From Allobaculum fili (GTDB lineage: Bacteria; Bacillota_I; Bacilli_A; Erysipelotrichales; Erysipelotrichaceae): 32,000 bases of DNA. The position numbers and the translations under genes are program-made. The stretch spans positions 1 to 32,000 of the forward strand of contig NZ_JAHDSX010000016.1 in assembly GCF_020969955.1 (NCBI RefSeq). Direction: 5' to 3'. This document shows, one piece after another, positions 1-32,000 of this stretch; position 1 is the first letter of the stretch, and every line of letters begins with the position of its first letter. Under the pieces are notes generated by a model that was not told the origin of the DNA, made no database searches, and was given only the letters and a program-made list of their open reading frames with translations.

Positions 1-156
1 AAAGAATTCATAGAAATACTCACCAGACACAAAGACCGGCCTATGGAAGAAATCAAAGATCTGCTCAGGATAGAAGCCTGTCAGGCACCTCAGCGCCAAT
101 CTGTCTATGAGCCTCTGGCCGCACAGGTAGAAGAATACCAGGCCCTCTTTGCCTAG
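1..156 (+). CDS. istA: IS21-family transposase IstA, C-terminal fragment (5' part outside the window)
   Basis: Frame 1 is open from the window edge to TAG at 154-156 and stops 14 nt before a clear istB. The istA-istB tandem order is the IS21-family rule. The 51 residues carry no motif I recognise, so the call is contextual. Confidence 0.5.
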   Translation, partial: KEFIEILTRHKDRPMEEIKDLLRIEACQAPQRQSVYEPLAAQVEEYQALFA

Positions 157-170
157 AAAGCGAGTATGAA

Positions 171-995
171 ATGAACATTGAAGCTTACGCCAAAAGGCTG
201 CGCCTGCCTTTTATCCGCCAGAACTATAAGGAACTGGCTGCCCAGGCGAGAGAAGATCACCTTGATTACGAAGAATTTCTGGAAAAGGTCCTCAAAGGCG
301 AAACGATCAGCCGCAATGAAAACTGTATTCAGAAGCGGATCCAGCTGGCGCATTTCCCAAATCGGATGTCTCTGGAAGACTTTCAAACGGAACATTTGAG
401 AATCGAAATCCAGCAGAAAGTAAAAGAGCTCTCAAGTCTGGACTTTATAAAAAATGGAGAAAACGTAATCCTGATTGGAAATCCAGGAACGGGAAAAAGT
501 GCCTTGTCTATCTGTCTGGGTATGGAAGCCTGTCTGAACAATATGAGCGTTCTGTTTATCGGGGTGTCCGATCTGTTGATCGAGATCCGTGAAGCCATGA
601 GCCAGAACCAGCTGCTTCGATATAAGAAACGTTTTGAAAGTTTTGACCTCGTGATATTGGACGAACTTGGATACTGCTCATTCGATCAGAAATCTGGTGA
701 GATTCTGTTTAACTTGATTTCGAGTCGCAATGGCAAGAAGTCCTTGATCGTCACAAGCAATCTGGAGCTCAACCGCTGGAGCGAGATTTTCAAAGATGAA
801 GTACTGACGTCAGCGATGATTGATCGACTGGCTTATAAGGCCTACATGATCAATATGACCGGCCAGAGTTACAGGCTTCGTGAAACCAAGAAATGGGTTG
901 AAGAAAAATCAGGCGGAAAAAATCAGAAAAAGCGCGTCACCCCCCTAGGGGGTGAAGGGAGAAGGAACTGCTCTGGAAAGAGCAGTCTTCTATAA
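171..995 (+). CDS. istB: IS21-family helper ATPase IstB
   Basis: Walker A GNPGTGKS, Walker B DLVILDELGY, IstB-type N-terminus (LRLPFIRQNY...) and C-terminal DRL...GQSYRL. The last ~25 codons may be read-through into the IS end. Confidence 0.92.
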   Translation: MNIEAYAKRLRLPFIRQNYKELAAQAREDHLDYEEFLEKVLKGETISRNENCIQKRIQLAHFPNRMSLEDFQTEHLRIEIQQKVKELSSLDFIKNGENVILIGNPGTGKSALSICLGMEACLNNMSVLFIGVSDLLIEIREAMSQNQLLRYKKRFESFDLVILDELGYCSFDQKSGEILFNLISSRNGKKSLIVTSNLELNRWSEIFKDEVLTSAMIDRLAYKAYMINMTGQSYRLRETKKWVEEKSGGKNQKKRVTPLGGEGRRNCSGKSSLL

Positions 996-2152
996 CCCAA
1001 AGTGGACCAGTTTTCAATTGACAAAAACAGCTCCTTCTGCTCATAGCGGATTTCAACTTTTTCAATGCCATCCATCAGCTTTTTGGTCAGCCGGACGTAT
1101 TCGCCCTCGCTCCGGCTTCGGCTTCTGGCTGCCTTTTGAACATAATCTTCGCAAAGAAGCGTACGAAGCGTATGTTCGAACATGCGAATTTCCTTGATCT
1201 GAAACCGTTCTTTGGCCTGTCGGTCCGGCGAGTCGTCCGCATTCAGTTCCAGAATGCGCTTTACCGTATCGTAGGATGCGGTCACAATCGACGGAAAATC
1301 GACGATATGAAGCGTATCGGCGGTGAGGAGGTACTGAAAGTTCAGAGGCCGAAAGCGCGCCTGTTCGATCCGGGCCGGACTGAAAATAGGATCTTTCCCC
1401 AGGAATTCTCGGACATCTTCCGTATGCAGAGAAGAGGGAAGCAAAATGTGAATTTTCCATGCGCCCTGGGAAATCAGCGTTTCGGCTATGTGCTGATCTT
1501 CGGGTTTAAAGATCGGGGGTTCGTCCAGTTTCTCAATCAGACGGAAGACGAAATTGCGCATGTAGGAAACTGCCAGCGCATTGGCCGCTCCGATGACCAT
1601 CGGTGCCGTCACATCGGTCGTCTGTTCAATGTAATCGTGGATTCCGTCGATCGAACGATTCGTCCGTTCAATGATTTCATGAATCCGTTTTGCGGTCAGC
1701 TCCATCTCCTCCGTGTTCCAGGGATCAAACCGAAAAGCCGGCAGTGCGATTCCTCCGTTTACACCGGACAGATCTTCGGGCAGACGGACCGATTCGTCAC
1801 TGAGCAGGATGACTTTTTCCGGACCGAGGGCCATGACACAGAGACCGATCTCAAAGAGCACGTTGTCCCGCATCGTCTTTTCCCGGATTTCTTCGCCGTT
1901 TCGAATGAGTGTCGTTTCATCATGCCCTTCGCAGATCAGAATGGCGTAGTCAAACGACGGAATCTTTTTGATGAGCATCGGCAGAAGCGCGATCTGCTCT
2001 TCGTTTACGGCCTGCGCGAACAGATCCCTCCATTCGCTGACCTGATAGTCATATTCTTCCAGGCGGTATTTCAAATGCTGAAGAATACCGCTTTTTTCGG
2101 AAAGACCGCTTGAAAACAGAACAATAGAAATGCCGTTCGCAGAATTTGTCAT
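923..2152 (-). CDS. cap12: TIR-like (CAP12/pfam10137-type) NADase domain fused to a STING cyclic-dinucleotide-binding domain; CBASS-type effector. The 3' end is probably chimeric with IS21 sequence.
   Basis: N-terminal aa ~8-135: ISIVLFSS...DYAILICEGHD...RDNVLFEIGLCVMALGPEKVILL, the TIR-like signature with the catalytic-type Glu (E101). C-terminal aa ~183-340 aligns by eye to human STING blocks recalled from memory: ALAVSYMRNFVFRLIEKL vs GLAWSYYIGYLRLILPEL, KIHILLPSS vs RLYILLPLD, IVDFPSIVTASYD vs LEYATPLQTLFAM, RQAKERFQIKEIRMFEHTLRTLL vs REDRLEQAKLFCRTLEDIL. GGAGG lies 5 nt upstream of the ATG at 2152. Confidence 0.85.
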   Translation of the reverse strand: MTNSANGISIVLFSSGLSEKSGILQHLKYRLEEYDYQVSEWRDLFAQAVNEEQIALLPMLIKKIPSFDYAILICEGHDETTLIRNGEEIREKTMRDNVLFEIGLCVMALGPEKVILLSDESVRLPEDLSGVNGGIALPAFRFDPWNTEEMELTAKRIHEIIERTNRSIDGIHDYIEQTTDVTAPMVIGAANALAVSYMRNFVFRLIEKLDEPPIFKPEDQHIAETLISQGAWKIHILLPSSLHTEDVREFLGKDPIFSPARIEQARFRPLNFQYLLTADTLHIVDFPSIVTASYDTVKRILELNADDSPDRQAKERFQIKEIRMFEHTLRTLLCEDYVQKAARSRSRSEGEYVRLTKKLMDGIEKVEIRYEQKELFLSIENWSTLGYRRLLFPEQFLLPSPPRGVTRFF

Positions 2153-2435
2153 CTTTCCTCCCCGTCTATGCCTTTTCTTCTTTGGACTGTCCTAAAATAG
2201 GAATACATTCCCATACAAAAGGCCTGCCTTTATTATAAAGAGATTCCCGGAAGGAAAATCCAGAGGAGGAAAACGGGTACGTTTGCGTGTGCAGTCGGGA
2301 TTCTTTCCTCACTTTTGCGTCCAGTATTCGGGGTACACCAGACGGCCAGAAAACATGGAGCAGGCCAGAACCCGTATAAAAAGCTAGACACTCATCTAGC
2401 TGGAAATCCACATAGAAAGAAGGAAAGAACAGAAT

Positions 2436-2963
2436 ATGATCACTTCAAAACCGATGACGCTTGCCGAAGTTTCCGGTATTGTGCTGGAACAGCTGCCCAA
2501 AGGCATTCTTCTGACGACGCAGGATGGCGATGTTCGCGATACCATGACGATCGGCTGGGGCGGCCTGGGAACCAACTGGGGAATGGATGTCTTCACCGTG
2601 TATGTGCGGGAAAGCCGCTTTACCAAAACGCTTCTCGATGCCAACCCCGTCTTTACGATCAGCTGCCCGATGCCCGGCATGGATGTCCGGTCGATTTTAG
2701 GCTTCTGCGGAACGAAATCCGGCCGGGACGTAGACAAGTTCGAAGCCTGCCATCTCCACACCGTTCCGGGCGAGGAAGTGTGTACACCGGCGATTCTGGA
2801 GTTGCCGCTGACGATTGAGTGTCAGGTGCTTTACGCCCAGAAGGAAGATCCGGCCAGCATTCCTTCCGAAATCCGGAAGCACTATTATCCAGAAGGGGAC
2901 AATCATACAATCTATATCGCACACATTAAAGCGGTTTATCTCCTGCAGAACGACGAACAGTAA
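2436..2963 (+). CDS. flavin reductase-like (FMN-binding split-barrel) family protein
   Basis: About 175 aa with LLTTQDGDVRDTMTIGWGGLG... and VFTISCP... patterns typical of the flavin reductase-like domain. GAAGGAAAG RBS. Confidence 0.7.
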   Translation: MITSKPMTLAEVSGIVLEQLPKGILLTTQDGDVRDTMTIGWGGLGTNWGMDVFTVYVRESRFTKTLLDANPVFTISCPMPGMDVRSILGFCGTKSGRDVDKFEACHLHTVPGEEVCTPAILELPLTIECQVLYAQKEDPASIPSEIRKHYYPEGDNHTIYIAHIKAVYLLQNDEQ

Positions 2964-3012
2964 AACGGGTCTTCCGCGCGATACTGCACATTTCCATATA
3001 CAGACAGACAAA

Positions 3013-3052
3013 GGCGGATCCTCCAGATAAAGGGAGGATCCGCCTTGATTTG
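3013..3052. terminator. bidirectional rho-independent terminator between convergent genes
   Basis: Perfect 12-bp stem GGCGGATCCTCC / GGAGGATCCGCC (3013-3024 / 3033-3044) with an 8-nt loop, T-rich on the + side (ttgatttg) and A-rich before it. Confidence 0.8.
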
Positions 3053-3063
3053 TAAATTGAACG

Positions 3064-4218
3064 TTATTCGGCAAGTCCGGGAAGAAAAGGATCGGACTGC
3101 GGATTCATGGACGCAGCCAGTTCGCACCAGTCGCCAAGCCGTCTGGAAATGCCGGTAAAAAACGGGTCTGGCGGCGTATTTTCGGGACGGTGATGTTTCA
3201 GCATGTGTGCAGCTAGAGAAGCGATCTCGTCGTTTGTACGGGCGTAGCAGGCATAGCCGTGACGTTCGAAAAACTCCGCGTTCTGTGTTTCACATCCTGG
3301 AATCGCAAACGCAAGCAGCAGCGGCGTTCCGGAAGCGGCCGCTTCGGTAATGGAAAGGCCGCCTGGTTTCGTAATAAACAGATCCGCCAGCTGCAAGTAC
3401 TGAAAAATGTTTTTCGTAAAGGCCACCGGGGAAATGGATGGATCGTTGAACTTTTCGATGCGGCGATACAGTTTCCGGTTGTTGCCGCAAAGCACGAGAA
3501 TGTGCAGATCCGGCTGGTCTTCAAGCAGCGGCTGCAGGGAAATGAGCATGGGCCAGAGACCTTTAATGCCCATCGATCCGCCGCCGACTAAAACGTAGCG
3601 TCTGGAAGGACTCAGCCCTAATGCCTTGCAGGCTTTATCCCGGCTGGTGCGCAGATCGAACTTGCGATCGACGGGAATGCCGCAGGGGATCATGCGGGAG
3701 TGATCGACGCCTTCCTGAAAGAAGGTCTCCACCAGATCGGGATGGGGAATGGTCATCCAGTCCGTCTGAACGTCGCTTTCAAAGGGAATGCACGTATAGT
3801 CGGTGGGAATCATTACGCTAGGCGGAACGTGCAGACCATGGTTTTTCAGCCAGGTGAGCATGAGTCCCGGATACGGATGCGAACACAGGATAAGATCGAC
3901 TGGATGTTCGCTCAGCCAGCGATGCAAAGCCAGAGCGGTCTTTTTCTGGACCGCCAGAACGGGATTGGGCAGGCTGAAGTTTCGCTCGCCTTCTTCGTAC
4001 AGGCGGCCGAGCTGATAGACGGCGCCAAAGAGATGCGGCGAAAGCTGCACCATGGAAACGTAGGCGCTGCCGACGCGCCTGGCCATCTGCGGCGAGCGCA
4101 AAGAATACGGGTCGAAGAAATGTACGGTCCAGCCGCGCGCCGTGAGTTCGTGGACCATAGCGTGTGCGGCGGAATTGTGACCGCCGCCGGTCGAACAGGA
4201 CAGAATCAGCGCTTCCAT
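3064..4218 (-). CDS. UgtP/MGDG-synthase-like diacylglycerol glycosyltransferase (GT-B fold, GT28-like)
   Basis: MEALILSCSTGGGHNSAA N-terminal Gly-rich motif and FITKPGGLSITEAAASGTPLL C-terminal motif. Start moved to the ATG at 4218 (GGAGG 10 nt upstream); the 83 codons further upstream in the ORF track overlap plsY and are not protein-like. Confidence 0.8.
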   Translation of the reverse strand: MEALILSCSTGGGHNSAAHAMVHELTARGWTVHFFDPYSLRSPQMARRVGSAYVSMVQLSPHLFGAVYQLGRLYEEGERNFSLPNPVLAVQKKTALALHRWLSEHPVDLILCSHPYPGLMLTWLKNHGLHVPPSVMIPTDYTCIPFESDVQTDWMTIPHPDLVETFFQEGVDHSRMIPCGIPVDRKFDLRTSRDKACKALGLSPSRRYVLVGGGSMGIKGLWPMLISLQPLLEDQPDLHILVLCGNNRKLYRRIEKFNDPSISPVAFTKNIFQYLQLADLFITKPGGLSITEAAASGTPLLLAFAIPGCETQNAEFFERHGYACYARTNDEIASLAAHMLKHHRPENTPPDPFFTGISRRLGDWCELAASMNPQSDPFLPGLAE

Positions 4219-4829
4219 AAAAAGCTTACCTCCATATCCGGCCGGGCTTCTTTGGACAGGCCGAGTCTTGCGAGTACAGAAACTGAAGTCAGAGCCGCTC
4301 CACCGACTAAAACGGAAGCGGCCTGCAAAGCCAGACACATGGGGGCGTAAAGAATAAAGACAAGCCCCGTCATGTAGAAATTCGGACGAATTCGAATGAC
4401 CAGCGTAAAGGTCAGAAAAAGCACGATTAAAGCCAGCGTGGGCAGAAAGCTCACCTGACCGGCCCATACGCCAAGGGCGGAGCCAAATGTGGCGGCGATG
4501 CCTTTACCGCCGCGAAAACGATAGAAAATGGGGAACAGGTGTCCAAAGACCGGCGCCCACATGACCAGCATCAGACTGCAGGGGATCAGGGCGCATTCTG
4601 GCGTGCGGGTGTACAGATAAACCGGAAGGAAGGCTTTGCCCAGATCGCCGAGCAGAACGAACAGACCGCACCAGAACCCGCCTTTTTCAAAGGCGTTGAA
4701 GGTGCCGGGATTGCCGTCCTCGGTTCCCAGGGTGGCGTCTTTTTTCGAAAACAGTGCCGAGTAAAGGTGAATATAGAGAATGCTCCCGGAAAGATAACCG
4801 AACAGCAGATAGGCGAATAGTGTCATCAT
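4206..4829 (-). CDS. plsY: glycerol-3-phosphate acyltransferase PlsY
   Basis: Polytopic membrane protein with EDGNPGTFNAF and FRGGKGIAATFG (PlsY motifs GSGNxGATN / KGGKGVAT). Its stop overlaps the downstream glycosyltransferase start by 13 nt. Confidence 0.85.
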   Translation of the reverse strand: MMTLFAYLLFGYLSGSILYIHLYSALFSKKDATLGTEDGNPGTFNAFEKGGFWCGLFVLLGDLGKAFLPVYLYTRTPECALIPCSLMLVMWAPVFGHLFPIFYRFRGGKGIAATFGSALGVWAGQVSFLPTLALIVLFLTFTLVIRIRPNFYMTGLVFILYAPMCLALQAASVLVGGAALTSVSVLARLGLSKEARPDMEVSFLWKR

Positions 4830-4973
4830 GATTCTCTATATTATATCGAAAAGCCCTTCAGGACCTTTCAATCATGCCAAACGATTTTGTGAGATTGCCT
4901 ATCGCATTGGATTTACAAAAAAGTTACGCACGAAAAAGGAGAAGCCAAAAGCTTCTCCATCAAAAAATCGCAT

Positions 4974-4998
4974 AAAAAAAGCGGAGCGTTAGCTCCGC
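4974..4998 (-). terminator. rho-independent terminator downstream of tRNA-Asn
   Basis: GCGGAGC-gtta-GCTCCGC hairpin at 4981-4998, followed on the minus strand by a T7 run (A7 on + at 4974-4980). Confidence 0.75.
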
Positions 4999-5009
4999 GA
5001 TTGATCAAA

Positions 5010-5085
5010 TGGCGCCTGAAACAAGACTCGAACTTGTGACCTGCCGGTTAACAGCCGGATGCTCTACCGACTGAGCTATTCAGGC
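5010..5085 (-). tRNA. tRNA-Asn (anticodon GTT), CCA encoded
   Basis: Reverse complement reads GCCTGAATAGCTCAGTCGGTAGAGCATCCGGCTGTTAACCGGCAGGTCACAAGTTCGAGTCTTGTTTCAGGCGCCA. Acceptor GCCTGAA/TTCAGGC, D arm GCTC/GAGC, anticodon loop CTGTTAA, T arm ACAAG-TTCGAGT-CTTGT. Confidence 0.93.
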
Positions 5086-5139
5086 ATTTGATCTTGGCTC
5101 ATCAGCGGCTTTTTCAACCCGCTCCCTGAGCGCAAAGAT

Positions 5140-5168
5140 AATTTATCATTTTCCCCTAACCCCGTCAA
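5140..5168 (-). promoter_or_regulatory. candidate sigma-A promoter for tRNA-Asn
   Basis: The minus strand reads TTGACG - 17 nt - TAAATT, about 55 nt upstream of the tRNA 5' end. Confidence 0.45.
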
Positions 5169-5656
5169 CAAATTTCATTCAAAAAATTTTAAATTCAGAT
5201 TTAAAAGTATATGTGGGTCAATCAAAAACCGGAAAAATCCGATGGGTATAAGGGATTTCGCCATAAACGCTCCTCAGAACAAACCAGAAAAAAGTTTTCC
5301 ACAAGGTCCGGATAAAACAGAAATGAGGCTCTCTGGACTCTATACGGGCATCCAAATGCAGAAGAAAATTTCAAAAAATGGAAATTTTCTCCCGAGAAAC
5401 GCGTTCCACTTCAGAAAAAAAAGCCGATCCGGGCGGTTCAGGAACAAAATCCGGCTGCAAAACCAGACGCTTGAACCGTCTGCAGCACCGAGAGGAACAA
5501 TGCAAGCGTTAAACCGAACCTCAGCAGAAAGGGAACAGGCTTCAAAGTTCGGTCGCTTTGGGAATGCGATAAGATGATCAGTGTATTTTGATATTGGATC
5601 CATCGCCTTAACCCCCATGCGTTTTTCTGGAATGGCTGCACATAGAATGAACCGCG

Positions 5657-5692
5657 AGAAGCAATACCAGAGAAGCAATACCAGAGAAGCAA
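5657..5692. repeat. 14-bp tandem repeat (AGAAGCAATACCAG x2 plus a partial third unit)
   Basis: Direct reading: units at 5657-5670 and 5671-5684 are identical, and 5685-5692 repeats the first 8 nt. Confidence 0.85.
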
Positions 5693-5837
5693 AATGGGAA
5701 AAACAAAACGGGAAAAGCTGTGCAGAAAACACGGCGGGAGGCGACAGGCAAAACAGTACGTGATGGAACAGAAGCCGTACGGGACGAAATAAACGAAACA
5801 AACAGCACGAGATAATACAAGAAGGCAGGGGGAAAGT

Positions 5838-6872
5838 ATGTTCACAAACACAGACAGCACAAAAATGAAGGATGCAAAGACTTTAAGCGAGACGTCTTCT
5901 CTTTTGAACAATTTGAAAGAGATCCAGACACTCGCTGCATCCTTGCCCGCAGACCGTCCCGATCCGTCGCGGATTCGGGCCGTTATTATGGATATGGATG
6001 GCACGCTGCTCAACGCGAAAGAAGAAATCTCCCCCAAAACCCGTGCGTATCTCATTGGGCTGGAACAGGCGGGCATCCGTCTGATTCTGGCTTCAGGGCG
6101 CAGCTATAAGCGGCTTCTTCGCTATGCGAACGATTTGAGAATGGACGAATACGGAGGACTGCTCATTGAAGTGGACGGCGTCGCTCTATACGATCTCTCT
6201 GCAAAGGAACGTACCAAATACCACGAGATGTCTTCGGAAGAAATCCGGGAGATCTACACGTGGCTGATCGGACAGAACGCGGAAAGCCAGGCCGTATTTG
6301 ACGACGGCATGTTTGTCTATTTTTCTCCGGCGATACGGGAACATAAAATTTTGCTGCGCGGGGAAAATCATCTGGATGACGACTATCCCTGGACGGCAGG
6401 GCCATGGAAATGGCTGGCGGACATGCGCGACGGCTATCCGGAAATTCATTACGTAAAAAGCGCCGAGGAAATTTTCAAGCCCGTCAACAAGCTGCAGATC
6501 ATGCAGGAAGAACAGCCGCTGATCGAACTCTTCGAACGGATGCAGGCGCGCTTTGGCGATCGGTTTTCGATTTATCGAACGACGCCGCGTCAGCTTGAAG
6601 TGCTGCCTCTGGGCTTTTCGAAAGGCGAAGGCCTTCGCCGGCTGATGGAACGGGAAGGCTGGCAAAGCGATCAGGTCATCGCGTTTGGCGATGGGGAAAA
6701 TGACGTCTCCATGTTTGAAACCGTGCCTTTTTCCTTTGCGATGGGCAATGCGAAAGACTTCGTAAAACAGCAGGCGTGGGCTGTAACGGATTCCAATACG
6801 CAGGACGGAATTCGAAAAGCGCTTATGGCGCTCGGCCTGCCCGCAAACACGAAAGCCCATACCAAAAAATGA
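5838..6872 (+). CDS. Cof-type HAD-IIB family hydrolase (sugar-phosphate phosphatase-like)
   Basis: DMDGTLL (motif I), ILASGRS (motif II), GDGENDVSMF (motif IV) and a large cap insertion. AGGGGG RBS 6 nt before the ATG at 5838. About 45 aa N-terminal extension before motif I. Confidence 0.85.
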   Translation: MFTNTDSTKMKDAKTLSETSSLLNNLKEIQTLAASLPADRPDPSRIRAVIMDMDGTLLNAKEEISPKTRAYLIGLEQAGIRLILASGRSYKRLLRYANDLRMDEYGGLLIEVDGVALYDLSAKERTKYHEMSSEEIREIYTWLIGQNAESQAVFDDGMFVYFSPAIREHKILLRGENHLDDDYPWTAGPWKWLADMRDGYPEIHYVKSAEEIFKPVNKLQIMQEEQPLIELFERMQARFGDRFSIYRTTPRQLEVLPLGFSKGEGLRRLMEREGWQSDQVIAFGDGENDVSMFETVPFSFAMGNAKDFVKQQAWAVTDSNTQDGIRKALMALGLPANTKAHTKK

Positions 6873-7094
6873 AAGCGAACTCTGCGTCTGCGCACGCAAA
6901 TCGGCTTTGTTTTAAGCCTTTTTGAATTGTGTACTTCCCGATCGGAGTAAACGCGGACAAATCATTTGAACGATCGAGAACGACACGTTCGAAGATTTCG
7001 TGGGGTATAATATTCCGGCTTAGCCTTCCTGCCGGACAGTTCTGGCAGAGTGGAAAAGACGGTCGGCAATTTCAAAACGGAAAGAAGGAATTAC

Positions 7095-7679
7095 ATGAAT
7101 CTGGTAACGGTCATCATTATGTCTGCGGCACTTGCCATGGACGCCTTCGCTGTTTCGATTTGTAAAGGTCTGGCCACAAAGCATGCCGACGGGAAAGTCA
7201 TGCTCGCCTGCGCCTTGTGGTTTGGTCTGTTTCAGGGCCTCATGCCGGCTCTTGGCTACTTCTTCGGCGCGATGATTGTCGGCGCCGTACAGTCGTTCTC
7301 GAGCTGGATCGCCTTTGGCCTGCTGGCCTTCATCGGGATCAATATGATCCGTGAATCCGGAAAGGAAGAAGATACCGATTCTTCCATTGAAACCGGAGAA
7401 ATGTTCATGCTGGCGATTGCGACGTCGATCGACGCGCTCGCTGTCGGCGTTTCCTTTTCGATGACGCCGGTAGAAATCGTCGCCGCATGGCCGGTCTGGG
7501 CGAATGCGATGCTTGCCTGTGTGATCATCGCGATTGTCACCGGAATCTTCTGCGCCTTCGGCGTATGGCTCGGTTCCGCCGCCGGAAGTCACTTCCAGAA
7601 AAAAGCCAAAATTGCGGGCGGTCTGGTTCTGATTCTGATCGGCATACACATTCTGCTTTCTTCTTACGGAATTCTCTGA
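7095..7679 (+). CDS. mntP: manganese efflux pump MntP
   Basis: Two DUF204-type repeats (AMDAFAVS..., SIDALAVGVS...) in a six-TM-like hydrophobic profile. Start set to the ATG at 7095 (MNLVTVIIMS...) with AAGGAA upstream. Confidence 0.85.
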   Translation: MNLVTVIIMSAALAMDAFAVSICKGLATKHADGKVMLACALWFGLFQGLMPALGYFFGAMIVGAVQSFSSWIAFGLLAFIGINMIRESGKEEDTDSSIETGEMFMLAIATSIDALAVGVSFSMTPVEIVAAWPVWANAMLACVIIAIVTGIFCAFGVWLGSAAGSHFQKKAKIAGGLVLILIGIHILLSSYGIL

Positions 7680-7824
7680 TCGCTTCGCAGGACCTCGTCC
7701 GACGGGCATCCAGGCGGAAGAAGAGGCAATTTGAAAAGAGAGTAGAAAGTTAAGAGCGTTGAAATGGCAGAACGGAAACACCGCAGGCGCGGCAAACCGA
7801 AATCTGCCGTTTTTACGTCGTATG

Positions 7825-7852
7825 ACAGTACATACAACAGTACATACGACAG
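7825..7852. repeat. 12-bp-period direct repeat ACAGTACATAC-A-ACAGTACATAC-G-ACAG
   Basis: Direct reading, 45-70 nt upstream of the antiporter start codon. Confidence 0.8.
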
Positions 7853-7895
7853 ACCTGCGTCCAAACCGGAGCATGGTTTTTAAGAAAGGGTATCT

Positions 7896-8816
7896 ATGGC
7901 TTATTTATGGCTTATCGTCGGCTTCGTCCTGCTGATTAAGGGCGCCGACCTGTTTGTGGACGGCGCAAGTGCCGCCGCACTGAAAATGAAAGTTTCGCCG
8001 GTTATTGTCGGTCTGACGATCGTCGCACTGGGCACCTCGCTTCCCGAAGCGTCCGTGTCCATTTCGGCGTCCATTGCCAACAGCAACGCTCTGGCAATTT
8101 CCAACGTACTGGGATCGAATATCTTCAATACGCTCGTCGTGGTCGGCGCCAGCGCGGCAATTACCCCGTTTGTCATCCATAAAACGGTTCTTCGCCGGGA
8201 TATGGGGGTCAACATTTTCTGCTCGCTGCTTCTGCTTCTCTTCCTTCTCGGAGGAAACCTCAGCCGCGTAGAAGGCATTCTTCTTCTGATCATCCTGGCG
8301 ATTTATCTTTACGTGCTGATCCGGGACGCGAAAAAGAACCCGGTCGAAGAAGACAGCAATGAAAAGCAGATGCCGACCTGGAAAATTCCGGTTCTGCTTC
8401 TGATCGGCATTGCGGCCATCGTTCTTGGCGGCGACATCACCGTCGACAGCGCCAAGGAGATCGCGGCGAGTCTGGGCATGTCCGAAAACCTGATCGGTCT
8501 GACCGTCGTTTCGGTCGGAACGTCGCTGCCGGAACTGGTTACTTCCGTGACCGCGGCGAAAAAAGGCGAAAGCGGCCTTTCGATCGGGAACGCCATCGGC
8601 TCCAACATTCTCAACATTCTTTTCATTCTCGGCGCTTCCGCGACGATCTCGCCGCTTAGTGCAGACATGTTTAACGTGATCGATTCCGCCATTCTTCTGG
8701 CCGTCGCCATCGGAATGTTCGCACTGTGCTGGTTCTCTCCAAAACTCAATCGAACCAAAGGCATCTGCATGATCCTGGTTTACTGCTGTTTTGTGGCCTA
8801 TACCATCCTGCGCTGA
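7896..8816 (+). CDS. CaCA-family calcium/sodium antiporter (YrbG-like)
   Basis: Two alpha-repeat signatures, GTSLPEASVS and GTSLPELVTS, in a ~10-TM hydrophobic protein with a central charged loop. AGAAAGGG RBS. Confidence 0.88.
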   Translation: MAYLWLIVGFVLLIKGADLFVDGASAAALKMKVSPVIVGLTIVALGTSLPEASVSISASIANSNALAISNVLGSNIFNTLVVVGASAAITPFVIHKTVLRRDMGVNIFCSLLLLLFLLGGNLSRVEGILLLIILAIYLYVLIRDAKKNPVEEDSNEKQMPTWKIPVLLLIGIAAIVLGGDITVDSAKEIAASLGMSENLIGLTVVSVGTSLPELVTSVTAAKKGESGLSIGNAIGSNILNILFILGASATISPLSADMFNVIDSAILLAVAIGMFALCWFSPKLNRTKGICMILVYCCFVAYTILR

Positions 8817-8850
8817 TCCATTCTTCTCGTTTTGCATCGAATGAAATCGA

Positions 8851-8889
8851 GATCCTGCTACAATTTCTGGTAAAGCAGGATCTTTTTTT
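8851..8889 (+). terminator. rho-independent terminator after the antiporter gene
   Basis: GATCCTGCT / AGCAGGATC 9-bp stem (8851-8859 / 8874-8882) followed by T7 (8883-8889). Confidence 0.8.
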
Positions 8890-8988
8890 CGCTCCGCACT
8901 TCGGTGTCTGAAGGAAAAGACATCATGCAGCAGCGGCCTAAAAATACAGGCGCCAGTACGGCTATCCTGCATCAGAGGAGAATTTTCC

Positions 8989-9528
8989 ATGAAATTTGAT
9001 AAAGTACTCGAAAATCGTCGAGCAATCCGCCGCTATAAAAACGAACCGATCGACCATGAGGACATCCGCAGAGTTCTCAAGGCCGCCATTCTTGCGCCAA
9101 GCTGGAAAAATTCGCAGTGCCCGCGCTGGTATGTGGTCACCAACGATCAGCTGCTCGCAGAGCTCCGGGAAAACGGTCTTCCGGCTTTTAACGCGAAAAA
9201 CACGGAAAACGCCCCGTGCCTGATCGTCGTATGCTATGAACCGCGAAAAAGCGGCATGGGCAATGACGGCGAATACGCCAATGCGATCGGGGAAGGCTGG
9301 AGCTGCTTTGACTGCGGCCTCGCGGTAGAAAACCTCTGCCTCGAAGCGAAGCGTCTCGATCTCGGAACGCTCATCATGGGGATTTACAACGAACAGGCCA
9401 TTCGTCAGGCGCTCTCTATTCCAGGAGAGCTCAAAATCATGTGCGTCGTCGCTTTAGGAAAACCGGATATCGATCCGGAAATGCCAAAGCGAAACAAGCT
9501 GAAGGATGTCGCTGTCTTCAAGGACTGA
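8989..9528 (+). CDS. nitroreductase family protein
   Basis: N-terminal RRAIRRYKNEPI and APSWKNSQ motifs typical of the NADH/FMN nitroreductase fold, ~180 aa. AGAGGAG RBS. Confidence 0.85.
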   Translation: MKFDKVLENRRAIRRYKNEPIDHEDIRRVLKAAILAPSWKNSQCPRWYVVTNDQLLAELRENGLPAFNAKNTENAPCLIVVCYEPRKSGMGNDGEYANAIGEGWSCFDCGLAVENLCLEAKRLDLGTLIMGIYNEQAIRQALSIPGELKIMCVVALGKPDIDPEMPKRNKLKDVAVFKD

Positions 9529-9844
9529 TTCCTCCCGGACACTTAATCCTGCCCATTCCAGCCGCTGAATCCGCTCGTTCTACAGAAAACACACCAGCAG
9601 AAAACACAAATGGACAAGGCAGCCCGCGCGGAACGCTTCTCGTTTGGCACGGAACGGCTTTGTCCTTTTTCGTGTTCTGCGCTTTCTGGATCTGAGCTTT
9701 TTTCCTTTCTTTTTCATGATCAGGTGCTGTCCAGGCTTTGTGTGCGTCGTTTCAAACAGGGATAGGGAATAGACGAGATTCCCGCTACAATAGAATGCAC
9801 AGGCCCGCAGAACCCTTTAACCGGAGAAAGGAGGCGAGGAGCGC

Positions 9845-11245
9845 GTGAAGAAACAGAACGTTCTGAAACGGACCGCCCAGTCGATTCGTCATTTTTTTGA
9901 ACATATCCATTCGTATTGGGAACTCTGGAAAAATCGAAGAGAGTACGGGGCGATTGAGTCCAACGCGACGATTCGAGAAATTCACGCGTTTGATCGCGTT
10001 AAGCCGGGCGATCTCGTCTACTGTGAAATGCCCATGAGCGACTGGGCACTTGCGGATGTCCCCAAAGGCCATCGCTGCCGTCCTTACCTGATTCTGGCCA
10101 AAACCGAAGACGGCCTGATCGGCTGTCCTTCCTCGCACAAGCGCCGAAAGAAAATTTCCAGCTGGGTCCAGATGGAACTGAAACCGGAAGATTACGATCA
10201 GTTCATGCTGTTTGGATCCCGTTACCACGCGCAGGGCAGCACGTTTGTGGATCTGAGCCACTGGGAGGAAATCCCGGCGCGTAAAGTGCTCTCTCTTTCC
10301 ACCAGCCTGAAAGAATCGGATCGACGCATTGCCGATCGAATTCTGCGCATGGTCGGCACTCGAAAAGTCAGCACGCAGAAAAGAAAAGGAAGTCCGAAAG
10401 AGGAAGAAACCGTCTGGCAGATTTCCGCGCGTCCCCAGTCCAGAATTCCAGGGGATATTGTTTCGCTTTCTTCCGGGGAGCCGTTTCTGATCAGTACGGT
10501 GGATCAGGATACAGCCTGGGGCTATCGGCTTTCTTCCCCCAGACAGTCTCAGCCCGATTCCAAGGTGCTTTCCGTCGAGAGCATCAATCATTACTTCTTC
10601 CCGTTCGCGTCCCTTCAAAAAGAGAAGCTCGAGCAGCCGGAGCAGTATCCGCTGATCAGCTTCTGCAAAACCTCTACGCTCCTGCAGAAAGAAAAGGAGC
10701 TCAAAGCGCGCAAGGCACAGGACGAGCAGAACGAAAACCCGGCTCGCAAAAAGACCGGTGCGGCTCCCGCGTTTGCCCGCAAGGAACGAATCCGGATCAC
10801 CCGTCAGTGCGGCGGGATCTTTCAGGATTTCTTCAGCGAAAACGAATACGTGTACATGTGGACGTATAAGCAGAGCGAAAAGTATCTGGATCTCGACGAG
10901 TTTTATGACGGCAACGTGGTGATTCGTGAAATCGAACGAAATCGTCTGACCGAACTGGGAATGCTCATTGCGGACGACATTTTTGAAGAAGTACTCGATA
11001 CGCTTGTAAAGCGCCGCTCACTCAGTGAAGACGAGGCACAGCTGCTGCGCGAAAACTTCTACAATCCGCCAGAAGCCGAAGAAGAGGCGCCAGCGGATTT
11101 AACCGACCTGACGGAAGAGAAAACGGAAGATGGCGTAACGGAAGAGCCAGGGATAGCGCAGGCCGAAGCACAGGAGATTCCAGAACCAGAGACAAATCCA
11201 GATCCGGATACGCAGACCAAACCGCAGCCAGACAATAAGATATGA
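9845..11245 (+). CDS. hypothetical 466-aa protein: N-terminal MazF/PemK-like domain, unassigned middle and C-terminal regions, acidic disordered tail
   Basis: GTG start with AAAGGAGG 10 nt upstream. Residues ~52-170 follow the PemK/MazF pattern: KPGDLVYCEMP..., HRCRPYLILA, LIGCPSSHKR, STFVDLSHWEEIPARKV..., SDRRIADRIL. The last ~60 aa are rich in E, D and P. Confidence 0.6.
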   Translation: MKKQNVLKRTAQSIRHFFEHIHSYWELWKNRREYGAIESNATIREIHAFDRVKPGDLVYCEMPMSDWALADVPKGHRCRPYLILAKTEDGLIGCPSSHKRRKKISSWVQMELKPEDYDQFMLFGSRYHAQGSTFVDLSHWEEIPARKVLSLSTSLKESDRRIADRILRMVGTRKVSTQKRKGSPKEEETVWQISARPQSRIPGDIVSLSSGEPFLISTVDQDTAWGYRLSSPRQSQPDSKVLSVESINHYFFPFASLQKEKLEQPEQYPLISFCKTSTLLQKEKELKARKAQDEQNENPARKKTGAAPAFARKERIRITRQCGGIFQDFFSENEYVYMWTYKQSEKYLDLDEFYDGNVVIREIERNRLTELGMLIADDIFEEVLDTLVKRRSLSEDEAQLLRENFYNPPEAEEEAPADLTDLTEEKTEDGVTEEPGIAQAEAQEIPEPETNPDPDTQTKPQPDNKI

Positions 11246-11283
11246 AAAAACGGACAGATCGCAGAGATCTGTCCGTTTTGATT
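11245..11283. terminator. bidirectional rho-independent terminator between convergent genes
   Basis: ACGGACAGATC-gcaga-GATCTGTCCGT, an 11-bp perfect stem at 11250-11276, flanked by A6 upstream and TTTTG downstream. Confidence 0.85.
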
Positions 11284-11311
11284 TAATGCGTTTGTCTTTG
11301 GCGACGGGTTT

Positions 11312-13942
11312 CTAGAGCATCGCTCTCTGACTGCGTTTCAGGAAAAACTTTGGATCCGCCGGCGTGAGCGAGGAAATCTCAAAGGTCAGCGCACTGTTCG
11401 CTTTGTGGCCGAGCGTCTGATAAAACGTTCCGCGGGCCGCATAGGCGGTACCGTTTGAGGATGTCGTGCTTTGCGGAGCTACATCCGGGGTGTCCGTTGG
11501 CGGAACCTGCGTTCCAGGATCATTGCCCGGATCATCTGGCGGCGTGCCTGGATCCGTTGGCGGGGTCGGAATGCTGGGATCATCGCCCGGATTCTGACCT
11601 GGAGGCGTCTGATTGCCGGGATCCTGATTGCCGGGATCATCAATTGGAAGATCCGGATCTTCGGAAGGTACTTCGGATTCTACATCCGGTACGCAGGCGT
11701 TGTTGTTGAGCTTATAGCCGTCCGGGCAGGAGCAGGCTCCGTTATCAAAGGAACCGCCGCTGGCGAGGCAGGCTTTACGGTTGGCTTCAAGAAGCTGGTT
11801 GGTGTAGCTGTCGCCGGCATCCGGATCGCCTTTTTCAAGGAATTCGGTTTTGATCAGACCGCCTTTGTAGTCGGAAATCTGATCCGGACGCTCGATTTCA
11901 TGGTAGTTGCCGTTTGGCGCCAGGTAATCGAGCATGTAGCGGTTGATGTGGAAGGCCGGTGCGGCTTCGAGTTCGGTCCAGCCCATGTAGTAGCCCTGCA
12001 TGAAGTAGGCAGGCAGATAGCCGGACCATGTCGCAATCGAATACGTTGAGGTGTAGCCGATGGACCATTCGTCTTTCATAACTCCGGCCGGGATGCCGTA
12101 CTGGGCCCCTTCTTCTTCCCAGGAGGATGTACCGGATTTCGCGTAGGCCACATAATCCGGGCTGCCGAGGATTTCGTTGTAGTTCTGATAGCCGCCGTAA
12201 ACAACTTCCTTGAGCAGCGTGCTCATCATGTAGGCGGCCTGTGTGGAAATCAGTTCGTATTCAGTCGAATCGCCGCTGATTTCCATGTTGTCGGAACGGC
12301 GGATGATTCGTCGGATCCGGTGCGCGTTGATTCGGGTACCCTGGTTGGCAAACATCGAGTACGCCGAAGCCATCTGGGTAGGGGAAGCGTACATGTCGGC
12401 ACCGCCGATCGAATACTGCGGGGCGAAGAGTTCGGCGGTTCGCTCATCGAAGCCGAGCTTCTTACAGAAGTCTACCCAGTAATCCGTACCGGTCGCGTCG
12501 ACAAGATCGATCATCGCTGCGGCGGCGGTGGTGTTTTTCGAAACGCCCAGCGCTCTGGCCAGCGACATTTTCCCATCGTATTTTCCGTCGGAGTTTCGCA
12601 GGTTGGATCCGCTGTGCCAGTAGTCTTCCGGTTTGTCGTCCACGATATGGGCGGTTGACCAGCCGAGAATATCAAAGGTTGAGCTGTAGGCGAGCAGCGG
12701 CTTCATGGCGGAACCCGGCTGACGGGTGTTCATGGAGTTGTCCTGCTTAACCGATACCGAATCGGAATGGTAATGACGGCCGGCACCGACGGCGATAATT
12801 TCACCGGTGCTGTTGTTGATGATCGTCGTACCGAAGTCCATCATCTCGTTCGGGAAGGCGACGACTTCGCCGTTCATGATCTTATCGAGCTCGCTTTGCG
12901 CGCCCTGATTCAGAGCGGTGTAAATGTCCATCGGGATAATGGCCGGGTCCTGACCGGTCAGGCTCTGTGCTTCCTGAATGACCTGGTCAATGTAGGCCTG
13001 GTTCGGGTCAACGGAAATGGTTTCGTGATAGTTCAGCGCGAACGCCAGATCTGCGTTCTTTTCGAGGTTGTATTCCTCTTCGGTGATGTAGCCGTGGTTG
13101 AGCATCAGCTGAAGCGTCGTGTTTCTTCGCTCCTGTCCGGCGGCGAGATGGTCGATCGTATCGGTTTCATCCGACGCGTTGTGGATGTTGTTGAGCGGGT
13201 TGTTGGTAAACGGCGCGTTGATGCTTCCGGCAAGGAAGGCGGCTTCGCCAAGGTTCAGCTGCGAGACATCCTTATCGAAGTAGTAGCGCGCGGCTTTCTG
13301 TATACCTCGTGTGTTGTTTCCGGAACCAAACCAGATTCGGTTCAGGTAGAACTCCATAATGTCTTCCTTGTCGATGGTCTGTTCCGCAATGAGAGCCAGG
13401 TAGATTTCCTGGATCTTCAGCTTGATTTTATCGAGGGTGGAAAGCGAACCTTTTTCCGCTTCCAGCTTGGCTTCCTGGTTTTTGGTGAAGGCGTTGTCGA
13501 TCATCTGCATGGTCAGTGTCGAACCGCCCTGGCCAAGACTTCCGCTCTGCAGGTTGGAAAGAGCGGCTGCCGTGAAACGCGGAAGGTCAAAACCGTTATG
13601 AGTAAAGAAACGGGAATCCTCTACCGCCAGGAAGGCGTCGATGACATTTTGCGAAAGCTGATCGTACGTAATGTCGTCGCGGATTTCGGAACCAAATTCA
13701 TAAAACATGTTTCCGGAATCATCAAAGATTCGGGAGTTGGATAATGTGGACAAGCCGTCCTTGGAAAAGCGCATGCCTTCCGGGTCGTTAATAATATTGA
13801 CGAGCACGAAGAAGACCGAAACGCATCCGACCAGAAACAGGGTCAGAACGGCGATCGCGATCTTGTTCCAGGCATCGAGCGTCTTTCGCGGCTTGCCAGT
13901 AGGGCGGGCGGAAGGTTGGCGCCCGTGTTGCTGCTGTGCCAT
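11312..13942 (-). CDS. ponA: class A penicillin-binding protein (PBP1A-type transglycosylase/transpeptidase) with Cys-rich and Pro-rich C-terminal extension
   Basis: GT51 motifs EDSRFFTHNGFD and GGSTLTMQ. Transpeptidase motifs SAMK (SxxK), SKN (SxN) and KSGT. N-terminal TM anchor. AAAGGAGA RBS. Directly downstream of recU, as in Bacillus. Confidence 0.93.
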   Translation of the reverse strand: MAQQQHGRQPSARPTGKPRKTLDAWNKIAIAVLTLFLVGCVSVFFVLVNIINDPEGMRFSKDGLSTLSNSRIFDDSGNMFYEFGSEIRDDITYDQLSQNVIDAFLAVEDSRFFTHNGFDLPRFTAAALSNLQSGSLGQGGSTLTMQMIDNAFTKNQEAKLEAEKGSLSTLDKIKLKIQEIYLALIAEQTIDKEDIMEFYLNRIWFGSGNNTRGIQKAARYYFDKDVSQLNLGEAAFLAGSINAPFTNNPLNNIHNASDETDTIDHLAAGQERRNTTLQLMLNHGYITEEEYNLEKNADLAFALNYHETISVDPNQAYIDQVIQEAQSLTGQDPAIIPMDIYTALNQGAQSELDKIMNGEVVAFPNEMMDFGTTIINNSTGEIIAVGAGRHYHSDSVSVKQDNSMNTRQPGSAMKPLLAYSSTFDILGWSTAHIVDDKPEDYWHSGSNLRNSDGKYDGKMSLARALGVSKNTTAAAAMIDLVDATGTDYWVDFCKKLGFDERTAELFAPQYSIGGADMYASPTQMASAYSMFANQGTRINAHRIRRIIRRSDNMEISGDSTEYELISTQAAYMMSTLLKEVVYGGYQNYNEILGSPDYVAYAKSGTSSWEEEGAQYGIPAGVMKDEWSIGYTSTYSIATWSGYLPAYFMQGYYMGWTELEAAPAFHINRYMLDYLAPNGNYHEIERPDQISDYKGGLIKTEFLEKGDPDAGDSYTNQLLEANRKACLASGGSFDNGACSCPDGYKLNNNACVPDVESEVPSEDPDLPIDDPGNQDPGNQTPPGQNPGDDPSIPTPPTDPGTPPDDPGNDPGTQVPPTDTPDVAPQSTTSSNGTAYAARGTFYQTLGHKANSALTFEISSLTPADPKFFLKRSQRAML

Positions 13943-13945
13943 TTT

Positions 13946-14560
13946 CTATTTGTCTCCTTTCAAAGGGGTTTCCATATAATAAGCTGCATATTTCTCGTCG
14001 ACTGCAGACAGGTAGTCGACTCTTGGATAAAGTCCTTCTTTAAGCAGAATCCCATTCTGTTCAAACCATGAAACAGGAATGGATTTCGCCTGCGTCTGCT
14101 GGTGTGCGGCGATCAGATCGCCGGCATCGACCAGATACGTTTGCATCAGACTTGTAAAGCGTACAATAAAAAAACCGATCCCGCCCTGTTCCTGAACACG
14201 CTGAAGGTGTTCAATCTGATGTTCCTGGACGAGATATTTAGGAAAGCTTGTACGGTTCTGCGTCTGTTTGGCTTCAAAGTCTACGTATCTTCCTCGATAG
14301 AGACCGTTGTAGTCGGTCGTGGAGGGCGTTCGATAGTAGGCTTCCGTGATTTTCGCACGGCCCCGGCTGGGGTAGTCCACATGGACGACCTGTACAGGGG
14401 TCGGCTTTTTATAGATCAGGGCCCGCTTCATCTCCCGGTAGTACAGATTGGAAGCGTTGAGATCGTCTTCCAGACTGGACCCCCGGTCTGCATGGTTGTC
14501 GCTCATGCGGCGCACGCCCTGCGCCTTGTGCATTCCGGCGGGATATTTTATCTGACTCAT
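13946..14560 (-). CDS. recU: Holliday junction resolvase RecU
   Basis: MSQIKYPAG... resembles the Bacillus RecU N-terminus (MIRYPNGK). DDLNASNLYY and YVDFEAKQT (nuclease D-x-E-x-K core) are present. Start chosen by homology; upstream in-frame ATGs at 14623 and 14635 cannot be excluded and no strong SD is seen. Confidence 0.85.
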   Translation of the reverse strand: MSQIKYPAGMHKAQGVRRMSDNHADRGSSLEDDLNASNLYYREMKRALIYKKPTPVQVVHVDYPSRGRAKITEAYYRTPSTTDYNGLYRGRYVDFEAKQTQNRTSFPKYLVQEHQIEHLQRVQEQGGIGFFIVRFTSLMQTYLVDAGDLIAAHQQTQAKSIPVSWFEQNGILLKEGLYPRVDYLSAVDEKYAAYYMETPLKGDK

Positions 14561-14829
14561 CGTCTGAATTATATAGAAAAACCATGGCGCTTTCAACGAA
14601 CCAGACGGCTCGTCCCGTTCCATGCAAAAAGACATATTCAGGATATTCCCGCTTTATTTAAAGGATATTAAGTGTTTGTTTTCGTTTTCTTAAATTCGGC
14701 TTTCACGAGCGTAAGACGATGGAGTCACATATTGTGAAATTATACTATAAAATCACAAGAAAGGAACCTTAAGGATTGAGGTGTTTCTTTTCATTTGATA
14801 TAATGACAAACGCAATGGAGGAAGTTCAC

Positions 14830-15285
14830 ATGGCATTCAGATTAACCGCCCAGCAGATTTACGATAAGGAATTCCCGTCCAAGGAAAAAGGCTACGACGC
14901 CGATCAGGTTGACTCGTTCCTGGACGATATTATTGAAGATTATCAGGATTTTGATGATCAGAGCAGAGAACTCTCCTCCGCACTGATTCATTCCAACGAA
15001 CGCGTGGTCCAGCTTGAACAGGAAAACAAGGACCAGGCCGCAAAACTCGCCGACCTTCAGGAACAGCTGAAGGCGCTCACGGAACAGGTGGCAAACCTGA
15101 CCGCGGAAAACGAAGCGCTCTCCAGCCAGGCCCAGGAAGCCAAAGAGCAGGCGGAAGCCAGCGCCAAGGCGCTTGAAGAAGCTAAAGCGGCAGCCGAAGA
15201 AGAAAAAGAAGAAGAGAAAGCCGAACCGCTCACGCTCGAAGAGCGCGTAGCCCGTCTGGAAGCGGCTGTATTCGCTTCGCACTAA
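14830..15285 (+). CDS. gpsB: cell-cycle protein GpsB (DivIVA-domain), with an extended central coiled coil
   Basis: N-terminal LTAQQIYDKEFPSKEKGYDADQVDSFLDDIIEDYQ (DivIVA/GpsB lipid-binding domain) and C-terminal LEERVARLEAAVF (GpsB C-terminal motif). GGAGG 10 nt before the ATG at 14830. Confidence 0.85.
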   Translation: MAFRLTAQQIYDKEFPSKEKGYDADQVDSFLDDIIEDYQDFDDQSRELSSALIHSNERVVQLEQENKDQAAKLADLQEQLKALTEQVANLTAENEALSSQAQEAKEQAEASAKALEEAKAAAEEEKEEEKAEPLTLEERVARLEAAVFASH

Positions 15286-15320
15286 TTTTAATTTTAATCG
15301 ATTCTTTGAATCGACAAATG

Positions 15321-15701
15321 GTTCTGAACAGAACGACGCAGCTGCTGGCAGCCTGACTGCCAGAGGAAAGTCCATGCTCGCACAGTCTGCGATGACTGTA
15401 GTGTTTGTGCCAGCCGAATCAATAAGACTGGGGTGTTCGCAAGAACATACGGCTGTACGGAAGCCTAAAAAAGGAATCCTCCTTTCATGGCCGACGTCTT
15501 TAAAAGTGCCACAGAGACGAAGCTTTTTCGGAAACGAAAAAGGTGGAACGGGTAAACCCCTCAAGCGAGAAACCCAAATTTGGTAGGGGAACTGTCCGAG
15601 GCCAACTGAAGCCAGAGACAGATGCGTACGCATAGATAAATTGCTGCGGCTTTTTGCTTTCGCGAAAAGAACAGAACATGGCTTATGACTTTTGCTCAGA
15701 C
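15321..15701 (+). ncRNA. rnpB: RNase P RNA, type B (Bacillus-like)
   Basis: GAGGAAAGTCCATGCTCGCAC (15363-15383), GTGCCACAGAGACGA, GGTAAACCCCTCAAGCGAGAAACCCAAATTTGGTAGGGGAAC and the P4 3' strand ACAGAACATGGCTTA (15671-15685) closely match the B. subtilis rnpB blocks. Ends are approximate (+/- 10 nt). Confidence 0.93.
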
Positions 15702-15707
15702 GTTTGT

Positions 15708-15736
15708 ACGTCCGGATTCGTCCGGGCGTTTTTTTA
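15708..15736 (+). terminator. rho-independent terminator of rnpB
   Basis: ACGTCCGGA-ttcg-TCCGGGCGT, a 9-bp stem with one G-U pair, followed by T7. Confidence 0.85.
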
Positions 15737-15751
15737 TGCCTTCTGCATCGA

Positions 15752-15795
15752 ACAAAGAAAAAGGCCAGAACGGATCGGGAAGATCCGTCCTGGCT
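15752..15795 (-). terminator. rho-independent terminator downstream of thiT
   Basis: The minus strand reads AGCCAGGACGGATC-ttccc-GATCCGTTCTGGCC followed by TTTTTCTTTG. Confidence 0.75.
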
Positions 15796-15847
15796 GTCTG
15801 CAGACCATGGGTAAGTTTGAAACGCCGGGTCTGCCGATACCGTTTTT

Positions 15848-16396
15848 CTAAACGTGGAAGGAAACTCGTTTGGACAGCGCGCGAACGAGCAGCGGAACGA
15901 GAATCAGATCGACGATCAGGGTCGGAATCATATAGGAAGACTGATAGACGATGGATCCCCACCAGGTAACGCCGTAGAAGACAACGCCGGAAATGGTCGA
16001 GGACAGAAAGCGGATCAGGTTGGTGATCAGCACACCGGAATAAAAGTACTTCCAGTTTGGGAACAGGCATGCGATGCCGTACACGGAAAAGGCGATGAAA
16101 TAATCGAGCAGAAACTGTGTAAAGCCCAGAATATACATCTGTCCGGTAACAAACTGAATCAGAACCGAAAGCATGGCGGTAATCAGACCAAGCTGCCAGC
16201 CGAGATGATAGCTGGCCAGAAGAAGCGCGATAGTTCCCAGACCGAGCGTTCCGCCCTGCGGCATACGGAAGAGCGGCAGGGTATTGCTCAGGTAGTCGAG
16301 AACAAAAAACAGCGCCAGATACATGGCCATGTAGGCGATGCTTCGGGTGGTAAATTTGCTGTCCTTGCGGACACTCGTTTTTGAACGATCAGACAT
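15848..16396 (-). CDS. thiT: ECF-transporter S component, thiamine-specific ThiT (YuaJ-like)
   Basis: FRMPQGGTLGLG...LIQFVTGQMYILGFTQFLLDYFIAFSVYGIACLF parallels B. subtilis YuaJ (LSMPQGGSVS...QLLLDYIVAFAALGISGCF). Start set to the ATG at 16396 (AAGGAG 8 nt upstream); the ORF-track N-terminal 75 codons are not protein-like. Confidence 0.82.
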   Translation of the reverse strand: MSDRSKTSVRKDSKFTTRSIAYMAMYLALFFVLDYLSNTLPLFRMPQGGTLGLGTIALLLASYHLGWQLGLITAMLSVLIQFVTGQMYILGFTQFLLDYFIAFSVYGIACLFPNWKYFYSGVLITNLIRFLSSTISGVVFYGVTWWGSIVYQSSYMIPTLIVDLILVPLLVRALSKRVSFHV

Positions 16397-16630
16397 TTTC
16401 GTTTTCTCCTTTTTATACGCAGAAGAAAGCCGGATTTTCATGACTGCACGCCGTTCGTGCACCAGAGAGCGAAATACCAGAAGAAGGCTGAACGCTTTTC
16501 CTTTGCGCCTGAAAAGAATTCTCTTCCTTATTCTGGACCATTCAATCGAGCAGCGAACGAACAGACGTATTGTAATACGCAAAGAGGACGGGCGCCTGAA
16601 ATTGGACACGTTCGCATTCAATTCTTCCTT

Positions 16631-16668
16631 TTCTCTGTGCGTTTTCCTTCTCTATGCGTTTTCCTTCG
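16631..16668. repeat. 17-bp tandem repeat TTCTCT(G/A)TGCGTTTTCC x2 plus partial unit, in the thiT upstream region
   Basis: Direct reading: 16631-16647 and 16648-16664 differ at one position. Confidence 0.85.
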
Positions 16669-16720
16669 TTTACACTGCCGCTTTTCGGCCGAATCGAAAC
16701 GCTTCCCCTCGTCTGAGTTA

Positions 16721-18183
16721 TTATTTTTGGCTCATTTTCACTAGAAAAATGGTTCGATGAAAAATTTTGTGGAATTTGGGATTCTTGGTTGATGGGTTTC
16801 TTGAAGCATCGATGATCTTAAGAAAGAAATACCCATCATCCTTGAAACCATAAGCCTGTCGTCTGACGGTCTTGATCTTGTTATTGATTCCTTCAATCTT
16901 TTCTGAAGATATCCCGTAAATGGCATGCGAAAGGATCCCTTCATAATGGTTCTCGCTGAGTCGCGCAAACCATTTAAAGTGCTTGTTTTTCGTTCCTTTG
17001 CACGTGTCAATCAGTGAATTCAGCAGCTGCGCCATCTCCTCTGGATCTGAGCGTTTGAAGGCTCTTTCCAGCTGGTCTTTTACCAGATCGCAGGTCATGA
17101 AGAGAGAGTTCACCTTGAGCAGTTCGTTATACCGTTTGACAAAACCTGTTTTGGCAAGAACTGGCTTTAACCCAAACAAGGTGTTCTCGCCACCCATCAT
17201 GGCTCCAGCCTTCCCTTTTGCATCTTTGGAAGCCAGCGTTGCCTTAGAAGACATCAGAATATACTTCGACCCTTTGAGAAGCCTGGCCTGCACGATTTCA
17301 CCGCTTGCGATCAGCTCTCTCTCTGAGCATCCTTCCGGACTTCAGAGACCACTTTATCGTTAAAATTCTTAACGATATGAAAATAGTCAAATACGATAGA
17401 AATCCATGGGCATCGATCTTGAAATGCTTCCTGAAAATCAGAGTTCATGTCACAGGCAACAGCTTGAACATGACTCATCCATTCAATACCCGCATGATCA
17501 ATAAAATCGTATACGACCTGTTTCTACTTGCCTCTGGCAATCCAAAGAACATGGCCGGTTTCCAGATCGATGATATGGGTGGCGTATTTATGGCCGTTAT
17601 GAAGCTTGAATTCATCGATAGCCAGATATCGACTGCAGGTATCGGTTTTCTTCAGCACTGGTCCGAGTTCCGTCTGATCCGTATAAAGCCTGCTCAGCCT
17701 GGCTTTATCAATCTCGCCAACGAGATGAGCTCCGACACCAGTCCGCTCAGCGATTTCCTTCAGGGTATAGCGGCCGCTTGCCAGCAGATCTTCAATGTAC
17801 GATTCGAGAGCTGTAGTAATCGTATGCTTCTGTGCTCTGAATGGAATAGATCGCATTTGTGTATGATGGCCGTTCTCGCAGAAGAGGCGCTGAACCTTCA
17901 CGGTGACATGGATATAAGTCAAGCCAAAGGGAAGGTGGCGTAGTGTGATTGAACGAGATGATTTGATGTGCATCTTCTGACCGCAAACGGGGCAGATTCG
18001 TTCTTCATCAGTGACTTCACAGAGTACTCCGTCACACTGATAGATGGAATGATTTCCGGAAGCATCGATCCGGGAATAAACACCTGACTGGGTAAAGCCC
18101 GGCAGCGATGAGGGAATGAAAAGCAGACCGTTATTCGATTCATTGGAAACTTGAAAAGCAGCTGAAGAGTTAGTAGAGTACAT
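16721..18183 (-). pseudogene. ISL3-family transposase, disrupted by one in-frame TAG and one frameshift
   Basis: The N-terminal part (17524-18183) has the zinc-finger CPVCG... and HTH region. An in-frame TAG at 17524-17526 is followed in the same frame by KQVVYDFIDHAGIEWMSHVQAVACDMNSDFQEAF...FHIVKNFNDKV. The frame is lost near the (CT)5 run at 17315-17324. The C-terminal part (16721-17293) carries EGINNKIKTVRRQAYGFKDDGYFFLKI. Confidence 0.88.
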
Positions 18184-18299
18184 ACGGGATCTCCTGTATC
18201 TGGTAGTCTTGATCGACTTTTCCAGCTTACGGAAGACCCTTTTTATTTTCTATATGAAGACATTGGCTCGGAGGATCCCACAAATATTTTCGTAGAGCC
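16729..18299 (-). mobile_element. ISL3-family insertion sequence (about 1.57 kb) with inactivated transposase
   Basis: Both ends start GGCTC (16729-16733; GAGCC at 18295-18299), with related inner IR blocks GAAAAATTTTGTGGAAT / GAAAATATTTGTGGGAT. Flanked by the direct repeat ATTATTTTT (16720-16728 and 18300-18308). Confidence 0.85.
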
Positions 18300-18300
18300 A

Positions 18301-19134
18301 TTATTTTTCGGAGGTGCGAATCATGTCTTCAGGAATCATGGATGGATCAAACATGACCTTGGAATGGTTGTTCCAGATCAGCTCGCGGTTTAGGAGATAA
18401 CCGTCAGCATCGCAGACTTCCTTATAAATTTTGCTGATGCGGTAATAGGTATCGCCTTCTTTTTCAAAATGATGATCGTCTTCCGTGATGCGATAAGTCT
18501 GATCAAATGGATGGATGCTGCGAAGTTCCGCCGTCAGGGTGTCGTCCGGGCAGATGATCACCAGCTGGAAATCCGCATCCGTTTCGTTTTTGAAACGGTA
18601 GTCCACATAGTTGTAGGCAACCGAGGTTCCGTTGGCCATGGGAATGCGATGGTCGAGATCGCACGCCAGCGCATCGGAATGCTGGTGGAATTCGGTAATG
18701 GTTAAAGGACTGCGTAAAACCGCGTTGCAGATCACGTTGGCCAGATTGCACAGACCGCCGCCCACATCCACGATCAGACGGTTGTCCTTAATGACACGTC
18801 CTTCACGGTAGCCTTTCTTACGAGAAATGGAACCGACGGTTTTCCAGAAGGAGAAGGTTTCGCCTGGATGAATGATCATGCCGGTCAGCTTGCTGGAAGC
18901 GATGTGGACATTGACTGCTTTGTTTTCCTGCGTGACGGGATCGATTCCCGGTCCCTTTTTCATCATGGGAACGGAATAGGAAGCCACCACATACGGAAGC
19001 GGTTCCTCCTGCCGTGTTCTGGAGATGGTTTCTTTCGAGACCAGGTCCTGTATGTTACGAACCAGAATGCCTTTGTTTACCGACAGCTGCCATAAAAACG
19101 GATAGCGTTCGGAAAGAGGTCTGCGCTCACTCAT
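18301..19134 (-). CDS. VanW family protein
   Basis: GETFSFWKTVG...GYREG...GGGLCNLANVICNAVLRS...HSD matches the VanW domain. AAAGGAG RBS. The start overlaps the yqeG stop by 4 nt. Confidence 0.85.
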   Translation of the reverse strand: MSERRPLSERYPFLWQLSVNKGILVRNIQDLVSKETISRTRQEEPLPYVVASYSVPMMKKGPGIDPVTQENKAVNVHIASSKLTGMIIHPGETFSFWKTVGSISRKKGYREGRVIKDNRLIVDVGGGLCNLANVICNAVLRSPLTITEFHQHSDALACDLDHRIPMANGTSVAYNYVDYRFKNETDADFQLVIICPDDTLTAELRSIHPFDQTYRITEDDHHFEKEGDTYYRISKIYKEVCDADGYLLNRELIWNNHSKVMFDPSMIPEDMIRTSEK

Positions 19135-19670
19135 GCCTGTTCTCCTTTCTTCAGACGGATATGACCTAGCCGATGATCGTATCGGCCGTTTTGAAACAGT
19201 TTCAGAAGAGCGGCTTCTACATAGCGGGTTTTTCCGATCTTCTGTCCCGGAACGGTAATGTAGTGGACCAGAATACTGGGGATACCTGCACCATTGGCAC
19301 AGACAATATCCTTGAAAATCTGATCGCCGATGACTACGGCCTGATCCGCCTTCAGATTCAGCATCTCCAGGGACTTCCGGCAGGCAGCGGGATCGGGCTT
19401 GCCCGCTTCGGCAACGTATGGCGAATCGATATTTTTCAGAAAATCCAGAATACGCTCTTCGCTGTTATCCGAGAGGATCAGCGTCTGAAAGCCGAGCTGA
19501 TGCAGTCTGGCAAACAGCCCGTCCACTTCGGGTGTGGATGGAGCGCCATGATGAACGAGCGTATTGTCGAGATCAAAAATCAGCCCGCGAATGCCCTGAG
19601 CGTAGAGCTTTTCATAATCGATCGCAAAAACCGAGGGGACGTATTCATACGGATAATACTTTTCTAGCAT
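19131..19670 (-). CDS. yqeG: YqeG-family HAD-IIIA phosphatase
   Basis: GLIFDLDNTLV (motif I), LSDNS (motif II), KP...GDQIFKDI (motifs III/IV), ~175 aa. AAGGAG RBS. Confidence 0.85.
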   Translation of the reverse strand: MLEKYYPYEYVPSVFAIDYEKLYAQGIRGLIFDLDNTLVHHGAPSTPEVDGLFARLHQLGFQTLILSDNSEERILDFLKNIDSPYVAEAGKPDPAACRKSLEMLNLKADQAVVIGDQIFKDIVCANGAGIPSILVHYITVPGQKIGKTRYVEAALLKLFQNGRYDHRLGHIRLKKGEQA

Positions 19671-20434
19671 GTCGTCTCCTTTTTCGTTTCAGCCGCCCTG
19701 TCTTCTGCAGATTTGTCTTTCGCTGCCGGGCGTGCCGTATCCCCAGTATTCTCCGTGTTTGTCAAAGGCGTCTGCATATACTGGCAGACCGTTTCAATCT
19801 GCTCATTGATCGGGCCGCCAAAATGATTTTCGAAAAAGGCGCTGCCGATCGTAAAGGCCCAGGGCCTGCAAGCGCGCAGCGTGTCGAGACGGCCATAATC
19901 GTTAATGCTTCCCGCAACGCATACCGGAAGCGGGCAATGGGCGACGAATTCACGAATCAGCAAGTCTGCATCTTCGGGACTTCGATAGCCAAGCAGATCG
20001 ATGCCGTCCACGCCGGCTTCGGCCAGGGCTCTGGCTTCTTCAAGCATCTCCAGGGCGCTTCCATATAAAATGGAAGGCCGCTCTTCCACTCTTCCGACAA
20101 AAGGCATGTACTTCAGACCCGCTTTTTTGCAGATGGCGTGAATGGCCGGCGAGTACTTCGTACCCATCATCATTTCAAAGCCGCATTCCACGGCAAGAAG
20201 GGCGCCTTCGAGTCCTTCTTCTTCGCTGTAGGCGACGACTTCAAGCGCCGTGTGCTTGCCGCAGTCTTTCATGCGATGACACAGTGCCTTCATCTGTTCA
20301 AGCGGCAGCGGTTCTTCTTTAAAGCCAAACCATGCCGCGGGGCTGTTTCTGCACTGTTCAAAGACAGCCTCTGCGTCGGGAATGGTCAAATCGTTATGCG
20401 TAAGCATGACAATCAGCTGGGGAAAATCTTCCAT
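19664..20434 (-). CDS. uncharacterised protein, probably TIM-barrel fold, with charged C-terminal tail
   Basis: Alternating beta/alpha-like pattern (LIVMLTHND..., ALEVVAY..., GIDLLGYR..., VCVAGSI..., FTIGSAFF). AAAGGAG RBS. The stop overlaps the yqeG start by 7 nt. No family name recognised with confidence. Confidence 0.6.
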   Translation of the reverse strand: MEDFPQLIVMLTHNDLTIPDAEAVFEQCRNSPAAWFGFKEEPLPLEQMKALCHRMKDCGKHTALEVVAYSEEEGLEGALLAVECGFEMMMGTKYSPAIHAICKKAGLKYMPFVGRVEERPSILYGSALEMLEEARALAEAGVDGIDLLGYRSPEDADLLIREFVAHCPLPVCVAGSINDYGRLDTLRACRPWAFTIGSAFFENHFGGPINEQIETVCQYMQTPLTNTENTGDTARPAAKDKSAEDRAAETKKETTC

Positions 20435-20533
20435 TCAGGAGCTCCTTTCTGCGTTGAGACGGATTCAGATCCGTATCCATAAATCTATAGAACGGTCAGC
20501 CGCTGGAATCGAGAAGATCCCGATCCCATAGGC

Positions 20534-20570
20534 TTTAGACAACCGGTTTTAGACAATAGGGGTAGACAAA
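20534..20570. repeat. three direct copies of TAGACAA at 14- and 13-bp spacing
   Basis: TAGACAA at 20536-20542, 20550-20556 and 20563-20569. On the minus strand these read TTGTCTA x3, about 100-135 nt upstream of the 19664-20434 operon start. Confidence 0.8.
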
Positions 20571-21467
20571 ATGGAAAAAAACAGGCTCTTTGTACAGATG
20601 AAAAATGTATAGAACCTCTTACAATCTTCAAAAATAAATCATTTTTCCAGCCCTGTACAGAAAGAGCTCCTGCAAAAACCAGGGATCGTCTTGGGATCAA
20701 GCAGGAAAGAACCATTCAGAAGAGCTTTCTCTATCGGGAAATACGCGATTTTCGGGGATCCGCTTACGTTTTGGAAAGTCAGTTCAGCCGCATCTTTAAA
20801 CGGCAGGAGACAGAGCCAGACAAGGAACCCAAACTTGGGATCTTCTCGCCGCCAATCGAAGCGCTGCAGTCGAAGAATAGACAATTTTGACGATCAAGAT
20901 AAATTGGATTGGACCTCGCATATTTTGATGTTTCTTCTTTCCAGCGCACGAGCGATTCAGCGCGCTCTGTCCGGGACGTTTGTAAGGTGGTATGGTATTA
21001 GGGCAAAAAGAGGACACCGGCTGATTTTGGGCTTGCGTACGCTTGAATATCGACAGAAATCGGTCGAAATCAAAGCGGAGCACAGCCGCTCAGAAAAGCT
21101 TTTCTGTGTCTTCTTTTCAAACTGAGTTATGGAAAATACAAATTGATTTTCAGAAATCGGGATAGATTTGTCCGTTTTTTTTGACGCTTTTAAACGGACG
21201 CTCAAAGGGGTCAGCAAAAGAGGCTAAAACGGATCGCACAGCGCATGGAAGCGTTTCGGTTTTCCAAATTTGTCTCTTCGAGATCCGTCCAGAATCTGTC
21301 CGGGTCTGATCAATATCCTTTTGGTGTTGGAATCGAGTTCGAATCGCCGCTTTGCCCGAAACGAAATCCAATTTGTATAGAACAGAAAAATACGGCAGTC
21401 CGACCAGGATTCTTTTCCGGCATCCGGAAAACTGGACGGCGGATCCGTTTTGAACAGGAAGGGTACT

Positions 21468-22889
21468 ATGGTTTTTTCCAGTCTGTTATTCGTCTTTGCT
21501 TTTCTCTCGATCAGCATGGGCATTTACTTGTGCGTTCCCAAACGCTATCAGAATACCGTTCTGCTCGTATCGTCACTGATCTTCTATTCCTGGGGCGGTC
21601 CGATGTATCTTCTCCTTTTATTAGGAGAAACCGCGATCAGCTGGGTGTGCGCCCTGCGAATCGGAAATCTCAAAAGCAAAAAGAAAAAGAAATTCTGGAT
21701 GACGGTGGAATGCGTCGCCCTGCTCGGGCTGCTCGCCATTTTCAAATACACCGGCTTTATCGGCTCTACTATGCAGGCGCTCACCGGCTTTCCAGAACAC
21801 GTCGCGCAAATCGTTTTGCCGATCGGCATTTCCTTTTATACGTTCCAGCTTCTGTCCTATGTCATTGATGTGTACCGCGGAGAAGTGAAGGCTCAGCGAA
21901 ACTACGCGCGCCTGCTTCTGTATTCTTCGCTGTTTCATCAGTGCATCGCCGGACCGATCGTTCGCTACAAAACCGTAGCCGATGAAATCGAACATCGTTC
22001 CGTCACGATGAACGATGTGTACGCCGGCATTCGCCGCTTCAGCATCGGTCTGGCCAAAAAAGCCATTCTTGCCAACGGCATCGCACAGGTCGCCGATCAG
22101 CTGATGTCTACCAACGCGCAGACGCTGGCCGCAACGCCGGTGCTTGGCGTCTGGATCGGCGCGCTGGCCTTTACGCTCCAGCTGTATCTCGACTTTTCCG
22201 CCTATTCCGACATGGCGATCGGCATGGGCCGCATGGTCGGTTTCCATTATCTGGAAAACTTCAACTATCCGTACATGGCCGTTACCGTTCAGGATTTCTG
22301 GAGACGCTGGCACATTTCCCTGTCTTCGTTCTTCCGGGATTATGTGTACATCCCGCTTGGCGGAAGCCGCGGCGGTACTCTCATTTACGTACGCAATATG
22401 ATCGTCGTCTGGTTTCTGACCGGTCTGTGGCATGGTGCCTCCTGGAACTATGTTCTGTGGGGCCTTTACTACCTCTGCTTCCTGCTGCTCGAACGCTTTG
22501 TCATTCGTCAGCGGATTCCCAACGGCTGGAACCGCCTGTATACCTTATCCGTAGTCCTCTTAGGAACGGTGATCTTCCGCTTTGAAGATGCGAACACGCT
22601 GCTTCTGGCATTCAAAGGTCTGTTTGGACTGAACGGTGCCGGCTTCTTCAGCTGGTCCGTATGGTCCGTCTTCCTTTCCAATATTTTCCTCATCGCCGCC
22701 TGCATGATTGGATGCACGACGCTGAGCGTCTGGATCGAACGTCTGTTTTCGGTTTGGGCCAGCAATAATTCCGTCGGCTTCGCCCTCTATTCCATTGAAC
22801 AGGTCGCTCTGCCGCTGTTCCTGCTTGCTATATCCGTGCTTGCGCTTATCGGCAACGCCTATAACCCGTTCCTGTATTTCCAGTTCTGA
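21468..22889 (+). CDS. MBOAT-family membrane-bound O-acyltransferase (AlgI/DltB/PatA-like)
   Basis: MVFSSLLFVFAFL N-terminus, FWRRWHISLSSFFRDYVYIPLGG and LTGLWHGASW (conserved MBOAT His motifs). Start set to the ATG at 21468 (GGAAGGG upstream). Confidence 0.9.
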   Translation: MVFSSLLFVFAFLSISMGIYLCVPKRYQNTVLLVSSLIFYSWGGPMYLLLLLGETAISWVCALRIGNLKSKKKKKFWMTVECVALLGLLAIFKYTGFIGSTMQALTGFPEHVAQIVLPIGISFYTFQLLSYVIDVYRGEVKAQRNYARLLLYSSLFHQCIAGPIVRYKTVADEIEHRSVTMNDVYAGIRRFSIGLAKKAILANGIAQVADQLMSTNAQTLAATPVLGVWIGALAFTLQLYLDFSAYSDMAIGMGRMVGFHYLENFNYPYMAVTVQDFWRRWHISLSSFFRDYVYIPLGGSRGGTLIYVRNMIVVWFLTGLWHGASWNYVLWGLYYLCFLLLERFVIRQRIPNGWNRLYTLSVVLLGTVIFRFEDANTLLLAFKGLFGLNGAGFFSWSVWSVFLSNIFLIAACMIGCTTLSVWIERLFSVWASNNSVGFALYSIEQVALPLFLLAISVLALIGNAYNPFLYFQF

Positions 22890-22942
22890 TCCGTTAACCC
22901 AAGTCGTGTGAAGCGGTCTTTCCGCTTCCTAGAAAGATTGAT

Positions 22943-24310
22943 ATGAAAAAACGATTTTCCAGAAAGCAGCGAAAAATTCTTTATTATTCGAGAGCGCTGG
23001 CGGTGGCCCTGTTCTGTCTTTGCATGGCCATCGGGACGATCAACGGACTGCTGCTGCCGCTGCGTCCCAATACTTCCGCGATCGAAAAGCGCGATCTGAC
23101 CCCGTTTCCGACGTTCAGCCTGACCTCCTTTATGGATGGATCCTGGTTTTCGCAGATTTCCACGTGGTACGCGGACAGCTATCCTGGCCGCGAAAAGCTC
23201 GTTGCGATGAACAACGACCTTCAGAAGCTCAAAGGCATTCCGCAAAACGAGATGGTCATTGGCGGCAATGTCACTGCCGATGAGATCGGCGGCAAGGAAA
23301 AAGCCAGTTCCAGCGCCGCGAGCAGCGAACAGGGACAGTCCGCCGACAGCCAGTTTGAAAAGCGCACTGAAGCGCCGGAAACCAATCAGCTGGCCGCCGA
23401 TATTGAAGACTCCATCATGGAAGGTCTGCTGATTAAAGACGGCGGCGCCTATGGCGGCTTCTACTTTGTACAGGAAGCCTGCGATACGTATACTTCCGCT
23501 CTCAACCGCGCAGCGGAGGAGCTGAAAGGGATCACCAACGTCTACTCGATTCTCGCTCCGGTAAACGCCTCGATCATGCTCGATGACGAAACGTACAAAA
23601 AGCTCTCCGGTTCCGATGCCAAACAGGGCATTGAATACTTCTATTCCCGCTACAACGATCTGGTCAAACCCGTTGGCACGTACGACATCCTGAAGGAACA
23701 TTCTTCCGAACCGCTCTATTTCCGTACCGACCATCACTGGACACAGCTTGGCGCCTATTATGCCTATCTCAACTTCTGCAAAGTCAAAGGGATCGAGCCT
23801 GTGAACAAGGATGAACTCGAACGTCTCGAATACTATCCGTTCACCGGTTCCTATACCGGCATGGTGCCGACCGCTACGTTCACACCCGATACGTTTGAAG
23901 CCTGGGTGCCCAAAGGCGGCAACACCATGAAAGTATTCACCGGCGACTTTGGCAACCCCAACAGCGATCAGTACTACGATGCGCAAGTCGTAAATACGTC
24001 CGAAGCCATCGACCAGTACAACCATTACATGCGCTTTATCGCCGGCGACCAGCCCTTCATTGAAATCGACAACAACGAAATCAACGACGGCAGTTCCGCC
24101 CTGGTCATCTCCGAATCCTACGGATGTGCGTTCGTCCCCTGGATCGTCAACAACTACGACAAAGTCTATGCGATGGATGAACGCTATGCGGAAGGCAACT
24201 TTGTAACCTTCTGCAAGGAAAACAACATCACCGATCTGATCGTCGTCAACAACATCCAGCTGGCCAACACCACCACACTGGCAGCTGCCATCGACGAAAA
24301 GCTCCACTAA
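22943..24310 (+). CDS. DHHW-family protein (SGNH/AlgX-like extracytoplasmic acyl-transfer partner of MBOAT)
   Basis: N-terminal TM anchor, then FRTDHHWTQLGAYYAY (the DHHW motif). Lies 53 nt downstream of the MBOAT gene. Confidence 0.85.
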   Translation: MKKRFSRKQRKILYYSRALAVALFCLCMAIGTINGLLLPLRPNTSAIEKRDLTPFPTFSLTSFMDGSWFSQISTWYADSYPGREKLVAMNNDLQKLKGIPQNEMVIGGNVTADEIGGKEKASSSAASSEQGQSADSQFEKRTEAPETNQLAADIEDSIMEGLLIKDGGAYGGFYFVQEACDTYTSALNRAAEELKGITNVYSILAPVNASIMLDDETYKKLSGSDAKQGIEYFYSRYNDLVKPVGTYDILKEHSSEPLYFRTDHHWTQLGAYYAYLNFCKVKGIEPVNKDELERLEYYPFTGSYTGMVPTATFTPDTFEAWVPKGGNTMKVFTGDFGNPNSDQYYDAQVVNTSEAIDQYNHYMRFIAGDQPFIEIDNNEINDGSSALVISESYGCAFVPWIVNNYDKVYAMDERYAEGNFVTFCKENNITDLIVVNNIQLANTTTLAAAIDEKLH

Positions 24311-24326
24311 TTTTCAAAATAGCGAA

Positions 24327-24360
24327 AGGCCAGTCCGAATCAAAACGGACTGGCCTTTTT
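24327..24360 (+). terminator. rho-independent terminator after the DHHW gene
   Basis: AGGCCAGTCCG-aatcaaaa-CGGACTGGCCT, an 11-bp stem followed by TTTTT. Confidence 0.85.
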
Positions 24361-24477
24361 CAAGGGTCGAGTTTGTATTTGGCTCAAAGCGGCTGAACCG
24401 GATGAGAGAAGTCTGCGAAGAGTCTCTCCAAAAACAGAAAAAATGGATTTCTTGTCAATCCGGATTGGCTGTATCCC

Positions 24478-25569
24478 TTAGTTTTCCGCAGGAGCGGCTT
24501 CTGGATTCTCCACTGGCATTTCAGTTTCCGCAGATGGAGTTTCGCCCTCCATAGGCTGATCCGTACCGGACTGCGCATCTTCTGCAGGTGCGTCGGTTTG
24601 AGAAGAGGCATCGCTTTGCAAACTGGATGTGAGCAGCGGCGCCTGCGCTGGAGCATTGTCGTCGGCTTTGGAGCCGGAGACGAGCGTGAAGTAAGAATAT
24701 TCGACGGGGGAATTGATTTTGGCGGGAACATCCACGCAGCCGATGCCGCTGGAAATGGTGTACGGGAAAGAAAGCTTCTGAGACTTGGATCGGTTGATCT
24801 GGGTGCTGCCTTCCACCGTCCGGTAATTGCCGAAAATCGGCCATTTCACCTGCGATCCGTGGGAGTTTCCGCAAAGCGCAAGATCGGGACGAAGCGAAGA
24901 ATTTTGTACCGCAAGCAAATTGTCGGGGAAGTGGGAAAGCATCAGACAATACGTGTCGCCGGGAATGGTGGACGCAATCGCTTCCGGGTCGGGCTGCAGG
25001 CCCAGACCGGCGAGGCGAATGCCGCTGCCCGAACCGTTGGAAAGAAGAACCGAAGCGTTGTCGAGCATTTCGACCTGGCTTCGACCGTAGACGTCATTGA
25101 CTTCGAGAAGACGGTTCATGGACGTCTGATCCTGTTCGCCATAGACGGCGAATTTTCCGCTCGGCGCTTCGACGCGGCTGATCCAGTTCACCATCTGATC
25201 GCGCATTTCACCGCTGACTTCCGCATTTTTCGAGAAGAGATCGCCGCCGATCAGCAGAACGTCCGGATCCAGAGAGGCGATTTCATCAAAGAGTTTATCG
25301 CCTTTTTCAACGGGGAAATTCTCGCCGTATTCGATGTCACTCAGATAGACGATCGAAAGCTGGTTCAGAGAGGCGGGAATTTTCGTCGAACGGATTTGCG
25401 AAAAGTTCGAGTGCACCTGGTAGGGGGCAACGAAAATGCCGTTGTAAAGGGTCAGGGTCAGGCAGGTCATGCAGAATACGGCAATGCCGATCACCCACAT
25501 GGAAATTGTCAGCCACAAAGGCTGTCTTCTTTTTCGGGAATGTACGCGATGCGCGGTTCGTCTGGCCAT
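24478..25569 (-). CDS. membrane-anchored calcineurin-like metallophosphoesterase (YkuE-like) with substituted metal-ligand motifs and a Pro/Ala/Glu-rich tail
   Basis: N-terminal TM. Motif order matches the family: YLSDIEYG, IGGDLF, VYGEQD, LSHFP, CGNSHGSQ. AAAGGAG RBS 8 nt before the ATG at 25569. Confidence 0.75.
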   Translation of the reverse strand: MARRTAHRVHSRKRRQPLWLTISMWVIGIAVFCMTCLTLTLYNGIFVAPYQVHSNFSQIRSTKIPASLNQLSIVYLSDIEYGENFPVEKGDKLFDEIASLDPDVLLIGGDLFSKNAEVSGEMRDQMVNWISRVEAPSGKFAVYGEQDQTSMNRLLEVNDVYGRSQVEMLDNASVLLSNGSGSGIRLAGLGLQPDPEAIASTIPGDTYCLMLSHFPDNLLAVQNSSLRPDLALCGNSHGSQVKWPIFGNYRTVEGSTQINRSKSQKLSFPYTISSGIGCVDVPAKINSPVEYSYFTLVSGSKADDNAPAQAPLLTSSLQSDASSQTDAPAEDAQSGTDQPMEGETPSAETEMPVENPEAAPAEN

Positions 25570-25769
25570 AATCCTGCTCCTTTCGCCTAAAAAATGGGTT
25601 CATGGACAATCTATTATAAATCATTGGCTTCCATAGAGATATCCTCTTTCTTTTTCGAGCAGTGTTCCCGCGGGCGGCGCGTGACCGGCTGGACTAGACG
25701 GACCGGGACCGGGATTCCTGCTCCAGATCGAAACGATGCGGAGAAGAAAAGCTTCAGAGGTATGGAAAA

Positions 25770-25789
25770 GGCGGTCTGTGCAGACCGCC
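25770..25789 (-). terminator. candidate terminator downstream of rnj
   Basis: GGCGGTC...GACCGCC palindrome, followed on the minus strand by CTTTTCC (short T tract). Confidence 0.5.
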
Positions 25790-25847
25790 TGGTAAAAATC
25801 AGAATGAATTTGTGGATCGGCTAAAACCGAGGGCTGGATTCTCTCGA

Positions 25848-27914
25848 TCAGCTGTTTTCCTGCGAAGCCGGTTTGGCGGCGGGTGCAGGTTTGTTTTCCG
25901 CCGATCTGGATCCGTGCACTGCGGCATGGGTCTGGGTATGACCGGCGTTTTTTCTGGCCTGCTGTCTTGCACGATGCTGCGCGGCGAGTTCTTCCATGGC
26001 TTTCTTGGAGTTCAGAATAACCGGAATAACGATCGGGTTGCGGTGCGTCTTTTTATAGAGGAAAGGCTCCAGAGAAGAACGGATGCAGTTTTTGATGTCC
26101 GCGAACGTCGTTCTTTCTTTCAGTCGGGCCTGCAGGTTGGTCGAAACGATGAATTCGGCTTCCTTGAGCAGCGCCTGCGCGTCTTTCAGGAAGACGAAGC
26201 CGCGGCTGACGATAACAGGTCTTGCCAGCAGCTTGTTGGCGCTGGAATCGATCGGAACGATGACAGCCACCAGACCGTTGTCGGCCAGGATGCGGCGGTC
26301 TTTGAGAACCGCGGTAGAAAGACCGGAAATGTCGTTGCCGTCGACGTAAATGTCGTCACCCTGGTAACGCCAGTCGGACTGGATCACTTCGTGGTTGCGC
26401 AGCAGCAGAACGTCGCCGTTGGCGCAGACGAAAATGTTCGATTCCGGAATGCCAAGTTCCATGGCGGACTGACGATGCTGCATTAACATTTTGTGTTCGC
26501 CGTGAATCGGCATGAAGTAACGCGGCTTGATCAGCTGCATCATCAGCTTCTGCTCCTGCTTGGACGCGTGGCCGGTCGTATGCAGGTTGTTGAGCACGGA
26601 TTTGTTCAGAACCGTTGCGCCGGAGCGGAACAGCTTGTCGACAATCTTGTTTACGGAAGCGTCGTTGCCTGGAATCGGGTTGGACGAGAAGACGACGGTA
26701 TCGGTCGGTTTCAGGTGAATGAAGCGGTGGGTACCGTTGACGATGCGGCTGAGCGCGGCGAGCGGTTCGCCCTGGCTTCCGGTGCAGAGAATGCAGATTT
26801 TGTTATCGGGGGTGGTGCGCAGTTCTTCTGGAGACAGAAGATCTTCGTTGCGGATTTTGATAACACCCATTTTGCGTCCGATGTCGACTACATTTTCCAT
26901 CGAGCGGCCAAAGACAGCCACTTTGCGTCCGGTTTTGAGCGCGGCTTCAATAATCTGAGCCACACGGTAAACGTTGGATGCGAACGTCGCGACGATCATA
27001 CGGTGCGGTGTGCTGGCCATAATGCGCAGAATTTCGTTGGAAACGTCCTTTTCCGAAATGGAGAAGCCGTCGACGCCAGAGTTGGTGGAATCCGACATGA
27101 GCAGATCCGGCTTGAGCGCGCCGATGTACGCCATTTTCTGGTAGTCCGCGTTCTGACCGATCGGGGTCAGGTCGAACTTGAAGTCGCCGGTGTGAACGAT
27201 CGTGCCGTTTGGCGTGGTGATCATGACGCCGAGCGAATCCGGAATGGAGTGGATCGTGTTGAAGAAGCCGATGTTGAAGTACTTGGTCTTGATGGCCGAG
27301 TTTTCGTTGATTTCAATAATTGGAACTTTCGGCGCGTCCTTGTGTTCGGAAAGCTTTTTCTCAATGAGGGCTTTCGCGAAGCGCGGTGCGTAAATGGCAT
27401 CGATGTTGACTTGCTTGATCAGAAAGGGAATGCCGCCGATATGGTCTTCGTGACCGTGGGTAATGACAAGGATTTTTCGCTTGTTATTATTGCGGATGAG
27501 GTGGTGATAATCCGGGATGACGTAGTCAACGCCTAACAGATCATCATCCGGGAACAGGACGCCGCAGTCGACGATGGCGATTTCATTGCCCTGTTCGTAG
27601 CAGTACATGTTCTTGCCGACTTCGCCCAGTCCGCCAAGCGCGTAAATCTGCGTATCCGTCGGGAGAACTTTCGTTCGAGTGGACGGACTGCCGATGGCGG
27701 GGACAGGGGAGTGGACAAAAGGCTTGCCGACACCTTTTGAATTGCGGCTGTTTCCGGAATGGCCGGAAGATTTGTGATGCGCCGGATTATTCGATCGGGG
27801 CGCAGAAGTGCTGCGGGGTGCCGGTTTCTTCTGCGCTGCAGGCGCCTTTGGGGCGCGTTCTGCAGAAGAAGGAGCAGCCGCAGTTGACGTGTTGTTAACT
27901 GGTTTTTCGTTCAT
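25848..27914 (-). CDS. rnj: ribonuclease J with ~90-aa low-complexity N-terminal and ~55-aa C-terminal extensions
   Basis: IYALGGLGEVGKNMY, ITHGHEDHIGG (metallo-beta-lactamase HxHxDH), beta-CASP region and HTTGHASKQE. No in-frame ATG lies between 27914 and the catalytic core, so the extension appears to be translated. Confidence 0.92.
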   Translation of the reverse strand: MNEKPVNNTSTAAAPSSAERAPKAPAAQKKPAPRSTSAPRSNNPAHHKSSGHSGNSRNSKGVGKPFVHSPVPAIGSPSTRTKVLPTDTQIYALGGLGEVGKNMYCYEQGNEIAIVDCGVLFPDDDLLGVDYVIPDYHHLIRNNNKRKILVITHGHEDHIGGIPFLIKQVNIDAIYAPRFAKALIEKKLSEHKDAPKVPIIEINENSAIKTKYFNIGFFNTIHSIPDSLGVMITTPNGTIVHTGDFKFDLTPIGQNADYQKMAYIGALKPDLLMSDSTNSGVDGFSISEKDVSNEILRIMASTPHRMIVATFASNVYRVAQIIEAALKTGRKVAVFGRSMENVVDIGRKMGVIKIRNEDLLSPEELRTTPDNKICILCTGSQGEPLAALSRIVNGTHRFIHLKPTDTVVFSSNPIPGNDASVNKIVDKLFRSGATVLNKSVLNNLHTTGHASKQEQKLMMQLIKPRYFMPIHGEHKMLMQHRQSAMELGIPESNIFVCANGDVLLLRNHEVIQSDWRYQGDDIYVDGNDISGLSTAVLKDRRILADNGLVAVIVPIDSSANKLLARPVIVSRGFVFLKDAQALLKEAEFIVSTNLQARLKERTTFADIKNCIRSSLEPFLYKKTHRNPIVIPVILNSKKAMEELAAQHRARQQARKNAGHTQTHAAVHGSRSAENKPAPAAKPASQENS

Positions 27915-28777
27915 TGGAATGGTAGAACAGATCCTTTCTAAAACGGGGCTAAGTCTTAGCCGTCAGGGGGAGTATTCGAAGGTTCTGCGCTCCAGCCGGT
28001 TTCATTCACTCTGGTATCCATAAAATATGGAAACCAAAAGAAAGGACGAAAGGGCAGGGCAGCAGCCGGAAAAGAAAGGAAAAGATTTCCCGTCTGCTTA
28101 AAAAGACGGGAGGATTCGATCCTGATCAACTGGGGTGAATACTGAAAATGCGCAGGCAGGGGGTTCAGTCCTGCAGGCGTGCGCGCAGCGTGCGGGCAGG
28201 GAAGAGGGGTTCTCTTCAGTATGCCGCTTCTTATCTTCTATTTTAGCATAAGGGCAGCCGCTTGCCGGACTGACGAAAGATTTACTAAAAGAAGAAAAGC
28301 GTTTTTGGATTCCTCTTCTTATCGCCTGTTTGATCGCCGGTTCTTTCATCTTCCTAAACGGTTTTTTTCCAGACCATATTTCCGATCCGGTCTTCCTGTT
28401 TTCCCACGCAGAAAGAAACCGGTCCGGCCGGTCTTCTGGAAATCTTTGGATATTGTTGCACAGAATCATTGCTTTTATAGAATTATCGCTCACGATCCGG
28501 ACAGGAAAGACAACCTGAAGTGTTTTTCGACAAGGGCTGTTATGAAATGGATGTTCTCGCATGCAAAGACGCTGCCTCCCCGTCGGTCCAGAAAAAGCCA
28601 GAAAGAGGGAATTTGCAGTCGAGCACAGTGCCCGTAAGGGGAGAGGAAGGAGAAAGTAAGGAGGACGGCGGCAATGAAAAAAGAGTACTCTGATCGACAG
28701 AATACTCCTGGAAAAGACGGTTTTCGAAATTTGACGGGCTCTGCATCGGCGCGGAGGCTTCATCGTTTCTGTTTAAC

Positions 28778-29323
28778 TTATTCCACAACGGTATAGGCTG
28801 CCGGTGCGGGATCGTTTAAATGATCGTAGTAGAGAATGCCCGACAGATGATCGATTTCGTGCTGGAGCACGATCGCCGCATAACCGGTTGCCTGAATGAC
28901 CACGTTGCGGTCGGTGAGCAGATCGTAGCCGCGCACTTTGACCCGGTCGTAGCGGAAGATTTTTCCTGGATGGGCTTCCGGCACGGACAGGCATCCTTCG
29001 CCGTCCGGCAGACACGTCATCATCTTGGAGCGGGAAATGATTTTTGGATTGGCGAGCGCCCATTCGAGGGTCGTGCCGTCATCCGCGTCGACGACAACGG
29101 CGATCATTTTCTTGGGAACGCCGACCTGAATGGCCGCAATGCCGACAGCGGGCGAGAGATTGTTTTTCTCGCACAGTTCTTCATCCTGACTGTCTTTTAC
29201 GTAGCGATGCATCGCGAATAACAGTTCGCGGTCTTCCTCGCTGAGCGGAAGCTCGACATCCGCCGACAGCGAGCGGATTTCGGGCTGATCATCGTGAATA
29301 ATGGAATCATTGGAAAGTACCAT
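28778..29323 (-). CDS. def: peptide deformylase
   Basis: GIAAIQVG (motif 1), EGCLSVP (motif 2) and HEIDHL (motif 3). GGAGGG RBS. Confidence 0.93.
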   Translation of the reverse strand: MVLSNDSIIHDDQPEIRSLSADVELPLSEEDRELLFAMHRYVKDSQDEELCEKNNLSPAVGIAAIQVGVPKKMIAVVVDADDGTTLEWALANPKIISRSKMMTCLPDGEGCLSVPEAHPGKIFRYDRVKVRGYDLLTDRNVVIQATGYAAIVLQHEIDHLSGILYYDHLNDPAPAAYTVVE

Positions 29324-29445
29324 ATTTATGCCCTCCGTTTCCTAAACGGTATTCTAATGGTTTTCTATGGCCCTTTCAAATGCGCAAGAGCCGGTGTCCT
29401 GACGGTATGATAAAATGAAAGTCCATTTAAGGGGGAGTAACTCCA

Positions 29446-30948
29446 ATGAATTCAACAACGGTTTCCCCATCTTCTGCCAAAGGCAGAAAAAAGGGGAAGT
29501 TTGATATAAAAGACTGGCTCGTACCCGCCGGCGGCAGCGATCGCTGGCTGATGGGAGCCGTTATTGTTCTGATGATTTTTGGATCCATGATGGTCCTCAG
29601 TTCCAAACAGGGAACGACCGTGGGCATGACGCGTTCCTACGTTCAGGAAATCCTCAAACAGATTGGATTTGTGGTCGTATCCTGGGGAGCTATGGTCTTC
29701 ATCTCCCGCAAGTTTGACTGGATGAAGCTCTTCAATGCCAAAACGCAAATATTTCTGTGTCTGTTCTATATCCTCCTGCTGTTTGCGGTTCAGCTTGTCG
29801 GTATTGACGTGAACGGTTCGAAGGCGTGGCTTCGTCTTGGGCCTCTCACGATACAGCCATCGGAATTTGGCAAGCCGCTGCTCATTTTGCTTCTGGCGTC
29901 TTCTGCACGAAACGCCGGGAAAAAACATTCGGAACCCATTCCGTTTGGACAGCGATTCTTTCTGCCGCTTTTTCTGCTTCTGATCAGTGTGTTCTTTATC
30001 GGGGGCGCGCAGAAAGACTTTGGTTCGCTGATCATCACGCTGGGCATCGGTCTGGTCGGCCTGCTGGCGACGGCGGATGCGGATCTGACGAAAGTACAGC
30101 GCTATATCGTGATCTTTCTGTTTGTGGTGCTTCTTCTGCTGCTCGTCGGCATTTACTTTTCGGACTGGTTTGTGACGCTGTTTCGAAACGTCCCGCTGCT
30201 TCGCCACATCGCCGTTCGAATCGAGAATATGAAAAATCCTTATATCAATATTCATTTTGAAGGGTATCAGCCGGCCAACGCGCTGTATTCTCTGGGCGAT
30301 GCCGGATTTTTCGGCCGCGGCTTTGGCGGTTCGGTTCGTAAATACGGCTTTCTGACGCAGGCGGAATCCGACTACATCCTCGCGATTGTCATTGAAGAGT
30401 TCGGCTTTTTCGGTCTGCTTCTGATTACGGTCTGCTACTGCATTCTTCTGTGGCGTCTGCTCCACTGGGCTCTGGCGACCGCAAAGCCGCAGTTTAAAGT
30501 CATGCTGCTGTGCTCGGCAGCGTATTTCCTGCTCCACTTCTTCATCAACATCGGCGGCGTCAGCACGCTGATTCCAATGACCGGCGTGCCGCTGCTCTTT
30601 ATTTCGGCCGGCGGTTCCGCTCTGCTTGCGGTCGGTATTGTACTCGGTCTCGATTTTTACGCGATCAGTCAGATTCAGATCGAACAGGAAATCGAAGCGC
30701 AAAAAGAAGCCGAACAGGCCGCGCTTGCAGCCCGCGCGCTCGAAGACGATCTGCAGCTGCAGGCGATGATAGGTATGGGCGAGACAGCTGGACAGGAATT
30801 TGCGTACACTGAGCCGGAACGCACGAGCGGCGTGCTTCACGCGCGTTCGGTACGACGGAGTGTCACGCACGATTCGCCTGCGGCGAAAACCGGAACTTCA
30901 AGAGGAAGAAACGCGGGAACACGCAGCCGGAAAAAGAGAACGCGCTAG
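29446..30948 (+). CDS. SEDS-family peptidoglycan polymerase (FtsW/RodA/SpoVE) with ~90-aa charged C-terminal extension
   Basis: About 10-TM profile, PSEFGKPLLIL and TGVPLLFISAGGSALL motifs. AAGGGGGAG RBS. Confidence 0.88.
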   Translation: MNSTTVSPSSAKGRKKGKFDIKDWLVPAGGSDRWLMGAVIVLMIFGSMMVLSSKQGTTVGMTRSYVQEILKQIGFVVVSWGAMVFISRKFDWMKLFNAKTQIFLCLFYILLLFAVQLVGIDVNGSKAWLRLGPLTIQPSEFGKPLLILLLASSARNAGKKHSEPIPFGQRFFLPLFLLLISVFFIGGAQKDFGSLIITLGIGLVGLLATADADLTKVQRYIVIFLFVVLLLLLVGIYFSDWFVTLFRNVPLLRHIAVRIENMKNPYINIHFEGYQPANALYSLGDAGFFGRGFGGSVRKYGFLTQAESDYILAIVIEEFGFFGLLLITVCYCILLWRLLHWALATAKPQFKVMLLCSAAYFLLHFFINIGGVSTLIPMTGVPLLFISAGGSALLAVGIVLGLDFYAISQIQIEQEIEAQKEAEQAALAARALEDDLQLQAMIGMGETAGQEFAYTEPERTSGVLHARSVRRSVTHDSPAAKTGTSRGRNAGTRSRKKRTR

Positions 30949-31110
30949 GCAGGGCGCAATCTGTGCTCGGCACGAGACGGTGAGCGGCGCAGCCGCAGCG
31001 CCATTTAGACAAAAATTAATAGATACGAAAATCGAATAGAAGATAAGCAACTCGAATCGATAAGAAGGCGGTCTGGGAAAATCATTCCAGACCCCGGAAA
31101 GGATACGCGT

Positions 31111-31620
31111 ATGATCGGAGCCTTTGCCGGATCGTTTGATCCGCCTACCGTAGGGCATGAAGATACGATTCGCCGCGCCGCGGCGGTTTTTGAAGAAGTG
31201 ATCGTTCTGGTCGCTTCCAACTCCCTCAAGCACAATCTGCTCGAACCCGAACGGCGCGTGGAACTGCTCAAAGCCATTTGCGCGGATCTGAAAAATGTCC
31301 GTGTTGAGCTCTGCCCCGGACTGACGGTGGAGAGCGCCAAAGCAGCGGGGGCCAATGTGCTGATCCGCTCGATGCGCAATCCTTCCGATTACGAAGGGGA
31401 AGCGGCCAACGCCTGGGCCAACACAAAACTGGATTCAGGAATGGACACCGTCTTTCTGCTTGGCGATCCGGCGTATTCGATGATTTCCTCGACGACGGTG
31501 CGCGAGTTTCTGAAATACCATCAGAGCATTGAATCGATGGTTCCGCGCTGCGTATTCGAAGCACTTCAGCCCGAACTGGCGCATTCGCAATCGGCCAATT
31601 CGGACCTCCAGATCGGATAG
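31111..31620 (+). CDS. coaD: phosphopantetheine adenylyltransferase
   Basis: GSFDPPTVGHED (nucleotidyltransferase HxGH-type motif), RSMRNPSDYE and ISSTTVRE. GAAAGGA RBS. Confidence 0.92.
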   Translation: MIGAFAGSFDPPTVGHEDTIRRAAAVFEEVIVLVASNSLKHNLLEPERRVELLKAICADLKNVRVELCPGLTVESAKAAGANVLIRSMRNPSDYEGEAANAWANTKLDSGMDTVFLLGDPAYSMISSTTVREFLKYHQSIESMVPRCVFEALQPELAHSQSANSDLQIG

Positions 31621-31951
31621 AAACCGCCGGACAAATCGGGGTACAAAAACGAGGTCCATTTGTCCTCCGACAAAATGGGCGTGCAAGCTGCAGGCTTTCG
31701 CACTTTGCGATGCGCCTCAAAACTCGCTACACTCAGTTCAGTGCCTTCTGTTCTTTCTGTTTTTTCCATTAAAATTGAAATGAATCTTCACAGCGGTCCA
31801 TGATCGCTGTTTCTTCCTGTCGGCCGTGCATGCAGCCGGCAGATTTTTCGAAAGCACCTATTGTATAAAGAAGAAACTTTGTGCATTTTACAAAATCCCA
31901 AAATAAAATATGCCGCACAAATATGCGGCTTGACTGAAAGGAGCATCCCGA

Positions 31952-32000
31952 ATGAGAACACTGACCGACTGGGTTCGAGAACGCGGCTATGAACCGCACA
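31952..32000 (+). CDS. 5' end of an unidentified CDS running out of the window
   Basis: ATG at 31952 with AAAGGAG 8 nt upstream; open to the window edge (MRTLTDWVRERGYEPH...). Only 16 codons are visible. Confidence 0.35.
   Translation, partial: MRTLTDWVRERGYEPH

Follow-up and report, generated by a model that had tools for sequence, protein, structure and literature searches.

The window analysed here, a stretch of 32,000 nucleotides from Allobaculum fili, carries near its left end a gene that encodes a protein with a CAP12-type TIR domain joined to a prok_STING domain (Table 1). Upstream of this TIR-STING gene lies a divergently transcribed flavin reductase gene, and downstream of it an IS21-family element. 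Both neighbours had been correctly named in a preliminary description made from the sequence, as had the Firmicutes-type housekeeping context.

Table 1. Features of the TIR-STING locus, in window coordinates (aa, residues of the TIR-STING protein)
Feature	Position	Strand	Basis or remark
IS21-family element, right part	1..1029	+	full element ~2.4 kb; right terminal repeat ends ...CAATTGACAAAAACA at 1029
IstB	171..995	+	PF01695, 218 bits
Chimeric ORF, 409 aa	923..2152	-	TIR-STING native codons 1-375, 34 IS-derived codons and stop
IS-encoded read-through tail, aa 376-409, FLSIENWSTLGYRRLLFPEQFLLPSPPRGVTRFF, and stop	923..1027	-	replaces native LSGAAK
C-terminal helical extension, aa ~334-376	1025..1152	-	alignment and AlphaFold2 model
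Native gene part, aa 1-375 of the 381-aa protein	1028..2152	-	99% identity to IS-free allele P0001
Target-site duplication GCTCC, right copy, 5 bp	1030..1034		left copy off-window, found in L101
prok_STING cyclic-dinucleotide-binding domain (predicted), aa 189-329	1166..1588	-	PF20300, profile, Foldseek
DFPS, aa 285-288	1289..1300	-	homologue alignment
Beta-strand lid ARFRPLNF, aa 265-272	1337..1360	-	homologue alignment
CAP12/Pycsar-type TIR NADase domain, aa 18-132	1757..2101	-	PF10137 and SfSTING alignment
Catalytic Glu E101 codon	1850..1852	-	invariant in 40 homologues
Shine-Dalgarno GGAGG, 4 nt 5' of ATG	2157..2161	-	read from sequence
Flavin reductase, divergent	2436..2963	+	PF01613; syntenic in all alleles, outside the system

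Both domains scored above their Pfam cut-offs (PF10137, CAP12-PCTIR_TIR, 62.3 bits against 24.7; PF20300, prok_STING, 46.8 bits against 27.1), and the PADLOC model for the CBASS 'Effector TIR' (PDLC00729) matched over nearly the full length of the protein (E = 6.7e-34). The top PDB match by sequence was SfSTING (7UN8), and a profile built from 40 homologues aligned over almost its entire length with 7UN8 (E = 2.6e-20) and with 9LMQ (E = 6.2e-20). When the intact allele was modelled with AlphaFold2 (pLDDT 82, pTM 0.73) and compared with the PDB using Foldseek, the top 16 matches were exclusively bacterial TIR-STING or STING structures: the full-length structures 9LMQ/9LMR and 7UN8 (target-normalised TM-score 0.56-0.72; E values of 1e-13 to 1e-16), followed by STING-domain crystal structures. 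The domain call of the preliminary description was therefore confirmed. The NCBIfam Cap12 equivalog models gave only 76.6 bits (NF050172) and 72.8 bits (NF050171) against a cut-off of 450; judged by these scores, the protein is far from the characterised Cap12 proteins, a distant subfamily and not an equivalog.

The three motifs picked out earlier were found at the residues given for them (RDNVLFEIG spans residues 95-103), and E101, the glutamate put forward as catalytic, aligned with the catalytic E84 of SfSTING. When the NADase active-site residues of SfSTING listed in PMC9402430 were used as a reference, F13, W41, F45, L60, R95, N97, E101 and D127 corresponded to F6, W33, F37, L47, R78, N80, E84 and D110, respectively. 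In the nucleotide pocket, Y197, N200, F201, R268, D285 and P287 were invariant across the 40 homologues (37-46% identity), and the lid residue R266, which forms an RXR spacing with R268, was shared by 90% or more of the clade. The counterparts of D285 are D259 in SfSTING and, in further bacterial STINGs of known structure, the DxPT aspartate; this is the position at which PcSTING D252 contacts guanine N2. That the pocket residues are invariant, or nearly so in the case of R266, points to selection on ligand binding. In the HMMER alignment the specificity arginine of 8HWI and 7EBL falls on R266 and that of 7UN8 on R268, the residue that MAFFT aligns as well; as the register against the solved structures is ambiguous, neither the class of the lid (RXR or RX(Y/F)) nor the identity of the ligand is readable from it, and assignment of the ligand from the lid motif was dropped. 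The salt bridge E290-R307 of the SfSTING filament had no obvious counterpart in the alignment. The C-terminal helical extension, confidently predicted as far as about residue 370, was present throughout the clade with a variable sequence, and was absent from the ~290-aa canonical TIR-STINGs of the same scan.

The downstream element belongs to the IS21 family. It encodes IstB and, outside the window, a 477-aa IstA with a Mu-transpos_C_2 domain; it is bounded by imperfect inverted repeats (TGTTTTTGTAGTTTAAAACTGGTCCA and TGTTTTTGTCAATTGAAAACTGGTCCA) with a TG...CA start and repeated subterminal motifs, it is flanked by a target duplication, and it exists in multiple copies, the exact IstB sequence recurring on at least 20 metagenome contigs, where its right-hand flank is of three or more kinds. 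In L101 the element measures 2406 bp. It lies six codons ahead of the native stop, so that LSGAAK has been swapped for 34 IS-encoded residues; the native protein is 381 residues long, and the 409-aa ORF ends in 34 codons of IS sequence. This position inside the final codons of the gene had been overlooked in the preliminary description. The IS21 is a recent simple insertion in this strain only, and the 5-bp duplication indicates that no DNA was lost when it arrived. The junction falls beyond the point at which most clade members end and, since the IS-encoded tail is outside the conserved core, the 409-aa copy of this strain is probably still active.

The window resembles the chromosome of Allobaculum sp. 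Allo2 (CP078088.1), in which a transketolase gene directly follows the IS. Eight IS-free metagenomic loci (L001 and L102-L108), representing five distinct alleles, contain an intact 381-aa gene flanked by those of the flavin reductase and the transketolase; its place in the Allobaculum chromosome is fixed. Within the species pN/pS was mostly ≤0.3, a statistically uninformative value with 1-9 differences per pair. In CP078088.1 the gene is broken by two 1-bp homopolymer deletions, which are probably assembly errors since many further genes in that record are fragmented. No clade members were found in IMG/VR viral contigs, leaving a prophage origin unsupported.

The earlier statement that the window contains no CD-NTase was upheld by Pfam annotation precomputed for matching contigs over this region, by Pfam and PADLOC scans of the ORFs lacking annotation, and by a search of all ORFs with a CdnE HMM, and a GGDEF motif was likewise absent from the window. 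Two unannotated ORFs considered as possible divergent cyclases, at 24478-25569 (-) and 9845-11245 (+), received no support from Pfam, PADLOC or the PDB; by eye, the former looks like a membrane-anchored metallophosphoesterase. The IS-free locus that could be read furthest, L001, was devoid of a cyclase over 10 kb.

Homologues 33-45% identical to the Allobaculum protein were found at ~50 distinct loci, mostly of gut and rumen Firmicutes. These proteins, of about 350-380 residues and in some cases with large N-terminal extensions, form a clade that is common in the gut Firmicutes of humans, rodents, rabbits and ruminants (39 representatives at E ≤ 1e-30 in a 50%-identity representative library; more than 200 homologues at E ≤ 0.001, counted as 90%-identity clusters). 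The CdnE HMM detected no CD-NTase at any of 51 clade loci (6-10 kb around the gene). In contrast, a cyclase was adjacent in 15 of the 15 loci with canonical TIR-STING genes from the same set, the TIR-STING being full-length in 13; all 13 full-length genes, of the Bacteroidota type, lie behind CdnE and E2 genes. The cyclase serving as a positive control scored 382 bits against the PADLOC Cyclase model PDLC00774, and was followed by an E2 gene. When the 237 genes of 200-650 codons located within 6 kb of clade genes were scanned with Pfam and PADLOC, SMODS, DncV, Mab21, GGDEF and Cyclase were all missing from the 25 families that matched most members. The orphan state, with no adjacent CD-NTase, is clade-wide, unlike what is seen for the canonical Bacteroidota proteins. 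An effector-adjacent CD-NTase, the mark of a type I or II CBASS operon, was found neither in the window, nor beyond the IS, nor in the IS-free alleles, nor at the 51 loci. No description of an orphan or stand-alone bacterial STING was found in the searchable literature.

The commonest family among the 237 neighbours was TIR_2 (10 genes), in some cases encoded on the same strand at a distance of only 16-112 bp. Defence genes were also frequent nearby (AbiO, Nhi, MADS, PD-T4-6, AriA and ThsB-like), which supports a defence role for the clade. A recurrent neighbour of ~610 residues, paired with the TIR-STING gene in about a third of the loci, was considered as a substitute signal generator and rejected, being a tandem-RCK/RyR membrane protein and no nucleotidyltransferase. 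It was also found beside other TIR and Abi genes in loci devoid of TIR-STING, and was absent from the Allobaculum locus; the NADase reaction might gate it. A 383-aa gene beside the RCK/RyR gene in L111 proved not to be a TIR-STING.

The Allobaculum protein shares with SfSTING and ElSTING (Cap12 proteins of CdnE-type CBASS; 7UN8 and 9LMQ/9LMR) the two-domain architecture, the fold, the NADase active-site residues and the pocket elements YxxNF (alpha-1), lid Arg and DxP[TS]. However, identity to them is only 19-22%, the gene has no adjacent CdnE or E2, and the lid motif is ARxR instead of RX(F/Y). In addition, a longer linker and the C-terminal helical extension add about 60-90 residues relative to the ~290-aa canonical proteins of the scan and the solved SfSTING and ElSTING chains. 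An RXR lid characterises Class II bacterial STINGs such as FsSTING (6WT4; Ko et al. 2022, PMC8748872). The Allobaculum protein resembles FsSTING in having two lid arginines with RXR spacing, although their register is uncertain, and an aspartate at the guanine-contact position; nevertheless, FsSTING was the weakest match to the clade profile among solved STINGs (E = 0.001). FsSTING itself is a TM-STING whose gene lies in a CBASS operon. PycTIR of Pycsar and TIR-SAVED also fuse a CAP12/PCTIR-type TIR to a nucleotide sensor, and 8JSJ matches the TIR half, but their sensor is a cNMP-binding or SAVED domain while here it is a STING domain. In animals, the genes for cGAS and STING are unlinked, and bacterial cyclic dinucleotides are sensed by STING directly as well. 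The Allobaculum receptor gene is similarly unlinked to a cyclase, and its product may sense a nucleotide with no dedicated partner making it. Animal STING, however, is a TBK1/IRF3 adaptor, whereas the Allobaculum effector is a predicted TIR NADase with a STING domain of the prokaryotic type (PF20300).

Three explanations for the missing cyclase had been offered in the preliminary description. One of them placed the cyclase past the IS21, split off by it; the locus would then be a standard CBASS operon (type I or II) that the element had interrupted, and the CD-NTase would lie just past it. The habitual position of canonical TIR-STING genes directly behind CdnE (and E2) genes would fit, as would an IS21 abutting the gene, but the idea was refuted by the 5-bp duplication flanking the IS, by the transketolase gene past the IS in CP078088.1, and by the eight IS-free loci in which the gene lies between the flavin reductase and transketolase genes, one of them (L001) with no cyclase in 10 kb. 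Moreover, canonical cyclases lie upstream of the effector, where a divergent flavin reductase gene is found here; the explanation retains practically no probability. Another proposal was a relic; the gene would then be non-functional and drifting, either because the effector lost its cyclase long ago or because the IS inactivated this strain's copy. No cognate cyclase was found, the C-terminus of this strain's protein has been exchanged for the IS-encoded residues with the gene severed from its terminator, and the CP078088.1 copy is broken. Against this, the catalytic and pocket residues are all intact, and the same residues are invariant over ~50 loci drawn from different genomes and MAGs; in eight population loci this site is occupied by a gene for an intact 381-aa protein, with the pN/pS values given above; the IS junction lies past the end of most clade members; and the CP078088.1 frameshifts probably arose in assembly. 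It is therefore unlikely that the gene as such is a relic, although in this strain its C-terminal tail is altered.

Two further readings concern the activating signal. The STING domain might be insensitive to cyclic dinucleotides and respond to another cue, such as an NAD-derived nucleotide made by neighbouring TIR proteins, or a phage protein; the latter would act on the clade-specific linker or C-terminal helices. The prominence of TIR_2 proteins among the neighbours, the longer TIR-STING linker, the additional C-terminal helical segment, the large N-terminal extensions of some members and a lid unlike the RX(Y/F) motif of c-di-GMP-specific proteins would all suit such a cue. However, conservation in the domain peaks at the residues in contact with the nucleotide in solved complexes (YxxNF of alpha-1, the lid Arg and DxP[TS]), and the Allobaculum locus has no TIR neighbour; we regard this reading as improbable. 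Alternatively, the effector could be activated by a cyclic dinucleotide from a dedicated CD-NTase or diguanylate cyclase encoded elsewhere in the 2.7-Mb genome, as in animal cGAS/STING. The conserved ligand pocket is in keeping with such a split system, while a linked cyclase was found in none of ~50 distinct loci even though defence partners normally stay linked; this arrangement is tentatively possible. Of the three explanations offered earlier, the remaining one, a stand-alone sensor, fits best, and what had been suggested for a single gene would be a property of the whole clade. That clade members have no dedicated cyclase at all, and act as stand-alone receptors for a foreign cyclic dinucleotide (from phages or mobile elements) or a housekeeping one, is nevertheless a somewhat doubtful proposition.

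Taken together, it is rather likely that the gene encodes a Cap12-like TIR-STING NADase of a distinct, cyclase-unlinked clade, activated by a nucleotide in the manner of SfSTING and ElSTING. The most likely function of this protein would be that of a nucleotide-gated, filament-forming NADase serving abortive infection. By homology to SfSTING and ElSTING, a 3',3'-cyclic dinucleotide, probably containing guanine, would close the beta-strand lid of the STING dimer, the dimers would then stack into filaments, and TIR domains pairing across dimers would complete the active site and hydrolyse NAD+, so that the infected cell would be arrested or killed. Leading candidates for the source of the activating nucleotide are a nucleotidyltransferase from another part of the genome and a nucleotide that arises only when the cell is infected or a mobile element invades.

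The decoupling of cyclase from receptor is regarded as a eukaryotic development. In current accounts, bacterial STING is encoded beside the CD-NTase that makes its ligand (e.g. bioRxiv 10.1101/2025.09.04.674280; PMC8748872). The cyclase-unlinked clade provides a concrete set of proteins for asking how STING is activated when there is no cognate synthase; if its members were indeed stand-alone receptors, they would be a bacterial counterpart of the direct sensing of microbial cyclic dinucleotides by animal STING. The host is a mucin-degrading human-gut Allobaculum, in which the gene is a fixed trait of the chromosome and may help to determine phage sensitivity. Defence-system finders that depend on the presence of a cyclase miss the clade genes, whose NCBI name is just 'nucleotide-binding protein'; for both reasons, CBASS-like effectors may be under-counted in gut Firmicutes.

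The 409-aa ORF is a TIR-STING protein, as the preliminary description had proposed: sequence profiles, structure matches and conserved residues agree on this assignment, and the motifs named there were found in the places given. In addition to the two Pfam domains (see table), the PADLOC CBASS effector model PDLC00729 spans the protein almost end to end (E 6.7e-34). Among proteins of known structure, SfSTING (7UN8) and ElSTING (9LMQ) are closest in sequence; the window protein is a distant member of the family, sharing 19–22% identity with the members whose structures are solved and scoring far short of the NCBIfam Cap12 equivalog cut-off. An intact allele of 381 aa found in metagenomes (P0001), 99% identical to the window protein over residues 1–376, was used as the query for an AlphaFold2 model built on 40 homologues (pLDDT 82, pTM 0.73). 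Its 16 best PDB matches were without exception TIR-STING or STING structures from bacteria; the highest target-normalised TM-score, 0.72, was that with 7UN8. Compared with canonical (~290-aa, Bacteroidota-type) and solved TIR-STINGs, the protein has a longer linker and an extra C-terminal helical segment.

Features of the TIR-STING locus and RCK/RyR genes at related loci (L###, genomic or metagenomic loci compared)
Feature	Position	Strand	Basis or remark
IstB of IS21-family element	171..995	+	PF01695, 218 bits; overlaps 3' end of TIR-STING ORF
TIR-STING ORF, 409 aa	923..2152	-	ORF reading
CAP12/Pycsar-type TIR domain	aa 18-132	-	Pfam, 62.3 bits (cut-off 24.7)
Prokaryotic STING domain	aa 189-329	-	Pfam, 46.8 bits (cut-off 27.1)
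RCK/RyR protein, single-chain form	L029:11113-12927; also L018, L019, L025, L026, L033, L037, L042, L052, L010, L049
RCK/RyR protein, split form	L051:10999-13416, L054:2508-4924

E101 of the window protein aligns with the catalytic E84 of SfSTING. The residues of the SfSTING NAD+ site (F6, W33, F37, L47, R78 and N80, plus D110 of the partner TIR; PMC9402430) correspond to F13, W41, F45, L60, R95, N97 and D127, and these, together with E101, were invariant in 40 homologues at 37–46% identity. In the STING domain of the same homologues, the invariant positions of helix alpha-1 include Y197, N200 and F201; in the lid, R268 was invariant and R266 was kept in at least 90%. D285 and P287 of the D285-x-P287 segment were invariant as well; in solved complexes, the aspartate at the position of D285 makes contact with N2 of guanine. 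The protein-side requirements for the NADase mechanism all appear to be conserved. By homology with SfSTING and ElSTING, whose activation was taken as the model (PMC9402430, PMC12421889), a cyclic dinucleotide would shut the lid of the STING dimer, lid closure would expose surfaces that drive filament growth, and the filaments would gather the TIR domains, leading to the destruction of NAD+.

The preliminary description had raised the possibility that the IS21 split off a cyclase gene. When the window was aligned with the IS-free allele, DNA identity extended to position ~1028 and there was none past it; the right IS end, defined from other copies of the element, is ...CAATTGACAAAAACA (position 1029). 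The window belongs to an Allobaculum sp. Allo2-like chromosome, and an 876-aa protein of the window is encoded exactly in CP078088.1. In the corresponding locus of that sequence (L101), transketolase is followed by an IS of 2406 bp, whose terminal repeats are imperfect, and then by the TIR-STING gene; a duplicated GCTCC flanks the IS at each end. The element therefore arrived by simple transposition into codon 375/376, and nothing was deleted. In the window strain the native C-terminus, LSGAAK, has been swapped for 34 IS-encoded residues, and the IS separates the gene from its terminator; the junction lies past the end of most clade members (the 350–380-aa relatives of the window protein), within the low-confidence tail of the AlphaFold2 model. 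Around its right end (window 1000–1029), the IS21 copy of this strain is 25 bp shorter than other copies, and has one subterminal repeat, TGGACCAGTTTTCAATT, where those compared (L091–L095) have two.

In metagenomes of different samples, eight loci (L001, L102–L108) have an intact, IS-free 381-aa gene in the same position, flanked by the flavin reductase and transketolase genes. A further 10 kb of L001 carries pyridoxamine-oxidase-like, response-regulator, rpsI, rplM, truA and ECF-transporter genes and no cyclase. With nothing deleted, transketolase beyond the IS in L101, and no cyclase over the 10 kb of L001, the idea of a cyclase split off by the IS was discarded. Six alleles, that of the window strain and five IS-free ones, are 1–9 nt apart; on these differences there was no sign of decay, and pN/pS was mostly ≤0.3, the differences being too few for a test. 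Two homopolymer deletions of 1 bp occur in the CP078088.1 copy (window 1400–2120 vs L088:21780–22631), which is annotated as a 243–247-aa fragment, 'nucleotide-binding protein'. Since many other genes of CP078088.1 are fragmented likewise, these frameshifts are probably assembly errors, the pattern suggesting an unpolished long-read origin. The other split genes encode MBOAT, Hydrolase_3, an ISL3 transposase, transketolase and IstA.

That the window holds no cyclase, as stated earlier, was borne out. Precomputed Pfam annotation of matching contigs, covering almost the whole window, returned only housekeeping genes and one ISL3 element; the unannotated ORFs had no Pfam or PADLOC cyclase match and no informative PDB match, an HMM for CdnE, made from positive-control cyclases, found nothing in the window, and none of its ORFs contains a GGDEF motif.

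The ISL3-family transposase (Zn_ribbon_ISL3 + DDE_Tnp_ISL3; ~16720–18180, minus strand) lies between VanW and thiamine ECF-transporter genes; its DDE part is 251 aa long in L089, split in CP078088.1 and shorter in the window ORF list. In one metagenomic strain, an island encoding DUF4420, a DNA methylase, DUF6339 and a Z1-domain protein replaces the DHHW/MBOAT gene pair that adjoins the RNase J region (L090:13501–22067 vs L089:13605–16447; window ~21450–24310). This island is strain-variable and probably defence-related.

Orphan status extends to a whole clade. A protein search returned >200 homologues, nearly all of 350–380 aa with both domains, and of the 50%-identity representatives, which were searched exhaustively, 39 matched at E ≤1e-30. 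Scanning one genome per species yielded 78 loci, which scoring with a clade HMM separated into two groups. The first (>250 bits, 51 distinct loci) comes mainly from gut MAGs (human, rabbit, rodent and ruminant) assigned to Clostridia, Oscillospiraceae, Acutalibacteraceae, Lachnospiraceae, Erysipelotrichaceae and 'Bacilli'; four of its loci are from Bacteroides, Phocaeicola and Barnesiella. The second (<90 bits) includes the canonical TIR-STINGs, mostly of Bacteroidota. There, genes for a cyclase of 312 aa and an E2-like protein lie upstream of every TIR-STING gene; the cyclase matches PADLOC Cyclase PDLC00774 at 382 bits, and Pfam DncV-like NTFase and SMODS. An HMM of these cyclases recovered 15 of 15 canonical loci, whereas its best E-value at the 51 clade loci, with up to 10 kb of flanking DNA taken in either direction, was 0.87. 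In the per-locus table, CdnE was adjacent to 13/13 full-length canonical proteins vs 0/49 clade proteins of at least 280 aa. Among 237 genes of 200–650 aa within 6 kb of clade genes, TIR_2 was the commonest family (n = 10), and neither SMODS, DncV, Mab21, GGDEF nor PADLOC Cyclase appeared among the 25 most-matched families in any of four Pfam and PADLOC scans. Neighbours included defence genes (AbiO, Nhi, MADS, PD-T4-6, AriA, ThsB-like, TIR arrays) and plain housekeeping ones (TGT, ArgJ, glycine cleavage, TsaD); no clade members were found on viral contigs. A second, more distant cyclase-less lineage with an RX(Y)-type lid comprises two proteins from Clostridia MAGs (L067:9803–10816, L068:9860–10831), also in housekeeping settings (sigma factor, signal peptidase, RbgA and RNase HII; DegV, TetR and MMPL).

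Bacterial STING genes are described as adjoining CD-NTase genes (bioRxiv 10.1101/2025.09.04.674280; PMC8748872; PMC12421889); the window protein lacks this adjacency, the defining genomic feature of a CBASS effector. No description of cyclase-less bacterial TIR-STINGs was found in the searchable literature, an earlier mention elsewhere being possible. Conservation of D285 points to a ligand that contains guanine. An RXR lid has been linked to 'Class II' STINGs with a possible 3'3'-cGAMP preference, and changing the stacking Tyr to Arg lowers c-di-GMP affinity ~1200-fold (Ko et al., PMC8748872). ARxR is the lid sequence of the window protein and of most of the clade, and a lower-scoring subclade retains the second arginine only; the lid register against solved STINGs is ambiguous in the alignments, which makes ARxR no more than a possible match to the RXR class. 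The activating signal might come from a cyclase encoded elsewhere in the genome; it might also be a nucleotide, either foreign or specific to infection, or some cue other than a dinucleotide.

Around 17 of the 51 clade loci also encode a protein of ~600–790 aa with 4–5 N-terminal TM helices, two tandem RCK/TrkA-like domains and a C-terminal RyR domain; its gene is mostly directly adjacent and on the same strand, lying 2–9 kb off in a few loci. Bacteroides and Phocaeicola have it in two pieces, a RyR protein of 97 aa and a second protein of 706 aa. The family is small (30 hits), has no PADLOC entry and is absent from the Allobaculum locus. Its model (pLDDT 89) matched TrkA, the Slo1 and CASTOR gating rings, and MthK. 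Since NAD(H) and adenine nucleotides are ligands of RCK domains, the protein could be a nucleotide-gated membrane effector, gated by TIR activity or working with TIR NADases. Its gene also neighbours a TIR_2-MORN gene in L109 and, in L111, an Abi_2 gene.

Some clade loci lie in TIR_2 arrays (L003:1–7985, L005:13907–17095, L006:9201–15216, L017:2438–5797), whose TIR_2 proteins are fused to WD40, TPR, MORN, Sel1, protein-kinase, NACHT-like or FGE-sulfatase domains. In eight loci an AbiLi/AbiLii-like pair (AAA_21 ATPase and RloB) follows the canonical CdnE-E2-TIR-STING operon (e.g. L076:2773–6608, L069:8372–12711). Some clade members (P0009/P0022, 564 aa; L008:8001–9695) have an N-terminal extension of ~190 aa that matches no Pfam family, and in a 1313-aa protein (P0135) the TIR-STING module is at the C-terminus; these N-terminal extensions could be fused sensor domains.

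What the first reader, a model, noticed from the sequence alone, without database searches (positions are those of the whole stretch)
9845..11245. 466-aa orphan protein with a MazF/PemK-like toxin domain and a long acidic tail: possible single-chain, self-inhibited toxin
Seen: residues ~52-170 follow the MazF/PemK strand order (PGDLVYCEMP, RCRPYLILA, LIGCPSSHKR, STFVDLSHWEEIPARKV, SDRRIADRIL). A second PGDIV-type SH3-like segment follows at aa ~201-245, then an unassigned ~90-aa module (aa 320-405) and a ~60-aa tail dominated by E, D and P. Established: MazF toxins are ~110 aa, are encoded next to a small antitoxin, and are neutralised by the antitoxin's acidic C-terminal tail occupying the RNA-binding groove. 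No antitoxin-sized ORF with an RBS flanks this gene; it is monocistronic between two strong terminators. Inference: a fused architecture in which the acidic tail acts in cis as the inhibitor. Alternatively, the MazF fold may have been recruited for a non-toxin role.
Basis: partly seen in the sequence, partly recalled or inferred. Interest (0 to 1): 0.6.

Follow-up and report, generated by a model that had tools for sequence, protein, structure and literature searches.

The report
Stand-alone tandem-repeat MazF-like ribonuclease

Summary
The ORF (9845-11245, +, 466 aa, GTG start, good RBS) is real. Residues ~48-172 are a MazF/PemK-fold domain. Support comes from Pfam PF02452 and PHROG "MazF-like" hits across the family, a PDB profile search, hhalign against canonical MazF, and Foldseek (46 of the top 50 hits are MazF structures). 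The catalytic Arg and Thr/Ser of Bacillus MazF align with R79 (70/70) and S97 (S/T 64/70).

New here: residues ~199-290 are an internal duplicate of the MazF-like domain (hhalign 97.6%, E 3e-12). This copy lacks the catalytic loop. Residues ~319-410 form an SH3-like barrel plus two helices.

The protein is not an orphan. It belongs to an unannotated family ("hypothetical protein") found in 60/401 genomes of its bacterial family. No protein or RNA antitoxin is conserved beside it. About a quarter of loci carry a WYL regulator plus a small HIRAN protein, but the window's genome does not.

The acidic tail occurs only in the query's clade (family median tail 2.5 aa), and similar tails end about 1.4% of this genome's long ORFs.

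Best reading: a single-chain, probably pseudo-dimeric MazF-family endoribonuclease. Activity, domain packing and regulation are inferred, not shown.

The parts
9827..9835 (+). Ribosome-binding site GAAAGGAGG, 9 nt before the GTG start
   Evidence: Read directly from the sequence.
9845..11245 (+). CDS of the 466-aa tandem-repeat MazF-like protein (stop codon included)
   Evidence: The family HMM matches over aa 6-371.
9845..9976 (+). N-terminal basic, predicted helical segment (aa 1-44, net charge +5)
   Evidence: The AF2 model predicts a helix over aa 2-33 at low confidence. Charge. A basic N-terminal segment is typical of the family (median net charge +5).
9986..10360 (+). Repeat 1: MazF/PemK-fold domain (aa 48-172), putatively catalytic
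10028..10087 (+). Extended beta1-beta2 loop and active-site strand (aa 62-81, MPMSDWALADVPKGHRCRPY). M62, H76, R79 and P80 are invariant.
   Evidence: Column counts over 70 sequences. R79-P80 align on the MazF Arg25-Pro (PMC7354611).
10130..10138 (+). S96-S97-H98. S97 aligns with the MazF catalytic Thr48 position.
   Evidence: hhalign. Position 97 is S or T in 64/70; position 98 is S, H or T in 70/70.
10361..10438 (+). Basic linker 1 (aa 173-198, net charge +4)
   Evidence: AF2 gives no structure here.
10439..10714 (+). Repeat 2: degenerate internal duplicate of the MazF-like domain (aa 199-290). It lacks the catalytic loop and catalytic residues.
   Evidence: hhalign of repeat 2 against repeat 1: probability 97.6%, E 3.4e-12, 87 columns. 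Real score 56.7, versus a shuffle maximum of 11.9 and 8.9 for the reversed alignment. The columns aligned to the catalytic positions are unconserved.
10715..10798 (+). Lys/Arg-rich linker 2 (aa 291-318)
10799..11074 (+). Module 3 (aa 319-410): small SH3-like beta-barrel followed by two acidic helices. It may be a third, very degenerate repeat.
   Evidence: AF2 model of aa 312-414: pLDDT 72.9, pTM 0.59. Foldseek gives no significant hit; the best-superposing hits are MazF structures (query TM 0.50-0.54), alongside SH3-like ribosomal proteins. hhalign of its first hairpin against repeat 2 scores 19.3, versus a shuffle maximum of 9.8. The module is repeated 2-3 times in the 580-690-aa paralogues.
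11075..11242 (+). Clade-specific, probably disordered acidic/Pro-rich tail (aa 411-466, net charge -15)
   Evidence: (pLDDT ~30).
11247..11279 (.). Bidirectional intrinsic terminator shared with the convergent PBP1A gene (14-bp stem, A-run on one side and T-run on the other)
   Evidence: strand folding: -28.3 kcal/mol on the + strand and -24.1 on the - strand, z -4.6 and -5.0.

Best explanation
The gene encodes a member of an unannotated family of stand-alone, multi-repeat MazF-fold proteins. The family is centred on the Erysipelotrichaceae-level family of gut Bacillota, and the window comes from an Allobaculum species.

Architecture, in order:
- a basic N-terminal helix;
- repeat 1, a MazF/PemK domain that keeps the catalytic Arg (R79) and Ser/Thr (S97) and adds a family-specific invariant His76 and Met62-Pro63 on a lengthened beta1-beta2 loop;
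- repeat 2, an internal duplicate of that domain that has lost the catalytic loop;
- module 3, an SH3-like barrel with two helices;
- in this clade only, a disordered acidic tail.

Most likely mechanism (inferred): canonical MazF works only as a homodimer whose RNA groove runs along the dimer interface. Here the dead repeat 2 probably packs against repeat 1 as an intramolecular pseudo-dimer. That would give a single-chain endoribonuclease with one active site. The basic linkers and N-terminal helix would help hold RNA.

The protein has no dedicated protein or RNA antitoxin. Control is therefore probably transcriptional and/or exerted by its own C-terminal modules. In about a quarter of family loci a divergent WYL regulator and a HIRAN protein sit beside the gene; the window lacks them.

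Shown: fold, duplication, residue conservation, absence of a partner gene.
Inferred: RNase activity, pseudo-dimer packing, mode of control.
For: - MazF fold and homology of repeat 1.
- Active-site conservation across sequences only ~20% identical: R79 and P80 70/70, H76 70/70, M62 70/70, S/T97 64/70. R79 and S97 map onto Arg25 and Thr48, which are experimentally required in Bacillus MazF (PMC7354611).
- Internal duplication: hhalign 97.6%, E 3.4e-12, score 56.7 versus a shuffle maximum of 11.9. Repeat 2 is unconserved at the catalytic columns.
- The repeat 1 + repeat 2 core is present in nearly all family hits.
- No conserved small partner gene in 33 loci. No MazE or MazF elsewhere in the genome. 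No repeat RNA or Rfam element upstream.
- The gene sits among housekeeping genes and shares synteny with a near-identical complete chromosome.
- Several copies per genome in some genera, which argues that the protein is tolerated without an antitoxin.
Against: - No structural evidence shows that repeats 1 and 2 pack as a MazF-like dimer. The only full-length model has mean pLDDT 46, and repeat 2 is at about 25-35.
- RNase activity is untested.
- The query alone scores below every curated threshold, and the profile-level matches to MazF are modest (PDB E 0.01; hhalign probability 35%).
- The extra invariant His and the longer loop could mean a different chemistry or substrate.
- Module 3 is present and is multiplied in the longer paralogues. 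That fits a beads-on-a-string binding protein as well as a compact pseudo-dimer.
Confidence: 0.5

Rival explanations
1. The protein is a self-inhibited single-chain toxin. The ~56-aa acidic tail folds back into the RNA-binding groove of the MazF domain, as the acidic C-terminus of MazE does, and is released or degraded to activate the toxin.
For: - The query is strongly polarised in charge. Segment net charges sum to +16 for aa 1-318, against -5 for D3, -6 for the C-terminal helices and -15 for the tail.
- All seven close-clade members carry some acidic C-terminal extension.
- No antitoxin gene exists in cis or in trans.
Against: - The tail is absent from most of the family (median 2.5 aa), and those members equally lack an antitoxin.
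- Within the clade the tail is not conserved in length or sequence.
- Similar tails end 19 of 1401 long ORFs in this genome, so this may simply be a habit of the lineage.
- The tail is predicted to be disordered, and no docking was seen, though the model is too weak to judge.
Confidence: 0.12
2. The MazF fold has been recruited to a non-catalytic role. The three barrels would act as RNA- or ssDNA-binding modules, for example an adaptor or regulator working with the HIRAN/WYL genes. The protein would be neither a nuclease nor a toxin.
For: - The protein is multi-copy and lacks an antitoxin, yet is tolerated.
- Module 3 is repeated in the long paralogues, as binding modules often are.
- It is linked to a 3'-end-binding HIRAN protein in 14 of 60 positive genomes.
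- Repeats 2 and 3 have already lost the catalytic residues.
Against: Repeat 1 keeps exactly the residues that catalysis needs, invariant over about 80% sequence divergence (R79-P80 70/70, S/T97 64/70). It also has a further invariant His on the active-site loop. That pattern is expected for an enzyme and not for a mere binding scaffold.
Confidence: 0.2
3. It is a conventional toxin whose antitoxin was simply missed. The antitoxin could be an unrecognised small protein, a type III-like repeat RNA, or an antisense RNA encoded nearby or elsewhere.
For: - Solo MazF homologues with trans-acting partners are known, for example Myxococcus MazF-mx with MrpC (discussed in PMC2701414).
- A 316-nt upstream gap exists.
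- The HIRAN gene abuts the family gene on the same strand in several genomes, the position where an antitoxin would sit.
Against: - No tandem repeats, inverted repeats or Rfam hits lie upstream in the window.
- Flanking the 33 family genes there are only trivial short repeats of about 2-3 copies.
- The small abutting ORFs are heterogeneous.
- HIRAN is absent from the window's genome and from 29 of 60 positive genomes.
- The genome has no PF04014 (MazE) gene.
Confidence: 0.08

Closest known systems
MazF/PemK/EndoA type II toxins (PF02452), e.g. Bacillus subtilis/cereus MazF (PDB 4MDX, 7BXY) and S. aureus MazF (4MZM)
   Same: Repeat 1 has the same fold (Foldseek probability 1.0, target TM ~0.6) and collinear sequence blocks. 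It has the catalytic Arg-Pro and Thr/Ser equivalents.
   Different: - The protein is four times longer.
- The beta1-beta2 loop is about 8 residues longer and carries invariant Met-Pro and His.
- A dead duplicate and a third module follow in the same chain.
- There is no MazE/PemI gene beside it or anywhere in the genome.
- It is chromosomal, among housekeeping genes.
Fused, single-polypeptide toxin-antitoxins (EzeT, CapRel-type; recalled from general knowledge, not tested here)
   Same: A toxin-type domain and possible regulatory domains share one chain, with no separate antitoxin gene.
   Different: In those proteins the extra domain is a recognisable antitoxin homologue or a sensor. Here the added domains are degenerate copies of the toxin fold itself. 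No MazE-like segment was detected, but that test was uninformative.
GajC of type II Gabija (split MazF-like domain; PMC13069673)
   Same: It is a MazF-like fold used outside a classical TA pair. The beta1-beta2 loop is functionally essential.
   Different: [quoted passage not shown] The present family has tandem repeats and no conserved helicase partner. It gives no recurrent PADLOC match.
Type III toxins ToxN/AbiQ (MazF/Kid-like fold with an RNA antitoxin; fold relationship recalled from general knowledge)
   Same: They have a related endoribonuclease fold and lack a protein antitoxin.
   Different: They require an upstream array of RNA repeats. None is present here or in the 33 family loci examined.

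Membership tests
MazF/PemK superfamily (PF02452 fold) | Sequence-profile match to PemK/MazF | tested here: met
   Met at family level. PF02452 matches 19 of 70 relatives, best E 1.6e-5. PHROG 1936 matches 9 of 70. The PDB profile search finds MazF at E 0.01. hhalign gives P 4e-4, above all 30 shuffles. The query alone is below threshold.
MazF/PemK superfamily (PF02452 fold) | SH3-like barrel with C-terminal helix (MazF/CcdB fold) | tested here: met
   In a Foldseek search of the AF2 model, 46 of the top 50 PDB hits are MazF/EndoA/MoxT structures (E down to 3e-4, probability 1.0, target TM 0.54-0.64 for those hits). Caveat: the model's pLDDT in this domain is only about 50-70.
MazF/PemK superfamily (PF02452 fold) | Catalytic Arg (Arg25) and Thr/Ser (Thr48), Bacillus MazF numbering | tested here: met
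   R79 is 70/70 and position 97 is S or T in 64/70. Both align to Arg25 and Thr48 (the roles of these residues are from PMC7354611).
Canonical type II MazEF/PemIK toxin-antitoxin module | Adjacent cognate antitoxin gene (MazE/PemI; AbrB, RHH or similar) | tested here: not met
   No such ORF flanks the gene in the window. No small partner is conserved across 33 loci other than an optional HIRAN gene. The genome contains no PF04014 gene.
Canonical type II MazEF/PemIK toxin-antitoxin module | Small (~110 aa) single-domain toxin acting as a homodimer | tested here: not met
   The protein is 466 aa with three modules. Its oligomeric state cannot be tested with these tools.
Canonical type II MazEF/PemIK toxin-antitoxin module | Sequence-specific endoribonuclease activity and growth inhibition | not testable with these tools
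   This needs expression and RNA-cleavage assays.
Type III toxin-antitoxin (ToxIN/AbiQ-like) | Upstream tandem array of antitoxin RNA repeats | tested here: not met
   TRF finds no arrays. Only three short two-copy direct repeats of 10-13 nt are present. Rfam gives nothing significant. Across the 33 loci there are only trivial short repeats of about 2-3 copies.
Fused (single-chain) toxin-antitoxin with a cis-inhibitory antitoxin segment | A conserved segment in the same chain that is homologous to, or acts as, the antitoxin | tested here: inconclusive
   The acidic tail is not conserved in the family. The comparison with MazE was uninformative because only two genuine MazE sequences were recovered. 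Docking could not be modelled.
Type II Gabija GajC-like effector | Split MazF-like domain encoded next to a GajB (UvrD-type) helicase | tested here: not met
   No helicase partner is conserved among the 33 loci. PADLOC models give no recurrent hit. A divergent SNF2 helicase is seen only in the A. mucilyticum locus.

The most novel reading that the evidence does not exclude
The family may be the effector of a previously unrecognised WYL-HIRAN-tandem-MazF module. In this reading a nucleic-acid-sensing WYL regulator and a 3'-end-binding HIRAN protein sense DNA damage or phage replication. They then switch on, or directly gate, a single-chain pseudo-dimeric MazF ribonuclease that arrests translation. 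Lineages such as Allobaculum that lost HIRAN/WYL would have replaced that control with cis elements such as the acidic tail.
Probability: 0.15. Interest if true: 0.75.

Novelty: new variant of a known kind. Interest (0 to 1): 0.55.

Why it matters
MazF toxins are the textbook case of a small homodimeric RNase held in check by a separately encoded antitoxin. A natural family would break two parts of that model if three things hold: the second protomer has been fused into the chain and has lost its catalytic residues, further barrels have been appended, and no antitoxin gene is kept.

It would show how a toxin fold can be tamed into a chromosomal, multi-copy gene. It would also provide a naturally monomeric MazF-type RNase with one active site, which could be useful as a sequence-specific RNA tool. 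And it would open the question of how such an enzyme is controlled, for which the recurrent WYL/HIRAN neighbours are a concrete lead.

The family lives in Erysipelotrichaceae, including mucus-associated Allobaculum. Public sources name its members only 'hypothetical protein'.

Tried and rejected
1. Searches with the single sequence against Pfam, NCBIfam and PDB gave no usable hit.
2. The search for homologous proteins (all 3 uses) returned only 3-5 relatives.
With a single protein it found nothing in genome contigs.
4. My degenerate DNA pattern for M-P-x11-GHRxRPY returned 112 loci from genome contigs, all chance matches. My estimate of background was too low for GC-rich genomes. The viral contigs pattern scan and alignment scan found no member.
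5. The metagenome scan gave only 3 loci, which were the A. mucilyticum-type gene and partial copies of a P0009-like gene.
6. Structure prediction accepts only certain sources of sequence, so the 70-member alignment could not be used. The 6-sequence model is poor (pLDDT 46) and cannot show domain packing or tail docking.
7. P0003, a 297-aa 'truncated' relative, looked like a pseudogene. It is an assembly artefact: 0 mismatches and 6 deletions in homopolymer or dinucleotide runs over 1900 nt of CP078088.1.
8. The comparison of the C-terminal region with MazE failed. My extraction of upstream antitoxins yielded only two genuine MazE sequences. I do not count it as evidence either way.
9. PADLOC gave no defence-system match.
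11. Literature searches found no description of natural tandem or single-chain MazF proteins. This is absence within the held library only.
12. A search for the accession CP078088 in papers found nothing.
Full report
1. THE OBSERVATION

GAAAGGAGG lies at 9827-9835. Close homologues begin at the equivalent lysine-rich N-terminus, so the start is sound.

Upstream is a nitroreductase gene (8989-9528, +), separated by a 316-nt gap. Downstream is a convergent class A PBP gene (11312-13942, -). Further upstream lie a Na/Ca exchanger, MntP and a HAD hydrolase.

Between the stop codon and the PBP gene is a strong bidirectional terminator at 11247-11279. It has a 14-bp stem and folds well on both strands (z -4.6 and -5.0).

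2. IS REPEAT 1 A MazF DOMAIN?

The query by itself hits nothing useful in Pfam, NCBIfam or PDB. An exhaustive phmmer search of 1.84 billion representatives found 81 relatives. Most are 330-460 aa, and all share the region around aa 45-170.

I aligned 70 of them (A1). The results were:
- PF02452 (PemK_toxin) is the only Pfam family that recurs: 19 of 70 members, best E 1.6e-5.
- PHROG 1936, 'MazF-like growth inhibitor', matches 9 of 70, best E 1.7e-6.
- A profile search of PDB returns MazF, EndoA and PemK as 7 of 11 hits, best E 0.01.
- hhalign of the domain against 21 canonical MazF proteins from the same bacterial order gives an end-to-end alignment of 97 columns (P 4e-4, score 25.9). Thirty column-shuffled controls reached at most 18.3, and the reversed control scored 12.0.
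- An AlphaFold2 model built from only six eligible sequences is poor overall (pLDDT 46). Even so, 46 of its top 50 Foldseek PDB hits are MazF-type structures (probability 1.0, target TM about 0.6, about 125 aligned columns).

I regard the domain call as established.

The alignment places R79-P80 on the MazF 'Arg-Pro' and S97 on the Thr48 position. Arg25 and Thr48 are the residues whose mutation abolishes RNase activity in Bacillus MazF (PMC7354611). Across the 70 sequences, which are only about 20% identical, conservation is as follows:

| Position | Conservation |
|---|---|
| R79 | 70/70 |
| P80 | 70/70 |
| 97 | S or T in 64/70 |
| 98 | S, H or T in 70/70 |
| H76 | 70/70 |
| M62 | 70/70 |
| P63 | 68/70 |

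H76, M62 and P63 are family-specific. They sit on a beta1-beta2 loop about 8 residues longer than in MazF. This pattern argues for a working active site, possibly with modified chemistry.

The 'second PGDIV segment' is not just a short SH3-like piece. hhalign of family columns aa 195-290 against the repeat-1 columns gives 97.6% probability, E 3.4e-12, over 87 columns. The score is 56.7, against a maximum of 11.9 in 25 shuffles and 8.9 for the reversed alignment.

The copy retains the GD-I start, the hydrophobic strands, the 'YxID' strand and the C-terminal helix. It has a 15-residue deletion (16 columns at the profile level) that removes the MP...GHR loop just before the Arg-Pro. The columns aligned to R79 and S97 are unconserved. 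Repeat 2 is therefore a catalytically dead MazF-like domain.

Module 3 (aa ~319-410) folds with usable confidence when modelled alone (pLDDT 72.9, pTM 0.59). It is a small barrel (five strands in the model) followed by two helices. Foldseek finds nothing significant (best E 0.07). The hits are SH3-like ribosomal proteins, and the best superpositions are MazF structures (query TM 0.50-0.54). Its first hairpin resembles that of repeat 2 (score 19.3 versus a shuffle maximum of 9.8), but it does not match repeat 1 above background. A third degenerate repeat is possible but not shown.

In the 580-690-aa paralogues this module is itself repeated two or three times.

4. THE ACIDIC TAIL

In the query the tail (aa 411-466) has net charge -15. 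The whole protein is polarised: segment net charges sum to +16 over aa 1-318, against -5 for D3 and -6 for the C-terminal helices.

Across the family, however, the median tail is 2.5 residues. Only the seven closest relatives have acidic extensions, and these vary in length and sequence.

In the window's own genome, 19 of 1401 long ORFs end with at least 40% D+E+P in the last 50 residues (the query has 44%). Twenty-two have a tail net charge of -12 or lower.

The tail is thus a feature of the clade or lineage. It cannot explain how the tail-less majority of the family copes without an antitoxin.

5. IS THERE AN ANTITOXIN ANYWHERE?

- In 33 genomic loci from many genera, the only neighbours that recur in at least 4 loci and lie within 1.8 kb of the gene are an HTH-WYL regulator and a ~100-aa HIRAN protein. 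Each occurs in 9 of 33 loci. The WYL gene is always on the opposite strand and the HIRAN gene always on the same strand.
- HIRAN identity is solid: 8 of 8 members scanned hit PF08797, best E 1.1e-9, and the profile finds the HLTF HIRAN structures.
- Other small ORFs that abut the gene are heterogeneous.
- Across 401 genomes of the bacterial family, the MazF-like gene occurs in 60 and the HIRAN gene in 92. Thirty-one genomes have both (odds ratio 4.9, not corrected for phylogeny). The two genes lie within 1.5 kb of each other in 14 genomes from 9 genera, in both gene orders.
- The window's genome has no HIRAN gene, no PF04014 MazE gene and no canonical PF02452 gene.
- No tandem-repeat RNA, inverted repeat or Rfam element lies upstream. 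None of the 33 loci has a ToxI-like array.

So neither a type II nor a type III antitoxin is supported. The WYL/HIRAN pair is an optional, non-random companion.

6. DISTRIBUTION AND IDENTITY

The family is patchy:
- 9 of 399 genomes sampled across the class;
- 60 of 401 in the window's own bacterial family, in 23 of 83 genera;
- nearly fixed in some genera (11/12 and 4/4), with up to 4 matches per genome there;
- not found in viral contigs.

The nearest homologue in a sequenced species is 'hypothetical protein [Allobaculum mucilyticum]'. It lies on the same 3,144,153-bp contig as genome G001, which belongs to the window's genus. Another member is 'hypothetical protein [[Eubacterium] hominis]'. 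The window is therefore from an Allobaculum species, and the family is unannotated.

A near-identical complete chromosome (CP078088.1) has the same synteny. Its apparently truncated gene (P0003) results from six deletions in homopolymer or dinucleotide runs, with zero substitutions. That is an assembly artefact and not gene decay.

7. HOW IT MOST LIKELY WORKS

Shown:
- a MazF-fold domain with a conserved active site;
- a fused, dead duplicate of that domain;
- a third barrel-plus-helices module;
- no partner gene.

Inferred: canonical MazF is an obligate homodimer whose substrate and antitoxin groove runs along the dimer interface. This is established knowledge; the concave dimer interface covered by neighbouring loops is described in PMC7354611. 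The simplest reading is that repeat 2 replaces the second protomer, giving a single-chain pseudo-dimer with one active site.

Control would then come from transcription (a WYL regulator where present), from the protein's own C-terminal modules, or both. In this clade the tail may contribute.

My confidence by layer:
- about 0.5 for the whole package;
- about 0.9 or higher for the fold and the duplication;
- about 0.6 for RNase activity;
- about 0.45 for pseudo-dimer packing.

The rival explanations are listed with their tests: tail as cis-antitoxin, non-catalytic binding protein, and missed antitoxin.

8. COMPARISON WITH WHAT IS KNOWN, AND NOVELTY

The protein belongs to the MazF/PemK superfamily by fold, profile and catalytic residues. 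It fails two defining features of the canonical MazEF module: a small single-domain toxin and an adjacent antitoxin.

It differs from fused toxin-antitoxins because the added domains are copies of the toxin fold. It differs from type III systems because there is no RNA array. It differs from GajC of type II Gabija because there is no split domain and no helicase partner (PMC13069673).

I found no paper describing natural tandem or single-chain MazF proteins in the held library. No Pfam or NCBIfam model recurs over repeats 2 and 3.

I class it as a new variant of a known kind. It is interesting to toxin-antitoxin and RNase specialists, but its function is unproven.

9. LIMITS

- The structure tools could only take a handful of sequences, so domain packing and tail docking remain untested.
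- The co-occurrence statistics are not corrected for phylogeny.

Noticed in passing
L172 7050-8438; L181 4781-7365; L211, L213, L220, L223, L225, L226, L178 (related genomes): A divergent pair, an HTH-WYL regulator (~330 aa) and a stand-alone HIRAN-domain protein (~100 aa), recurs next to the tandem-MazF gene in either gene order. This is seen in 9 of 33 loci, and the HIRAN gene lies within 1.5 kb of the family gene in 14 of 60 positive genomes from 9 genera. The small HIRAN gene is more widespread by itself (92 of 401 genomes), which suggests an independent module. It is absent from the window's genome.
   Followed up: yes
G447:C93:6368-7987, G564:C16:28158-29747, G527:C26:472-2154, L184 5001-6701 (P0059): Longer paralogues (565-690 aa) carry the third module (SH3-like barrel plus helices) two or three times in tandem. 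Some genera hold up to 4 matches to the family per genome.
   Followed up: partly
L183 (CP078088.1, GCA_022701175.1) 3157-5049: This complete chromosome is identical to the window over 1900 nt except for six deletions in homopolymer or dinucleotide runs. These split this gene and apparently several neighbours (HAD hydrolase, Na/Ca exchanger). It is a long-read assembly artefact that creates false pseudogenes in public annotation.
   Followed up: yes
whole genome G000; e.g. C79:36750-38132, C182:1301-3229, C153:3543-4571; window 11312-11760: About 1.4% of long ORFs in this genome end in acidic and/or Pro-rich low-complexity tails. The PBP1A gene next to the finding is another example of such a tail. 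This appears to be a compositional habit of the lineage.
   Followed up: partly
L001 / L121 / L180 (Allobaculum mucilyticum-type locus): The same-genus homologue (504-534 aa) has an extra ~100-aa Lys/Arg-rich N-terminal extension. It lies divergent from an 1118-aa SNF2-family helicase, which is followed by MoxR-type AAA and DUF2201 genes. This context differs completely from the window's.
   Followed up: no
order-level survey: Canonical EndoA-type MazF genes are found in 21 of 29 genomes of the sister family f3, but in only 10 of 30 genomes of the window's family, and not at all in the window's genome. The two kinds of MazF-fold gene may be partly complementary in distribution.
   Followed up: no
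window 9583-9608: An exact 11-nt direct repeat, CAGAAAACACA, occurs twice 15 nt apart in the 316-nt gap upstream of the gene. It could be an operator or simply chance.
   Followed up: no
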